Numbered from the stretch's first letter, positions 1 through 64,000 are shown. The stretch is DNA of 64,000 bases from Blastocatellia bacterium (GCA_963765495.1 CAVXWP010000015.1:64001-128000); one strand, 5' to 3'. Numbers and translations: made by a program. The notes: generated by a model from the sequence alone, not told the origin.

Positions 1-1
1 C

Positions 2-1492
2 TTCGCTTCGGAAATAAAATCCCTGCTTCAGCATCCGGCTGTGAAGCGGGAAGTCAATCTCGAAGCCATCTCCGACTTTCTTTCATTCGGCTATATCCCC
101 GACCCGGCCTCGGCATTTCAGGGCGTTTCGAAACTGCTGCCCGGCCACACTCTGACGGTCAAAGGCACACGATTGACCACGCGCCGTTACTGGGATTTCG
201 ATTACAGCAGCGAGCGAACCTGTGAGCCGGTTCGCGAAGAGAGTTATTACATCGAACGATTGCGCGAGATGCTGGCCGAATCTGTGAGCCTCCGCCTGAT
301 AAGCGATGTGCCGCTCGGCGCGTTCCTTTCGGGCGGACTCGATTCAAGCACCGTGGTGGCGATGATGGCCCGACAGATGGGAAGACCCGTCAAGACATTC
401 TCAATCGGCTTCACCGAATCTGATTTCGATGAGTTGCACTATGCCCGCATCACGGCCCGCCATTTCAACACCGATCATCACGAGTTCGTAGTCACCCCCG
501 ACGTGTGCAAGATAGTCGAAGAGATAGTCTGGCACCACGACGAACCTTTTGCGGATGTGTCGAGCATACCGACTTACATAGTATCGAAGATGGCGCGCGA
601 GCACGTCACGGTAGTGCTTTCGGGCGATGGTGGCGACGAACTTTTCGGAGGCTATGAGCGATATCTGATCGAGCGCAAGAGGGACATATTCGAGCGCATA
701 CCGGCCTTTATTCGCCGCAACGCTATGCTCAGGGCGTCGCGCCTACTCCCGCACGGAGCCTACGGCAAGAACCTTTTGCGTAACCTGTCGCTAAACCGCT
801 TCCCGCGCTATGTTGACAGCGTCTCTTATTTCAATCAGGACACGAAACGAGAACTGCTCTCCGATGAAGTGCTTCGCGCCATCGCAGGACACGATTCTTC
901 GAGAGCCTTCGAAGAGATACTTGCCGCCCCCAATTCAAAAGAGAACCTCGACCACCTGCTCTATCTCGACAGCAAGACCTACCTGCCGGGCGACATATTG
1001 ACGAAGGTTGATCGAATGAGCATGGCGCATTCGATAGAGGCGCGCGAGCCGCTGCTCGATCACAAGCTGATCGAATTTGCCCAGAGCATACCCGCCTCGC
1101 TCAAGCTGCACGGATATGTGAGCAAGCACATTTTGAAACAGGCGGCCAGGGGAATCGTCCCCGACGAGATCATCAATCGGCCAAAGCAGGGGTTTGGCGT
1201 TCCTATCAATAAATGGTTCAACAACGAACTGCGCGACCTGCTGCACGACACGCTGACCGACAGCCGCACGCGCCAGCGCGGACTCCTGAATCAACAGATG
1301 GTTCTGGCCCTTCTGGATGAGCACCGTCGCGGCAGACGCGACAACTCGCGCCACCTGTGGGGGCTTTTGACTCTTGAGTTATGGCACCGCGCCTTTATTG
1401 ATCGCCAGCCCGAGCCGAGCTTTGCGGGCGCGAAGCGAGTCAACCTCGAACGGCTGCTGCTTGCTGCTACACCGGGAGGGGCGACTCCATGA
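2..1492 (+). CDS. asnB: Asparagine synthase (glutamine-hydrolysing)-like amidotransferase, EPS-associated; 5' end lies outside the window
   Basis: Frame open from the left edge (FASEIKSL...); motifs LSGGLDSS, LSGDGGDELFGGY, KVDRMSMAHSIEAREPLLDH, RPKQGF. Confidence 0.92.
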   Translation, partial: FASEIKSLLQHPAVKREVNLEAISDFLSFGYIPDPASAFQGVSKLLPGHTLTVKGTRLTTRRYWDFDYSSERTCEPVREESYYIERLREMLAESVSLRLISDVPLGAFLSGGLDSSTVVAMMARQMGRPVKTFSIGFTESDFDELHYARITARHFNTDHHEFVVTPDVCKIVEEIVWHHDEPFADVSSIPTYIVSKMAREHVTVVLSGDGGDELFGGYERYLIERKRDIFERIPAFIRRNAMLRASRLLPHGAYGKNLLRNLSLNRFPRYVDSVSYFNQDTKRELLSDEVLRAIAGHDSSRAFEEILAAPNSKENLDHLLYLDSKTYLPGDILTKVDRMSMAHSIEAREPLLDHKLIEFAQSIPASLKLHGYVSKHILKQAARGIVPDEIINRPKQGFGVPINKWFNNELRDLLHDTLTDSRTRQRGLLNQQMVLALLDEHRRGRRDNSRHLWGLLTLELWHRAFIDRQPEPSFAGAKRVNLERLLLAATPGGATP

Positions 1493-2802
1493 GCGTGCCG
1501 GATCGCATTGCGATTGAATGTAGGGGCGAGGCTTGTCCTCGCCCGGATCGCCCGAAGGGCGATGACTGCCATCGCGCTTACGCACGATTTGGGCAGGGAC
1601 AAGCCCGCGCCGCACGTAAGTGCATCATGCGCCAATCGCCCCTACATTTGCCCTATGCGCGAACGGCGACCGATGAGAAAACATCTCATCGCCCGCGAGT
1701 GCTGCATCTGATCTCAAGTTTTGAAATAGGCGGGACCGAGCGTCAGGCCGTAGCCCTTCTCAAGCGGCTCGACCCCGAACGCTTCGATGTGAGGCTTGCC
1801 GCGCTCCGCCTTGAAGGCCCGTTTTATCAGGAGATCAGCGAGCGTTTCCCCGATGTGCCCGAGTTTCCCCTGACGAGCTTTTATAACGCGAACGCCGGGA
1901 AACAACTGCTCAAATTAAGATCGCTTCTCACGCGTGAAAGAATAGACATCCTGCACGCGCACGATTTTTACAGCGGGTTTATAGGCTCGGTGGCCGCGCG
2001 ACTCGGCGGCACGCGAGTGATAGCCTGCCAGCGCCACCTGAGGCTTTCAGACCGCAAGGTTCACCAGCTTGGCACGCGGATGATTCACCGGCTGGCCCAT
2101 CGCATACTTGTAAACTCCGAAGCGATTCACCATCACATCCTGTCGCACGACAACGCGCACGCGGAAAAGATCGTCGTCATCAAAAACGGTGTGATACCGC
2201 AGTCTGCGACCATCTGCGACCGTAAAGAGGTGCGCCGGATGCTCGGTCTCGGGAGTGATGCGAAGTTGATCGGGATGGTAGCCCGATTGCAGCCGGTCAA
2301 GGGGCATCGCTTCTTTATCGAGGCTGCCCGGCGCGTGCTCGACGAGGAACCGGAAGCGCATTTCGTTCTGATAGGCGACGGCCCGCTCAAAGGCGAGATC
2401 GAGTCTCAGGCTTTACGGCTCGGCATTCGTGAGCGCCTGCATCTGCTCGGCGACCGCACGGACGCCGCCTGTCTTGCCTCTTCCTTCGATCTGGTTGTGC
2501 TTGCGTCTCTGCACGAAGGATTGCCGAACGCCGTTATGGAAGCGATGGCCGCCGGAGTCGCGGTAGTGGCTACTGCTGTGGGCGGGACTATGGAATTGAT
2601 CGCGGATAAAGAGACGGGCTATCTGACAGCGCCCGGTGATGCCGATGCGCTTGCGCGCCGCATGGCCTTTGCCTTGAAAGATGAGAATCGCGGGCGCATT
2701 GCCGAGCAAGGACGCGCTTTTGTGTTGGAGAGATTTGGCATCGAGCGAATGGTCGAATCAGTAGAACACCTGTACGACGAACTGATGGAGGGAAGGGGAT
2801 GA
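1489..2802 (+). CDS. GT4 (GT-B) glycosyltransferase; the N-terminal ~45 codons include a REP-like insertion (alternative start 1627)
   Basis: GGTERQ, KGH, SLHEGLPNAVMEAMAAG motifs; ATGA overlap with the asnB stop; GGGAGG upstream of 1489. Confidence 0.88.
   Translation: MSVPDRIAIECRGEACPRPDRPKGDDCHRAYARFGQGQARAARKCIMRQSPLHLPYARTATDEKTSHRPRVLHLISSFEIGGTERQAVALLKRLDPERFDVRLAALRLEGPFYQEISERFPDVPEFPLTSFYNANAGKQLLKLRSLLTRERIDILHAHDFYSGFIGSVAARLGGTRVIACQRHLRLSDRKVHQLGTRMIHRLAHRILVNSEAIHHHILSHDNAHAEKIVVIKNGVIPQSATICDRKEVRRMLGLGSDAKLIGMVARLQPVKGHRFFIEAARRVLDEEPEAHFVLIGDGPLKGEIESQALRLGIRERLHLLGDRTDAACLASSFDLVVLASLHEGLPNAVMEAMAAGVAVVATAVGGTMELIADKETGYLTAPGDADALARRMAFALKDENRGRIAEQGRAFVLERFGIERMVESVEHLYDELMEGRG
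1520..1615. repeat. GTAG-family REP-like inverted doublet inside the GT4 5' region
   Basis: GTAGGGGCGAGGCTTGTCCTCGCCC (1520-1544, internal hairpin) and a degenerate inverted partner GGGCAGGGACAAGCCCGCGCCGCAC (1591-1615). Confidence 0.65.
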
Positions 2803-3944
2803 AAACAACTAAACCGATAAGAGTCTGCATAGTGGTCGCATCGACTGACATACTGGGAGGTCAATCCATCCAGTCGCTCAGGTTGCTCGAAGGTCTTTCA
2901 CGTGAGCCCGGTCTTGAGGCCCGATTGCTCCCGATAAACCCACGGCTGCCCGGCCCGCTTCGCCTCTTGCAGCGCATCAAGTATGTGCGAACGGTTGTGA
3001 CTTCAATCGCCTACATTGCGTTACTGCTTGTACGACTGCCGCGCTTTGATGTAGTCCACATTTTTTCGGCATCTTACCTGTCGTTTCTGCTTGCGCCTGC
3101 TCCGGCGATACTCATAGCGAAACTCTACGGCAAGCCGATCCTGTTGAACTATCACAGCGGAGAAGCCGATGATCATCTGCGGCGATGGCCTCGCACTACG
3201 TTTCCGCTTATGGCGCTTGCAAATCGCGTAGTCGTGCCGTCGGAATATCTGGTTCAGGTGTTTGCGGGTTTCGGCATCCGGGCCGAAGCCATTTCGAATA
3301 CGGTTGATCTGGAGCGGTTCCGTTTTCGCGATCGCGAGCCGCTAAAACCCGTCCTGCTTTCGAATCGCAATTTCGAAAACAACTACAGCATAGAGTGTGC
3401 CCTGCGCGCGTTTGCGCTCATAGAGCGGAGCGTCCCCGAAGCAAGCCTCATTGTCGCGGGCGACGGCAGCCACCGCGAAAGGCTCTACAAACTGGCGAGC
3501 GAGCTTGAGATTAAAAACATCGAGTTCCTTGGCGCGGTTCCGCCCCGCGATATGCCCGCGCTCTATGACCGGGCAGACATTTTCATAAACTCTTCGGTAG
3601 TGGACAATCAGCCGCTTTCGATCATCGAGGCTTTTGCCGCCGGTTTGCCTGTAGTGACTACGAATGCGGGCGGCATTCCTTTCATGGTTAAAGACGGAGA
3701 GACGGGGATGATGACCGAGCGCGGCGATCACAAAGCCCTGGCCGCCTCAGTAATCAGATTGCTGGAAAACAGCGCGCTGGCCTCGTATGTGGCAAGCCGC
3801 GCAAGACAAGAGTGCCGCAAGTATAGCTGGTCTGCGGTGGCCGAAAAATGGATCAAGCTTTATCGGGACCTGGCGTTTGAAAAAACAAAAGCCGGGATCG
3901 AGCAGATAGAGAAAGAGAAGTCGCGCGCGGTATCAGGCGCGTGA
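2799..3944 (+). CDS. GT4 glycosyltransferase
   Basis: GGQSIQ, DNQPLSIIEAFAAGLPVVTTNAGG motifs; ATGA overlap with the upstream GT. Confidence 0.9.
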   Translation: MKTTKPIRVCIVVASTDILGGQSIQSLRLLEGLSREPGLEARLLPINPRLPGPLRLLQRIKYVRTVVTSIAYIALLLVRLPRFDVVHIFSASYLSFLLAPAPAILIAKLYGKPILLNYHSGEADDHLRRWPRTTFPLMALANRVVVPSEYLVQVFAGFGIRAEAISNTVDLERFRFRDREPLKPVLLSNRNFENNYSIECALRAFALIERSVPEASLIVAGDGSHRERLYKLASELEIKNIEFLGAVPPRDMPALYDRADIFINSSVVDNQPLSIIEAFAAGLPVVTTNAGGIPFMVKDGETGMMTERGDHKALAASVIRLLENSALASYVASRARQECRKYSWSAVAEKWIKLYRDLAFEKTKAGIEQIEKEKSRAVSGA

Positions 3945-3980
3945 TTGGTAGAAATGAATTTGAATGAAAAGCAGGTTGTA

Positions 3981-4080
3981 ATAGACCACGGATGACGCGG
4001 ATGCGACGGATCTACGCGGATTAGGTCATAAAGAGTCAGATCCGCGAAAATCCGCCGCATCCGCGTCCGTCCCGGCCTGT
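3981..4080. repeat. CGGAT-unit (9-10 nt period) inverted-repeat element, copy 1
   Basis: Left arm ATAGACCACGGATGACGCGGATGCGACGGATCTACGCGGAT (3981-4021); complementary right arm 4040-4080. Confidence 0.85.
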
Positions 4081-4127
4081 TTCTACTTATCCAATTTTGG
4101 ACGTGCTTTTAGATTTAAAGACGATAA

Positions 4128-6650
4128 ATGCCCGCGAGCATCGCACAATTGAAGAAATTCCGAGGCCGTAGCGCACAAGAGATGCGCGCTCGCGGACGCC
4201 AGGAGCTTGCCAAGATCGGCGAACGGTTGTTTACGTCAAACCTCGCCGAGATGACCGACCGGGCCTTTCTCGCAGAGGTCGCGCCCGCGTTTCGCAACCG
4301 TTCGGCCGAGGCCACGGCGTCGCTAATCATCGAGCGACAGCGTGATGCTATATCAAGAAGCGCGTTCTTTCCTGCGGTCACCCGTCGCGCACAGATCGCA
4401 TCCATTATGGAGAACCGATTTGCTCGCGAACGCGAGGCTTTGATTGACCGGGCCGAACGCGCACGTGCGGGCCGCTTCGATCTGTTCGGGCACAAAAACA
4501 TAAGCTTTGGCGATCCCATTGACTGGCGACTCGAACCTCTGTCGGGCAAGCGCACGCCGCTTGATCACTGGAGCCGCATCTCTTACCTCGACCCGGAAAT
4601 CGCAGGCGATAAGAAATTAACCTGGGAACTCAATCGGCATAATCATTTCGTGACTCTCGGCCAGGCTTATTGCCTGACTTCGGACGAGCGATACGCCGAG
4701 AGCTTTGTCGCTCAGGCATCCGAATGGATGGACGAGAACCCCCCGCATCGCGGCATCAACTGGGCGAGCAGTCTTGAGCTGGCCTTTCGCTCGATTGCGT
4801 GGCTCTGGGCCTTGAATCTGTTTAAGGATTCGCAAAGACTGACGCCCCGGTTCATGTTGCGATTGCTGAAATTTCTGATAGCCCACGCCCGCCATATTGA
4901 TGCTCATTTGTCATATTACTTTAGTCCGAACACTCACCTGACCGGCGAGGCGCTCGGACTATTTTATCTGGGCGCGATGCTCCCGGAATTGCGGCGAGCC
5001 GGGGAGTGGAAAGAGAAGGGACTTGGCATATTGCTCGAACAGCTTCCTCTTCAAGTCGGGCGGGACGGCGTTTATTTTGAGCAGGCGACTTATTATCACC
5101 GCTACACGGCTGATTTCTATATTCATCTGTTGACGCTCGCCCGCGCGCTTGAGATAAAGCTGCCCGAAGAGGTTGACGCTCGTCTCGCGTTGTTGCTCGA
5201 TCATTTGATGTGGCTGACGAAGCCGGGCGGCGCATCGCCCTTGATAGGCGACGACGACGGGGGGCGGCTGATTGAATTCGGCAAGCGTGCCGGAAACGAT
5301 TTCCGCGACACGCTTGCCGTGGGCGCGGCTATGTTTGGGCGCGAGGATTGGAAATATGTGGCGGGCAACGAAACGGTTGAATTGCTCTGGTTGCTCGGAC
5401 CCGAAACTCTTGCGCGCTACGACGTATTGAAAGCGCGGCCTGCGCGAGAACGATCCAGGCCATTTTCAGAAAGCGGCTTTTACATAATGCGCGATGGATG
5501 GGCAAAGGATTCAGGCTACGTGATTGTGGACGGCGGCCCACACGGCGCGCTCGGGTGCGGTCACGCGCACGCCGATGCGCTCGCCTTTGAATTCGCTTCG
5601 CGGGGTGTCAACTGGCTGGTTGATCCGGGCACATTCACCTACACCGGAGACGCGAGGTTGCGTGACCTGTTCCGCGCAACCGGGTCACACAATACGGTCA
5701 CGGTTGACGGAGAATCTCAATCGGTTCCTTCCGGCCCTTTTGCGTGGAGCGACATCGCAGAGGTCGGCGCGTGTGAATTCATCACCGCAAATTCATTCGA
5801 TTATTTTGAAGGCTCGCACGATGGCTACACGCGGCTGGCCGATCCGGTCACACACACTCGCTCGCTGCTATTTGTAAAATCTTTTGCGGATGGTTCGATC
5901 CCTTCTTATCTTATTGTTCGCGACGGCTTCGCGGCCAAGAAACACCATCTATACAAGGCGATGTATCACTTCTCGCCCGAATGCGTGGTTACATCGGAAG
6001 AGAATCAAATTCTAGCGACGGGGCCGAATGCTGAAAGGCTGAATATCATCGCCTTTGGCAGCGTGGAGCCAGCCGCTCGGGTGATGGATGGGTGGGTGTC
6101 TGCCTGCTACGGCGTAAAGCATGTAGCGCCTGTCGCGGCGTTTGAGATCGAAGGCGAGGCGCGGCAAGAATTGTTCACCTGTCTGATGCCGTCTGCGAAG
6201 GGCGAATCGATTTCAATCAAACGACAGGTTGCAACCGGCTTTGACGGCTTCGGGGCCAGCATAGAGGTGGGCGAATTCTTTGACGTGCTCGTTGCCGGAG
6301 ATTCAAGCGAAGCGCAAAGCAAAGGCGTAGGCATATCGGGCGCGATAGGTCTTGCGCGATTTGCAAAGGGCGCGCTTGCCTGTGTCTGCCTGATTCGCGG
6401 AAAAAAGATTGAAGTTGCGAATCACTTCGCTCTGATTTCACCTGAAGCTTTCAAGTATCTTGAAGCTCAAATCGGCGGGGCGCAGATTGAAATTTCAATA
6501 GACGGGGCGAGCCGATTCGCTCTCACATTCGCAAAGCCGATACAGGCAGTCGTCGTCAACGGTGAGAGGTTCAAAGTTGATTCGCGCAGCCGGAGCGCCA
6601 CGTTTGCGCTCGAAGGCACGGGCTGGAAATTATCGGCCGAAGGTGTTTGA
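4128..6650 (+). CDS. Heparinase II/III-family protein, no obvious signal peptide
   Basis: WELNRH, INWASSLELAFR, NTHLTGEA, EQATYYHRY, GHAHADAL, DPGTFTY, SHNTV motifs. Confidence 0.88.
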   Translation: MPASIAQLKKFRGRSAQEMRARGRQELAKIGERLFTSNLAEMTDRAFLAEVAPAFRNRSAEATASLIIERQRDAISRSAFFPAVTRRAQIASIMENRFAREREALIDRAERARAGRFDLFGHKNISFGDPIDWRLEPLSGKRTPLDHWSRISYLDPEIAGDKKLTWELNRHNHFVTLGQAYCLTSDERYAESFVAQASEWMDENPPHRGINWASSLELAFRSIAWLWALNLFKDSQRLTPRFMLRLLKFLIAHARHIDAHLSYYFSPNTHLTGEALGLFYLGAMLPELRRAGEWKEKGLGILLEQLPLQVGRDGVYFEQATYYHRYTADFYIHLLTLARALEIKLPEEVDARLALLLDHLMWLTKPGGASPLIGDDDGGRLIEFGKRAGNDFRDTLAVGAAMFGREDWKYVAGNETVELLWLLGPETLARYDVLKARPARERSRPFSESGFYIMRDGWAKDSGYVIVDGGPHGALGCGHAHADALAFEFASRGVNWLVDPGTFTYTGDARLRDLFRATGSHNTVTVDGESQSVPSGPFAWSDIAEVGACEFITANSFDYFEGSHDGYTRLADPVTHTRSLLFVKSFADGSIPSYLIVRDGFAAKKHHLYKAMYHFSPECVVTSEENQILATGPNAERLNIIAFGSVEPAARVMDGWVSACYGVKHVAPVAAFEIEGEARQELFTCLMPSAKGESISIKRQVATGFDGFGASIEVGEFFDVLVAGDSSEAQSKGVGISGAIGLARFAKGALACVCLIRGKKIEVANHFALISPEAFKYLEAQIGGAQIEISIDGASRFALTFAKPIQAVVVNGERFKVDSRSRSATFALEGTGWKLSAEGV

Positions 6651-6653
6651 AGT

Positions 6654-8609
6654 ATGTGTGGAATTTGCGGCATCGCCGTTCCAAAAAAATCCCGCCGGAG
6701 CATCACCCCGTCGCTCTTGTTGAGTATGCGCGATTCGCTCACGCATCGCGGCCCGGATGACGCGGGGATGTTTTTCGACGGCGCGGTCGCGCTCGGGCAT
6801 CGCCGCCTCTCTATAGTTGATCTTGGCGGTGGACATCAGCCTATGCAAAACGAAGACGGCACGATTCAGATAGTCTTCAACGGCGAGATTTATAATCACC
6901 TCGATTTACGGGCCGCGCTTGAAGGTCGCGGCCACCGTTACGCGAGCGCAAGCGACACCGAAACTATAATTCATCTTTACGAAGAGCGCGGCCCGCAAGC
7001 GGTCACAGAACTTCGCGGGATGTTTGCCTTTGCCGTATGGGACTCTGCGCGGCAGAGGCTCGTGCTTGCGCGTGATCGGTTGGGAATAAAGCCGCTTTAC
7101 TATGTGCTGGCAGATGACGGGGCGATCTATTTTGCTTCGGAGATCAAGGCGCTCATCGAAGCAAAAGCCGTCAAACCTGAACTCAATTACGATGCGCTCC
7201 CGGATTATCTGGCCAATCGCTATACGTCCGACGAGCAGACTTTATTTAGAGGCGTAAAGCGGTTGATGCCCGGACATACGCTTGTCTGGAGCGAGGGCCG
7301 AATCGAGATCAATCGTTACTGGGATGTGAGCTTTCAAAAACCGGCCGAAACGTTAAGCGAAGCCGAGTATGTGGAGCGCTTCACGGAGTTGTTTCGCGAG
7401 GCCGTGCGGCTGCGCCTGATGGCCGATGTGCCTCTTGGCATGTTTTTGTCGGGCGGAATTGATTCCAGCGCCATCGCCGCCGTGATGAGCGAGATGGTTC
7501 GAGACCCGATCAAGACTTTTTCCGTAGGCTTTGCCGAGCGCGAGGCTAACGAGATGCATTACGCTCGCCTGGTCGCTCGCGCTTTTGGGACCGATCATCA
7601 CGAAATACTGGTCAGCCCTGCGGAGTTCTTTGATGTTTTGCCTGCGCTCGTTTATCAGGAAGATGAGCCGATAGCTCATCCGTCGAGCGTGCCTCTTTAT
7701 TTCGTCTCGCGGCTGGCATCCGAGCATGTCAAAGTCGTGCTCACGGGCGAAGGCTCGGACGAATCGCTTGCCGGATACGGCAAGTACGCGAGGACCGTTT
7801 ATAACCTCGCGCTCGGTCGCGCCTATCACAAGACGGTGCCCTCGCCGCTGCGTTCGCTCATCCGTCGAGTGATCGAAGGGTCAGACGCTCGGTCGCGTGC
7901 GGGGCAAAGATTGGCGCGAACTTTTTTCTGTATTGAGCCCGATATTGAAAGCATCTATTTCGACAACTTTTCGGTCTTTTCTCGAAGGATGCAGCGGGAG
8001 TTGCTCACGGGCGAGACGCGAGAGCGCACAGGGCAAAGCGATCCCTATCGCGCTTCGATCACCGGGGCAGCGGATTCGGACGCTGTGGCATTGCTCGATC
8101 AACTGCTGGCCGCAGATTTGAAGACATACCTGCACGAGCTTTTGATGAAGCAGGACCAGATGAGCATGGCGGCTTCCATTGAGAGCCGCGTGCCGTTTCT
8201 GGATCATCGCCTGGTAGAGTTCGCCGCGCAATTGCCCGTACGCATGAAGCTGCGCGGGATGACTACGAAATATATCCTGCGGCGCAGCATGCGCGATAAA
8301 TTGCCGAGAGAAATCCTCTCTCGCAAGAAGATGGGATTTCCCGTTCCCGTCGGCAAATGGTTTGCCGGGGAGTTCGGCCATCTCCTAGACGATTACCTGC
8401 TCGGCGAGCGGGCGCGGGCGCGCGGTCTGTTCGAGCCCGGTTTCGTGCGAGAGATAGTCAGACGGCACAGGGCGGGCGAGAATCACTCGGAAAGATTATG
8501 GGCCTTGATGAATTTCGAGATATGGCAGCGCCGGTTTATTGACGGCGAACCCGCTAGCGAAAACATCGCCGCACGTAGAGAATTGAGCATTGCGCAAGGA
8601 GTCGTTTAA
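6654..8609 (+). CDS. asnB: Asparagine synthase (glutamine-hydrolysing)-like amidotransferase, second paralogue
   Basis: N-terminal MCGICG Ntn nucleophile; HRGPDD, FNGEIYN, RDRLGIKPLYY, LSGGIDSS, GEGSDE. Confidence 0.95.
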   Translation: MCGICGIAVPKKSRRSITPSLLLSMRDSLTHRGPDDAGMFFDGAVALGHRRLSIVDLGGGHQPMQNEDGTIQIVFNGEIYNHLDLRAALEGRGHRYASASDTETIIHLYEERGPQAVTELRGMFAFAVWDSARQRLVLARDRLGIKPLYYVLADDGAIYFASEIKALIEAKAVKPELNYDALPDYLANRYTSDEQTLFRGVKRLMPGHTLVWSEGRIEINRYWDVSFQKPAETLSEAEYVERFTELFREAVRLRLMADVPLGMFLSGGIDSSAIAAVMSEMVRDPIKTFSVGFAEREANEMHYARLVARAFGTDHHEILVSPAEFFDVLPALVYQEDEPIAHPSSVPLYFVSRLASEHVKVVLTGEGSDESLAGYGKYARTVYNLALGRAYHKTVPSPLRSLIRRVIEGSDARSRAGQRLARTFFCIEPDIESIYFDNFSVFSRRMQRELLTGETRERTGQSDPYRASITGAADSDAVALLDQLLAADLKTYLHELLMKQDQMSMAASIESRVPFLDHRLVEFAAQLPVRMKLRGMTTKYILRRSMRDKLPREILSRKKMGFPVPVGKWFAGEFGHLLDDYLLGERARARGLFEPGFVREIVRRHRAGENHSERLWALMNFEIWQRRFIDGEPASENIAARRELSIAQGVV

Positions 8610-8625
8610 GGAGAGCAGCCCCCCG

Positions 8626-9954
8626 ATGAAGATACTCTGGCTCAAAAGCGAATTGCTGCATCCTGTTGATAAGGGTGGAAAGATTCGCACATATCAGATG
8701 CTCCGGCATCTCAAGCAGCGTCACGAAGTCACCTATCTTGCGCTCACGAATACGGATGAGTCGGCGGAGGCAATAGAGCGGGCCGTCGAGTATTGCCACC
8801 GGCTGGTGGCGGTTCCGTGGCAAGCGCCCCAAAAATTCAGCGCGCGATTCTATATTGATCTGGCTTTGAATCTTGGCTCGCGGCTGCCTTATGCCATCAA
8901 AAAGTATCGTTCGACCGTCTTTCAGCAGGCCATCGAGCGAGAGATAAGCGGGCACGGATACGATGTGGTGGTTTGCGATTTCCTTGTCCCGAGCGTCAAT
9001 TTCAGGCGGGGGCTGAACGTGCCCGCCGTGCTCTTTCAACATAACGTCGAATCGGTGATCTGGCGTCGCCATTTCGAAGTTCAAACAAATCCCGCAAAGA
9101 GGCTTTACCTTTACAATCAGTGGCGAAAGATGCGCGCCTATGAGCGCGAGACCTGTCAAAGGTTCAACGCGGTCGTGGCCGTTTCTGAAATTGATCGCGA
9201 CCTGATGCGCGACCAGTACAGGCTCGATCACATATATGACGTGCCAACCGGCGTAGACACCGAATACTTCCGCCCGCAATCCACCGAGCCGCCTCGCCCT
9301 CTGAGCCTTGTCTTCACAGGCTCGATGGACTGGCTGCCAAACGAAGACGCGATGCGTTATTTCACCGAGCAGATAATGCCGAGAGTCAAGCGCGACTTGC
9401 CCGGTGTGACGCTGACCGTGGTGGGGCGCAATCCGTATCCGAGCCTCCTCGAACTGAGCGAGCGCGACCCTTCCGTGATCGTGACAGGCCGCGTGGAAGA
9501 TGTGCGGCCTTTTATGAGGAGCGCAGCCGCCTATATCGTGCCGCTTCGCGTAGGCGGGGGAACGCGGCTGAAGATATACGAAGCGATGGCGATGGAAAAG
9601 CCGGTCATCTCTACTTCGATAGGGGCCGAAGGTCTGCCCGTGCGCGACGGCGTGGAACTGCTGCTTGCCGATACGTCGGATTCCTTCGCCGACGCGATTG
9701 TGCGGGTCTTGAAAGAGAGTGATTTTGCAAGGGAGATGGGGCTGCGCGCGGCGCAAATGGTGCGCGAGCAGTTTGGCTGGGAGAAGGCGGCCGACATCTT
9801 CGCCGATATTTGTCGCCGGGTCGTGGACCGGCACCGAGAGCAGTTGATTGAGAATGGGCGAAAAGGCGCGCCACCGATAAAACTGGATGGAATTGGCTCG
9901 ACAATGCCAATAGATCGGGACGGACGCGGATCGGGCGGATTTACGCGGGTCTGA
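8626..9954 (+). CDS. GT4 glycosyltransferase (PEP-CTERM/EpsH-associated sugar transferase-like)
   Basis: DKGGKIR, FTGSMDWLPNED, GGGTRLKIYEAMA; ATG 8626 preferred to TTG 8590; the C-terminal tail is encoded by a repeat arm. Confidence 0.88.
   Translation: MKILWLKSELLHPVDKGGKIRTYQMLRHLKQRHEVTYLALTNTDESAEAIERAVEYCHRLVAVPWQAPQKFSARFYIDLALNLGSRLPYAIKKYRSTVFQQAIEREISGHGYDVVVCDFLVPSVNFRRGLNVPAVLFQHNVESVIWRRHFEVQTNPAKRLYLYNQWRKMRAYERETCQRFNAVVAVSEIDRDLMRDQYRLDHIYDVPTGVDTEYFRPQSTEPPRPLSLVFTGSMDWLPNEDAMRYFTEQIMPRVKRDLPGVTLTVVGRNPYPSLLELSERDPSVIVTGRVEDVRPFMRSAAAYIVPLRVGGGTRLKIYEAMAMEKPVISTSIGAEGLPVRDGVELLLADTSDSFADAIVRVLKESDFAREMGLRAAQMVREQFGWEKAADIFADICRRVVDRHREQLIENGRKGAPPIKLDGIGSTMPIDRDGRGSGGFTRV
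9909..9954 (+). repeat. CGGAT-unit element, single arm (copy 2), in the GT4 3' end
   Basis: AATAGATCGGGACGGACGCGGATCGGGCGGATTTACGCGGGTCTGA; preceded by CAATGCC, as is copy 4. Confidence 0.75.
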
Positions 9955-9981
9955 CCATTTTATTGAAAGGTTCTACAGGAG

Positions 9982-11619
9982 TTGAAGATGCAAAGCAGGT
10001 TTAAGGCAAGACTCAATAACAGGGGCTTTTATCTGGCGGTCGCGGCGGGGCTGATGATTTTATTCACGGCTCTCGCGGTCGGCAGCGCCCTGACAAAACG
10101 CCCCTGGAGCGATGAAGGCTGGTTTGCCAGTCCCGCCTATAATCTGATTACAAAAGGTTCGATGGGGACGACCGTGCTTGAGCCTACGGGATGGCTGAAA
10201 GGGATCAACCAGTACACCTACTGGGTAGTGCCGCTGCACATCATCGCGCAGGCCGGGTGGTACGAGGTATTCGGCTTCAGCCTGCTTTCGATGCGGACGC
10301 TTTCGACCGCGTGGGGGCTTGTGGCGCTCGTTTCGTGGTTTCTGATAATGCATTCGCTTTCGGGAAATCATAAAGTGGCATTGCTCGCAATGGGGCTTAT
10401 CGCGCTCGATTACAGTTTTATAATGGGCGCTTCGTTCGGGCGGATGGATATGATGTGCGCCGCGCTTGGCTTTGCCGCTTATGCCGCTTACCTGACGCTC
10501 AGAGAGCGGCACTTCGCGCTTGCCGTACTCGCGAGCCAGATACTTGTGACCGCAAGCGGTCTTACTCATCATCTGGGCATACTTGCTTTTGCGGGGCTCT
10601 TGTTTCTCACATTCTATTTCGACCGCTCGAAGCTCAGGTGGAAACACGCCGCAATAGGCGTGATTCCTTACTTGATAGGAGCCGCGCTCTGGGGGCTTTA
10701 CATAATGAAAAGCCCTGCTCTTTTCATAACACAGTTTGGCGGCAACGCGCAGACGGGCGGCAGGATGACGGCGTTGCTTCACCCGCTGACGGGTCTCTGG
10801 AACGAGATCGCGCAAAGGTATCTTGTCGCATTCGGCATGGGGCCGCACAACGCGGGCCACGGCGGACTGGTCAGCCTGAAGATTTTTATACTCCTCGCCT
10901 ACGTGGCGGGGATCATTGGCGCAATCAGCACCCGCGCCATTCGCCGCCATCGCGGATACAGAGCCCTGTTGATTTTAGCGGCGATCTATTTTGTCATCCT
11001 TACGATTTACGACGGGCAGAAATTGGCGTGGTATCTTGTGCACACTATACCGATATTTGCGGCGATACTGGCCGCCTATGTTGACTGGTGCTGGACCGAG
11101 AGCCGCGTGCCCGGCTGGGCGATTGCCACGGGCGTCTGCTGTCTTATGTTGCTTCAGGTCGGCGGCGTGGTTCAGAGGATGAGAGTGAATACTTATCAGG
11201 AGAGCTATGTGCCGGCGGTCAATTTCCTGAAGGCCAACGCGCGAGAGGGCGCTCTAATAATGGGAAGCGCAGAACTCGGGTTTGCGCTTCGCTTCCCTGA
11301 CAATTTGATAGACGATACGCGGCTCGGCTATTACAGCGGGAGGCGCGCGAAATTCGTCGTCGTCGAAGAGATTTATGAAGATGCGTTTGACGGTGCGCGC
11401 AAAAGCGATCCGCAGGCGTATGAATATATTCAGGACTCGTTAAAGCGAAACTACCGGCAGGTGTACGATCAGGGCTTTTACCAAATTTACGCGCTCGAAG
11501 ATGAAAGAGACGCGGAGAAAGAGACATATGAGGGGGCCGAGAGAGAGCGCGAATCTCAACCGGTTTCTGCCGATGCAAGTAATATCGCCGCGTCTCGTTT
11601 ATCAGGAGGTGAGAGATGA
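9982..11619 (+). CDS. GT-C / ArnT-PMT-like polytopic membrane glycosyltransferase
   Basis: WSDE after TM1, GRMD motif, many hydrophobic segments. Confidence 0.75.
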   Translation: MKMQSRFKARLNNRGFYLAVAAGLMILFTALAVGSALTKRPWSDEGWFASPAYNLITKGSMGTTVLEPTGWLKGINQYTYWVVPLHIIAQAGWYEVFGFSLLSMRTLSTAWGLVALVSWFLIMHSLSGNHKVALLAMGLIALDYSFIMGASFGRMDMMCAALGFAAYAAYLTLRERHFALAVLASQILVTASGLTHHLGILAFAGLLFLTFYFDRSKLRWKHAAIGVIPYLIGAALWGLYIMKSPALFITQFGGNAQTGGRMTALLHPLTGLWNEIAQRYLVAFGMGPHNAGHGGLVSLKIFILLAYVAGIIGAISTRAIRRHRGYRALLILAAIYFVILTIYDGQKLAWYLVHTIPIFAAILAAYVDWCWTESRVPGWAIATGVCCLMLLQVGGVVQRMRVNTYQESYVPAVNFLKANAREGALIMGSAELGFALRFPDNLIDDTRLGYYSGRRAKFVVVEEIYEDAFDGARKSDPQAYEYIQDSLKRNYRQVYDQGFYQIYALEDERDAEKETYEGAERERESQPVSADASNIAASRLSGGER

Positions 11620-12929
11620 AGTTGAGTATTTTTGGTCTGGGGTATGTCGGATGCGTCTCTGCCGCATGCTTTGCGAAAGAGAATCACAGGGTAATCGGCG
11701 TAGACGTAAATCCGCTGAAAGTCGAAATTATAAACGGCGGACGGAGCCCCATAGTCGAGCCGGGAATAGAGGAGTTGATTGCAGCGGCGGTCCGAGCCGG
11801 GCGCTTGAGGGCTACGACCGATGCCGCCGAAGCGATTGCCGAATCCGATGTCTCGCTCGTATGCATAGGCACGCCCGGCAACCACAACGGCAGCCTCGAC
11901 CTCACATATATCAAGCGCGCCTGTCAGCAGATAGGCGAGGCGCTTGCGGCAAAGCGCCGCTATCACATAGTCGTTATCCGCAGCACGATGCTACCGGGCA
12001 CGATAGAAAATACGGTTGTGCCCGCGCTCGAAGTCTATTCGGGCAGGCGTGCGGGTAGCGATTTCGGGGTAGCGATAAACCCTGAATTCCTGCGCGAAGG
12101 CACCTCGATACAGGATTTCAACAATCCGCCTTTTACCTTGATCGGGGCCGACGATGAAGACGCGGGCGGCCCCTTGCGGAGGCTCTACGCGCATCTTTCC
12201 GCGCCGATGATAACAGTCGGGGTCAAAGAAGCCGAGATGGTGAAGTATGCCTGCAACGCCTTTCACGCGCTTAAGGTGACGTTTGCAAACGAAATAGGCG
12301 GCATCTGCAAGGCGCTCGGCGTAGACAGCCATAAAGTGATGGATGTCTTTTGCCGGGATACAAAGTTGAACCTGTCGCCTTATTATCTGAAGCCGGGATT
12401 TGCATTTGGCGGCTCCTGTCTGCCTAAAGATTTGCGCGCCATCACCTACAAGGCGAAGGCGCTCGATATCGAAGTGCCGATGCTCAATTCGATAATGATC
12501 AGCAACCGTCAGCAGATCGAGCGAGCCGTCGATGAGGTCTTGCAGACCGGGCTCAAGCGAATCGGCGTCCTGGGCCTCAGCTTTAAATCCGGCACGGATG
12601 ATTTGCGCGAAAGCCCTATGGTGACGCTTATAGAAGCCCTGATAGGCAAGGGGCTGAGACTTACGATCTATGACCGCGATGTGGAGCTTGCGCGGCTGTT
12701 TGGCGCAAACAAAGAGTATATCGAGCGCGAGATACCGCATATCTCTTCGCTGATGCATTCGGATTTGAACGAGGTGATCGAAGGTTCCGAGGTGATAATC
12801 ATCGGGAAGAAGGAAGAGGAGTTTCGCCTTCTTTCAGACAGGCTGAATATCGGACGTGTGGTCATAGACCTTGTGGGGCTTTTCGAAGCGGAAGACAACC
12901 GGCTGGTCTATAAGGGCGTGTGCTGGTGA
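11616..12929 (+). CDS. algD: GDP-mannose 6-dehydrogenase-like nucleotide-sugar dehydrogenase
   Basis: IFGLGYVG Rossmann motif, NPEFLREG, KYACNAFHALK, PGFAFGGSCLPKD (catalytic Cys), FKSGTDDLRESP. Confidence 0.85.
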   Translation: MKLSIFGLGYVGCVSAACFAKENHRVIGVDVNPLKVEIINGGRSPIVEPGIEELIAAAVRAGRLRATTDAAEAIAESDVSLVCIGTPGNHNGSLDLTYIKRACQQIGEALAAKRRYHIVVIRSTMLPGTIENTVVPALEVYSGRRAGSDFGVAINPEFLREGTSIQDFNNPPFTLIGADDEDAGGPLRRLYAHLSAPMITVGVKEAEMVKYACNAFHALKVTFANEIGGICKALGVDSHKVMDVFCRDTKLNLSPYYLKPGFAFGGSCLPKDLRAITYKAKALDIEVPMLNSIMISNRQQIERAVDEVLQTGLKRIGVLGLSFKSGTDDLRESPMVTLIEALIGKGLRLTIYDRDVELARLFGANKEYIEREIPHISSLMHSDLNEVIEGSEVIIIGKKEEEFRLLSDRLNIGRVVIDLVGLFEAEDNRLVYKGVCW

Positions 12930-12966
12930 GCGAAAAGAACATCCTCGAGACTGCATTTCTGTCTGC

Positions 12967-12995
12967 TTGATTGATAAATCGCAGACCGCTATAGT
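12967..12995 (+). promoter_or_regulatory. Putative sigma70 promoter of the ATPase gene
   Basis: TTGATT-17 nt-TATAGT, then GGGAG SD before ATG 13021. Confidence 0.5.
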
Positions 12996-13020
12996 CTGGA
13001 ACGTATAGGGGGAGTGGTAA

Positions 13021-13890
13021 ATGTACATGAAGTTTTACGAGCTTGAGGAAGAACCGTTTGGGCTGACACCTGATCCAAGATTCATTTTCGAAACAGAGAG
13101 CCATCTTGAGGCGCTGGCTACGCTCAAGTATGGCATCGAGCATAACAAGAGCCTCATTCTTTTGACCGGAGAATCCGGGTCGGGCAAGACCACAACCCTG
13201 CGGGCCGTGATCCGCGACTTCAGCGACGATATACTGCCCGTCTACCTATTCAACCCCTTTCTTACCGCGCCGGAATTTTTCGAGTATCTGGCGACCGAGC
13301 TTGGGATAAAATTTCCGAGAGGGGCTACAAAACCCGAGATACTTTCAGCACTCGGTCGCTTTCTGGCCGCGCGCCACTCCAAAGGATTGCGCACGCTTCT
13401 GATAATTGATGAGGCGCACGGATTGCCTCTGGAATTGCTCGAAGAGTCCCGCCTGTTGCTGAACTTCGAAACCAACAGCGAAAAGCTCATACAGATAATA
13501 CTGAGCGGGCAGCCCGAATTACAGGACTCGCTCAATCGCCCGAACATGCGACAATTAAAACAACGGGTTTCCCTGCGGTGTAACATAAAACCGCTCAGCG
13601 TCTTCGAGATAGGCAACTACATCCGATCCCGGCTCAAGACGGCGGGCGGTAAGAACTTGAACCTGTTCGACAACAGCGCGGTTGGGCTCATAGCCCACGC
13701 CTCGCAGGGAATACCCCGCGTGGTCAATAATATCTGTGACAACGCGTTGCTCTACGGCTATGCTTCTGGAAGCGCGATCATAAACCGCGACATCATCGCG
13801 GATGTAATAGCGGCGCTCGATATCGTTCCGATGGCCGCGACCGGCAATTCCTCTTCCGGGTTTGGCGAAGAGATGAGTTCAGGAGACTAA
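13021..13890 (+). CDS. ExeA/GspA-like AAA ATPase (type associated with exosortase/PEP-CTERM loci)
   Basis: PFGLTPDPRF N-terminus, Walker A GESGSGKT, Walker B LLIIDEAH, GQPEL, GIPRVVNNICD. Confidence 0.88.
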   Translation: MYMKFYELEEEPFGLTPDPRFIFETESHLEALATLKYGIEHNKSLILLTGESGSGKTTTLRAVIRDFSDDILPVYLFNPFLTAPEFFEYLATELGIKFPRGATKPEILSALGRFLAARHSKGLRTLLIIDEAHGLPLELLEESRLLLNFETNSEKLIQIILSGQPELQDSLNRPNMRQLKQRVSLRCNIKPLSVFEIGNYIRSRLKTAGGKNLNLFDNSAVGLIAHASQGIPRVVNNICDNALLYGYASGSAIINRDIIADVIAALDIVPMAATGNSSSGFGEEMSSGD

Positions 13891-13892
13891 CA

Positions 13893-14051
13893 AGGGATGA
13901 GGGATTTCGTAAGGGATGAGGGATGAGGGATGAAAAAGAATCTGGGGACACAAACCAATTAATGAGGGCAACCATTTATCGGAGTGTTTCCTAAGAGTCC
14001 GATTCATCCCTCATCCCTCATCCCTCATCCCTCCTGAAATCCCTCATCCCT
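13893..14051. repeat. Inverted heptamer array (AGGGATG)n...(CATCCCT)n
   Basis: Arms 13893-13934 and 14003-14051; terminal 16 bp perfectly complementary, including the aberrant GATTTC/GAAATC unit. Confidence 0.92.
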
Positions 14052-14058
14052 CAAGATT

Positions 14059-15363
14059 ATGCGTGCGGTTGATGTAATAGCGAAGAAGCGCGACGGCAGG
14101 GAATTGTCGCGCGAAGAGATTCGGTTCATAGTGCGCGGGTACACCGATGGCGAGGTGGCGGATTATCAGATGGCCGCTTTGCTGATGGCGGTTTATCTGC
14201 GCGGGATGAGCGGCGAAGAGACGCTCTTTCTGACCGAAGAGATGCTCTATTCGGGCGAGGTCATGGATTTTTCGGATATGGCGCGGCCTCGCGTTGATAA
14301 GCACTCGACCGGCGGCGTGGGTGATAAGACATCTCTGGTTCTCGCTCCCGTAGTGGCCGCGGCCGGGGTGCTTGTGCCCATGATCTCGGGGCGGGCGCTT
14401 GCGCATTCGGGCGGCACTCTCGATAAGCTTGAATCGATTCCCGGATTTCGAACCGACCTGTCGCTTGCGGAATTTCGCTCGACGCTTGAAAAAGTCGGTA
14501 CTGCCCTCATAGGTCAGACCGCTGAGATAGCCCCCGCTGACAAAAAACTCTACGCCTTGCGCGATGTCACCGCGACCGTCGAATGCCGCCCGCTGATGGC
14601 CGGCTCTATCCTGAGCAAGAAGATGGCCGAAGGCATCAACGGCATCGTCTTTGACGTGAAGGTAGGCAATGGAGCCTTCATGAAGAGCGAAGAAGAGGCT
14701 ACGGCGCTTGCGCATTTGATGGTTGCGATTTCGCGCCGGATGGATAAAGAAGCGGTCGCGCTTATCACGGATATGAATCAGCCGCTTGGCCGCGCCGTGG
14801 GTAATTCGCTTGAAGTCATCGAGGCCTTTGAAGCCCTGCGCGGGCGTGGTCCGACCGATTTTATAACCCTGTGCCGCGAGCTTTCGGCCGAGATGATAGT
14901 CATGGGCAAGGCCGCAAGCGATATGGAGCAGGGGCGCCGCCTTTACGATGATCTGATTGCGTCGGGCGCGGCGATGGATAAAATGCGCGAGATAATCAGC
15001 GCGCAGGGAGGCAATCCCGAATCCGCGGATGATTACGATTTGTTACCGCGCGCCTCACGCAAGCAATCTGTTAAGGCAAAACGGGCGGGCTATGTACAGA
15101 CCATAGACACCCAGGCCATAGGCCGGGCTTCGATGTTGCTGGGCGCGGGCCGCGCGCGTCTCGATTCAAAGATTGATCTGAGCGTAGGGCTTTCGTCCGA
15201 GGCCAGAATAGGCGACAAGGTGGAAGTTGATTCCGAGCTTGCCGTCATTCATTTCAACGACGATTCGCGAGTCGGCGAAGTCGCCGAAATTCTTGAACGC
15301 GCTTACCATACGGGGCCGAATCCTGTCGACCCGCCTGAACTGGTCAAATCCGTGTTGCGTTGA
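14059..15363 (+). CDS. pdp: Pyrimidine-nucleoside (thymidine) phosphorylase
   Basis: DKHSTGGVGDK, SGRALAHSGGTLDKLESIPG, PADKKLYALRDVT, SILSKK. Confidence 0.95.
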   Translation: MRAVDVIAKKRDGRELSREEIRFIVRGYTDGEVADYQMAALLMAVYLRGMSGEETLFLTEEMLYSGEVMDFSDMARPRVDKHSTGGVGDKTSLVLAPVVAAAGVLVPMISGRALAHSGGTLDKLESIPGFRTDLSLAEFRSTLEKVGTALIGQTAEIAPADKKLYALRDVTATVECRPLMAGSILSKKMAEGINGIVFDVKVGNGAFMKSEEEATALAHLMVAISRRMDKEAVALITDMNQPLGRAVGNSLEVIEAFEALRGRGPTDFITLCRELSAEMIVMGKAASDMEQGRRLYDDLIASGAAMDKMREIISAQGGNPESADDYDLLPRASRKQSVKAKRAGYVQTIDTQAIGRASMLLGAGRARLDSKIDLSVGLSSEARIGDKVEVDSELAVIHFNDDSRVGEVAEILERAYHTGPNPVDPPELVKSVLR

Positions 15364-15511
15364 CCGCGTAACCGGAATCGTTCTTTTCTTTCACCCGCTT
15401 TGATGTACAATCGAGTGCCCAGAGAAGTATCTATAAATCTCAACATGGAAATAGCAGGGTAAATCAGAGAGATTTGATTGCCTGTCCCTGTTCATTTCAA
15501 AGGAGGAGGAG

Positions 15512-16639
15512 ATGAGTAAGAGAGTCACTCGCCGTGATTTTGTTCGCGGCAGCGCAGTTGCCGGAGTCGTCGCCGGGATGCATGTAGATTTGCCGGTCTT
15601 CTCTCAGTCGAATGTGGCGCGCCCGCTGGTCATTTCAAGCGCCAATGGTTTGCGCGCCAATGAAAAGGCCATGCAGATGATTCGAGCGGGCGCTGATACT
15701 CTGGACGCGGTGGTAGCCGGGGTCAACATAATCGAGGACGACCCTAAAGATATGAGCGTAGGCTATGGCGGTTTGCCCAACGAGGACGGCGATGTCGAAC
15801 TCGATGCCAGCGTAATGCACGGACCCACAAAGCGAGCCGGAGCGGTCGCCGCCATCAGGCATATCAAGAACCCGTCAAAGGTTGCGAAACTCGTGCTCGA
15901 ACGCACAGATCATCTGTTGCTGGTCGCCGAGGGCGCGCTCAGATTCGCACTTGCCCACGGATTTAAGAAAGAAGATTTATTGACGGACGAGTCTCGCGCA
16001 GTATGGTTGCGCTGGAAAGAGACCATGAGCGATAAAGACGGCTGGGGGCCGGGCCTCGCCTCGCCCGAAAACCAGTCTCCGAGTTCCTCGCTTGTAAGCG
16101 ATCCGAAGCAAGCGGAACTGATCGCTCTGGCAGATCGAATAATCGCCCATCCTCCGACCGGAACCATAAATTGCATAGCGATAAACGAGCGCGGAGACAT
16201 TTCAGGAACGACGACGACAAGCGGGCTGGCCTTCAAGATACCGGGCCGGGTGGGAGATTCGCCTCTCATCGGGAGCGGGCTTTTCGTAGATAACGAGATC
16301 GGGGCCGCAGGCTCTACGGGCCGGGGCGAAGAGTGCATAAAGATCAACGGCGCGCACACCGTGGTCGAAATGATGCGGCGCGGCATGTCGCCTACGGATG
16401 CCTGTATGGAAGCCGTAAAGCGTGTGGCCGCAAATTACAACGGCGATCTGAAGAAGCTCCAGAAATTCGATATACAGTTTTACGCGCTGAACAAGAACGG
16501 CCAGCACGGAGGCGCTACGCTCTGGGGCTATCATACGGGGAAAGACGGCAATCGCCATCGCAGCACTTATGCGGTGCACGACGGGCGCGAAAACAAGCTG
16601 CACGATCTGGCCTATCTGCACGAAGGCCCGCCCGAGTAA
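15512..16639 (+). CDS. Tat-exported glycosylasparaginase/isoaspartyl-peptidase family Ntn hydrolase
   Basis: TRRDFV Tat motif, SVGYGGLP, ELDASVM, GRVGDSP, STGRGE; strong GGAGG SD. Confidence 0.9.
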   Translation: MSKRVTRRDFVRGSAVAGVVAGMHVDLPVFSQSNVARPLVISSANGLRANEKAMQMIRAGADTLDAVVAGVNIIEDDPKDMSVGYGGLPNEDGDVELDASVMHGPTKRAGAVAAIRHIKNPSKVAKLVLERTDHLLLVAEGALRFALAHGFKKEDLLTDESRAVWLRWKETMSDKDGWGPGLASPENQSPSSSLVSDPKQAELIALADRIIAHPPTGTINCIAINERGDISGTTTTSGLAFKIPGRVGDSPLIGSGLFVDNEIGAAGSTGRGEECIKINGAHTVVEMMRRGMSPTDACMEAVKRVAANYNGDLKKLQKFDIQFYALNKNGQHGGATLWGYHTGKDGNRHRSTYAVHDGRENKLHDLAYLHEGPPE

Positions 16640-16696
16640 GGGGAGACCCATTTGCGAGAAAACGGCAACTGTGAATTTCGAGGAAAGGCGGATGGG

Positions 16697-16798
16697 AATA
16701 GGCCACGGATGACACGGATCAGACGGATTTTCGCGGATCTGATCAAATAAGGTCTAATTCGTGTTTATCTGTCCGACCCGTATTATCCGTGGCCTATT
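16697..16798. repeat. CGGAT-unit inverted-repeat element, copy 3, between convergent genes
   Basis: Perfect 14-bp terminal inverted repeats AATAGGCCACGGAT / ATCCGTGGCCTATT. Confidence 0.88.
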
Positions 16799-16827
16799 TC
16801 AGTTTTCCTGGCAATGCATGATCGGAT

Positions 16828-17364
16828 TCAAGACCCTTTCAACTCCTCGCGTATGGATTCGATCTGCTTCAGGTGGTTTATGTCGTGTCCGGCCAGGAGC
16901 ATCACTATACGGCCAAAGCTTTCTTTGCCTCGCTCCGAATGCAGGCCGTATCGGTCCCAGTCCGGTTTTGGGGTCGAGCGAATCAGTCTCAAGTTCGCCT
17001 CTCGAAGCACGCGGAATCGTTCGAGCGTTTCTCGCAGAGGCTCTTTTTGTTTGCGCGCGCGCTCGGCGAATGCCGTCTGGTTATAGCCTTCAATCACCGG
17101 CTTATCCTCGGCAAGAATTTTTCGATAGCGGTATGCGTTGACCATCTCGCCATCGGCGAGGTGTCCGATGATGTCACGAATCGCCCATTTGTCGGACGCA
17201 GAGCGATAATCGATCTGGCGCGGCGATAGCCCCTCTGTCAGCTTGACGAGTCTCTTGTAGGTGGCGCTCAGCACCTTGACCGGGTCGCGCCCGGCAAGCT
17301 GAGATTCGATCCTCTTCACATACGCCTGAATTTCGGGCGAAACTTTCACGGGTTTTGCTTGCAT
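16828..17364 (-). CDS. DinB/YfiT-family protein
   Basis: KWAIRDIIGHLAD and AGHDINH metal-binding His; AAGGAA SD before ATG 17364. Confidence 0.85.
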   Translation of the reverse strand: MQAKPVKVSPEIQAYVKRIESQLAGRDPVKVLSATYKRLVKLTEGLSPRQIDYRSASDKWAIRDIIGHLADGEMVNAYRYRKILAEDKPVIEGYNQTAFAERARKQKEPLRETLERFRVLREANLRLIRSTPKPDWDRYGLHSERGKESFGRIVMLLAGHDINHLKQIESIREELKGS

Positions 17365-17595
17365 ATCAATTCCTTTCAGAAACTTGGTTTCAGCGTCGGG
17401 CCAAAAGCAATGTTTAAAGATATTGCCGGGGCAGCGTCCGGGGCAAGCCCTACTTGTGTTGAGCGCGATTCTGTAGTAGCTTTGGAACATGAACTGCTGT
17501 TATCGGCTACTAATTCAAACGGCTACAGTGTGATAATGATAGTGTGATGCTGTCCGCGCTTGTGAGATTCAAAACCGGCCGGACGCTTTTTTTCT

Positions 17596-18579
17596 ATGGG
17601 AGATGAATCAGCAGTATTGAAAAAAGTAATTTTACCCGAAGAAGGCATAAAGGCGCTGTTCGGTCCCTACGACGAGAACATCAAGTATCTTGAAGGGCTT
17701 CTCGGCGTGCGCGTCTCATTGCGCGGCAACGAGTTGATGGTCGAAGGCGACGAGCAGGACGTTGGACTGGTCGAAAGCATACTCGGAGATTACGCCGCCC
17801 TCTTTGAAGAGGGAAGGCGGATGTCGAATGACGAGCTTAAATCGGCATTCAGACAGATAGCCGAAGACCGCGCCTATACGTTGCGCGATTATTTCACCAA
17901 GTCGCGGCTCAATCCTACTGGCAAAAAACAGGTCACTCCTCGCTCGATAAACCAGCGCCGCTACATCGAAGCCATCGAAAAAAACGATGTGGTGTTTGGC
18001 ATAGGAGTCGCCGGAACGGGCAAGACCTATCTCGCCGTGGCATTGGCCGTGCAGGCGCTCATGCAGAAACGCGTGAACCGCATAGTGCTGGCGCGTCCGG
18101 CGGTCGAGGCGGGCGAAAAGCTGGGCTTTCTGCCGGGCGATTTGCAGGATAAAGTAGACCCGTATTTGCGACCGCTCTACGATGCGCTCTTTGATCTTGT
18201 AGATTACGAGAAGGTGACAAAGTTGCTCGAAAAGCGAGTGATCGAAGTCGCCCCACTTGCCTTCATGCGTGGAAGAACGCTTTCGGAATCGTTCATAATT
18301 TTGGATGAGGCTCAGAACACGACATCCGAACAGATGAAGATGTTTCTGACCCGAATAGGGCTCGGTTCTAAAGCCGTGATCACGGGCGATGTGACCCAGA
18401 TAGATCTGCCCGCCGGTCGCCGTTCCGGCCTCGTCGAGGCCCAGCGCGTGGTCGGCAATTTGCAGGGCATCGAGTTTATCTATTTCACCGAAAAAGATGT
18501 CGTGCGACATCACCTGGTTCAAATGATAATACAAGCCTATGAACAGCACGGAAAATCGAGGCTCGAAGATAAGCTTTAA
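17596..18579 (+). CDS. phoH: PhoH-family ATPase
   Basis: [42 protein letters not shown]. Confidence 0.95.
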
Positions 18580-18686
18580 GTGATTGGTGAAACGTGATGC
18601 GTGAGAAATGCAATCGGCCTGATTAAAGGAGCGATGCTTTTAAGTCACGCATCACGAATCACGCATCACGAATCACGCATCACGAA
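18580..18686. repeat. Inverted heptamer array, TCACG(C/A)A family, copy 1
   Basis: GTGATTG GTGAAAC GTGATGC GTGA ... (TCACGCA TCACGAA)x3; begins at the phoH stop and ends 2 nt before ATG 18689. Confidence 0.9.
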
Positions 18687-18688
18687 TT

Positions 18689-21112
18689 ATGCCCGCTAAG
18701 TCGGATACAAAATCTAATACTCGCCCCTTCACTAAAAATGTGGGAAGGTTGAAGAGCTTCTACGCAAGCCTGTCCGACCGGACTGTCATCGATGCTGCGG
18801 CAGGTCTGCTCATAGTTCTGGTTCTTTCGATGTTGCTGATGAGGCATTACCAGAGGCCGCAGATTCCGGCACTGGCCGCAGGCAGCACCGCCACAAGCGA
18901 CATCATCGCCTCAGAAGACCTGAAAATAGAGGACGCTGAAGAGACAAACCGCCGAAGATCACAGGCGGCAGCCGATGTTCTGCCCGTATTCGATTTCAAT
19001 CCGCGCGCGGTCAAGGACCTCCGCAACAAGATCGAGCAGATGTTCGAAGTCGGTCGTAATGCGCCCGAGGGATCGACCATCGATGATCTGCGCGCAAAGA
19101 TCGAAGAGGCGACCGATATTATCCTCGATCCCGAACAGGTCAAAGTCTTTATCGATTATCGCTTCAACTCCGAGCTTGAAAAGCTGATGATCGATCATCT
19201 GGAATCGGTGATGATGTCGGGTGTCATCAGCAGCCGCAGCCAGCTTGTCAGGCTCGGCTCGACCCAGATACTGCGCCGCGACAAAAAGACCGGGCAGGAG
19301 ACCGTGGTCGCTGATTTGTCGAACATCCGCGATTTGATAACTGCCCGCGCCGCGCTCAGGTCAGACAAACTCGTCTGGCCGGCTGAGTATGAGAAGAACG
19401 AACGCCGTATGATCGGCGAAGTGCTCGGCTCGCTCATCATTCCCGACATGATTTATAACGAGACCGAGACCGAAGCCCGAAAGGAAGGCGCTCGCGGGAC
19501 CATCGCCCCCGTCATGGTTGCCATTGATAAAGGCAAACCCATAGTCGTGCGCGGCGAAACCGTCACCCCTATAAAAGCGGCATTGCTTGAAGCCGCTTCA
19601 AATCGCCTCCCCATAGGCCAGCGCGCCATCGAATTCGCGGGCACGGTTGTCATCGTCATGCTGTTGCTGCTTGTGTTGTGGCGCTACCTGCTTCGCTACC
19701 AGACGCGCCACCTCAGAGTGCACCGCCATTTTCTGTTACAGGTATCGAGCTTTGTCATAGTGCTTGGCCTGGCCCGGCTCTTCTTCTCGATCGCCTATAT
19801 TATGAGTCAGTGGGTAGAGCGCGCTCCCTTCAATTCGGAACTGGGTTACAAATACCTCGCGCCGATTGCGGCGGGCGCTGTGCTGGTCACTATACTCAGC
19901 GACTCGCAGGCCGCCTTCGTCTTCTCGGCAATCCTTACAGTCTTCATAGGCATGCTCTCGGGAAACGTCTATCTTGCCGCATACACCCTGATGTCGAGCG
20001 TAGGCGCTATCTATCACCTGCAAACCTTAAAGGATCGCTCCGACCTTGTGCGGGCGGGGCTCTGGATAGGGCTTGTCAATACGGCGGCGGCGCTGGCGCT
20101 CGACCTCATAGGCGCAAGCGAACCGGGGCTCGATATACTGCTCTTTGACGGCTTTTGCGGATTTGCAAGCGGGCTGCTTGCAACCATGGTCGCCCTGATT
20201 ATACTGCCGCTCTTTGAGTGGTTGTTCGAGATAACCACAATCTTCAAGCTGCTCGAATTATCGAATCTGAATCTGCCGTTGCTCAAGCAACTGGCCGAGC
20301 GCGCGCCCGGAACCTATCACCACTCGATTATGGTGGGCCTGCTTGCGGAGGCCGCCGCCGAATCCATAGGCGCGGACGCGCTCTTTGCGCGGGTCGCCTG
20401 CTATTACCACGACATAGGAAAAGTGGTGCGCCCGACTTACTTCATAGAGAATCAGTCGCATCTGCAAAACCGCCACGACAACCTCGAACCGAGGATGTCT
20501 TCCATAATCCTTGCCAACCACGTCAAGCAGGGCATCGAGCTTGCCCGGCAATACAAACTGCCCTCGCGTATTGTCTCGATAATACCGCAGCACCACGGGA
20601 CCGGGCTGATGAAGTATTTTTATTACAAGGCGCGCAAGGCTCTGGGCGATACGGATTCAGCGGCGCTCGAAAATCAATTCCGCTACCCCGGCCCGAAACC
20701 GCAATCGAAAGAGGCGGCCATTATCATGATCGCCGACTCGGTCGAAGCCGCCGGGCGCACGGTCCAGGAGCCTACGCCCACAAAGCTGCGCAACATGATA
20801 AACATGATAATCACACGCATACGCGATGACGGGCAGTTGGACGAATGCGACATCACCCTTAGAGAGTTGACTCTGGTAGCCGAAAGCTTTGTGAAGGTGC
20901 TGATGGGGATACATCATCACCGCATAGCCTATCCCGGTTATGATTTCAATCGCGCGGGCGCTCCCGCCCTGCTTTCACAGGTGACGCCCGCCTCGGACGG
21001 AAAAACCTCTCGTCCGGCACCCGCTCAACCGGCAAATGGTCCCGTCCCCACAACGACCGCCGATGCCGCAAAGGCTCCCCCTCCGACTCTCAAAGAGGCG
21101 CGCGGTGATTGA
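18689..21112 (+). CDS. 7TM-HD phosphohydrolase (PgpH-like cyclic-di-AMP phosphodiesterase family)
   Basis: Extracellular domain, multiple TMs, APGTYHHS, YYHDIGK, QHHGT, FRYPGPKP, ADSVEAA; phoH-ybeY context. Confidence 0.88.
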   Translation: MPAKSDTKSNTRPFTKNVGRLKSFYASLSDRTVIDAAAGLLIVLVLSMLLMRHYQRPQIPALAAGSTATSDIIASEDLKIEDAEETNRRRSQAAADVLPVFDFNPRAVKDLRNKIEQMFEVGRNAPEGSTIDDLRAKIEEATDIILDPEQVKVFIDYRFNSELEKLMIDHLESVMMSGVISSRSQLVRLGSTQILRRDKKTGQETVVADLSNIRDLITARAALRSDKLVWPAEYEKNERRMIGEVLGSLIIPDMIYNETETEARKEGARGTIAPVMVAIDKGKPIVVRGETVTPIKAALLEAASNRLPIGQRAIEFAGTVVIVMLLLLVLWRYLLRYQTRHLRVHRHFLLQVSSFVIVLGLARLFFSIAYIMSQWVERAPFNSELGYKYLAPIAAGAVLVTILSDSQAAFVFSAILTVFIGMLSGNVYLAAYTLMSSVGAIYHLQTLKDRSDLVRAGLWIGLVNTAAALALDLIGASEPGLDILLFDGFCGFASGLLATMVALIILPLFEWLFEITTIFKLLELSNLNLPLLKQLAERAPGTYHHSIMVGLLAEAAAESIGADALFARVACYYHDIGKVVRPTYFIENQSHLQNRHDNLEPRMSSIILANHVKQGIELARQYKLPSRIVSIIPQHHGTGLMKYFYYKARKALGDTDSAALENQFRYPGPKPQSKEAAIIMIADSVEAAGRTVQEPTPTKLRNMINMIITRIRDDGQLDECDITLRELTLVAESFVKVLMGIHHHRIAYPGYDFNRAGAPALLSQVTPASDGKTSRPAPAQPANGPVPTTTADAAKAPPPTLKEARGD

Positions 21113-21575
21113 AGTAGCAAATCGTCAAAGGCTGGTTTCGATAGACAAAAGCCGCATCGCAAGCCTTGCGAGCGCGACGCTCAAAGCCGTTGGACGCCCT
21201 GTTGCCGAAATCACCATAGCCTTTGTGCGCGACCGCCGCATACGACAGTTGAACCGCGATTTCAGAGGCAAAAACCTGGCGACCGACGTGCTCTCTTTTC
21301 CCTTCAATGATGAACCGATGGATTCCCGTATAGAACGAAAGGAGATTGATCAAACAGCGGAGGAGCGTTCAGACGGCTATTATCTGGGCGACATCGTGAT
21401 ATCTACTGAGCGGGCGCTTGCGCAGGCGCGCTCGTCCAATCTCACCTTTGAGCGCGAGGTAAGCGAGCTTGTCATACACGGTATACTTCATCTGTGCGGA
21501 TACGATCACGACCGGGATCAAGGCGAAATGAATCGGCTTGAGTTAAAGCTCAGGCGAAAGCTGCTTGACGCTTGA
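21105..21575 (+). CDS. ybeY: rRNA maturation endoribonuclease YbeY
   Basis: TDVLSFP, LGDIVIS, HGILHLCGYDH; GTG 21105 overlaps the upstream gene. Confidence 0.95.
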   Translation: MIEVANRQRLVSIDKSRIASLASATLKAVGRPVAEITIAFVRDRRIRQLNRDFRGKNLATDVLSFPFNDEPMDSRIERKEIDQTAEERSDGYYLGDIVISTERALAQARSSNLTFEREVSELVIHGILHLCGYDHDRDQGEMNRLELKLRRKLLDA

Positions 21576-21576
21576 T

Positions 21577-21670
21577 GCGAGATTCGCGATGCGTGACGCG
21601 TGAGATTTGTGAATAGCAATGCTTCGGTTTTTGCGATCTCCGATCACGAATCACGAATCACGAATCTCGC
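21577..21670. repeat. Inverted heptamer array, TCACGAA family, copy 2
   Basis: 27-nt arms 21577-21603 and 21644-21670, 23/27 complementary, mirrored terminal GCGAGATTCG. Confidence 0.88.
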
Positions 21671-21686
21671 CTAATCTCTACAGACT

Positions 21687-22982
21687 ATGGTAACTGAGTT
21701 AATATTGGCTGGCGCGGCACTGCTCGTACTGGTGTTTCTCTCTACGGTTGAAAGCGCGTATGAGTCGCTCAGCGAGGTGTCGCTCAGGGTGATGGTTGGC
21801 GAGCACGAAGACAGCCCGCGCGTCCGATTCTTCCGTGAGTTGCTCGACAACCGCCTCCAGTTCGAGTTGATACTGATCCTCGGCACGCAGATTTCAATCG
21901 CGCTTATAGCCATTCTCGCCGCAGACATATTCTCTTATATCAATCTGAGAGCCCCGCTTACCTTTGCCCTTGTTGCGACTTTTATCGTGGTCGTCCTGTT
22001 TCGCCAGTTTGTGCCGCGCCTGCTCGCTCAGAATCAGCCCGAAGAGATATTCTGGCAATTGCTGCCGCTGTTTCGACTCTTTTACCTCTTCTTTTCCGTC
22101 TTTGTCACACCCATCAGCCGGTTGCTCGAGCGGATGAAAAAGCCCGAGCCCGAACCCGAAGAGGACGAGGAAGAAGACGAAGAGACCATAACCGAGATTC
22201 AGGCGTTTATCGACGTGGGCGAAGAAGAGGGCATAATCGAAGAATCCGAAGGCGAGTTGATTCAATCAATACTAGAATTCAGCGATACCCGCGTGGGCGA
22301 AGTCATGCGCCCGCGCCCGCAGATCGTCGCTCTGGATGTCTCGGCTACGGCGGCAGACGCCCGCGAGGCAATGATCAAATCCAAGTACTCGCGCCTGCCC
22401 GTCTTTCGCGATCAGATCGACAACGTCGAAGGCATAGTTTACGTGCGCGATCTGCTCGCTTACTGCGAGCCGGATAAATCCGCCAATCCTGTCACCGAGT
22501 GCATGCGCCCCGCCTACTTCGTGCCGGAAACAAAGCCAATCGCCGAACTCTTTGAAGAGATGCAAAAGGCCAAGGTGCAGATGGCTATGGTCATAGATGA
22601 ATACGGCGGAGTGGCGGGCCTTGTGACGGTCGAAGACATAATCGAAGAGATAATGGGCGAGATAGAGGACGAAGATCGCACCGTAATAGCCGAAGAGATT
22701 ATCAAAAACGAGGACGGCTCTTATCTGATAGACGGCAGCACCGAGATAAGAAAAGTCGAACTGCTTTATGACAAAGAGATCGAGGCCGATGATTTTACGA
22801 CCGTCGCGGGGCTGATTATCAATGAACTCGGTCACATGCCCACCGTTGGCGAAACGCTCGATTTCAAGGGTCTGCGGTTTGAAGTGATCGAAGCCGACAG
22901 CCGCCGCGTCAATCGCGTGCGCCTCTACACCATCGAAGAGGTCAGCCCCGATGATGCCGAATCGCAGGCCGTCAGCGAATAG
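21687..22982 (+). CDS. CNNM/DUF21-CBS-CorC (TlyC-like) membrane protein
   Basis: N-terminal TMs, YSRLPV, VIDEYGGVAGLVTVEDIIEEIMGEIEDE, CorC C-terminal domain. Confidence 0.92.
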   Translation: MVTELILAGAALLVLVFLSTVESAYESLSEVSLRVMVGEHEDSPRVRFFRELLDNRLQFELILILGTQISIALIAILAADIFSYINLRAPLTFALVATFIVVVLFRQFVPRLLAQNQPEEIFWQLLPLFRLFYLFFSVFVTPISRLLERMKKPEPEPEEDEEEDEETITEIQAFIDVGEEEGIIEESEGELIQSILEFSDTRVGEVMRPRPQIVALDVSATAADAREAMIKSKYSRLPVFRDQIDNVEGIVYVRDLLAYCEPDKSANPVTECMRPAYFVPETKPIAELFEEMQKAKVQMAMVIDEYGGVAGLVTVEDIIEEIMGEIEDEDRTVIAEEIIKNEDGSYLIDGSTEIRKVELLYDKEIEADDFTTVAGLIINELGHMPTVGETLDFKGLRFEVIEADSRRVNRVRLYTIEEVSPDDAESQAVSE

Positions 22983-22998
22983 CGAGGAAAGTGCGCAA

Positions 22999-23916
22999 AT
23001 GCCGGATCAGGAAATAACCACGGACACAGAGAAATTCAAATCGGGCGTGGTCGCGCTCATCGGTCGCCCGAATGCCGGGAAATCAACTCTTCTAAATCAG
23101 GTCGTAGGCGAAAAGATCGCCATCGTATCCGATAAGCCTCAAACCACACGCACGCGCATCAGCGGCGTCTTGAGCCGACCCGAAGGGCAGATCGTCTTTC
23201 TCGATACGCCGGGCATTCACAAGCCCGGCTATAAACTCAACCGCCGAATGATGGCCATCGTCACCGACGCGCTGACTACCGTGGACCTGATAATCCTGAT
23301 GATAGACGCGACTCAGGCAAAGGGCGCGGGCGACCGCTTCGTCCTCGATATGCTGAAACGCGTTTCGACTCGCGCCATTCTGGCGCTAAATAAAGTCGAT
23401 GCCCTGAGCGATAAGTCGAAGCTGCTGCCGAGGATCGCCGACTACGCCTCCGAACGCGAGTTTGTCGAAATCATCCCCGTCTCTGCGCTCACGGGCGACG
23501 GGGTGGATTTATTGATCGAGAAGGCGTTCGAATACTTGCCCGAGGGCGCACCCCTTTATGACGAAGACGCGCTGACCGATCAGCCCGAACGCGCAATCGT
23601 GGCCGAGCTTGTGAGAGAAAAGATTCTTCAAATAACCGGCGAAGAGATTCCATACGTCACCGCCGTAGTGACGGAAAGCTGGGAAGAGACCGAGGAGATC
23701 ACAAAGATCGGCTGCCTGATCTATGTTGAGCGGCCTTCGCATCGCGCCATTATCATAGGCAAGGGCGGCTTGCGGTTGAAGGAAGTCGGACAATCCGCTC
23801 GTGCCGACATAGAGCGATTGCTCGGACGCCATATTTATCTGGGCCTCTTTGTGAAGGTGCGTGAACACTGGCGCGACGACGAGCGAACGCTGAACGAGCT
23901 TGGGATACAGGGTTGA
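22999..23916 (+). CDS. era: GTPase Era
   Basis: GRPNAGKS, QTTR, DTPG, NKVD, KH-domain IIIGKGG. Confidence 0.97.
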   Translation: MPDQEITTDTEKFKSGVVALIGRPNAGKSTLLNQVVGEKIAIVSDKPQTTRTRISGVLSRPEGQIVFLDTPGIHKPGYKLNRRMMAIVTDALTTVDLIILMIDATQAKGAGDRFVLDMLKRVSTRAILALNKVDALSDKSKLLPRIADYASEREFVEIIPVSALTGDGVDLLIEKAFEYLPEGAPLYDEDALTDQPERAIVAELVREKILQITGEEIPYVTAVVTESWEETEEITKIGCLIYVERPSHRAIIIGKGGLRLKEVGQSARADIERLLGRHIYLGLFVKVREHWRDDERTLNELGIQG

Positions 23917-23947
23917 CCCGAGGCGGAGTCGGGTACCAGCCATTCAT

Positions 23948-24823
23948 ATGAAAAACGCGGAAGAGAAATCGTGGCTTTTGATCTCTATCGAAACCCTGCG
24001 CGAGGCCGAAGAATTTCTGTCTTCATCACTTTTCGATCTCGGCACGACCGGCATAATTACCCTCGAAGAATCGGATGAGACCATAAAGCTTGGCGCATAT
24101 TTCGACTCTGCCCTTGACCCGGAAGAGATAGGGCGAGCGATTGAATCCGTGTTCCTCGCCGCTCTGCGCCGGGACGAGTTGTTGAGTTTTTCATCTTCAA
24201 TCATCCCCGATCAGGACTGGATGCAGAAATGGAAGGAAGGATACGAGGCCGTGGAGGCAGGCGAGCGATTGATCGTAGCCCCTTCGTGGAAACTCCCCGG
24301 TGTGACAGGAGAGCGCCTCGTCATCCGCATTGATCCGGGGATGGCATTCGGGACCGGAACGCACGAGACTACGCGGCTGTGCCTTGAAGCAATCGAACGC
24401 TTCTGGCGCGGCTCTCGCCTGCTCGACGTAGGATGCGGGACCGGGATACTTGCCATTGCCGCCGCGCTGTTAGAGCCGCGTTCGAGTATTGTCGCCGTTG
24501 ACATAGACCCGGTCGCCGTCGAGGTTGCGCGTGAAAACATAGAGATCAATCGGGTGTCGGAACTGATCGAGGTCAGGGAAGGCGGGCCTGATGGTTTTGC
24601 CGGAACCGCATTTGATGTGGTCGTGGCGAACCTGACGGCGGAAGTGATAATCGAGTTGATGAGCGATTTAATCTGTTGTCTAGCGCCTTCGGGAGTGTTG
24701 ATACTTTCAGGCGTGTTGACGGATTTAAGAGACCGGGTCGAGAAACGGGCGACCGATGCGGGGCTTACCATCATCGAAGGGCGTGAAGCGGGTGAGTGGT
24801 CGGCGCTCGCGGCAAGAAGGTAA
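23948..24823 (+). CDS. prmA: Ribosomal protein L11 methyltransferase
   Basis: DPGMAFGTGTHETT, LDVGCGTGILA, VVANL. Confidence 0.93.
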   Translation: MKNAEEKSWLLISIETLREAEEFLSSSLFDLGTTGIITLEESDETIKLGAYFDSALDPEEIGRAIESVFLAALRRDELLSFSSSIIPDQDWMQKWKEGYEAVEAGERLIVAPSWKLPGVTGERLVIRIDPGMAFGTGTHETTRLCLEAIERFWRGSRLLDVGCGTGILAIAAALLEPRSSIVAVDIDPVAVEVARENIEINRVSELIEVREGGPDGFAGTAFDVVVANLTAEVIIELMSDLICCLAPSGVLILSGVLTDLRDRVEKRATDAGLTIIEGREAGEWSALAARR

Positions 24824-24830
24824 CAAAGAG

Positions 24831-25622
24831 ATGGCTCGCCGCAGATTTTATGCCTCACCCGACGATTTCAGCGATCAGAAGATCAATCTATCTACAGAAG
24901 AGACCCATCACCTTACGCGTGTGCTGCGGCTGAGGGCGGGCGACGAGGTGTTTGTCTTTGACGGGCGCGGGTGCGAATATCAGTGCCGCTTTGTCGATGT
25001 GGTGAGCAATCGCGCTCAGGTCGAAATAATCACGCTTCTCCGGGATCAGGTTGAGTCGCCCCTTTTTTTGACGCTCGCTCAGGCGCTCGCAAAGGGCGAG
25101 AAGTTTGATCTCGTAGTACAGAAAGCGACCGAGCTTGGTGTCAGCCGGATAGTGCCTTTGCTGACCGAGCACATTGATGTGAAGCTCGACGGGGCAGCCA
25201 CAGGCAAGCGGTTGGAGAGGTGGCGGCGAATATCGCTTGAAGCGATAAAGCAATCGGGTCGCCGCGCGCTTGTTGAGATAGCCGCTCCGCTTGGGCTCGC
25301 GGATTTGATTGAATCTGATCGAGCGAGATACGAAGCCGAGACACACGCGATGCTGGTTTTTAGCGAGAAGGGCGGCGCGGCGATTGAAAAAGCGCTGGCC
25401 GAAACCGCCAATTGTTCGAGCGTGACGGCACTGATCGGGCCGGAAGGCGGATGGGCGGAAACGGAGTTGTCATTGATCGAAGAGGGTGGATGCCGGGCCG
25501 TGACGCTCGGCCCTCGCATACTCAGGACTGAAACGGCAGCCATCGTAGCCATCAGCCTGATCGAACACGCGCTCGGCGACCTTTCAACAGATAACTCGGG
25601 GGCCGATGATCTCTACCCTTGA
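24831..25622 (+). CDS. rsmE: 16S rRNA m3U1498 methyltransferase
   Basis: HLTRVLR, QKATELG, IGPEGG, LGPRILRTETA. Confidence 0.95.
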   Translation: MARRRFYASPDDFSDQKINLSTEETHHLTRVLRLRAGDEVFVFDGRGCEYQCRFVDVVSNRAQVEIITLLRDQVESPLFLTLAQALAKGEKFDLVVQKATELGVSRIVPLLTEHIDVKLDGAATGKRLERWRRISLEAIKQSGRRALVEIAAPLGLADLIESDRARYEAETHAMLVFSEKGGAAIEKALAETANCSSVTALIGPEGGWAETELSLIEEGGCRAVTLGPRILRTETAAIVAISLIEHALGDLSTDNSGADDLYP

Positions 25623-25665
25623 AGTTTATCATTTTCCCAGTTCCCGGTTACTGGTGAGCATTTCA

Positions 25666-25696
25666 CCGGCCCCCGGCCCCAGGCCCCAGGCCCCCG
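25666..25696. repeat. Single-arm heptamer array CC(G/A)GGCC
   Basis: CCGGCCCCCGGCCCCAGGCCCCAGGCCCCCG abutting the stop of the HD-GYP/GGDEF gene; same unit as 49725-49843. Confidence 0.7.
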
Positions 25697-28147
25697 CTAC
25701 ATAACCTTTTCAGCATATATGTCAGGGAGGTTTTCGCCATCTGATTGATAGGGTAAAGACTTTCTGCTGCGCTTGTTGACATACATCGCCCGGTCGGCGG
25801 CGAGCAGCAATTCATCGAGCGTGCTGCCGTCAAGTCCGAAACTCGCCGCGCCCATGCTGATTCCTACCGTGGGGATAAGCCCGATTGAATTAAACTCGTA
25901 TTTGTCGAGGAAAGTCTGAATCCTTTCGATCAAATCGCAGGTTTCGCCCGGATTTACCTGCACCAGGGCTACGAATTCATCCCCCGCATATCTGGCCAGA
26001 AAATCACTGCCTCGAATCTGGCTCGACAATGCCTGAGCCATCTCTCGGAGCACATTATCACCGGCCTGATGGCCCATCGTATCGTTGACAGCCTTGAACC
26101 CGTCAAGGTCCATCATCAGAATAGAGAAGCTGCCGCCTTGTCGTCTAAATCGATCCGCTTCCTCTTCGAATTTCTGCCTGAGCGCCCGCGCATTGGGCAA
26201 TCCCGTGAGCGTGTCTGTCAAGGCTGTGTTCTCAATATCTTCGTGATGCAATGCGTTGGCAAACGCATCGGCAGCCAGTTTGGCCGCCTCTTCTACAACT
26301 CGGATGTCATCCTGGCTGTAGGCTTCAAGCTCTATAGAGTAGAGCGCGAAAGCGCCCAGAAGCTCTTCGCCTCTGAGCAGGGGAATAGCGATGGCCGCGC
26401 GGTACTGGTCCTCCATATTCACTTTCATCGCATCGAAATCAAGACGCGGATCGGCATTGTACATGGGCTGTCGCATGGCTACGACTCTTCCGATCAGCCC
26501 GGTCCCGAAATTGATCTGTCGGCCCTTGAACATCTCCGCATTGCGCCCGCTTGCCTGCACCGCCTCAACCATCTGTGTGCCCGGCTTTGTCAGGTAGAGA
26601 ACACAGTTGGTGTACCTGACTATCTCCTGTAGCCTCGATGAAAAGACGGCGAACATATCGGATAATTCGAGGCTTGTGCCGATGGATTGCGCTATTTCGT
26701 AAAGGGTGCTTACTTCACGATGTGCGCTGCGAATGCGGTCAAAGGCCAGCCGCCCGCTGTCTGAGGCCGGTTCTGGGAGGCTCGGATTGACCTGGTGCGA
26801 AAAGGCCGCGGATTGGAGCTTCATTTTCTGATTTTTGATCTCGGCGTCGAATTCCGGCAGATGTTTGAGAAATAGTTGAACGACATTCGGATCATACATA
26901 GTTCCGCCGAGGCTTTTCAACATTTCGATAGCTTCGTCTCTGGTAAGCGCCTTGCGATAGGGGCGATCTTCCTGTAACGCGTCGAAGCAATCGACTACCG
27001 ACAGTATTCTGGCCGTGAGGGGAATCTGCCCTTCCTTAAGCGCATCGGGATAACCTCGCCCGTCCCACCTCTCGTGGTGATGCCGCACGACCGGCACTAC
27101 CGGATAGGGAAAGCCTACTCGCTCGAGTATCTCGGCCCCTACGATGGTATGTATCTTCATCTTTTCATATTCGGCGGGGGTGAGTTTGCCGGGCTTGTTC
27201 AAGATGTAATCCGGCACGGCGAGCTTTCCTATGTCGTGAAGCAGCGCGCCTGCCTTAAGCGCCTCTATTTCAGGCCCCGACAACCCGAGCAACCGCGCAA
27301 GACCTATCGCGTAAATGCGTACGCGATTGACGTGATCGTGTGTCACCTCGTCTTTAGCGTCAATGGCTATGGCGAGCGCCTCGATGGTTCTTAAATGCAG
27401 ATTGGCCATCTGCTCGGCGCTGTCGATGGATGTCTGCACCTTGCTTAGATAATTCTTGTATGTGAGATAAGTGACCGAAAGTATCGGAACGGCTATAATG
27501 ATCGCATAGACCGAGATCACGGTGAGTAATTTCACGATCAGACAGGCAGCAATCGCACCCGCGAAATAGGTTACCGAAGACCACAGAAACGCCTCTCTCC
27601 AGGTCCTCATAATGTTGCGCCTGTGTCTGAGCGCGGCCACGGCGTTTACGAGTCCCGAATTCAGCCCGTAGTGAATCAGTGCCAGCGACCCCGCTGCCAG
27701 AAACATGCGGCCCCAGTCGGAGGAGACTCGCGTCAGGTCGCCGAACATATACTCGACCACATGCGTAGAGATGTAAACGGAGAGACTCATCACCGCGACG
27801 TTGAAGGGGACGAGCTTTCGTTTGTTCGGATAAGCGAGCGAGCAGTAGGCCGCGTTTCCGCCCGCGAGCACGACCGAAGGGAGCACGCCGTAAAGCAGCG
27901 CGCATACATAGATGAAAGTGTCATCAAGCGTTATGGTGCTGTCCACTTTCGGGACTCTTATGACCGTGCGGGCGACCACAAGAATCGTCACAAGACTGAG
28001 CAGCCCCCACTCAGGATTGAATCGGACTGCGATCATCTGAATGACTGCGTAACCAAACACCAGCAACCCGGCCACAGACAGAACCGTTATGAAGAGCCTG
28101 GAGGCTGTCGTTTCCTGATTGTTGGAGGTTTGCTCCATATCAACCAC
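25697..28147 (-). CDS. Membrane-bound HD-GYP + GAF + GGDEF (AGDEF variant) cyclic-di-GMP turnover protein
   Basis: N-terminal TMs; LLHDIGK, HHERWDGRGYP; GAF; DTLTGLPN, DLDGFKAVND, RGSD I-site, RYAGDEF. Confidence 0.9.
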   Translation of the reverse strand: MVDMEQTSNNQETTASRLFITVLSVAGLLVFGYAVIQMIAVRFNPEWGLLSLVTILVVARTVIRVPKVDSTITLDDTFIYVCALLYGVLPSVVLAGGNAAYCSLAYPNKRKLVPFNVAVMSLSVYISTHVVEYMFGDLTRVSSDWGRMFLAAGSLALIHYGLNSGLVNAVAALRHRRNIMRTWREAFLWSSVTYFAGAIAACLIVKLLTVISVYAIIIAVPILSVTYLTYKNYLSKVQTSIDSAEQMANLHLRTIEALAIAIDAKDEVTHDHVNRVRIYAIGLARLLGLSGPEIEALKAGALLHDIGKLAVPDYILNKPGKLTPAEYEKMKIHTIVGAEILERVGFPYPVVPVVRHHHERWDGRGYPDALKEGQIPLTARILSVVDCFDALQEDRPYRKALTRDEAIEMLKSLGGTMYDPNVVQLFLKHLPEFDAEIKNQKMKLQSAAFSHQVNPSLPEPASDSGRLAFDRIRSAHREVSTLYEIAQSIGTSLELSDMFAVFSSRLQEIVRYTNCVLYLTKPGTQMVEAVQASGRNAEMFKGRQINFGTGLIGRVVAMRQPMYNADPRLDFDAMKVNMEDQYRAAIAIPLLRGEELLGAFALYSIELEAYSQDDIRVVEEAAKLAADAFANALHHEDIENTALTDTLTGLPNARALRQKFEEEADRFRRQGGSFSILMMDLDGFKAVNDTMGHQAGDNVLREMAQALSSQIRGSDFLARYAGDEFVALVQVNPGETCDLIERIQTFLDKYEFNSIGLIPTVGISMGAASFGLDGSTLDELLLAADRAMYVNKRSRKSLPYQSDGENLPDIYAEKVM

Positions 28148-28173
28148 TGCTTTGCCTGCGCTGCATCAAACCA

Positions 28174-28212
28174 GATTCAAGAAAGGGGCCGATTCAAGAA
28201 AGGGGCCGATTC
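28174..28212. repeat. 17-bp tandem duplication
   Basis: (GATTCAAGAAAGGGGCC)x2 + GATTC. Confidence 0.9.
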
Positions 28213-28215
28213 GCT

Positions 28216-28689
28216 TTAACGCGCATACATCGCGAAAATCACTCTGTCTTCACTTTGACTGATACTTACGCCGCACAGGGCGCATTCCTTAAAGAAACGC
28301 TTGGGAGCACGGCCAGACCTGTCTTCGCCGTATCCCAGCCAATCACCCGCTACGTACGGCATTCGGTATCCGCAAGAGCGGCACTCATCCGTAGGCCAGG
28401 CATCCTTGTAATTCAAGTAGACTTCGGCCACCTCAGCCGGAAGCGCCAGCCGATGTGTATCATCTGCCATAGTGAAATGGATCAAGTGCAGAAAGACTTC
28501 GGTCAGGTGAGTGATGTCAGGCTCCGGCTCGCACCTTTGATCGGGTGGCACCTGCTCCCAGAGATTGTATTGATGAATGTCTTCATAGACCTGCGCCAGA
28601 TGATCTTCCGACATGGTCGCGGCCAATCTCTCGCTTGCTGCCATCTGACTCACGGGATTCGCTTGCTTTTCGATTATGGTCTCAAACAT
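28216..28689 (-). CDS. Hypothetical protein with two CxxC pairs (possible zinc ribbon)
   Basis: 157 aa; CRSC and CALC; AAGGA upstream. Confidence 0.65.
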   Translation of the reverse strand: MFETIIEKQANPVSQMAASERLAATMSEDHLAQVYEDIHQYNLWEQVPPDQRCEPEPDITHLTEVFLHLIHFTMADDTHRLALPAEVAEVYLNYKDAWPTDECRSCGYRMPYVAGDWLGYGEDRSGRAPKRFFKECALCGVSISQSEDRVIFAMYAR

Positions 28690-28704
28690 AACTGAATTTC
28701 CTTA

Positions 28705-28965
28705 TTAGTTCATCTGCTTCAAAAAATTCGTGTCAAAACAAGTCAGGAATTCGGACCCTGTTTTGATTGTGGGGCTACCCAATCCGCTATTGCGAATAAA
28801 TCCAACCATCCCAAAATTGGCCAGGGTAAATCCATCAGGAATAGCGAGCACTTCCATTCGGTGCTCTTTCCTAAGCTCAACCGGCGATACGAAGAGTGGC
28901 CTCCCGGTTTGCAGGCCCTGTCGAATCGGGCCGGTGCTATTCAAACTCTTTAGCAATTGCATCAT
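28705..28965 (-). CDS. Hypothetical small protein
   Basis: 86-aa ORF co-oriented just upstream of the CxxC gene, GAGGA upstream; no recognisable motif. Confidence 0.35.
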   Translation of the reverse strand: MMQLLKSLNSTGPIRQGLQTGRPLFVSPVELRKEHRMEVLAIPDGFTLANFGMVGFIRNSGLGSPTIKTGSEFLTCFDTNFLKQMN

Positions 28966-29046
28966 GCCTGATCCTCTAATCCAGCCTCCACTGATACTCT
29001 TCTCATCCTTAAACCCTCAGCTAATGGACTGAGCGAATAAACTTCG

Positions 29047-29074
29047 ATATTGGCATTGTCAATATACGTGCCAG
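29047..29074 (-). promoter_or_regulatory. Sigma54-like -24/-12 element overlapping a 19-bp palindrome
   Basis: Minus strand CTGGCACG-TATA-TTGAC (-12 GA instead of GC); palindrome ATATTGGCATTGTCAATAT at 29047-29065. Confidence 0.4.
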
Positions 29075-29460
29075 AACCGTATGAAAAGCCGGAGGCCGGA
29101 TATCTGGATGGTCCCGCTCGTAACATGAATGCGAGATGTGGAGGAACAGGGGAGAGCTTAGTCGTTTAGACGCATTGCTTTAGCCCCTTTTTGCCACATC
29201 GAAGTCATAGTCAGCTATGGTGATAAGGAATACCGAATCCGATTGGCCGGGTCATTAGGCATCGATTACTCGAAACTCATGTTTTTTGAGCATCGGTCAT
29301 ATTGACTAAAAACATTCGCTCAATTTGCGGTTGGCCTTGAGCAACGGCCCAGGCCCAGGCTCGTGGCTGTCGGCAATAATTACCGGATTTATTCTGGAGA
29401 TATAAGGAGATTAGGATTTTTAAATCAAAGGGAGGGAAGACGTGATATGAGGAAGCTTAA

Positions 29461-29919
29461 ATGCCCCACGACGCTTCGCTGCGGGAGTCTGTTAAAGATG
29501 AGGATAGCGGTTATACTTTGATCGAGTTGCTGGTCGTTGTCTTCATTATTGGAGTCATCACCGCCATAGCAATTCCAAACCTATCCCGCGCCAGGCATTA
29601 TGCCAATTCCGGCTCCGCCATCCAATCGCTAAGAACGATCTCTACCGCGGAACAGACCTACAGAATCAGGTATGGTTTCTATTGCGCCTGGGAGATTCTC
29701 GTACAGGATGAGTATCTGGGGGCCGCTCTCAGCTCCGGCTACAAGAGCAACTACAATTTCACTCTGAATCTGGGCTCCGACGCCAAGTCGTTCGACTCTA
29801 TCGCCACGCCAGTGGACCTGCCCACTGTCCTCGATCATTTTTTCACGGACCAGACCGGGGTAATTCGCTTTAATACCGGTGCCCCCGCCGATGCAAGTAG
29901 CCCGCCGATACCGAGATGA
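29461..29919 (+). CDS. Type IV pilin-like protein
   Basis: Class III signal G|YTLIELLVVVFIIGVITAIAIPNL; C-terminal FFTDQTGVIR. Confidence 0.9.
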   Translation: MPHDASLRESVKDEDSGYTLIELLVVVFIIGVITAIAIPNLSRARHYANSGSAIQSLRTISTAEQTYRIRYGFYCAWEILVQDEYLGAALSSGYKSNYNFTLNLGSDAKSFDSIATPVDLPTVLDHFFTDQTGVIRFNTGAPADASSPPIPR

Positions 29920-29963
29920 ATTAGACGCCTCGCAGCAAAATTAGCGTTGGAGGATTTATTGTT

Positions 29964-32240
29964 ATGAACAAAGCGAGTGCCCTGCGTATAGCGGAAATGC
30001 ATGCTCTTAAAGGAGAGTATCTTCTCGCCATCGCAATGTATTCTAAGATCGCTGTGACTGACCCAAAAGACTCCACGATAATAAATGTGCTGGGTGATCT
30101 TTATGTTCGCACAGGTATGATCCCGGAGGCGATAGCCCGGTTCTCGCAAGCCGCCCACCTTTACATCGAAACCGGCTTTACGGGCAAGGCTGTTGCTGTA
30201 CTGAAAAAAGTTTTGAAGCTTGAACCCGGCAATCTGGAGGCAACATCGGAACTCGCCTCTCTCTACTGGCGGCAGGGGTTACTGGCCGAGGCGCGCGAGC
30301 GGTATTTTCTGATTGCCGAAACCTATATGCGGAGTGGAGAGACAGACAAGGTTATTGAAACTTATCAGAAGATTGCCGACATGGACCCCTCCAATGTAGC
30401 GGCCTGGATGAACCTGGGCGAAGGTTACTCTTCCAGAGGCTCCTCCGACAAAGCGCACAATGCTTTCTTAACAGCCGGAACTGAGTTCCTGCGCAGGGGA
30501 AAGATAGAAGATGCGCTCGACGCACATATGAAAGCTCTTGCTGCTGATCCTGACAGCTATCAGGCCCCCCTGACCATTGCCAAAATCTACATTCAGCAGG
30601 ATCAGACAGACCGGGCGGTCGAAGTTCTCTGCCAGACCCTTGAGAGGTACCCCGCCGATGTCACCCTGCTCGATATGCTCGGTTGCGCATATTTAGCAGC
30701 GGGCCTTATGGATGAGGCGGAACAAACATTCCTTGGTATTGTTGTTCTCGACCCCGGTCTCTACGACTGTGTGCTTCGAACTGCTCAGAGGTTCCTGGAA
30801 CTAAACGATCTTGATCGGGCAGCCGAGCAAATCGATGCCTGCATCGACATGATGCTTGCAGAGAGGGAAGAGCAAAAGGCAATAGACCTTCTCAGACAGA
30901 TACTGGACCGTGACAAAAATCACATCGGTTCCCTCAAGAGGCTCGCCGAGATTCATTCTCGATTACGCGAAGACTACAATCTCATAGCAATTCTCAAATC
31001 TTTGGCCGAAGCCGCCATCTGTAAGGGGAACGATGATGAAGCGATTGCCGCGCTAAAAGAGCTTGCCGAACTTGAGCCCGACGAGCAGACACATCGCCAG
31101 AGGTTGCAGGCTTTTGGCGTGCAGATGGAACCACGCCCCTTTGTGAAACCCGCCAGTGAGTGTGGGCTTGTCCTCTATGAATCGAGCGGCAGCCCTTTGT
31201 TCGAGGATCGAGTCCCGGAGATTAAGGGCGAAACAGGCTTTGTGATTTTTACAGGAGGAGACAGATTGAGTGGCGAATCAGTTGTCGAACGCCTGCCCGA
31301 ATCGGCTGGCGTAAACGGACCCCTCGTTAATGCTGAATCTCGAGATTCGTCTGATCTGTTTCTTGAGGGGGTGCCAGTCAGCCTCAATGCCGATCTGGAA
31401 TATATTGATTTCTTGTTGGAGCAGGGATACGTCGATACAGTGCGCCAGGTTCTCGACAGTATACGAAATAGACAGGGGGATCATCCCGAGATAATGCTTC
31501 GATACGATATGCTTGATAATTCCTCGAATCATTTACCGGATACTTTGACTGAAAGCCAATCCTCCAATATCTCTGCTCCTGACCCCGATTTTATCAACGG
31601 GATTTCCAGGATGAAGGAGATTTTTAAGGCCGACATGCTGGCCAGACAGGGGCATATCGAACAGGCAGCGGCAAGGCTCAGAGAGATCATCAAGAGTGAT
31701 CCCGATAATGCTCTGGCTCGCCTTAAGCTAAGGCAAATTTATCTACAGATCGGTATGACGAAACTGGCCACTGATGAAACTCTACAACTCGCTCGCATAC
31801 AGCACATATACAGCGAGGCGGGGCGGTCAGTCGGCTTTGTCAGAGGTTCTCAATCAGAGCCGATCCCCGATCCTGTCCAGGCAACCCGGCAGCCTTCCCG
31901 ACATATGAATGGGTGTGAATCGGAGTTCGAGGCGGCGCTCTCAAATGAAAAGCGCATGCTAAAGCGAATGGCTCTCTCGTTACCGCTTTTAGCGATCCAG
32001 GAGAATATCTCGTGGCAGGAATTTACAGAGAGTCTCAATGCCAATCAAAACGGCATGATGTTTCGCCTGATGCATCCGGTTCAGGTTGGAATGAGACTTC
32101 AGATAAAGACACCCATGCCGAGGCAATTCCGAATCCACAGTTGCGATAAAAGAATCTATGAAGTTGGCTGTGTTGTTCGCCACAGGGCAGGTGAAGAATT
32201 CGGATGGAATCTCGTGGGAGTAGATTTCGGCTTTGTATAA
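29964..32240 (+). CDS. Multi-TPR protein with C-terminal PilZ-like domain
   Basis: Many TPR helices; C-terminal RMLKR (RxxxR), degenerate NANQNG, WNLVGVDF end. Confidence 0.75.
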   Translation: MNKASALRIAEMHALKGEYLLAIAMYSKIAVTDPKDSTIINVLGDLYVRTGMIPEAIARFSQAAHLYIETGFTGKAVAVLKKVLKLEPGNLEATSELASLYWRQGLLAEARERYFLIAETYMRSGETDKVIETYQKIADMDPSNVAAWMNLGEGYSSRGSSDKAHNAFLTAGTEFLRRGKIEDALDAHMKALAADPDSYQAPLTIAKIYIQQDQTDRAVEVLCQTLERYPADVTLLDMLGCAYLAAGLMDEAEQTFLGIVVLDPGLYDCVLRTAQRFLELNDLDRAAEQIDACIDMMLAEREEQKAIDLLRQILDRDKNHIGSLKRLAEIHSRLREDYNLIAILKSLAEAAICKGNDDEAIAALKELAELEPDEQTHRQRLQAFGVQMEPRPFVKPASECGLVLYESSGSPLFEDRVPEIKGETGFVIFTGGDRLSGESVVERLPESAGVNGPLVNAESRDSSDLFLEGVPVSLNADLEYIDFLLEQGYVDTVRQVLDSIRNRQGDHPEIMLRYDMLDNSSNHLPDTLTESQSSNISAPDPDFINGISRMKEIFKADMLARQGHIEQAAARLREIIKSDPDNALARLKLRQIYLQIGMTKLATDETLQLARIQHIYSEAGRSVGFVRGSQSEPIPDPVQATRQPSRHMNGCESEFEAALSNEKRMLKRMALSLPLLAIQENISWQEFTESLNANQNGMMFRLMHPVQVGMRLQIKTPMPRQFRIHSCDKRIYEVGCVVRHRAGEEFGWNLVGVDFGFV

Positions 32241-32285
32241 AGCCTGTTCAAACGGTCTTTGACTGATGTCGAGCACCGTTGTCTA

Positions 32286-32777
32286 TTACCTGTCCGCGTC
32301 GAAATAACGGCTGCGATAAAACACGCTGTCGTCGAAATAGCCCCGCAGCAACTCTATGCGGTCCTCTTCGACGCCGGGGATGACGGTCACGACATCATAG
32401 CGATATGTTTCTTCGACCACATTCATCAATAAGCGATAGCGCCGCGCGGCGCGAGCTATCTGTCGCTGCTTCCTGAGACCTACGGCCCGCTCGGGGGCGA
32501 CTATCTCATCCGAGGTGCGAGTCTTCACTTCTATAAAGACGAGCGTATCGCTGTCATAAGCGATAATATCAATCTCGGCGGTGAGTTTCTGCCCGCGCAG
32601 ACCGCGCCCGAGCGGCACAAGGAAATTACGAGCTACGATTCGGTATCCTTCACGCTCTTTCAGGTAGGTGAGGGCTGCGCGCTCGCCTCGCTCTCCGAGT
32701 TTGAGGTGAGGCGCACGGGCGCTCTTCTTCCGTTTCGAGAAAAATTGTTTGATCGCGCGGGACATAGGTTCAGTCAT
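32286..32777 (-). CDS. yraN: YraN/UPF0102 PD-(D/E)xK nuclease-like protein
   Basis: LGERGERAA, EIDII, LVFIEVKTR, YRYDVV; start uncertain (32777 or 32765). Confidence 0.88.
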   Translation of the reverse strand: MTEPMSRAIKQFFSKRKKSARAPHLKLGERGERAALTYLKEREGYRIVARNFLVPLGRGLRGQKLTAEIDIIAYDSDTLVFIEVKTRTSDEIVAPERAVGLRKQRQIARAARRYRLLMNVVEETYRYDVVTVIPGVEEDRIELLRGYFDDSVFYRSRYFDADR

Positions 32778-32834
32778 CTTATACCGGTATATGAGCTTGT
32801 AAAAGCTTTGATGGACGATATACATTGAAAGCAT

Positions 32835-34226
32835 ATGGAGGAGATTCAATCATCAGAGCCGCAGGCGGAAGAGACAGACCGGCAAGTGCTTCCGACCGTA
32901 GTGATACTCGGTCGCCCTAACGTAGGCAAATCCACCCTCTTTAACAAGCTGACGGGCACGCGTCGCTCAATCGTGGGCGACGAGCCCGGAATAACACGCG
33001 ACCGGATTTACGGGCGCGCCGAATGGCTTGACCGCGAGTTTCGCCTCGTTGACACGGGCGGCATCATCCCCGACGAGAAGGAGTTTATCCCGGCGAACAT
33101 ACTTCGGCAGGCGCGAGCCGCGCTCGAAGAATCCTCGCTGATCCTGCTCGTAGTCGATGCGCGGGCGGGGATCACGCCGCTTGATGAAGAGCTTGCCGTG
33201 CTTGCGCGCTCAATCGCCAAACCTGTCTTTGTCGCCGCCAACAAAGTTGACACGGCAAAGCTCGAAGCCGACGCGATGGAGTTCGAGCGATGGGGATTCG
33301 CCGGAGTCTTTCCCGTTTCGGCAGAACACGGCAACGGGCTTGGAGACCTCCTTGATGCGGCGCTTGAGATTTTGCCTGCGCCACAGACCGTGGAGGAAGA
33401 GACGCGGGAAATCTCTTTGAGCATAGTCGGGCGTCCAAACGTGGGCAAATCCTCTATGGTCAACCGGCTGACCGGCGCAGAGCGCGTGATCGTCTCTCCC
33501 ATCCCGGGCACGACTCGCGACGCGATTGACACGGAGATCGAATACGAAGGGACGCTTTTCCGTTTGATTGACACGGCCGGTATTCGCCGCAAAGGCAAGA
33601 CCGAGTTGATGGCCGAAAAGCTGTCTGTAATCATGGCTCGCCGCCATCTTGAACGCGCCGACGTAGCCATCCTGTTGATTGACGCTGTAGAAGGCCCGAC
33701 CGCCCTCGATGCTACGATAGGCGGCTACGCTCACGAAGCGGGCGCGAGCCTTATAATCGGCGTCAACAAGTGGGACGCCGTAGAGAAAGACACCTACACG
33801 ACACTCGAATACGAACGCCGCATACGCGAGATGATGAAGTTTGCCGACTACGCACCCATCGTCTTCATTTCGGCGAAGACCGGCCAGCGCGTGACGAAGC
33901 TGCTCGAACTCGCCCGGCGCGCATACGAAGAGCGCGGTAAACGTGTCTCGACGGCGGAACTCAATCGTTTCTTTGAAAGAAATCTGCAACAGCCTCGCGC
34001 CACTACGCCTTCGCGCCACCCGTTGCGCGTGCTCTATATCACACAGGCGACTACACGCCCGCCGACATTCGTGCTCTTCACATCCTCTCGAAGCCCGCGC
34101 GCAAAGTTACATTTCTCTTACGAGCGTTACATCGAAAACCGCCTCCGCGAAGAGTTCGAATTCTTCGCAACGCCCATCAGAATAAAGCAGCGCCGCAAGA
34201 AAGGTGAACAGCGTGGAAAGAGGTAA
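32835..34226 (+). CDS. der: Ribosome biogenesis GTPase Der (EngA)
   Basis: Two GRPNVGKS domains, DTGG/DTAG, NKVD/NKWD, SYERYIENRLR. Confidence 0.97.
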   Translation: MEEIQSSEPQAEETDRQVLPTVVILGRPNVGKSTLFNKLTGTRRSIVGDEPGITRDRIYGRAEWLDREFRLVDTGGIIPDEKEFIPANILRQARAALEESSLILLVVDARAGITPLDEELAVLARSIAKPVFVAANKVDTAKLEADAMEFERWGFAGVFPVSAEHGNGLGDLLDAALEILPAPQTVEEETREISLSIVGRPNVGKSSMVNRLTGAERVIVSPIPGTTRDAIDTEIEYEGTLFRLIDTAGIRRKGKTELMAEKLSVIMARRHLERADVAILLIDAVEGPTALDATIGGYAHEAGASLIIGVNKWDAVEKDTYTTLEYERRIREMMKFADYAPIVFISAKTGQRVTKLLELARRAYEERGKRVSTAELNRFFERNLQQPRATTPSRHPLRVLYITQATTRPPTFVLFTSSRSPRAKLHFSYERYIENRLREEFEFFATPIRIKQRRKKGEQRGKR

Positions 34227-34306
34227 AGAGGGTGTCTGTCTTTGCCGGTCGTTTAATTCTCAGATTGACCTGTCGGGATTGTAGAAAAGCACTGATTGAT
34301 TTATGA

Positions 34307-34377
34307 AAAAGCTTTGCGGACTTTGCGCCTCAGTGCCCTGACGTGAGCCTACTTCTCGCAAAGTCCGCAAAGCTTTT
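34307..34377. repeat. Perfect 21-bp inverted repeat of CTTTGCG units between convergent der and dnaJ; possible bidirectional terminator
   Basis: AAAAGCTTTGCGGACTTTGCG (34307-34327) / CGCAAAGTCCGCAAAGCTTTT (34357-34377). Confidence 0.88.
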
Positions 34378-34402
34378 CCTGAGAATCAAAGTTCGTTTTG
34401 AT

Positions 34403-35524
34403 TTAACTGAAAATATCTTTCACCTTGCCGATAATGCCGCGATCATTGCCCTGACCATCCTGGGATTCCAAAGCGGCCAGTTCCTCCATCAATCGGCGCT
34501 GCTCTCTGGAAAGATTGGTCGGAGTGATGACCGAAACGGCCACAAACAGATCGCCACGCCCGCGACCTCCAAGCATCGGCATTCCCTTGCCCCGTATGCG
34601 AAATACCTTGCCGTTTTGTGTCCCTTCGGGAACCTTTAATACCTCTTCTTCATCCAGCGTAGGCACTCTTACCTGGGTGCCGAGCGCGGCCTGAGTAAAT
34701 GATATAGGCAGGGCGCAATAGAGGTTTGCATCGCGCCGTTCGAACAGCTCGTGTTCCTTGACATGAAGGATTACATACAGGTCTCCGCGAGTCGCTCCGG
34801 GTTCGCCTGCTTCGCCTTCGCCCGTAATGCGCAGGCGGGTGCCCGTGTCAGCTCCGGCGGGTATTTTGATTTCAAGAGTTTTGTCGCGCTCGATGCGGCC
34901 TCCGCCCCGGCACTGGCGGCACACATCTTTTATGATTTTGCCCGCCCCTCGACAGGTTGAGCATGTGCGACTTACCGAAAAGAAACCCTGTTGATAACGG
35001 ACCTGCCCCGTTCCTGCGCAGGTCGCGCAGCGGGTGGGCGATGATCCCGAGGCGGCGCCTGTACCTTCGCAACTCTCGCATGTCTCAAGGCGCGGCACGC
35101 GAATCTTGGTCTTAAGCCCGCTTGCCGCCTCTTCAAGCGAAATCTCTATGTCGTATCTGAGGTCTGAGCCGCGACGCGGCCCTGACCGGCGACCGCCCCG
35201 CCCTCCGAATATTTCCCCGAATCCGAAGAGATCGCTCAGGATGTCTTCAAATCCCGGAAAGCCCTGTCCGAATCCCGCGCCCGCGCCCGCGCTTGCGCCC
35301 ACTCCCGCGTGGCCGTAGCGGTCATAACGCGGGCGAAGCTCGGCTGATGACAAGACCTGATAGGCTTCGGCTATCTCCTTGAAGCGTTCCTCGGCTTCGT
35401 GGTCTCCGGGGTTCTTATCGGGGTGATATTTGATTGCCAGACGGCGGTATGCCTGTTTCAGTTCCTGCTCGGTCGCACTGCGCTCGACGCCGAGCACCTC
35501 GTAATAATCGCGTTTGCTACTCAA
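34403..35524 (-). CDS. dnaJ: Chaperone DnaJ
   Basis: DYYEVLG, HPD, G/F region, four CxxCxGxG repeats; TTG start at 35524 inferred. Confidence 0.97.
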
Positions 35525-35627
35525 GTCTCTTTTTACCTCTGAGGGGTTTATTTTGGCTCGTTCAGGGGTGGCGCATATTGAAACGCGCCACATGCTGAAC
35601 GAAGCCTGAGATTGATTATAGCAAAGT

Positions 35628-37496
35628 TTACGACATTTCCGATAACGGAGTTGCCTCTTCTTCACCGGGCTGGGCCGAGCCGGACTGAAGTCCCGTCGGG
35701 CGGAACATCACATCGGTAATCAAGCGAGCAGCCGTTTCGAGTTGTTCGAGCGCGTAACGGACCTCTCCGGCGTCATCGCTCAGGACCGATACGCGCCCGT
35801 TTTCAAGCGCCGTGCGCGCAAATTCCTGATCCCGCGAGCTTAACATCCAGCCAAATTCCGTGAAGGACCGAATCGTGTTTTGAAGCAGTCCCTCGAGCCG
35901 GTTGCGCGCAATGATGACCTCTTTCATCCTGCGGTCGGTATCAATGTTGCGACCGGCCTCTTCAATCAAATCATATATCTCGGAGGCCGACAGCCCCGAA
36001 GACGGAGTGATTCGCATGGCCTGCTCGTGGTTTGTCATCTTGTCGCGAGCCGAGACCGAGACTATGCCGTCGGCGTCCACTTCGAATGTCACCTCGATCT
36101 GAGGCAGGCCGCGCGGAGCGGTCGGTATGCCGACAAGCTCGAAACGCGCAAGGCTGCGATTGCCCGAAGCGATTTCGCGCTCGCCTTGAAGAACGTGGAC
36201 CTCGACCACCTGCTGATTGTCTGCGACGGTCGTAAAGACAAGGCTCTTTTTGGTAGGAATGGTCGAGTTGCGGTCGAGTATTTTTGTAAACAACCCGCCG
36301 CGCGTCTCTATTCCGAGCGAGAGCGGAATCACATCGAGCAGTATGAGGTCTTTGACATCGCCCGACAGCACGCCCGCCTGAATGGCTGCGCCGATTGCGA
36401 CTACCTCATCAGGATTGATCTCAATCGAAGGCTCACGTCCGAATATTTCGCGCACGCGAGCGACTATAATGGGTGAACGGGTCTGGCCGCCTACAAGCAG
36501 CACCTTGGTAATATCGGATGGTGTAAGACGGGCGTCGCTGAGCGCCTTCTGGCACGGCTCTATTGTGCGCTCGACCAGATCGACTACGAGTTCTTCGAAT
36601 TTCTGACGCGAGAGCGTCTTGTTGAAATGCTTGGGCCCGGTCTGATCCGCTGCAATAAAAGGCAGATTCAACTGAGACTCTGTGGCCGTAGACAATTCGC
36701 ATTTTGCGCGCTCGGCGGCTTCTTTCAATCGCTGGAGCGCGAGACGATCCGAGCGCAGGTCTATGCCGGTCTCTTCCTGGAAGGTTTCGATCATCCATTC
36801 GACCACGCGCTGATCAAAGTCTTCGCCGCCCAGAAACGAATCGCCGCAGGTTGAGAGCACTTCGAAGACGCCATCGCACATCTCCATTATCGATATGTCA
36901 AACGTGCCTCCGCCAAGATCATAAACTGCGACCCGCTCGTTGTCGTGCTTGCCCAGACCATAGGCAAGCGCGGCGGCGGTCGGTTCATTGATTATGCGCT
37001 GGACGTTGAGACCCGCTATTTTGCCCGCATCCTTTGTCGCCTGTCGCTGGATATCGTCGAAGTAAGCGGGCACGGTGATGATCGCTTCCGTTACTTCGTC
37101 GCCGAGGAATTCTTCGGCCGCGAGTTTCAATCGCTGAAGCAGTATGGCCGATATTTCAGGCGGAGAATAATCTCGCCCACGTACCCGGACGCGGCAATCG
37201 CCGTTATGCGATTCGGTGATCTCGAAAGAGCAAACCTCGCACGCGCGGTTGACTTCAAGGGAGTTATATTTCCTTCCCATTAATCGCTTCACAGCATAGA
37301 TGGTATTGACCGAGTTCGTTATGGCCTGGCGCTTTGCTATCTGGCCTATCAGCCGCTCCCCCTTTTCAGTGAAAGCGACCACGGAAGGCGTTGTACGCCC
37401 GCCTTCTTTGTTGGGTACTATCTGTGTGACACCGCCTTCCAGTATCGCCACGCACGAATTGGTCGTGCCCAGGTCTATTCCTATAACTTTGCCCAT
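35628..37496 (-). CDS. dnaK: Chaperone DnaK (Hsp70)
   Basis: [47 protein letters not shown]; AAGGAGG SD. Confidence 0.96.
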
Positions 37497-37566
37497 AAGA
37501 GATCCTCCTTACATATATGGCCGAGTAAGGTATACGGGGGTACGGCTAATCGGGCAGGGGCAGGAA

Positions 37567-37654
37567 ATTTTGGATTTCGGATTTTAGATTTCGGATTCTC
37601 AGATTTGAAAGGCTATGCTCGATTCCCAATCTGAAATCCAAAATCTAAAATCGG
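37567..37654. repeat. Inverted heptamer array (GATTTNR)n...(AATCYRA)n
   Basis: ATTTTGG ATTTCGG ATTTTAG ATTTCGG ... AATCTGA AATCCAA AATCTAA AATCGG; begins at the grpE stop. Confidence 0.88.
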
Positions 37655-38407
37655 CTACCGGTTGGGGCTGGCGGCGACTTTTACCTTGGCCGGGCGAAGC
37701 AATCGGGTGCCCAGCCTATATCCGCGCTGAAACTCTTCAATGATCGTATCCTCTTCGTGATCTTCGCTCGGCTCGGTCGTTACAGCTTCGTGAAGGTTAG
37801 GATCAAATGTCTGACCCACACTCTCGACCGGCTCGAGCCCCATCCTTGTCACCGCATCGTTGAGTTGTTTGTGTATCAACTCAACACCCTGGCGCAGGGC
37901 CTCGGCATCGTTACCGCTCTTTTCCAGACTCACCAGAGCGCGCTCGAAATTATCGAGGACCGGGAGCAATTCGAGCAGCACTTCGGCGCGAGCGTGCTGA
38001 TAAATCTCGCCCTTTTCACGCTCGACGCGCTTGCGATAGTTATCGAACTCGGCCTGACGTCTGAGCGCCTGATCATAAAGCGATGTCTTCTCTTTTGTGA
38101 GCGCATCCACCTGCGCCTGCAATCCCGCCCATGCTGCATCCCAGGTCCGGCTCATCTCTTCGAAATCATCGGAGCGAGCATTCGGAGGTTCGGGTCTTGT
38201 GCGCGATTCGGTCTCCGGTTCGTTCTCAGCTACAAGCTCCAGTTCATCATCGCTGCTCAGTTCAAGCTCGGAGGAGAGGTCGCGCGCTTCTTGCCGTGAC
38301 TCATCATCTCCATCTGCAAACTCAATAGGAATCTCTCTAGCCTTGTTTTCCTTCTGTCGCATCTCGTATTTGTTATCTTCCTGTCTTTGTTCAATATTTA
38401 AGAACAT
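37655..38407 (-). CDS. grpE: Nucleotide exchange factor GrpE
   Basis: AEFDNYRKR, LLPVLDNFERAL, FDPNLHEA, GYRLGTRLLRPAKV; start 38407 or 38362. Confidence 0.95.
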   Translation of the reverse strand: MFLNIEQRQEDNKYEMRQKENKAREIPIEFADGDDESRQEARDLSSELELSSDDELELVAENEPETESRTRPEPPNARSDDFEEMSRTWDAAWAGLQAQVDALTKEKTSLYDQALRRQAEFDNYRKRVEREKGEIYQHARAEVLLELLPVLDNFERALVSLEKSGNDAEALRQGVELIHKQLNDAVTRMGLEPVESVGQTFDPNLHEAVTTEPSEDHEEDTIIEEFQRGYRLGTRLLRPAKVKVAASPNR

Positions 38408-39504
38408 CAAAGCGTCCGTGCCTGTCTGTTCAACTGTGACGAATTTTCCGGGTCGAACACGCGCTCAAACAGCCTGGAGATATAATCCACTACGCCGATG
38501 AGCCGGTCGTATTCGAGTCGCATAGGTCCCACAACACCTATGCTGCCGACTGCCGTGCCGCCGGCATAAAAGCAGGGCGACGCGATCACAGAGCAGTCGC
38601 GTAAACCGATAAAACGATTCTCGCTGCCTATCCGCACGGCTACAACCTCACGTTGTGCGCTCTCTATGCACTCGTTCAGGATTTTGACGATGCGGCTCTT
38701 CTGTTCAAACATCTTAAAGAGAGCAAACATCCGCTCGGTATCGGCAAAATCAGGCTTCGAGAGAATGTTCGATGCCCCTTCAATAAAAACATCGGGCCGG
38801 TCGCCTTCCTGGAGGCTATGGGCGCAAAGCAAAACGGCGTTGCGGAGGAAGCGGTCATAGATCGCTTTCTCTTCGCTCATGCGATGGAGCAATTCGTCGC
38901 GAATCTCGCTGAGCGTCCGACCGTAAAAATTTTCTATCAGGTACCGCGCCGTAGAGTTCAACTCGTCCTGAGTGAAATCCGTGTCAACGCGAACGACCCG
39001 ATCCTGAACGCGGCCCGCGCTTGAGACCGTGATCACGAGTATGCGCGTGTCGGGCAGCTTGACGAACTCTATGTGGCGCAATATGTCTCTTGTGATTGAC
39101 GGCGGCACGACTATGCCTACGTTGTCTGACAATTGCGACAGCAACTGGCTTGTCCGCTCCATCAACCGCTCAACGCTTATGAGCGATTCTTCGTCAAGCA
39201 ACTGCTCTTTTATGAGAGCCAGATCCGACCGCGAGAGCCGCATCATACCCATTAAATTGTCAACATAGAGCCTGTATCCCTTATCCGTGGGCACGCGCCC
39301 GGCGGAAGTGTGAGGGTGCGTCAAATAGCCTTCATCTTCAAGCTCTGCGCAAATATTGCGGATCGTGGCCGAAGAGAGCCCTTCACTCGACTGTTTAGCG
39401 AGCGCAAACGATCCGACCGGCTGACCCGTAGCGATGTGTAGCCTCACAATCGCAGTGAGTATCTCTTTCTTGCGGTCGTCCAAGATGAAACCGCTTCTCT
39501 TCAT
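38407..39504 (-). CDS. hrcA: Heat-inducible transcription repressor HrcA
   Basis: PVGS, LSSATIRN, HTSAGRVPTDKGYR, GPMRLEY. Confidence 0.96.
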   Translation of the reverse strand: MKRSGFILDDRKKEILTAIVRLHIATGQPVGSFALAKQSSEGLSSATIRNICAELEDEGYLTHPHTSAGRVPTDKGYRLYVDNLMGMMRLSRSDLALIKEQLLDEESLISVERLMERTSQLLSQLSDNVGIVVPPSITRDILRHIEFVKLPDTRILVITVSSAGRVQDRVVRVDTDFTQDELNSTARYLIENFYGRTLSEIRDELLHRMSEEKAIYDRFLRNAVLLCAHSLQEGDRPDVFIEGASNILSKPDFADTERMFALFKMFEQKSRIVKILNECIESAQREVVAVRIGSENRFIGLRDCSVIASPCFYAGGTAVGSIGVVGPMRLEYDRLIGVVDYISRLFERVFDPENSSQLNRQARTL

Positions 39505-39547
39505 AAATTCATCACAAGGGAGCAGGCCCGAATGGTATCTCAACCGT

Positions 39548-39576
39548 AACTTAGCATCGACAGCCTACCCTGTCAA
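39548..39576 (-). promoter_or_regulatory. Sigma70 promoter of the hrcA operon
   Basis: TTGACA-17 nt-TAAGTT with extended TG. Confidence 0.7.
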
Positions 39577-39618
39577 TAATATTGCCCTGAGAAGGGGTTG
39601 GCGGGCAAGGGTTTTCGG

Positions 39619-40038
39619 TCACAGCCTTATACGGCTTGCATCGGAGTCACCGTCGGATTTTCGCTCGATCTCCCCGGCATAGACACGCAGGAAAATCTCT
39701 ACAGTGAATGAAGTCGTGGCTTGAAAGAGATGACCGCCAACCGTGCGCATTTCGCGATCGGTCAGGACGGCGTGGCAGTGCGCGAACGGCTCTCCGTCAA
39801 GCCTTCCTATATTGCCCGTAAGCGCTACCAGTTCCATCGAATCCGCAAACTCGCGCTTTATGTATCGCTTCTCGTCGGGGACGACGATGCCGAGCACGCT
39901 CTTGCTTACCGCTCCTATCCCTGTGAGCGAGGCCATCCCTATACGTTCGGTGTTGGCAAGCTTCTTAAGCGAAGCGATAATTTCGTCTCCGATATCGAGA
40001 ACCAGAATAAATCCCGAATCCGTGCGTCTGACTTTCAC
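39619..40038 (-). CDS. PPC/DUF296-domain protein
   Basis: GIGAV, ELVALTGNI, HCH, GGHL, TVE; GGAGG SD before GTG. Confidence 0.88.
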   Translation of the reverse strand: MKVRRTDSGFILVLDIGDEIIASLKKLANTERIGMASLTGIGAVSKSVLGIVVPDEKRYIKREFADSMELVALTGNIGRLDGEPFAHCHAVLTDREMRTVGGHLFQATTSFTVEIFLRVYAGEIERKSDGDSDASRIRL

Positions 40039-40080
40039 TCGAATACCTCCTGACCCGTTGTTGTATGTTGTAAAGACATA

Positions 40081-43000
40081 TTACCTGTTGCCGATCCCGT
40101 TGCCGAGTTGCGAGAACTGATCCGTTCCAACCGCGCCAAGCCCGGCAAGACTGAAGGTGAAAGAGAAGGCGCTCTCATTGCGCAGACCTGCTTTGAAAGT
40201 GTTGTAGTTGAATTGCACCCCGCAACAATCCCATCCATATCCGAAATAGCTGCGCGAATATCTGAGCCGCCCTTTCGAAAACTGTCCGCCTGTCAGAAAG
40301 CGGTCCGTGAAATCGTAGCCGATGCGCGTGCCTCCGTAAAATCCCTGATTCTCTTTTCCGTATTGCACGGTTGTGACGACCTGGTTGCCCGCAAATGTGC
40401 CGGGCTCAAAACTGTTTGGCGCAATCTCTATCTTGCGCGACAGATACCAGTTCCCCGCAACCGAAAACTTGCCCCTGTCAAATCCGCCTCCGACAATCAC
40501 ATTGCGCACCGCTTTGTCCTCGGAGCCGATGTCCATCCGCAGATCGGCATAAACTGAAGAGAGCGGGCGGTAGCGAACCTGCACATTCAGAGGCGAGAAG
40601 CTGCGCGCTCGTCCGCCGTATGAGAATCCTGTCAGCGTATTGATCGGATAAAACTGGTTGCGGCGACCGGCAATGAGCGCCCCTCCAAAGTTGCGGTCAA
40701 AGAAATATTTTTGCGCGACCTTTACGCTCAGGAATTCATAAGCCTGAGGCGGCGCGTCGAGATTGCTGGCATCATCGTCGTCGTCGTCATCGTCATCACT
40801 ATCATTTTTCTTGGTGTTCTTGCTATTTCCGCGTGCGCGCTTTGTTTGATTATTTTTGCCTTCGACGTTTAACTCGGCTTTGTCGCCGGTCTCGATCTTC
40901 TGTTTCTTATCGGCCGGAGCCTGTCCCGCGGCTCCGGGTTCCTGCCCTTCGGTCTCGGGGTTTTCTTTTGCAGTCTCCGGGTTCAAATCTGAATTCTCAG
41001 ACTCTTTCGTCGTGGTCTCCGGTTGCTGCTCGTTTGCGTCTTTACGGCGTTTGTTTCGCTTCTGCTCTTCGGGCCCTTCAATCTCCATCTCCGAAGGCTC
41101 TCTGTCTTCACGTTTGCGTATGCGTCCGCGCGCGATGTCGGATGCGCTTCGCTGAATGAAAAAACGATTCACTACGGCGTATTCAAATTCGTTTGTGTTG
41201 GCTATGGCATCGCGCTCATCGAATCTGATTATCTCTTCAAACTCCTCACCGATCCCGCCTGTTTTGCGATACGTGATGTAAGGCTCTATCACATGTTTGA
41301 ACCTCTCGGAGCCGTCAGGGTTGAGATAATCTTTTTCAAGCGCAGGCGGACGGATGTCAAGATCGAATTCGCCGTAATGTCGTGAAATGCTGTCGGAGGT
41401 TACTGGATTGAGCGAGGCCGGGTCGAATATCTTTATCAGAGAATTGAACTCTTTCTGCGCAGGGTCGAGGCGCGGATCGCCCGGATTGAGCGCGAAAGTT
41501 TCGGGGTTGAAAACGGGCACGCTCGGGTCGAGGCGATTCGAATAATATGTCTCGCGAAGCGAGAGACTCGGTGTGATCGCAACCCCCGCGAAGGTGGCAA
41601 GCGGCGCTGTGATCTTTGATTGCAGATCAAACCGTTGAACCGATGCGGGCGTTATCAGCACGGATTCGCCCGCGACCGACTCTTCGCGCTTGAGCGACCC
41701 TACCGTAGCCTCGAAGGAATAATATATCGGCAGCCTGTCGAGTATGCGCTTCGGATAAGATGTAAGATTGATTTCAGGCGCTTGCCTTATCTTGATGTCA
41801 AAATTTGTCCCCGTAGTCGGCGTTGACTCCGGGTCGCTCGACGGACGGAAGATGGTAGTAGTCTCGTTGGCCGCGAGAAAGTTGAAACTGAAATTTCCCG
41901 TGTTGTTGTTCAGATAAAAAGTAGACTCGCGGCGCGGGTCGATCACATCGCTTATGTTGTCGGAAAAGACCTGGCGAAACTGAAGGCTTGAGACGAGCGA
42001 AACGTCGGCTACGGCTAGCCATCCGTGCGGGAGGTATTGCACCGCCTCTGTAACAAATGCCGTCCCCCCCTGGTCATCGCCCGGCTCGCCAAACAGCCTG
42101 TCCTTGACCGTGTAGACTCCCATCCTTATGTAGGATTTTTGATCGGTCTGCGCTCGGAACTCCGCGCCAAAGCCAAGCCCCCGAGAGGTGTAAAGATCAT
42201 TGCGGATAGTGATGTCGGCCGATTGCCCGAGCGTCTGGTAGTAGGCCGTCTTCAGTATTCGTCCCTTCTGATTTGAATTGCCCGTAATCGGCAGAAGGAA
42301 TCCCGACTTGCGCTCTTTCTTTGTAGCCGGTATCCATGCGTATGGCAGATAGAAAGCCGGCAGCCCTCTTACATAAAACGTAGAATCGTGCAGTTTTACC
42401 CGGTCGCCCATCTTCAGTTCGGCGCGCTCGGCGCTGAATCTCCATTTCGGCTCTACATCTTCGCAGGCCGTGACCGAGGCGTTTATAAGTTCGTAAGTTT
42501 GAGGGCCGGTCTTTTCGACGCGCTCCGCCGTATAGAAGAGATATTCGCCCGTCTGGGTGTGATTGGTAAAACCAGTGGTGTCCCAGAAGGTAGCTTTTTT
42601 CGAAGTCCAGTTGATTTCGGCGCGGCGGGCGGTCACTCGCTGATCGTCGCCCTGATCGAAGATGACATTGCCTTCGGCAACCATATCGCCGGTAGTGGTG
42701 TTGAAAGTCGCCCTGTCGGCCTGTAGCCTGACCTCACCCTGCGTGGCATTCACATAGCCTTCGGCAATGATTATATCGCCGGTTCTGGATTGATGATCCG
42801 ATACCAGGTCCACAGGGATGACGCGCGTTGCCGCGCTCCTTGCAGGCGCTTCCGCGACCGTCCCTTCTTTCTCATCGCTTCCCAGAGATGCTCTTTGAGC
42901 ACGCTTCTTTTTCTTCTTATCTTTCTTGCCTTCTTTGCCCTGATCGGCCTTATCGGTTTCGTCGGTCTGATCGTCTTTGTCCTCTTTTTGTTCGGGCTGT

Positions 43001-43140
43001 TGTATGACGATTCTTTCTTGCAAGAGTAAGCGAGCCTGACTCGATTGTGGAGTCAGTGCCGTGATAGTAAGTACGCACAGCGCGATCAACAGTGACTTTG
43101 AAAAACAAGCCATGGGGGCGAAAAACCTCTGATCTCCCAT
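40081..43140 (-). CDS. lptD: LPS-assembly protein LptD
   Basis: Signal peptide, jellyroll domain with TACE, RKSGFLLP, beta-barrel ending YGWDCCG...FSFTFSLAG; long charged insertion. Confidence 0.85.
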   Translation of the reverse strand: MGDQRFFAPMACFSKSLLIALCVLTITALTPQSSQARLLLQERIVIQQPEQKEDKDDQTDETDKADQGKEGKKDKKKKKRAQRASLGSDEKEGTVAEAPARSAATRVIPVDLVSDHQSRTGDIIIAEGYVNATQGEVRLQADRATFNTTTGDMVAEGNVIFDQGDDQRVTARRAEINWTSKKATFWDTTGFTNHTQTGEYLFYTAERVEKTGPQTYELINASVTACEDVEPKWRFSAERAELKMGDRVKLHDSTFYVRGLPAFYLPYAWIPATKKERKSGFLLPITGNSNQKGRILKTAYYQTLGQSADITIRNDLYTSRGLGFGAEFRAQTDQKSYIRMGVYTVKDRLFGEPGDDQGGTAFVTEAVQYLPHGWLAVADVSLVSSLQFRQVFSDNISDVIDPRRESTFYLNNNTGNFSFNFLAANETTTIFRPSSDPESTPTTGTNFDIKIRQAPEINLTSYPKRILDRLPIYYSFEATVGSLKREESVAGESVLITPASVQRFDLQSKITAPLATFAGVAITPSLSLRETYYSNRLDPSVPVFNPETFALNPGDPRLDPAQKEFNSLIKIFDPASLNPVTSDSISRHYGEFDLDIRPPALEKDYLNPDGSERFKHVIEPYITYRKTGGIGEEFEEIIRFDERDAIANTNEFEYAVVNRFFIQRSASDIARGRIRKREDREPSEMEIEGPEEQKRNKRRKDANEQQPETTTKESENSDLNPETAKENPETEGQEPGAAGQAPADKKQKIETGDKAELNVEGKNNQTKRARGNSKNTKKNDSDDDDDDDDDASNLDAPPQAYEFLSVKVAQKYFFDRNFGGALIAGRRNQFYPINTLTGFSYGGRARSFSPLNVQVRYRPLSSVYADLRMDIGSEDKAVRNVIVGGGFDRGKFSVAGNWYLSRKIEIAPNSFEPGTFAGNQVVTTVQYGKENQGFYGGTRIGYDFTDRFLTGGQFSKGRLRYSRSYFGYGWDCCGVQFNYNTFKAGLRNESAFSFTFSLAGLGAVGTDQFSQLGNGIGNR

Positions 43141-43195
43141 CTGTTCTGACGTAAATCGGATACTAACACGCGACTCGCAAAACGGGCAATGTGGA

Positions 43196-43283
43196 GTGGT
43201 TCGTGATGCGTGAAATGAGTAGCTAATAGAATTTTGATATTCGACGATCTCCGGTCACGCATCACGAATCACGTTTCACTCTC
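43196..43283. repeat. Inverted heptamer array, TCACG(C/A)A family, copy 3
   Basis: GTGGTTC GTGATGC GTGAAAT ... TCACGCA TCACGAA TCACGTT TCAC; begins at the adaptor gene stop. Confidence 0.8.
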
Positions 43284-45029
43284 TCACCTCACCACGACCG
43301 TCCCCCGGAGCATGTCCATCCCGCAGGTGAATGCAAACTCGCCCGCTCTTGTGGGCGTGAACTCCACGGTCACAGGTTCGTTTAAGGGCAGATCGCGCTT
43401 GACGCCGTACTCAGGGATAAGCAACTCCGTTCCGCACGTTACCTCAACCTGACGAATGAAAGTCAATCGCGCAGGCACGCCCCGGCGCAAGGTTATGCTT
43501 GACGGTTTATACCCTGCCTCATTCACAACTACTCTTATGGATTGAATTTTAGGCGCGCCTTGTTGCGCGCTTTGTTGCGCGTCGGATGTTTCCGGTTGAG
43601 CCTCTTTCGGGTCCGCGACCGGAGAGCCTGTCGCCGTCATGGATTGCGACGGGTTTAGCTTGAGGCTTTCGGCTCTCAGCAGAAAACTCCCTTCCGTCAC
43701 AACAGGCTCGCCCGCGCTCACCCCGCTGTAGACCGGCACAAACCCGTTCGTCTCCGGCCCGGTCGTTACTTCGCGCTGCACGAACAGGCCGGGTTTATCG
43801 CCCGCCACATAGACTACCTGTTTCGCTCCGATGAATTGCAAGGCCCGGCGAGGCACAAGCGTTGCCGACCGCGCGCTCGATGGATTTGCAGTCGAGCCGC
43901 CAAAAGTTATGTCTACGAACATGCCAAACTTGAGCGCCTCGCCGGGGTTTGCGACCTCTATTCGCGCCTGAGCGGTGCGCGTTTGCGGCTCGACATTCGG
44001 ATCAACATAAGAGACGCGCCCCGTAAAAGTTCGCTCGGGATAAGCGGGCGTGGTTATCCGAGCGCGCGTTCCAACTTGCGCCGCTCTCAGGTCGTTTTCA
44101 TAGACCTGCCCGATCACCCACACCGTCGATAGATCGACCACACGGAAAAGCTCCTTGCCCGTAGCCACGACCTCTCCCGTATTGGCCGTGCGACTGGTGA
44201 TGGTTCCCGAAATGGGCGCGGGAACCGAGATTAGCGAACTTATCTCGCCCGATGCAGCGAGCGCCTCAACCTGCTTCGGAGTCAGTCCGAGCAATAATAA
44301 ACGCTCGCGCGCGGAGAGCGCGTTCGCCTCCGCGGCCTTATGCATCGAGGCCACCCGTTCGAGTTCTTCGCGGCTGACCGCGCCTATCTCTACAAGCTCG
44401 ACAGTCCGCTTGTAATGCTGATGATGCTCTTCGAGGTCGGCCAGCAGTTTGAGGTATGCCGCCTGCGCATCCGCAAGCTCGGTGCTGAAGATAACAGCAA
44501 TCGGTTGCCCGCGCCTGACCTTATCGCCAAGCTCCGCATTGACCTGACGAACGATTCCGCCCGCTACGGGCATCACAGGAACCTCCTTGTAGGCATTTGC
44601 CTGCACCGTTCCGGTTGTTCGCAATCCGTAGCCGTCAGGCGTCTGTGCGCTCGTTTGCCCGACTGCCGTTTCGGTCTTTATCTGAGCGTTTTCGATTTCG
44701 CCGGCAGGCAGGCTTATGACTACTTCGCCCGGTCGAGGCGCGACTCCGCTCGAAGACGAAAGGGGCGTGTCGAATAACGGCGCGGGCACAGGCTTTCCAA
44801 CTCGGCTCTCGAATCTGCCTCTAAATATCAAGGCGAGCGCAACCGCTGCCGTTGCAATCAACACGAGCGCAACTATGAGCCACCTCCTGCGCCTGCTGAT
44901 ACGAGTGACACCAGGCCGCGAAGGATCGTCAAGTGGAGGGGCTTCCTTTAAGAGAACGACACTCGATTCGCCCTCTTGATTTTGCCCGGTCTCTTTATTG
45001 AAATTCTCCATTTTCCTCGCTCCTCTCAT
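43284..45029 (-). CDS. RND periplasmic adaptor (CusB/CzcB-like) fused to a C-terminal cupredoxin domain
   Basis: TM anchor, barrel-sandwich and alpha-hairpin, VDLSTVWV, TRTAQAR, LKFGMF; C-terminal GYKPS...TCG...FTCGMDMLRG. Confidence 0.88.
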   Translation of the reverse strand: MRGARKMENFNKETGQNQEGESSVVLLKEAPPLDDPSRPGVTRISRRRRWLIVALVLIATAAVALALIFRGRFESRVGKPVPAPLFDTPLSSSSGVAPRPGEVVISLPAGEIENAQIKTETAVGQTSAQTPDGYGLRTTGTVQANAYKEVPVMPVAGGIVRQVNAELGDKVRRGQPIAVIFSTELADAQAAYLKLLADLEEHHQHYKRTVELVEIGAVSREELERVASMHKAAEANALSARERLLLLGLTPKQVEALAASGEISSLISVPAPISGTITSRTANTGEVVATGKELFRVVDLSTVWVIGQVYENDLRAAQVGTRARITTPAYPERTFTGRVSYVDPNVEPQTRTAQARIEVANPGEALKFGMFVDITFGGSTANPSSARSATLVPRRALQFIGAKQVVYVAGDKPGLFVQREVTTGPETNGFVPVYSGVSAGEPVVTEGSFLLRAESLKLNPSQSMTATGSPVADPKEAQPETSDAQQSAQQGAPKIQSIRVVVNEAGYKPSSITLRRGVPARLTFIRQVEVTCGTELLIPEYGVKRDLPLNEPVTVEFTPTRAGEFAFTCGMDMLRGTVVVR

Positions 45030-46423
45030 ACGCCCGGAACGGCTGTGCCCGCAACTCGTTCGATCTCTACGAGCGAATCAAAGTACTCCTTCAGTACATC
45101 GGTGTAGCCGGTCTCTACCTCGATATAACGACGCTGCTCGGCTATATAATCGAGCAGCGATTTCTGCCCGAGCACATAGGTCTGGCGAATTACGTCGAGA
45201 TTCTTCTGAGCCTGAGAGCGAACGTTGTCGCGGTAGACTTCGAGCGCCTCGCGGGCGTGCTCGAATCTGGCATAAGCCGAAGCCACCTCGTTTTGAGTCA
45301 CTATTTCGGCAAACTGACGACGGCTGTGAGCGGCTTCAAGCTGAGCCTCGGCCGCTTCGATATTGCCCTGATTCTTATTTCTGACCGGCAGCGTCAACTT
45401 GACCCCGAACGTGGCGAAATGGAATATGCCGTGAACGGGCGCAAGCCTTCCCGCATCGTCAAAGCCTCGCACGCCATAACCCATGTCCTGCCGCATGTAG
45501 TTTGCAAACAGGCTCGCGTCAATCTTGCCTTCCACGCGAGCCTGCTCGATCTGCGCGAGCGCGAGTTGTTCGGCTGCGCGAGCGGCTGCCAGATCGGGCC
45601 GCGAGCCAAGCGCGTTTTGAAGTGCCTCGGCTTCCGAAGGCGGCTGTCTGTCTGTGCTGAATTCGCCTCGCAATCGAAGAGGCTCGGTGGGCGGCACGCC
45701 CGCGACTTTTTTCAATTCGAGCAAGGCCACTTCGACCCGGCCCTCGTAATTGATCCGCATCGAATCTACGCGATTTAGTTCGACAAAGACCATGCTCTGT
45801 TCGAGCGGGGCAGTCTTTCCGCTTTCGACTCGCACTTGAATCAAATGATGAGAGTCGCGTGTGAGCGAAAGCAGGTCCTCGATGTATTTCAGATTGCGCG
45901 CCGCCGCGATCACCTCCGAGTATTTCAGTCGCACCTCGGCGGCAAGCTTGCGCTCGAAATCGGCTACCTCGCTTTCGCGCAACTCAAACTCGCGCGCGGC
46001 CACCTCGACGCGGGCCTCGCGGCGCCCGCCAAGTTCGAGCGGCAGTTCGGCCCCGATCATCAGATTGTTGTCAGAGGTATTAACGGCGCGCCCGTAGCTG
46101 CTTTCGAGCATGGGATTTGGGCGAAAGCCCGCCTGCCGCAATCGTCCTCGCGCTTCGGCTATCATCTGCCGCGCTGCGCGAAGCTCGCCGTTACGCTCGA
46201 AGGCATAACGAACCAGATCATCCGCCGGAAGGCCGTTTACCGGGTCAATGAAACGCGAGTAGCCGGAAGGCGTTTGGGCGGGTTCAACCGGCGGGGCAGG
46301 CTTGCCCGAAATCACGAGGCCGATTCTTTCCTGCCCGCTCGCCGTTTGCGGCAGCGCCGTGATCGCAGCACAACACAGTACGAGTATTACTGCGAGAGGT
46401 CGTAATAAGAGATTCTTTTCCAT
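45026..46423 (-). CDS. TolC-family outer-membrane efflux channel (CusC/CzcC-like)
   Basis: Signal peptide, RPNP, PLELGGRR, RPDL, LPVRNKNQG. Confidence 0.9.
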   Translation of the reverse strand: MEKNLLLRPLAVILVLCCAAITALPQTASGQERIGLVISGKPAPPVEPAQTPSGYSRFIDPVNGLPADDLVRYAFERNGELRAARQMIAEARGRLRQAGFRPNPMLESSYGRAVNTSDNNLMIGAELPLELGGRREARVEVAAREFELRESEVADFERKLAAEVRLKYSEVIAAARNLKYIEDLLSLTRDSHHLIQVRVESGKTAPLEQSMVFVELNRVDSMRINYEGRVEVALLELKKVAGVPPTEPLRLRGEFSTDRQPPSEAEALQNALGSRPDLAAARAAEQLALAQIEQARVEGKIDASLFANYMRQDMGYGVRGFDDAGRLAPVHGIFHFATFGVKLTLPVRNKNQGNIEAAEAQLEAAHSRRQFAEIVTQNEVASAYARFEHAREALEVYRDNVRSQAQKNLDVIRQTYVLGQKSLLDYIAEQRRYIEVETGYTDVLKEYFDSLVEIERVAGTAVPGV

Positions 46424-46464
46424 AATTTGTTCCTGATCCTGACCATCCGAGAATGGTCAATGCC

Positions 46465-46512
46465 AATAGGTCACGGACGGACGCGGATGCGACGGATTTT
46501 CGCGGATCAGAT
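46465..46512 (+). repeat. CGGAT-unit element, copy 4 (right arm decayed)
   Basis: AATAGGTCACGGACGGACGCGGATGCGACGGATTTTCGCGGATCAGAT, preceded by CAATGCC. Confidence 0.8.
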
Positions 46513-46553
46513 CATATGAAGATCAGGTTGAGCCAAATCCGTCAGCAATCGAT

Positions 46554-49500
46554 TTAACTACCAATCAGATTTACCTCCTCCAGTTTCGCATCTTCTGATC
46601 TAGCCTCTATGTGTTTCATCTGCCGTTCGTGCAGCCAGAAAAATATGACCGGCGTGACTACCAGCACATGCAACAGCGACGAAACCATCCCGCCCAGCAC
46701 CGGAGCCGCAAGCGGTCTCATAACTTCGGCTCCCGCGCTTGTGCTCCACATGATCGGGAGCAGCCCCGCAATCACCGTGGTCACGGTCATCAGCTTTGGC
46801 CGAAGCCGCAAGACAGCGCCTTCTATTACGGCTTCCCTCAGTTGTTCTCGCGTGAGCCTTTCCCCGTGTTCGAGCCGTTTTCGCTCGACCGCTTCGTTCA
46901 GATAGATCACCATCACGACGCCCGTCTCTACGGCTGTGCCAAACAGCGCGATAAAGCCTACCCACACCGCGACCGAAAAGTTGTAGCCGAGTGCGTAAAG
47001 CAGGTAAATGCCTCCGGTGAGCGCAAACGGCACGGCCAGCAATACATGCGCCGCCTCAAGCAACGAGTGATAGGTGAAGTAGAGCAGCAGGAATATGACA
47101 ACGAGCACAAGCGGGAGGACGAATTGCAGCCGCGCGCGGGCGCGTTGTTGATTCTCGTACCCGCCGCTCCACTCAACGTAATAGCCCGGCGGTAGTTGTA
47201 CGCGCTCGCCGAGAGCCCGCTTTGCCTCTTCTACGAAACTGCCCACATCGCGGTCGCGCACGTTCAGAGTCACGGTCGAGCGCAAAAGACCGTTCTCGCT
47301 TGAGATCATAGCCGGACCCGCCACCGTGTTTATCCTCGCAATCTGCGAGAGCGGTATGTGCGCGCCGCCGGGCGCAGGAACTATCAACTGACCGAGGGAC
47401 GCCGGGTCGGCGCGAAACTCCGCGCCGTAGCGCACGCGGACGGGGAACCGCTTGCGCCCCTCAATTGTCACGGTCAGGTTGGTCTCGCCTATGCCTGTGT
47501 CTACCACGCGCTGAATCGTGTCCACCGCAATGCCGTAACGCGCCGCCCGCTGCCGGTCTATCTGTATGTCTACGTAGGGCGTTCCTGTGATCTGCTCGGG
47601 GTAGACATCCGTAGCGCCCCTTACGGTCTTCAATACCGAGGCCGCTTCACGAGCGCGGTTTTCCAGTTCCCCGAGATCGCTGCCGAATATCTTTACGCCT
47701 ACCTGAGTGCGTATCCCGGTTGCCAGCATCTCTATGCGGTTAATGATCGGCTGAGTCCAGATGTTTGTCACACCCGGCATGGCGAGTTTCTCATCCATCT
47801 CTGCGATCAGCTTTTCGCGGGTCAATCCCGGTCGCCATTGTTCTTGCGGTTTCAGATGAACGATGGTCTCGTTCATATTGACCGGGGCCGGGTCGGTAGA
47901 GGTTTCCGCCCGTCCCGCTTTGCCCACGACAAGGGCGACTTCGGGAAATGATTTCAGGATTTCATCCTGCCGCTGCATGATCTTGAGCGCCTCGTCTATC
48001 GAGATGGCCGGATCGGTCACGGGCATATACATCAGATCGCCTTCGTTTAGCTCGGGCATGAACTCGCTGCCGATTCGCGTGGCCAGAAACATCGCTCCGC
48101 CGAATAGCGAGGCCGCAAGCAGGATGGTGATGGCCCGATGCGTGAGCGCCAGTTTGAGCACCGGCTGATAAATTCGGTGCAGCACTCGCATAAGCGGGTT
48201 GTCGTTTTCGGAATGAAACCGCCCGCCCAGAAGCAGACTGCACAGCACGGGCACGAGCGTGATGGCGATGACGCTTGCACCCACCATCGCAAAAGTCTTT
48301 GTGAATGCCAGCGGGTGAAAGAGCTTGCCTTCGCGCCCCGTCAGCGCAAAGACGGGGACGAATGCCAGTATGATGATCGCCATCGAATAGAAGATCGGAC
48401 GCCCCACAAGCCTTGTTGATTCGAGCACCGTTTGCCAGATTCGCTTGCGGTCGCGCGGGTCGATATTTTCTTTCTCGATATACCGGAATGCGTTCTCGGT
48501 GACTACGATCCCGGCATCGACCAGCACACCGATGGCGATTGCTATCCCGGCAAGCGACATCAGATTCGAACTGATCCCCATGTAATACATAAACAGAAAC
48601 GACATCAGCACGGCGAGCGGCAGCGGGATCGTGACTATCAGAATCGAGCGGAAGTGAAACAGAAAGATGATGTGAGCGAGCGTGACAAGTATCAACTCTT
48701 CGATAAGAGCGCGCTTGAGCGTTCCGGTCGCGCGATGAATCAACTCGGTCCGGTCATAGAAGGGAACTATTTTTACACCCGCAGGCAGCCCCGCTTCGAG
48801 CGAAGCGATCTTTGCCTTGACCTTCTCTATCACATCCAGAGTGTTTACGCCGTAGCGGGCGATCACAACTCCGCCGACCGCCTCTTTGCCGTTGCGGTCG
48901 AGCGCGCCTACGCGGAACGCATCGCCTATATCTACGCTTGCAACGTTGCGAACATAGATCGGCGTGCCGTTTGAAGCGCCTATCACAATGTTTTCGACAT
49001 CCTTGACCGATTCGATCAACCCTACGCCGCGCACTACGGACCACTGCCCGTTCTGCTCGATGACGTTGCCGCCCACGTTGTTATTGCTTCGCACGACGCT
49101 ATCGACAAGCATCGAGAACGGGATGTCGTAAGCGCGGAGCCGGTTCGGATCAACATCGATCTGATATTGCTGTACATACCCGCCGACGCTTGCGGCTTCG
49201 GCCACGCCGGGCACGGAATTGAGCTGGTATCTGACAAACCAGTCTTGCAGAGTGCGGAGGTCGCGCAAGGAATGGCCCTCGCCTTCGAGCGTGTACCAGA
49301 AGACCTGGCCCACGCCCGTGGCATCAGGCCCAAGCGTAGGCACTACGCCTTCGGGCAAATCTCTGGTCACCAGATTCAGGCGTTCGAGCACCCGCGTGCG
49401 TGCCCAGTAAAGATCGACCGAGTCTTCAAAGATGACGTTGATCATCGAAAAGCCAAACGCCGATTGGCCTCGCACATTGCGCACGCCCGCAAGTCCCTGA

Positions 49501-49718
49501 AGCTGTGTGGTGAGCGGATAAGTGATCTGGTCTTCGACCTCTTGCGGAGAGCGGCCCGTCCAATCCGTGAAGACGATAACCTGATTGTCGGACAGGTCAG
49601 GTATCGCATCAATCGGCGTGTGAATCAGCGCCCAGTATCCCCACACGGCCAGCAACAGGTAGCCGGTCACGATGATGACGCGATTCTTAAGCGAGAACTC
49701 TATTATCCGATTAATCAT
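46554..49718 (-). CDS. cusA: Cu(I)/Ag(I) RND efflux pump
   Basis: [20 protein letters not shown]; Met triad in [22 protein letters not shown]; RLRPKLMT; ATG 49718. Confidence 0.93.
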
Positions 49719-49724
49719 GATATT

Positions 49725-49843
49725 CCAGGGGTCGGGGGTCGGGGGCCAGAGCCCGGTAGGCTGACCGGGGTGGAGGGGCAAAATTCGCAGTGTCTCTTGC
49801 GGCCTCCTTACACCGGCCCCTGGCCCCTGGCCCCCGGCCCCCA
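49725..49843. repeat. Inverted heptamer array (GGGGYCR)n...(YGRCCCC)n
   Basis: CCAGGGGTCGGGGGTCGGGGGCCAG ... CCGGCCCCTGGCCCCTGGCCCCCGGCCCCCA filling the gap between the YtkA-like gene and cusA. Confidence 0.88.
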
Positions 49844-49846
49844 TCC

Positions 49847-50266
49847 TTATTGGGTCATGACGCTCATGCTCGTCTGACCTGTGCCATGCGCCCCCTGGTA
49901 CTGGATTATTGCTTCCCAGGTGCCTTTCATTTCGATATTGATCTCAGCGCGGTACCTGCCTGCGGTGTCGGTCGTCGTCAGCGTGGCCACGTCGTTCATC
50001 TCGGCCATCGCGCCCATTGCGGGCATGTGAAATTTGAGCGATGCGGCCCCGACATCCACCGGGTTTCCACTTGCATCCGCGAAGGAGATGACAAGGACGT
50101 TTTCGCCGCTTTTCAGCTCGCCTGTCGCGCTCGATAAGGTGATGATCAGATTATCTGTCTTCGCAGATTTGATGACTCTGTTGTCCGGGTTTGCAGCGCC
50201 GCACGCGGCGGCCATCAACCCGCTGATTAAGATTGCGAGAGTTAAGAAGATAGTACTGGCTCTCAT
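49847..50266 (-). CDS. YtkA/FixH-like lipoprotein with a Met-rich putative Cu site
   Basis: Lipobox-like [25 protein letters not shown]...MKGTW; GGAG SD before ATG 50266. Confidence 0.8.
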
Positions 50267-50421
50267 AAACTGCTTCTCCATCAGTAGACCGGCGGCCTAC
50301 GCGATTGGTTCCTGATCCGGGACGGACCGCGAGTACCAACCGCTCAAATGAAATGTGATCGAACAGCTATGGATGGCTGCGCGATGGTTATGAATAGTTG
50401 GGAATTAGGCACACTACGGCT

Positions 50422-50787
50422 CTAGATCAGCAGAGCGCCGGTCTCAAGATAGAGAGAGGAAGAGATTATTCGAGTTGGAGTTGACAGATGAGAAAGCCTG
50501 ATGCGCTCGACTGACAAAAATGCTGCCGGATTTGAAGGCGAATAAGCCGCGCTGTTTCTGTGCCGTTCATCGGCAAGAAAATTTGCAGGTGATGGTGCAT
50601 TTGTGCCTGTGGGTTGTTTGCAATCCATCACGCAGCAAAGCCTCGCCTGACTCGATTGCTGCTCGTGTCGAAGCGCGCTTCGACAACAACGAGCCATGCA
50701 TTCTTCGCCCGTGCCGCCCGGAGATACGGCAGCAAAAGCGTTGCCCATAAAGGCGATTATGAATGTCAGTACGAGGAGCTTTCTCAT
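50422..50787 (-). CDS. Small Cys-rich exported protein heading the Cu efflux operon
   Basis: Signal peptide, CMARCC and CCVMDC, C-terminal LYLETGALLI. Confidence 0.7.
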   Translation of the reverse strand: MRKLLVLTFIIAFMGNAFAAVSPGGTGEECMARCCRSALRHEQQSSQARLCCVMDCKQPTGTNAPSPANFLADERHRNSAAYSPSNPAAFLSVERIRLSHLSTPTRIISSSLYLETGALLI

Positions 50788-50802
50788 AACTTGATGCACG
50801 TA

Positions 50803-50832
50803 AGTCTAGCACCGCGATTTTTATCGAGTCAA
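50803..50832 (-). promoter_or_regulatory. Putative sigma70 promoter of the efflux operon
   Basis: TTGACT-18 nt-TAGACT with extended TG. Confidence 0.5.
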
Positions 50833-50853
50833 TACAATCATCTGAACTCGTAT

Positions 50854-50889
50854 TTTCAAATCTCAGATCTCAGACCTCAAATTCAAGAT
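50854..50889. repeat. Single-arm heptamer array TCTCARA
   Basis: TTTCAAA TCTCAGA TCTCAGA CCTCAAA TTCAAGA. Confidence 0.6.
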
Positions 50890-50984
50890 AAACGTTCTTG
50901 CCGGATGCGGCTATGATGTAAGTCACTTCGGCCTGTGACGCGCGTTGACCGCAGGGTTATCTTTACTGTCTAATCAATCATCTG

Positions 50985-52340
50985 ATGACGAAGCGAATCT
51001 ACACCGCAGAGTGGGTGCTGCCTGTGAGCGCGCCGATGATTTCAGACGGAGCGGTCGCCATTGAAGATGACCGGATAATTTTTGTCGGCGCGAGACGCGC
51101 GGCTGAAAGTCATCCCGAACTCGGTGATGCCGAAACTATTCAACTTGGACGGGCGGCGCTGCTTCCGGGTTTTGTAAACGTTCACACTCATCTGGAACAG
51201 ACGGTGATGCGCGGGTTTCTTGAAGACCTCGGCTTTCGCGACTGGATTTTGAAGCTGACCCGGGCCAGAAATGAGAGGCTTTCAACGGACGATTCGAACG
51301 CGTCGGCTCTGCTTGGCGCGGCCGAAGCTATCCGCGCGGGCGTCACAACGGTTGCAGACACCGGAGATTCATCCTCGCCCTTTGACGCGATTCGAGAAAG
51401 CGGGTTGCGAGGCATCGCTTACCGTGAAGTCTTCGGCCCCGACACGGCGCAGGCCGCTCTCAGCCTCGACGGACTCAAGGCCAAAGTTGATGATATGCGC
51501 GCAAGAGAAACCGGGCTTGCCCGCGTGGGCGTCTCTCCGCACGCGCCTTATACCGTCTCGGGCGATCTGTTTCGCCTTGTGACCGAGTATGCGATTCTGG
51601 AATCGCTCGATATGTGCGTCCACACGGCAGAGTCCGAAATGGAGCAACACATGATGTATTTTGGCGAGGGCGAATTCGCCGATGGATTGCGCGCTCGCGG
51701 CATCGAGTGGAATGCTCCGGGCACGTCTACGATCAAGTATTTCGAAATGCTTGGCGTGCTTGATAACGCGCCGCTGCTCATACATTCGGTCAATGTTACT
51801 GACGAAGATATAGACATCATAGCCCGGTTCGACGCGCGCGTAGCTCACTGCCCCACGTCAAATGCGAAGCTCGGTCATGGCAAGGCAAGGCTTGCGACGA
51901 TGCTTTGGGCGGGTGTCAGAGTCGGGCTTGGAACCGACGGCGTGGCGTCCAACAACCGTTGCGATATGATCGGCGAAGCGCGTTTTTGCGCGCTCGTCCA
52001 TCGCGCCTGGTCGCAAAGTTTTTCCGAGCCTTCGGCTGAAAGAGTGCTGAGACTTGCCACGCTTGACGGGGCGCGGGCGCTCAATCTCGAAGCGGAAATC
52101 GGTTCGCTTGAAGCGGGCAAGCAGGCCGACATAATCGCTATAGACCTTTCTCGCCCACACAACCTGCCCGTGAATGATCCGGTCGCGGCTATAGTCTTTA
52201 GCGCGATGGCCTCTGATGTGACGCTTACGATTGTGGCGGGCCGCCTGCTTTACGATGGCCGCGCGCTAAAGACGCTCGATGAAGATGAACTTCGCATCAG
52301 GGTAGAGGCGGCGCTTGACCGTTTGCACCGGGCTGGATAA
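50985..52340 (+). CDS. Metal-dependent amidohydrolase (MtaD/SsnA-like deaminase family)
   Basis: [41 protein letters not shown]. Confidence 0.9.
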
Positions 52341-52439
52341 AAAATCGCGGCGACTTATTTCTTATCCGAGCAGCCCGAAACGCTCTCGGCATCGGCGGTC
52401 AATCCGATTTTGACAGGTCCGGTTTCGCTGACTTGCCGC

Positions 52440-52970
52440 TCACGGGATCGTTATTCTCCCGGTCCAAACGCCGGGTTTGACCCTGCCGCTTCGCGATGCG
52501 CGTCCAAGCAGTACCCCCTCTCCCGAAACGCCCGCAAACGCGCCCGTGCCGCCCGTGATCGTAAAGGCCCCATCGAGAAGCGAAGTATCCGGCCCCGTCG
52601 CCACATCGGTTCCGCTGTAAGTGCCTAAAATCTCATCGCCGGTTGCAAAGATGATCTTGAACCGTCCGTTTGTGAAATTTGGGTCCGAAGGGTCATCGAT
52701 TATGCAGTGGGTCTGATGGACCGTGACCGGGCGAATCTGGCGTAGAAAACTCGCAAATCCTGTCCCCTCTATCGCCACTACGAGAGAAGGGGGATCGCAT
52801 CGCGCCGGGTCCGGAAAAGGGTCTCCAATAAGATTGCCTTTTTCTATTACGGCGACGAACGGCAGTTCTCTTAAGGGCGTAACTCTATCGCCGCGAACGG
52901 GTGCGATTGGGAGCCCTAGAAGGCTCATGATCGCACAAGAGATCATCAACGCTCGTTTGCTTGAAATCAT
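52440..52970 (-). CDS. Secreted beta-rich protein, dirigent/allene-oxide-cyclase-like
   Basis: Signal peptide, TGDEILGTY, FTITGGTGAFAGVSG; AAGGAGG SD. Confidence 0.65.
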   Translation of the reverse strand: MISSKRALMISCAIMSLLGLPIAPVRGDRVTPLRELPFVAVIEKGNLIGDPFPDPARCDPPSLVVAIEGTGFASFLRQIRPVTVHQTHCIIDDPSDPNFTNGRFKIIFATGDEILGTYSGTDVATGPDTSLLDGAFTITGGTGAFAGVSGEGVLLGRASRSGRVKPGVWTGRITIP

Positions 52971-53049
52971 AATTGCCTCCTTCTCTCTTCTGATTGAGAG
53001 TGTCTATCATCGCGCATCAAACGGCTGTAATCAGGGTCACAGGCTCTCT

Positions 53050-54912
53050 TTATGGACAGGTTGCCAGCGCAAAGGTGTCCTTGCGACCGGTCGTGCTGAT
53101 AACCTTTATTTCATTCGGCACTGGAACCCCGCCCGGACACGGTCTAACGAGGTCCATTGCTTTTTTGGCTACCAGTTTTCCTGAGTTCTTGAATTTGGTC
53201 TTTTGCACCTCCTGATCATTGATAAGAACCATATCGCCCCGTTGAAAATTGAAACCTTTGACGGTGATATTCCTGCCCGTATTGCCTTTCCTCTCCTTGA
53301 CGGTCGTAATGATCGGACCGTCGGTCCATTCGACTGTAGCTGCACAAGAGAAGGCGTTGCCTTCCACCGAGCCGCTTATCTCGATGGTGTCAACGCCAGG
53401 CATATTGTTGCCTCTGTAGCTAAAGTTTACCTGTCCGCTCGAATCTGTAATACCAGTCCTGGTCAGCCCCGTATTTGGGCCGCTTATCACATCGAGATCA
53501 ACGGAGATTCCAGAAGCAGGCTGGCCGCTCGAAAAGACAGTAGCCGCAACCGCGTATTCCCCGCCCAGAGGTTGCCTGGCGTGGAGCGGATCAACAGCGC
53601 AATTAGCATCCAGTCTGAAGATATAAGCCGCGCCTGAATTGCTGCCCCTATCATCATCTCCCATAGAGCCGGCGACGACTCTTTCTCCGCCCAGAGCCAC
53701 CGGGAATCCAAAACCGTCGCCTGCGCTCGCCTCCATAGCGATGAGTTTTGGCAGCTCGATCCATGCGTCCCCATCTCTTACAAACACATGGGCTGCACCC
53801 GAATCGCAATTCGGGTCGCCAGGACACGCATTATCGTCGCCAGAAGCACCGCCGACGATCGTATCTCCGCTTATTGCTATCGGCTCGCCAAACAAATCGC
53901 CCGCTTTGCCATCCACGGCGACGAGTTTTTGCTGCTCGGTCCACGCGCCCCCGTCTCTTACAAACACGTAAGCCGAACCTGACTGATTGCCCGCATCGTC
54001 ATCCCCCGAAGCACCGACGACGATAGTGTCACCGCTGATGGCTACCGAAGCGCCGAACAAATCAGATACGGCCGCATCTGCGGCAGTGAGCTTTTGTTGC
54101 TGGGTCCAGACACCCCCCTGTCTTACAAACACATAGGCCGAGCCCGAATCGCAGTTTATAGTGCTGGGACACGCATCGTCGTTTCTCGAAGCTCCGATAA
54201 CTATTCTATCCCCGCTGATGGCAATCGAATTGCCGAATTCATCACCTGCCGCCGCGTCTGCTGCCGTGAGTTTCTGACGCTGGGTCCAGAGGTTTCCCTG
54301 TCTGGTAAAGACATAGGCCGAGCCCGAGTTGCTGCCCGCATCATCGTCAAACCGGGCTCCGACGACGATAGTGTCACCGCTGATTGCTACCACATTGCCG
54401 AATCTGTCATCCGCATTTGCGTCACTGGCGGTGAGCTTTTGCTGCTGGGTCCACGCGCCCCCGTCTCTTACAAACACATAGACCGCTCCCGAATTGCAAT
54501 CCGGATTGCCGGGGCACGCATCGTCGCCAAAGACGGCCCCGACGACGATAGTGTCACCGCTGATCGCTACTGAAATGCCGAACAAATCAAATACGGCCGC
54601 ATCTGCTGCCGTGAGCTTTTGCTGCTGGGTCCAGATGTCTCCGTCCTTTACAAACACATAGGCCGAGCCCGATCCGTTGCCGGCATCATCATCAAGCTGC
54701 GCGCCTACTACGATAGTGTCACCGCTGATTGCAACGGTGCCGAACTGATCGCCTGCCGCCGCGTCCCCGGCAGTCAGCTTCACTCCCTGCGCCAGAGCCA
54801 TACCGCTCGGCGGCAAAACCATGCTGCCGAACGCGCTTGCAATCGGAATCCACATAGTGGCTATGACCGCACAAGAAATCACCAGTGCTTGTGCGCCTTT
54901 TCTTTGTTTCAT
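53050..54912 (-). CDS. Secreted FG-GAP 7-bladed beta-propeller with Ig-like C-terminal domains
   Basis: Seven repeats of KLTAxD...FG..VAISGDTIVVGA..DD...SGSAYVF; Big_1-like TDSSGQVNFSY. Confidence 0.9.
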   Translation of the reverse strand: MKQRKGAQALVISCAVIATMWIPIASAFGSMVLPPSGMALAQGVKLTAGDAAAGDQFGTVAISGDTIVVGAQLDDDAGNGSGSAYVFVKDGDIWTQQQKLTAADAAVFDLFGISVAISGDTIVVGAVFGDDACPGNPDCNSGAVYVFVRDGGAWTQQQKLTASDANADDRFGNVVAISGDTIVVGARFDDDAGSNSGSAYVFTRQGNLWTQRQKLTAADAAAGDEFGNSIAISGDRIVIGASRNDDACPSTINCDSGSAYVFVRQGGVWTQQQKLTAADAAVSDLFGASVAISGDTIVVGASGDDDAGNQSGSAYVFVRDGGAWTEQQKLVAVDGKAGDLFGEPIAISGDTIVGGASGDDNACPGDPNCDSGAAHVFVRDGDAWIELPKLIAMEASAGDGFGFPVALGGERVVAGSMGDDDRGSNSGAAYIFRLDANCAVDPLHARQPLGGEYAVAATVFSSGQPASGISVDLDVISGPNTGLTRTGITDSSGQVNFSYRGNNMPGVDTIEISGSVEGNAFSCAATVEWTDGPIITTVKERKGNTGRNITVKGFNFQRGDMVLINDQEVQKTKFKNSGKLVAKKAMDLVRPCPGGVPVPNEIKVISTTGRKDTFALATCP

Positions 54913-55049
54913 AAATACCTCACCCCGCCGCCTTCACTGACCGGCGAGAGCCTCGCGTCGAAGTCCCTGAGCCCCGGCGTCAGGTCTATGGGCTGCTGGT
55001 TGCTTGCGGGCGAAAATTCAAGCCTTAGGCCCGTCCTGCTGAACGGCAA
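54909..55049 (-). pseudogene. Fragment B: 46-codon mini-ORF paralogous to part of the 55626-56303 gene
   Basis: 54921-55030 matches 55788-55897 (IDLTPGLRDFDARLSPVSEGGGV identical); stop overlaps the FG-GAP ATG. Confidence 0.8.
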
Positions 55050-55083
55050 GCCTGTCTATTCGCTCTTGTGTTTTTTCTTACGC

Positions 55084-55491
55084 TTATCTCTTCTTAAAGG
55101 CCTTGATGTCCGCCTCCAGCTCCTGAAGCGCGGAGGAAAACCTCCCCTGTAGCCTCTTCGCGGCACTCAGGCGATTTTGGGGATCAAGAAGCTCTTTCAC
55201 CAGGTTCGGCTGTGGACTCGAGTCTCCGGCTACTGCGCCTATTAAGCCCGCGAGGAGTTGCTCGTGGACCCAAAGTCGCTCAACAAGCTCGTTAATCATA
55301 AAGCCACCAATGATGGGACTGGGGTCCGGCTGGGGTAGCGGAGGCAATATGACCGTCGGTGGCGGCAAGAGACCGAATCTCCATAGATAGTGACGATCCC
55401 AAAAAAGATCGGTAAATTCTCTACATGCGGCATCGTCTCCTTCTCTACAGCGCCGGAAGAGACCGGCTTCAAAGGCAGGAATGTTAATCAT
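55084..55491 (-). CDS. Hypothetical Pro-rich/coiled-coil protein
   Basis: 135 aa, AAGGAGG SD, PQPDPSP and SPQP motifs, C-terminal heptads. Confidence 0.75.
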   Translation of the reverse strand: MINIPAFEAGLFRRCREGDDAACREFTDLFWDRHYLWRFGLLPPPTVILPPLPQPDPSPIIGGFMINELVERLWVHEQLLAGLIGAVAGDSSPQPNLVKELLDPQNRLSAAKRLQGRFSSALQELEADIKAFKKR

Positions 55492-55613
55492 GTGGACCTC
55501 CTTATCTCGTTAATGATAAACCTACCATATCGTTGAACCAGCAGGCCGTCGGTCAGCGAGTTAATCGAAGGGTTTGGACCGAGCGTGATGTTGGCCTTGC
55601 AAGGTTTGCGCAC
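55488..55613 (-). pseudogene. Fragment A: 41-codon mini-ORF paralogous to part of the 55626-56303 gene
   Basis: 55541-55599 matches 56057-56115 at 50/59 nt; GAGG then GTG start; stop overlaps the next ATG. Confidence 0.75.
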
Positions 55614-55625
55614 AGGATCGCCCTC

Positions 55626-56303
55626 TTATTGCGAACTGCCTGCGACCTCAAGCTTTCGTGGCATGGTCTCGCCCGTGTCATTGCCTATTTGCACTATCGT
55701 TTGCTCCGCCCCTCCTAGGATCGTCAGAAAGCAGGGTTGCGGCGCTTGGCGAATATCGAGGAAGCTCAATTCGATCCTCAGATTCCACACCCCGCCGCCT
55801 TCACTGACGGGCGAGAGCCTGGCGTCGAAATCCCTGAGCCCCGGCGTCAGGTCTATCGGCGGGAGATTGCTGTTTGGCGGAAACTCTAGCCTTATGCTCA
55901 CCCCGCACCCTTGAGGGTCTCTCACACGGAACCCGTTGCCTCTCTGGCTGAAACAACCTGCGGGGATGAAGATGATGTCGCTCGGGGTAACAACTCCGGC
56001 CTGTTCGGGGTTTGAGACGATGTCCTCAGGGGCCATAATCCCGGCATGTTCAACCCGCAGGTCGTCAGTCACCGGGTTAATCGAGGCGTTTGGACCGAGC
56101 GAGATGTTTGCCCTGAAGTCGAGGTTGACACGGTTTAGCTGGAACTGCGGAGCGAAAGCTTCGGTCGCTTCGAGTTTGGTATCCAGGCTCTGAAATGGTG
56201 TTGTGGGTGGTGGAATGGGGTCCTGCGCGGCTGCCTTCGGCGCTGCCGAAAAGAGGGACAGGATCGCCACGGCGATTATTGAAAACGATGCTGATTTCTT
56301 CAT
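55626..56303 (-). CDS. Hypothetical secreted protein (225 aa)
   Basis: GGAGG SD, Sec signal MKKSASFSIIAVAILSLFSAAPKAAA. Confidence 0.8.
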   Translation of the reverse strand: MKKSASFSIIAVAILSLFSAAPKAAAQDPIPPPTTPFQSLDTKLEATEAFAPQFQLNRVNLDFRANISLGPNASINPVTDDLRVEHAGIMAPEDIVSNPEQAGVVTPSDIIFIPAGCFSQRGNGFRVRDPQGCGVSIRLEFPPNSNLPPIDLTPGLRDFDARLSPVSEGGGVWNLRIELSFLDIRQAPQPCFLTILGGAEQTIVQIGNDTGETMPRKLEVAGSSQ

Positions 56304-56439
56304 AAATTCCTCCCGAAGAGTGTTGGAAATGTGGGTCAAGAGTCGCGTCGGCAATCTATATATGGAGCAACCGACCTGAACGACCGGCTGCCGAGGTGTA
56401 CACGCAGGGCAAGTGTAAGAGGAAATCAAATCTCAAACA

Positions 56440-56457
56440 ATCGCATAATGATGTGAT
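56440..56457. promoter_or_regulatory. Candidate response-regulator box 1
   Basis: ATCGCAT-AATG-ATGTGAT, 22 nt from a minus-strand -10 TACACT (56412-56417). Confidence 0.65.
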
Positions 56458-56495
56458 ATTGAGATCACAGGAGACAGGCTAAAGTTTCAGCCCCT

Positions 56496-57176
56496 TCAGA
56501 CTAGCTTTTCGCGGATGGCTCGCACGACGGCTTCCGATACGCTGTGGACCTGAAGCTTGTTGTATATCGAGCGGATGTGTGTTCTTACGGTGTCAATGCT
56601 GATGTCGAGATGATCGGCCACCTGTTTGTAGGCCATCCCACGCACAAGGCATTGCAGCACGTCGTGCTCTCTTTCGGTGAGGTCGAGCAGCACGGCAGAA
56701 GCGGGCTTGCTCGATTCGCGCGAGACTGTTCGCTTTGCCCGCAGCAAGTCCAGCACCGTGCGCGCCACTCCGGCCGTCAGCGGCGCGCCGCCTGAATTTA
56801 TCATTCTGAGTTGCGACAGTATTTCGTCCGCCGGGGTCTTTTTGAGGAGGTAGCCGTCGGCCCCCGCGCTTATCGCTTCAAGTATCGTGGCGGGCTTTTC
56901 AAAGACTGTCAGGATTACTACCGCAAGATCGGGCAGAAGCTCTTTCAAACGGCGGGTCGCTTCGATCCCGCTTATGCCCGGCAGCTTGAGGTCCATCAAG
57001 ACGAGTCTCCACTGAGGCGCGCGGTTTGATTCCAGCGAGGTCTCTACCTCTTCGAGCGCGTCGCGGGCGGACTCGAAACTTGCAGCAAGAGAAAAACCTC
57101 TGGCGTGCTTGAAGAGAGTTTCGAGACTGCTGCGGTAACGAGGATCATCCTCGATGATGGTGATCTTTATTTCCAC
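56496..57176 (-). CDS. NarL/FixJ-family response regulator
   Basis: EDD, LMDLKLPG, GADGYLLK, LTEREHDVL, TVRTHIRSIYNKLQV. Confidence 0.96.
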   Translation of the reverse strand: MEIKITIIEDDPRYRSSLETLFKHARGFSLAASFESARDALEEVETSLESNRAPQWRLVLMDLKLPGISGIEATRRLKELLPDLAVVILTVFEKPATILEAISAGADGYLLKKTPADEILSQLRMINSGGAPLTAGVARTVLDLLRAKRTVSRESSKPASAVLLDLTEREHDVLQCLVRGMAYKQVADHLDISIDTVRTHIRSIYNKLQVHSVSEAVVRAIREKLV

Positions 57177-57227
57177 GGCGATTTCCTGCCCGGGGTTACA
57201 GGATAAGCTCAGGAGGCAGATTTTTCC

Positions 57228-57245
57228 ATCGCATAATCGTGCGAT
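57228..57245. promoter_or_regulatory. Candidate response-regulator box 2
   Basis: ATCGCAT-AATC-GTGCGAT, 22 nt from a minus-strand -10 TATCCT (57200-57205). Confidence 0.65.
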
Positions 57246-57284
57246 GCAAGGTTGCGCGCACGGCTGTTGCGGGCTGAAACGGGT

Positions 57285-60179
57285 TCAGTGCGGATGAAAG
57301 ATCACCTTCACCGTAGTCCCTTTTCCGTCTTCAGACATCCACGAAATGTCTGCTCCGATCTCTTCGGCCCTGCGCTTCATGCTCAAAAGCCCCATCCCTC
57401 TTCGGCCTTCAGAGAGAGTCTTCATCAGCCCTGTTCCATCATCGGCTATCCACATCTGCCAGTTTCGCCCGGTGGGTTTCAGCCCGAACACGACGCGGCT
57501 TGCTGCCGAGTGGCGGGCGGCGTTGTGAAGCGCTTCGAGGGCTATGAGCTGAAGGTTGCGCCGTTTTGCAAGCGAAAGGTTTACCTTCGGCCAGATGTCT
57601 GGAACATCCATAGAAAAGATCGCCTGCTTTCCCGGGAATAACCGCTCCGCGTGCTCGATCAGATGATAGGCCAGCGATTCCAGATCATTCGAGCCGGGCT
57701 GTAAAGCCCAGACTATGTCGGTCAGCGAGGTGCCGAGTTCACGGCTTGTCTCGGCTATTTTCCTGGCCAGACTTATGCGCTCGGCCTCGGTCAATCCCTC
57801 ATCCGTCACGACCTTTGACAGAATGCCTATGCTGCCAAGCCCCGATCCGAGTTCATCGTGCAGGTCAATTGCGATGCGCGCCCTTTGTCTTTCCAGGCGA
57901 AGCAGAAACGTCAGACGAGCGCGATAAGCTGCGTAAAGCGCCGCGCCCAGAGCAAGAGAAAAGAGAGCCAGAACCCACCACTTCAGATACCAGGGGCCAA
58001 GAACCTCGAAGGCAAGCCTGGCCGATGTCGCGGACCAGTGAATCCCGTCGAGCGAGGCCCTTACCTCGGCCGCATACTTGCCCGGGCTGAGATCGACGAA
58101 TCTGAATAGCGGTTCGCGCGAGAAAGAATCTGTCCACGCGGCGTCGGGGTGAAGTCGATACTGGTAGCGGAGCAGGCTGCGGTCCCGGTAAGAAAGCGCC
58201 GCGAAATGAATCTCCAACTGATTGTGACCGGAAGGTATTTGAGGCGTCTGATTCAATTCCACTCTTCGCCCGTTCAGAATCAGATCAACAAGTTTCACAG
58301 ACGGGGACTGAGCGCCTGCTCGCCGCGCTTCTGCGGGCATATATACAACTCCGCTGGTCGTCGTGATCCACAAATCGCCGTTTGATTCTTCGATCAGGTC
58401 CTCGGCTCCTCCGACCGGAAACCCCTGCCAGCTTCCCAGCCGCTCGACAATCTCCCATCCACTATCAAGGTCAGGTCGCTCCTTCACTCGTATGCAGACT
58501 CCGTCGCCCAGAACCCATACGCCCCCTGCGGGCGAGAGAACCAATCCCCATATTCTGCCCGAAGGAAGGTCGTGCGAAGCCGGAATCACTTCCCACCCTT
58601 TCCCGCCGTAACGCCATACGCCTGCATTATGGGTAGAGGCCCACAAACTGCCCGATTGTAACTCGACGATGTCGGTCACACGGTTGACTCCTTCCAGCGT
58701 CTGGCAGGACCACGATGCCTCAGGGCCGGAATCAATCGCAGCCACCGATGCAGAGCAGACGCGGTTATCTGCGCATACCCAGAGACGCGCATGACTATCC
58801 CGGAAAACGGTTTCGATGATCGATTCGAACTTGTCCGCCCCAATGCTTACATGTCTGGAGTCGTCAGCCCCCGCGCGAAGAAGTCCGTGATCGGTTGCAA
58901 GCCACATGGTCTTATCGGCTTCGGGGCAGCAACTGTAGAGAAATTTATATTGAGGGAGCGATTGTTTTATGAATTGCCCGTTTAGGTAACGCAGCGAATC
59001 GCCCGCAAAAACATGAATCCAGAGCGCGCCATCGCCGTCTACGCATAGCGGCGATTTATGGTCGAGGTGCTGGTTGTGGACTCTCCATCTTCCCTGCGCC
59101 TTATCGAGTCGCCCGAGACCCTGCCAGGTGGAAACCCAGATGCCGCTTTCGGCCCGGGCCAGAAAGCGCGCGTGTGCGCTCGGCAGTCCGTCGCGGTCGT
59201 TAAAGGCAAGCGTTGCCGGTTCCGGGTATTGCACAAGGCCACGAAAGGTTCCGAGCCACAGGCTGCCTTCGCGGTCTACAATCAAGGGGCCGCCACTTGC
59301 AATACCATCATCAGGCCCAAGTATTTCAGGTTGCTCTTTCGGTCTGAGCGCGGCAAGGTACCGGTCGAATGATGCCCAGACGACCCGACCTCGGAGCGCG
59401 AGGTCTATGGGTCGGGCATTCTTTACACGGAGTCGCAGGGTAGCGCGGCCTTCGCGCAATTCCAGCACCTCTCCATCGCCGTTCGGATTCCAGGCGAGAA
59501 CATAAAACGCGCCGTCGGGATGAAGAAGAATATCCATCACCAGGGTATAATCGAATATCTTTCTTATATTCCGATCTGAATCAAGCTGCCAGATTGCGTT
59601 TCTCGTGAGCAGAAAGATGCTGTCATCAGGCCCGGGTCGCAACTGCCTGATCTGCTCATTGCCCAGAACCCCAATTGAGGCAAAAGCCCATTTGTGGTCG
59701 GCATCTCTGATCATCAAATATCCTTTGCCTGTTACCCACAGCCGCGTGCGGTCGCTGTTAAAGACAGCGTCTGTGACGTTGTCGAGCGGTCTCGCTTCCG
59801 GGCCGATCACGGGGCTCACGCCATCGGCTACGACCTGATAGAGCGCGAGTTGATCATCACGGGCCAGTATCTCTCCATCCCTGCCTGACAGCAAAAGATT
59901 TATGGTGCCTGTAAGGGTCTCTTTCGCCCAGGGGCGCATCTGGATTCCATCGAAGCGGACAAGCCCGCCGCTTGTGCCTATCCATAGAAAGCCCGAATCG
60001 TCCTGAGCCAGAGCATGGACTGTTGAGACGGTGAGGCCGCTGGTTTCGTCATAGTGCCTTTTGACACGTTCCTTCGCCATCGCCGAGTGCGGCCAGAAAA
60101 TAAGTAGGAAGAGACCGGCCAAACCGAGCGTTAATCGGTATATCGAGCGGGGGCGAGTCTTTTTGTGTGTGGTCAGCAT
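57285..60179 (-). CDS. Sensor histidine kinase with Reg_prop beta-propeller and Y_Y_Y domains, HisKA_3 type
   Basis: QDDSGFLWIGT-type repeats, YQYRL...PGKY..EVRA, TM, RIAIDLHDELGS, EALHNAARHS, DDGTG, GMGL; start uncertain (60179 or 60338). Confidence 0.92.
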   Translation of the reverse strand: MLTTHKKTRPRSIYRLTLGLAGLFLLIFWPHSAMAKERVKRHYDETSGLTVSTVHALAQDDSGFLWIGTSGGLVRFDGIQMRPWAKETLTGTINLLLSGRDGEILARDDQLALYQVVADGVSPVIGPEARPLDNVTDAVFNSDRTRLWVTGKGYLMIRDADHKWAFASIGVLGNEQIRQLRPGPDDSIFLLTRNAIWQLDSDRNIRKIFDYTLVMDILLHPDGAFYVLAWNPNGDGEVLELREGRATLRLRVKNARPIDLALRGRVVWASFDRYLAALRPKEQPEILGPDDGIASGGPLIVDREGSLWLGTFRGLVQYPEPATLAFNDRDGLPSAHARFLARAESGIWVSTWQGLGRLDKAQGRWRVHNQHLDHKSPLCVDGDGALWIHVFAGDSLRYLNGQFIKQSLPQYKFLYSCCPEADKTMWLATDHGLLRAGADDSRHVSIGADKFESIIETVFRDSHARLWVCADNRVCSASVAAIDSGPEASWSCQTLEGVNRVTDIVELQSGSLWASTHNAGVWRYGGKGWEVIPASHDLPSGRIWGLVLSPAGGVWVLGDGVCIRVKERPDLDSGWEIVERLGSWQGFPVGGAEDLIEESNGDLWITTTSGVVYMPAEARRAGAQSPSVKLVDLILNGRRVELNQTPQIPSGHNQLEIHFAALSYRDRSLLRYQYRLHPDAAWTDSFSREPLFRFVDLSPGKYAAEVRASLDGIHWSATSARLAFEVLGPWYLKWWVLALFSLALGAALYAAYRARLTFLLRLERQRARIAIDLHDELGSGLGSIGILSKVVTDEGLTEAERISLARKIAETSRELGTSLTDIVWALQPGSNDLESLAYHLIEHAERLFPGKQAIFSMDVPDIWPKVNLSLAKRRNLQLIALEALHNAARHSAASRVVFGLKPTGRNWQMWIADDGTGLMKTLSEGRRGMGLLSMKRRAEEIGADISWMSEDGKGTTVKVIFHPH

Positions 60180-60478
60180 GGCAGCTACAACTCTTGCCTG
60201 GCTTTTTTCGATTCTATGACGGGTAAGGCCAGGGCGCAAGAATACTTCGTTCCACCCCAAGAAACTGCGTGCCGGTTTACTGCTGCCTTTGCCTGCTGAT
60301 TCAACTCCGTCTTCGCTTGAGATTTTGCATTCCTTCACGGCGCTGCTTCGTAATTGATATCTGGGGTCATCTGAGTAGTCGTGCCGTTTGGAAACTTTAG
60401 TTGACCATCTCGAACCGGCGATGAATCCTTTGATTGCCGACCTCCAGAGGTTGTGATGAAGTCGCTCGAAATATACTT

Positions 60479-60504
60479 GGAACCAATGAATTCAACCCTC
60501 CGTA
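60479..60504 (+). promoter_or_regulatory. ECF-sigma-type promoter upstream of the exporter operon
   Basis: GGAACC-16 nt-CGTA. Confidence 0.55.
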
Positions 60505-60558
60505 TGACCGAGTGGACTAAAACCCGGACAAAATTTTATAAAAACTGGCGGAGATATA

Positions 60559-61758
60559 ATGGCTAAGAAAAAGTCTCGAAAATATATCTTTATCTCGCTC
60601 TCGATTATAGTCGTTGGCGCTGTGGTCGTTTTTGTGGCCTCGTCTTTGTCGCGCACCAAGGCCGAGATTGACCCGTCGCGCCTTGTGACGATTGAGCGCG
60701 GCGACCTGGCTCGATCAGTTGTCGCTACGGGGCGCGTAGAGCCAATATCGAAGGTCGAGATCAAATCGAAGGCCAACGGCATCATAAAGGAACTCAAGGT
60801 CAACGCGGGCGATATGGTAGTTCCGGGGCAGGTGCTGGCCGAGCTTGATAAAGAGAATCTTGCCGCGAGATTGCGCGAGGCGCGGGCCGCCTTGATGAGC
60901 GCCGAGTCAAATACAAGAGCGGCTCAGGCCGAGTATGAAAAGAACAAGGTCGAGGCCGAAGCCCCCGACGTGGCCTTTGCCCGACGCAATGTGGAACGCG
61001 TTCAAAGGCTTTTCGATAAGGGCCTGATCTCGCAGCAGGAGATTGAAGATGCGCGCCGCGCAATGGAACAGGCCGAAAATCGCCAGCATGTCTCTCGCTC
61101 TCAATTGAGCGTAAGCCACGCGCGAGTTTCGCAGGCCGAAGCGGAAGTCGCTCAGGCTCAGGCCGCCGTAGATCGCGCCGATGAGGAGTTGAATAACGCT
61201 ACGATCCGCTCGCCAATCACCGGCATGGTTTTGTCTCGCGATGTGGAACTGGGCAGCCCCGTCTCTTCAATCCTCAATATGGGATCAGCCGCGACGCTTG
61301 TGATGGTGCTCGGAGACATCAGCCAGGTCTATGTTCGCGGGCAGGTTGACGAGACCGACATCGGCGCGGTGAAGCTGGGTCAACCGGCGCGAATCAAAGT
61401 CGAGACATTTAAGGATAAGGCGTTCGAAGGTCACGTCACGGAAATCTCTCCGCTTGGAGTCGAAAAAGATAACGTAGTGAGTTTCGAGGTAAAGGTTTCG
61501 ATCAACAATCCGGGCGGTGAGTTACGCGCAAACATGTCGGCAAACGCAGAGATCGTTCTGGAAGAGCACAAAGGCACATTGATAATTCCCGAAAGCGCCG
61601 TTATCTATGACGCTGAACGCAACGCATTCGTCGAGGTGCCCGGCCCCGCTTCGCCTACCGGACGCGAAAAGAAACCGATCAAAGTCGGCATCAGCAACGG
61701 AACCCGCACCGAAGTGACCGAAGGCGTGATAGAAGGTCAGCAAGTAATACTCCAATAG
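60559..61758 (+). CDS. MacA/YknX-like periplasmic adaptor
   Basis: TM anchor, VATGRVEP, long alpha-hairpin, IRSPITG, VDETDIG, LRANMSA. Confidence 0.92.
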   Translation: MAKKKSRKYIFISLSIIVVGAVVVFVASSLSRTKAEIDPSRLVTIERGDLARSVVATGRVEPISKVEIKSKANGIIKELKVNAGDMVVPGQVLAELDKENLAARLREARAALMSAESNTRAAQAEYEKNKVEAEAPDVAFARRNVERVQRLFDKGLISQQEIEDARRAMEQAENRQHVSRSQLSVSHARVSQAEAEVAQAQAAVDRADEELNNATIRSPITGMVLSRDVELGSPVSSILNMGSAATLVMVLGDISQVYVRGQVDETDIGAVKLGQPARIKVETFKDKAFEGHVTEISPLGVEKDNVVSFEVKVSINNPGGELRANMSANAEIVLEEHKGTLIIPESAVIYDAERNAFVEVPGPASPTGREKKPIKVGISNGTRTEVTEGVIEGQQVILQ

Positions 61759-61863
61759 TGATGCGTGATCCGTGACTCTAAGAGGCTAGCAAGTCTATTT
61801 AGGCCTGCGGTCCTTCTGAAAGTCACCAATCACGCATCACGCATTACTCATTACGCATCACGA
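61758..61863. repeat. Inverted heptamer array, TCACGCA family, copy 4
   Basis: GTGATGC GTGATCC GTGACT ... AGTCACCAA TCACGCA TCACGCA TTACTCA TTACGCA TCACGA; ends 4 nt before ATG 61868. Confidence 0.85.
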
Positions 61864-61867
61864 GATT

Positions 61868-63166
61868 ATGAGAGAACTCTTTTCACAAACCTGGTCCAAT
61901 CTGAGGGCTAACAAGCTCCGCAGCCTGCTGACGATGTTCGGCATCATGTGGGGAGTGATCTCAATCGTGATTCTGTCGGCGGTAGGCGAAGGCTTTCAGC
62001 GGGGCAATCAGGTTGTTCTGCGCGAGCTTGGCAAAAACATCATAATCATCAGGGACGGTCGAACGAGCATGCAGGCCGGCGGCGCACGCGCGGGCCGCAT
62101 CATTCGTCTCGATATAAACGATGTATATCTGCTCAAGAAAGAATCGAAGCTGCTGGAGAATATCTCGCCCGAGTTGATGGGCGGTGCGAGCGTCAAGAGC
62201 GCCTTCAATTCCAGTTCGGTAGGCATCAGCGGCGTTTGGCCCGTCTATCAGGATATTCGGACGATTGAGCTTGAGAAGGGCCGCCTGATGAATGAACTCG
62301 ACAACGAGCAGGCCCGGCGCGTCGTCATCATCGGCTATGACGCCTGCAAGCAGTTGTTCGCCGACCGCGACCCGCTTGGCGCTCAGGTAACGCTCAACGG
62401 TATTCCCTATGCGGTGATCGGGAAGATGCGAAAGAAGGAGCAGGATTCGAGCTACACGGGCGAGGACAACAGCCGGTTGTTTATTCCTTATGAGACGATG
62501 AGAAAGGATTTCCCGCTCTCCGGGAATATGCGAACCGCCGATTCGCTTTCGGCCATCATCGCTACGCCTTATCTGTATGTGACCGAAGGGCTGCGCAAGA
62601 AGATGGAGCAGGAAGGCAAGGGCATATTCGATAACAACGGCCCCGTTGAAACCGAGGTGCGGCAGATACTGACCCAGAGACACGATTTCGATGCGCACGA
62701 CGCGGAAGCGGTTTCGATGTGGAACACCACGGTAATGTCGGTGATGTTCGACAAGATGATAGGCGGTATGAGCGAATTTTTTATAGCCGTCAGCATCATC
62801 ACTCTGGCGCTCGGAGGCATAGGTGTTATGAACATCATGTTTATCGCCGTCAAAGAACGCACGCGCGAGATCGGGGTGCGAAAGGCTCTGGGCGCGACCT
62901 CCTTCAACATTCAGTTGCAGTTCTTAAGCGAAGGGCTTTTCCTGACTTTGTTGAGCGGCGCAATCGGTTTTGTAATCGGGGCGGGGCTCTGCAAACTTGT
63001 AAACCTCCTGCCGCTGCCCGCGAGGTTTTCGGGGATGATAATCACCTGGCAGATCGTAGCGTTTTCCATAGTCGCGCTCACGATGATAGGCGTGGCCGCA
63101 TCTACGATTCCTGCGCGCCGCGCCTCGCGCCTCGCGCCGGTCGAGGCGCTCAGATATGAGATGTAA
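61868..63166 (+). CDS. MacB/FtsX-family ABC permease
   Basis: LRSLLTMFGIMWG, GGIGVMNIM, ERTREIGVRKALGA, PARRAS..PVEALRYE. Confidence 0.94.
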   Translation: MRELFSQTWSNLRANKLRSLLTMFGIMWGVISIVILSAVGEGFQRGNQVVLRELGKNIIIIRDGRTSMQAGGARAGRIIRLDINDVYLLKKESKLLENISPELMGGASVKSAFNSSSVGISGVWPVYQDIRTIELEKGRLMNELDNEQARRVVIIGYDACKQLFADRDPLGAQVTLNGIPYAVIGKMRKKEQDSSYTGEDNSRLFIPYETMRKDFPLSGNMRTADSLSAIIATPYLYVTEGLRKKMEQEGKGIFDNNGPVETEVRQILTQRHDFDAHDAEAVSMWNTTVMSVMFDKMIGGMSEFFIAVSIITLALGGIGVMNIMFIAVKERTREIGVRKALGATSFNIQLQFLSEGLFLTLLSGAIGFVIGAGLCKLVNLLPLPARFSGMIITWQIVAFSIVALTMIGVAASTIPARRASRLAPVEALRYEM

Positions 63167-63178
63167 GGAGAGATTCGG

Positions 63179-64000
63179 GTGATACTGAAGGAAGTTCTTC
63201 TCCAGGCGGTTTACGCGCTCATAAGCCACCGCCTCCGCGCTTTGATGACGATGTTCGGCATCGCGTGGGGAATCGTGACCGTGGTCCTGTTGATGGCCTA
63301 CGGCAACGGTTTTCACGATGCTATAGAGGCGGGGTTTCGCGGCGCTTTCTCTGACGGCACGGTAGTGATGTACGGCGGCCAGACAAGCTCGCAGGCGGGC
63401 GGCGAACGGGCGGGGAAGCGGATTCGCCTTGAAATGGATGATGTCGAGGCGCTGAGAGAACTCGGCGTCATCAAATTTGCAAGCCCCGAATATATACAGG
63501 ATTACCCCATCAGTTTCGGCAACCGGCAGACCTCCACCGCCGTGCGCGGGGTGGCCCCCGAATACGCCGTGATGCGAAACGAGCCCTCCGAATTCGGGCG
63601 CTTTATAAACGGCGAAGATATCGAAAAGCGGCGGCGCGTAGTCTTTCTTGGCTATGAAGTGGCGCGCAAAATATTCGGCAACAGCTATGCCGTGGGGCAA
63701 ACGGTTCGCATAGCCGGGATGTCTTTTGAAGTGGTTGGCGTGATGCCAAACAAGGTGCAGATGTCCACCTATTACATGCCGGATAAAAGCAGCGTCTTTA
63801 TCCCCTATACGACGGTCGGGCAATTGTGGAACGATCAGTATCTTTACACGCTGGTCTTTCAGACCGTGAACCCGTCGGATCAGCCTCGCGCCATCCGGCA
63901 GGTCCGCGAAACGCTTGCCGCGCGCCACGGGTTTGATCCCAAGGATGAGCGCGCCGTGCGAATGAACGATTCGGTAGAGAACAACCAGATGATAAACGGA
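63179..64000 (+). CDS. Second MacB/FtsX-family ABC permease, truncated by the window edge
   Basis: AAGGAG SD, GTG start, [22 protein letters not shown]; absent from the ORF track because there is no stop in the window. Confidence 0.9.

Follow-up and report, generated by a model that had tools for sequence, protein, structure and literature searches.

Downstream of the gene for a 225-aa secreted protein, here called X, the window (the whole 64,000-nt stretch of DNA analysed) contains two short pieces of that same gene, A' and B', which flank an intact 135-aa gene and precede a gene for an FG-GAP-repeat protein. We consider it probable that A' and B' are relics of a destroyed second copy of X, and that the end of B' has been reused as the SD sequence of the FG-GAP gene. 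The relics look like an ordinary by-product of genome evolution rather than a device for cassette exchange.

Organisation of the locus

All genes of the locus lie on the minus strand. Upstream of X, family matches identified a sensor histidine kinase with Reg_prop propeller repeats (57285-60338) and a response regulator of the LuxR/NarL type (56496-57176), the latter of which served as a synteny anchor. X itself was recognised as an ORF with a signal peptide and occupies 55626-56303 if begun at the ATG preceding that peptide. It is followed by the 135-aa gene (55084-55491) and by the FG-GAP gene (53050-54912); the latter encodes a secreted protein of 620 aa with FG-GAP_2 repeats (E 4e-133) and a C-terminal Ig-like region.

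X belongs to a rare, unnamed all-beta family, for which Pfam, NCBIfam and PADLOC gave no match and three homologues were found (59, 58 and 40% identity). Its structure model (pLDDT 72.7, all beta) retrieved only generic beta-sandwich or Ig-like rows in a VIA search, with Z scores of at most 6.4, which is within the background range, and had no match at E<=0.001 when compared with the PDB by Foldseek. An Atlas search on the function of X and of the 135-aa protein returned no usable match.

Two colinear pieces of X lie in frame downstream of it

The initial annotation had described colinear, in-frame fragments of X flanking the 135-aa gene ahead of the FG-GAP gene, and the repeats and ORF coordinates confirmed this arrangement. 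By both repeat search and blastn, A' (55532-55599) is an ungapped direct repeat of 56048-56115, which encodes X residues of about 64-85, with 57 of 68 nt identical (84%; E 1e-15). Likewise, B' (54915-55039) is an ungapped direct repeat of 55782-55906 (X residues of about 133-174), matching at 103 of 125 nt (82%; E 1e-30). Similarity of this order is far beyond chance. The two pieces stand in the same order as in X, but where the parent has a gap of 142 nt (about 47-50 codons) the downstream copies are separated by 493 nt containing the 135-aa gene, in agreement with the earlier description of that gene as taking the place of a parent segment of some 50 residues.

The relics have kept the reading frame of X. 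Each lies in a small ORF (A' in one of 41 codons at 55488-55613, B' in one of 46 codons at 54909-55049), and a single frame is common to X, A' and B', their ORF ends differing by multiples of 3. A' is set off from X by a TAA and four codons, and the net insertion between A' and B' amounts to 351 nt (117 codons); we estimate that a shared frame would arise by chance in roughly 1 case in 9. Across 193 nt of relic sequence at 17% divergence there is not a single indel. Beyond its homology to X the A' ORF continues for just 14 more codons, and the 135-aa gene forms an ORF of its own in a different frame.

The remainder of X (residues 1-62, 86-132 and 176-225) has no counterpart among the downstream relics. 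Indeed, the A' tail, the 44-nt spacer between the 135-aa stop codon and B' (55040-55083) and the left junction did not significantly resemble the corresponding parts of X, a marginal 11-mer apart. This 11-mer (55612-55622), 3 nt past the X stop codon, exactly matches nt 36-46 of X, in the signal-peptide region; it was equalled in 80 of 2000 shuffles, and is at most a possible, marginal candidate for a third colinear piece.

As far as the analysis reached, the fragments occur at this locus only. The 7.3-Mb genome contains no X, A or B copy beyond it, none of 65 pattern matches from an alignment search of genome contigs with X was confirmed, and a comparison of B' with 5.8 billion proteins matched only its own parent.

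The 135-aa gene appears foreign and carries its own SD sequence

The gene lying between the relics is intact, as judged from its ORF, its family matches and its structure model. Its protein is predicted to be helical (pLDDT 81.9) and belongs to an unnamed family of 47 clusters (E<=1e-3), which it matches over its full length and with shared motifs. Pfam, NCBIfam and PADLOC gave no match for it, and neither did Foldseek against the PDB at E<=0.001. Outside this genome, the family was found in none of 52 genomes of the same family and none of 400 of the same phylum; for this reason the gene appears to be foreign and horizontally acquired. Distant members occur in three cyanobacterial MAGs. Viral contigs and plasmids contained no family match, and genome contigs searched with either the 135-aa protein alone or its homologue P0006 gave spurious short matches only (a Bacillota MAG and Parabacteroides). 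A repeat search found no inverted repeat flanking the gene, and the seven ORFs of at least 150 aa between 43 and 64 kb that were compared with Pfam comprised efflux, amidohydrolase and two-component genes, with no integrase.

The closest DNA relative of the 135-aa gene is on a metagenome contig, L013, the sole such contig from one metagenome scan, which ends after residue 38 of the homologue. It comes from an unrelated organism, since the Crp-like protein it encodes shares no more than 32% identity with that of any relative. Homology between the window and this contig starts 11 nt ahead of the ATG and covers both GGAGGT (at about 55496-55501 in the window) and the ATGA, whereas the DNA further upstream is unrelated. 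The SD and ATGA context is therefore conserved next to unrelated DNA and was not supplied by A'. This comparison shows the SD to be the gene's own, a part of its 5' end.

Between A' and the point where this homology begins lies a filler of 22 nt (55506-55527), which is a 19/22 copy of 55288-55309 within the 135-aa gene itself. A second match as good was seen in none of 100 shuffles, and a filler of this kind is typical of illegitimate, template-switch joining. The same repeat had suggested that A' and the C-terminal half of the 135-aa gene were formerly one ORF; we rejected this, as the 135-aa protein aligns with its family over its full length.

Relatives retain the ancestral gene order

Three relatives have an X locus. 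G492 has a kinase, a response regulator (69% identical to that of the window) and X, followed across a gap of 118 nt by an FG-GAP-repeat protein, and G499 has a regulator (66% identical), X and then another repeat protein. G013 has a 730-aa protein ending in an X domain, a 237-aa X and a 937-aa FG-GAP_2 protein. The FG-GAP protein of the window is 38% identical to the neighbour in G013 and 45% identical to that in G492, and the window departs from the relatives' layout solely in having X and FG-GAP about 720 nt further apart. By this comparison the FG-GAP gene is the ancestral downstream neighbour of X. X itself diverges fast, with only 27-29% identity between loci where the regulator retains 66-69%.

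In one of the three relatives, G013, an intact tandem pair of X stands upstream of FG-GAP_2; the other two have a single X. The tandem copies are 78.5% identical overall, with blocks of 93-100% identity, third codon positions included, alternating with blocks of 60-70%. As set out below, the relics of the window show the same mosaic pattern. None of the three loci contains A- or B-like fragments. Thus, the search for paralogues that the initial annotation had called for did yield an intact tandem X, but no fragments of this kind beside other cargo genes. Its proposal of a paralogue split by cassette insertions likewise stands in part: an X-type gene does seem to have its middle occupied by a foreign gene, but the FG-GAP gene is, on this synteny, no cassette.

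The relics differ in their substitution patterns

A' differs from X by 3 synonymous and 8 non-synonymous changes, and B' codons 5-39 have an omega of 0.18 against 1.0 for A', values which come from small samples and from pairwise counts that include changes in the parent lineage. When polarised with the closest X orthologues, P0002 and P0003, A' had at least 4 derived residue changes and X had 1-2. The pattern in A' is that of a sequence evolving neutrally, and A' at least would therefore seem to be decaying. Uniqueness to the locus and neutral decay are what the initial annotation had named as counting against its reading, and within the reach of this analysis the fragments agree with the first and A', at least, with the second. 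The relics also retain ancestral residues that have been lost from X (T in A', L and Q in B'), and hence are not fresh copies of today's X.

B' is uneven, with 66% identity over its 5' 50 nt and 93% over its 3' 75 nt (best split 17/50 versus 5/75 differences; Fisher p 1.8e-4). In the 5' part synonymous divergence is near saturation (pS 0.735). The 3' end contains 23 identical codons (69 nt) with 3 differences, all of them synonymous, or 4 if the neighbouring Pro codon is counted, so that the four silent differences in some 70 nt reported earlier were essentially right. This is the only stretch of either relic that looks constrained. Its dS is similar to that of A' (0.185 and 0.19), whereas non-synonymous changes per site are 0/51 as against 8/48 (Fisher p 0.002), and the probability of three random substitutions all being silent is 0.016. 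Some constraint on these 23 codons is thus possible. However, recent gene conversion fits this stretch as well as selection does; a hand calculation gave about 0.1 for recent conversion plus chance.

The end of B' as the probable SD sequence of the FG-GAP gene

As noted in the initial annotation, the FG-GAP gene takes its GAGGT from the end of B': the motif stands five bases before the ATG, within the last bases of the repeat (54915-54921), where the parent reads GTGTGGAAT and B' reads GTGAGGTAT. We infer that the end of B' has been reused as the SD of this gene, which would be the sole exapted function of the relics.

The open frames do not require translational coupling

Both small ORFs stay open and end in ATGA overlaps with the next gene, as had been reported, and the coordinates confirm it: the TGA of the A' ORF (55488-55490) overlaps the ATG of the 135-aa gene (55489-55491), and that of the B' ORF (54909-54911) overlaps the FG-GAP ATG (54910-54912). 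It had been suggested that the fragments were retained as translational couplers. On such a reading ribosomes would pass from X to the GTG of A' and through the ATGA to the 135-aa gene, and likewise from the 135-aa gene through B' to FG-GAP. The A' ORF would be well placed for this, with its GTG start 15 nt past the X TAA, in the same frame, and GAGGG 7 nt upstream of that GTG. Furthermore, no terminator-like site was found on the minus strand between the genes, only weak sites within coding regions, and Rfam matched nothing within 52000-57500. Nevertheless, we regard selection for coupling as improbable. The two loci of overlap resemble ATGA coupling in that each small ORF ends on the next start codon, but here the downstream genes have SDs, one of them strong and conserved in a foreign context independently of the small ORF, which makes coupling unnecessary there; initiation of the 135-aa gene is unlikely to depend on translation of A'. 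The overlaps themselves merely follow from the fact that both downstream genes start ATG-A. An open frame is all that a coupler requires, and in neutral simulations an open frame survived in 66-83% of the B' trials and 82-91% of the A' trials, the parent frame being open and the substitutions so far too few to close it. The B' ORF has a TTG as its sole start, 35 nt past the 135-aa stop codon and without an SD. Coupling does not require amino-acid conservation either, so the silent-only differences at the B' 3' end, which might be taken in its favour, are left unexplained by it. Finally, neither leader folds unusually when compared with shuffles (z 0.09 and 1.08), and a hairpin across the junction of the 135-aa gene and B' is weak (z -1.3). 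ATGA overlaps and open frames in relics of this type would thus need no selective explanation, and annotators should be wary of calling the two small ORFs genes, which they most likely are not.

Origin of the relics

The findings above suggest a model in which a second copy of X once stood between X and the FG-GAP gene, with A' and B' as its surviving pieces and the 11-nt scrap after the X stop codon as a possible third. This copy would have been either a tandem paralogue like the one surviving in G013 or an older allele that had been displaced. Its middle was probably replaced by the horizontally acquired 135-aa gene, which carried its own ribosome-binding site, while deletions would have taken away the 5' third and the 3' quarter of the copy together with the spacer that followed. 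The last deletion presumably put the FG-GAP start codon directly behind B', and as a result the end of B' would now serve as the SD region of that gene. Past gene conversion between the tandem copies, like that seen in the intact pair of G013, would best account for the uneven identity (93% at the B' 3' end, 84% in A' and 66% at the B' 5' end). The locus may therefore offer a worked example of how a foreign gene enters a tandem copy, deletions trim what is left, and a leftover stretch of coding sequence comes to serve the next gene for ribosome binding.

It is conceivable that A', the 135-aa gene and B' were instead imported as one block from the already split X of a related donor and landed beside the resident X by illegitimate joining, so that the relics would be foreign alleles. 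The ancestral residues that the fragments keep and the resident X lacks, the near-saturated synonymous divergence of the B' 5' part, and the X-stop junction with the 22-nt filler could all be read in this way. However, in L013 nothing X-like stands upstream of the homology, which begins just 11 nt before the ATG, so that there the gene travels without X flanks, and the absence of the 135-aa family from the 52 same-family genomes leaves no candidate for a related donor. In addition, the near-identity of the B' 3' end to the resident X is more easily explained by local conversion, and the GC profile shows no break across the region. We consider such an import unlikely.

Less plausible still is the idea that the fragments are anchors or silent donors for recombination, either through pilS-like conversion with X or, as had been proposed earlier, through exchange of cargo cassettes as in polymorphic toxin loci. 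The copies do lie directly downstream of an expressed gene, colinear, promoterless and without a 5' end, B' joins a diverged block to a near-identical one, and the patchy identity of the G013 pair shows conversion within the X family. Yet each fragment is present once, and with no other copies found in the genome and no such fragments at the X loci of the three relatives there is nothing to exchange cassettes with. The longest runs identical to X (26 and 22 nt) are short for efficient homologous recombination, and recombination between direct repeats such as these would cause the loss of part of X, not an exchange of cargo. Nor did we see rearrangement joints in 13 short contigs (12 at >=99% identity) from the single run that contained this DNA, a fragmentary set of about 4x depth with 54860-55515 uncovered; two further sequencing runs yielded nothing but short matches to other organisms, with identities below 90-95%, and the run search listed no RNA run with this sequence. 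Domains of the toxin, Rhs or CDI kind are absent from X, and A' is followed by 14 codons and no alternative domain.

It is similarly very doubtful that the 3' 69 nt of B' are selected as the FG-GAP leader and SD and are still exchanging sequence with X; were this so, B' would be a minimal silent cassette able to convert one strand-loop-strand on the surface of a secreted protein that evolves fast, and only if the B' block were maintained would the relics matter more.

Relation to known systems

The destroyed second copy that we favour compares best with remnants of tandem paralogues. Tandem-paralogue evolution with interlocus gene conversion has been discussed (PMC2568036). The likeness lies in colinear, ungapped and promoterless pieces, in mosaic divergence and in the intact, conversion-patched pair of a relative; here, however, the pair is broken, its middle is taken up by a foreign gene, and one end of a remnant seems to have become the SD of the next gene.

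The main gene of an Rhs/CDI locus has core repeats and a toxin C-terminus, and in an orphan module a piece of the conserved core continues in frame into an alternative C-terminal domain, with an immunity gene behind it. The window is similar in having a fragment of the conserved part of an upstream gene before another small downstream gene, but X lacks both toxin and Rhs/CDI domains, no alternative C-terminal domain is joined to the fragment, and there is a single set with no array, its repeats coming from the middle of a 225-aa protein. The analogy with orphan modules of polymorphic loci drawn in the initial annotation thus fails. Rhs C-terminal displacement is covered in PMC2935791.

The relics also recall pilE/pilS silent cassettes in lacking a 5' end, in lying beside an expressed gene, in combining conserved and diverged blocks and in being putatively unexpressed. 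In that system several silent partial copies donate to one expressed gene, whose variant alleles in the population match them. Here, in contrast, there is one copy only, present as two fragments in a 7.3-Mb genome and interrupted by an unrelated intact gene; the fragmentary contigs of about 4x depth showed no variation in the population, and the locus has no known initiating element.

As a separate observation, the helical 135-aa family precedes secreted calcium-binding repeat proteins in two phyla, and this placement may prove more useful biologically than the relics themselves.

Organisation of the locus

The genes in question are all on the minus strand and, in downstream order, encode a Reg_prop-type sensor kinase (57285-60338), a NarL/LuxR-type response regulator (56496-57176), the 225-aa protein with a signal peptide that we call X (55626-56303), a 41-codon ORF (55488-55613), a 135-aa protein (55084-55491), a 46-codon ORF (54909-55049), a 620-aa FG-GAP_2 repeat protein (53050-54912; Pfam E 4e-133) and a 176-aa secreted protein (52440-52970). 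Between these genes there were no terminator-like sites, weak ones being confined to coding regions; the locus had no Rfam match, the leaders of the 135-aa and FG-GAP genes showed nothing unusual on RNA folding, and the GC profile across the region had no break.

Both short ORFs contain an ungapped direct repeat of X, detected by repeat search and blastn. The first, A' (55532-55599, in the 41-codon ORF), is identical to X 56048-56115 at 57/68 positions (E 1e-15), and the second, B' (54915-55039, in the 46-codon ORF), to X 55782-55906 at 103/125 (E 1e-30). As the initial annotation had it, they are colinear fragments of the first gene: parental order and codon phase are kept, and the parental interval between them is indeed about 50 residues. 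The ORF coordinates likewise bear out the stop-start overlaps of both mini-ORFs with the next gene, and the GAGGT of the FG-GAP gene is located inside the end of B'. One reading frame is common to X, A' and B' (54909-56303), which we estimate would occur by chance about 1 time in 9, with four codons between the X stop and the A' ORF. Compared with X, the stretch from A' to B' is a net 351 nt, or 117 codons, longer.

X and FG-GAP genes in relatives

The X family is very rare: a search of 5.8 billion clustered proteins gave three homologues (59, 58 and 40% identity), and 4/401 genomes of the class had matches, the window's own included. Genome G492 has a kinase, a regulator 69% identical to that of the window, X and, after 118 nt, an FG-GAP-repeat protein; G499 has a regulator (66% identical), X and another repeat protein; and G013 has a 730-aa protein ending in an X domain, a separate 237-aa X and a 937-aa FG-GAP_2 protein. 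Regulator-X-FG-GAP is therefore the ancestral arrangement, with the FG-GAP gene as the ancestral neighbour of X and not as inserted cargo.

Intact tandem X paralogues do exist, in G013. The two copies (L014:5971-7288) are 78.5% identical in DNA overall, with blocks at 93-100% identity, third codon positions included, alternating with blocks at 60-70%. Such a patchwork is the mark of gene conversion within a tandem pair, and it suggests that conversion is ongoing in the X family.

Between loci (window 55626-57176 versus L017 and L018), X is 27-29% identical whereas the adjacent response regulator is 66-69% identical; X, a secreted protein, is thus evolving very fast under a two-component system that is itself conserved. 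In the FG-GAP protein, the C-terminal 181 aa (an Ig-like region; 53050-53595) had matches in five same-family genomes (G011, G026, G034, G016 and G001), at 44-49% identity and in open frames of 485-543 aa. No other part of the FG-GAP protein, the repeat region included, was matched in these frames, and their fetched flanks contained no X, regulator or 135-aa match. This C-terminal region looks like a shuffled domain.

The 135-aa gene

The 135-aa gene is a real gene. An exhaustive HMMER search gave 47 cluster representatives at E<=1e-3, of which 13 were at E<=1e-10, nearly all 125-155 aa long and aligned end to end, with the common motifs FWDxxYL, PDPxP, GDPxPQPN and RLxAAK. The AlphaFold model is helical (mean pLDDT 81.9) and had no PDB match. 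The gene also looks foreign: its family profile matched the window's genome alone among 53 same-family genomes, and alone among 401 of the same phylum, and more distant members occur in three cyanobacterial metagenome-assembled genomes (MAGs).

The closest DNA-level relative lies on a metagenome contig, L013, with 76% amino acid identity over residues 1-38, where the contig ends. L013 derives from an unrelated organism, because its Crp-like protein shares no more than 32% identity with any protein of 40 relatives. Homology with the window starts 11 nt before the ATG and takes in the GGAGGT Shine-Dalgarno (SD) sequence and the ATGA, so the 135-aa gene came with its own ribosome-binding site. 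Sequence further upstream in L013 is unrelated to the window and contains nothing X-like; A' is accordingly not the supplier of this start context. We consider it unlikely that A', the 135-aa gene and B' came in as one imported block.

The window's member of the family precedes an FG-GAP repeat protein. On two cyanobacterial MAG contigs (L021:3980-6010 and L022:741-2933), a member is followed by a 482-aa RTX (HemolysinCabind) repeat protein, with an effector-associated domain 4 (EAD4) protein, TPR-fused in L021, upstream on the opposite strand (EAD domains are treated in PMC7159879); these two loci resemble each other and are treated as a single observation. In L023 an ATP-dependent ligase lies upstream, with no EAD4 protein in that place. 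The family may be linked to secreted calcium-binding repeat proteins. Upstream of the L013 homologue there are two copies of a repeat of about 200 nt (1623-1900 and 2600-2830), with near-identical ORF translations in several frames.

Origin of the fragments

We think it likely that A' and B' are relics of a disrupted second X copy, that the 135-aa gene is foreign and that the small ORFs are not genes. A second copy would have stood between X and the FG-GAP gene, trading sequence with X by conversion; its middle would have been replaced by the 135-aa gene, and deletions would have taken the rest, bringing the FG-GAP start codon up to B'. A TGG-to-AGG difference in B' gives GTGAGGT five bases before the FG-GAP ATG, where X has GTGTGG, and the end of B' now probably acts as the SD of that gene.

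Fragments and X were compared by Nei-Gojobori counts. Over 22 codons A' has 3 synonymous and 8 non-synonymous differences (omega 1.0, dS 0.19), and B' codons 5-39 have 9 and 6 (omega 0.18). Within B', synonymous sites are near saturation in codons 5-16 (pS 0.735), and the last 23 codons have 3 synonymous and 0 non-synonymous differences (dS 0.185). Identity is uneven (11/68, 17/50 and 5/75 differences per block; chi-square p 3.6e-4), and conserved residues are lost at the edges of B' (family-invariant GCGVS to SRTG, WN to RY). Polarised at the protein level with the closest X orthologues, P0002 and P0003, A' retains a T and B' an L and a Q that X has changed; the fragments are thus long-diverged relatives of X and did not arise from it by recent copying. 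Derived replacements number at least four in A' against one or two in X.

That the mini-ORFs are selected translational couplers is improbable. Random substitutions simulated on the parental segments left a stop-free frame in 66% (B') and 82% (A') of cases at the observed number, and in 83% and 91% at half that number; the open frames are thus no evidence of selection, and the ATGA overlaps arise because the second codons begin with A. A purely neutral reading is hard to maintain only for the 3' block of B', where all differences are silent: the probability that three random changes are all silent is 0.016, and the block has fewer non-synonymous changes per site than A' (Fisher p 0.002). Recent conversion of this tract by X would leave the same picture, and on a rough estimate of our own the chance of three silent differences over one constrained and one free lineage is about one in ten.

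A role as recombination anchors or silent cassettes is very unlikely. Multi-copy silent-cassette systems differ from this locus, where a whole-genome search found one set of X fragments only. The analogy drawn to orphan modules of polymorphic loci also fails: the locus has neither the toxin core of Rhs/CDI orphan modules (for rhs displacement, see PMC2935791) nor a fragment that continues into an alternative C-terminal domain. The locus instead fits the remnants of a disrupted tandem paralogue, an already-known kind of thing (for tandem-paralogue evolution, see PMC2568036).

Junctions

A 22-mer situated between A' and the start of the block homologous to L013 copies, at 19/22 positions and in the same codon phase, a stretch inside the 135-aa gene; a second match arose in 0/100 window shuffles. 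Our reading is that illegitimate joining left this 22-mer as templated filler. An exact match of 11 nt to X nt 36-46, colinear with A' and B' and lying three bases past the stop of X, is marginal (80/2000 shuffles); the other spacers of the locus had no similarity to X. From SD to start codon, the FG-GAP gene (54908-54921) and X (56299-56312) are identical at 13/14 positions (repeat D5, 14 nt), a match that does not stand out from the background of 14-15-mers given by that repeat search and may reflect chance or common translation-initiation usage.
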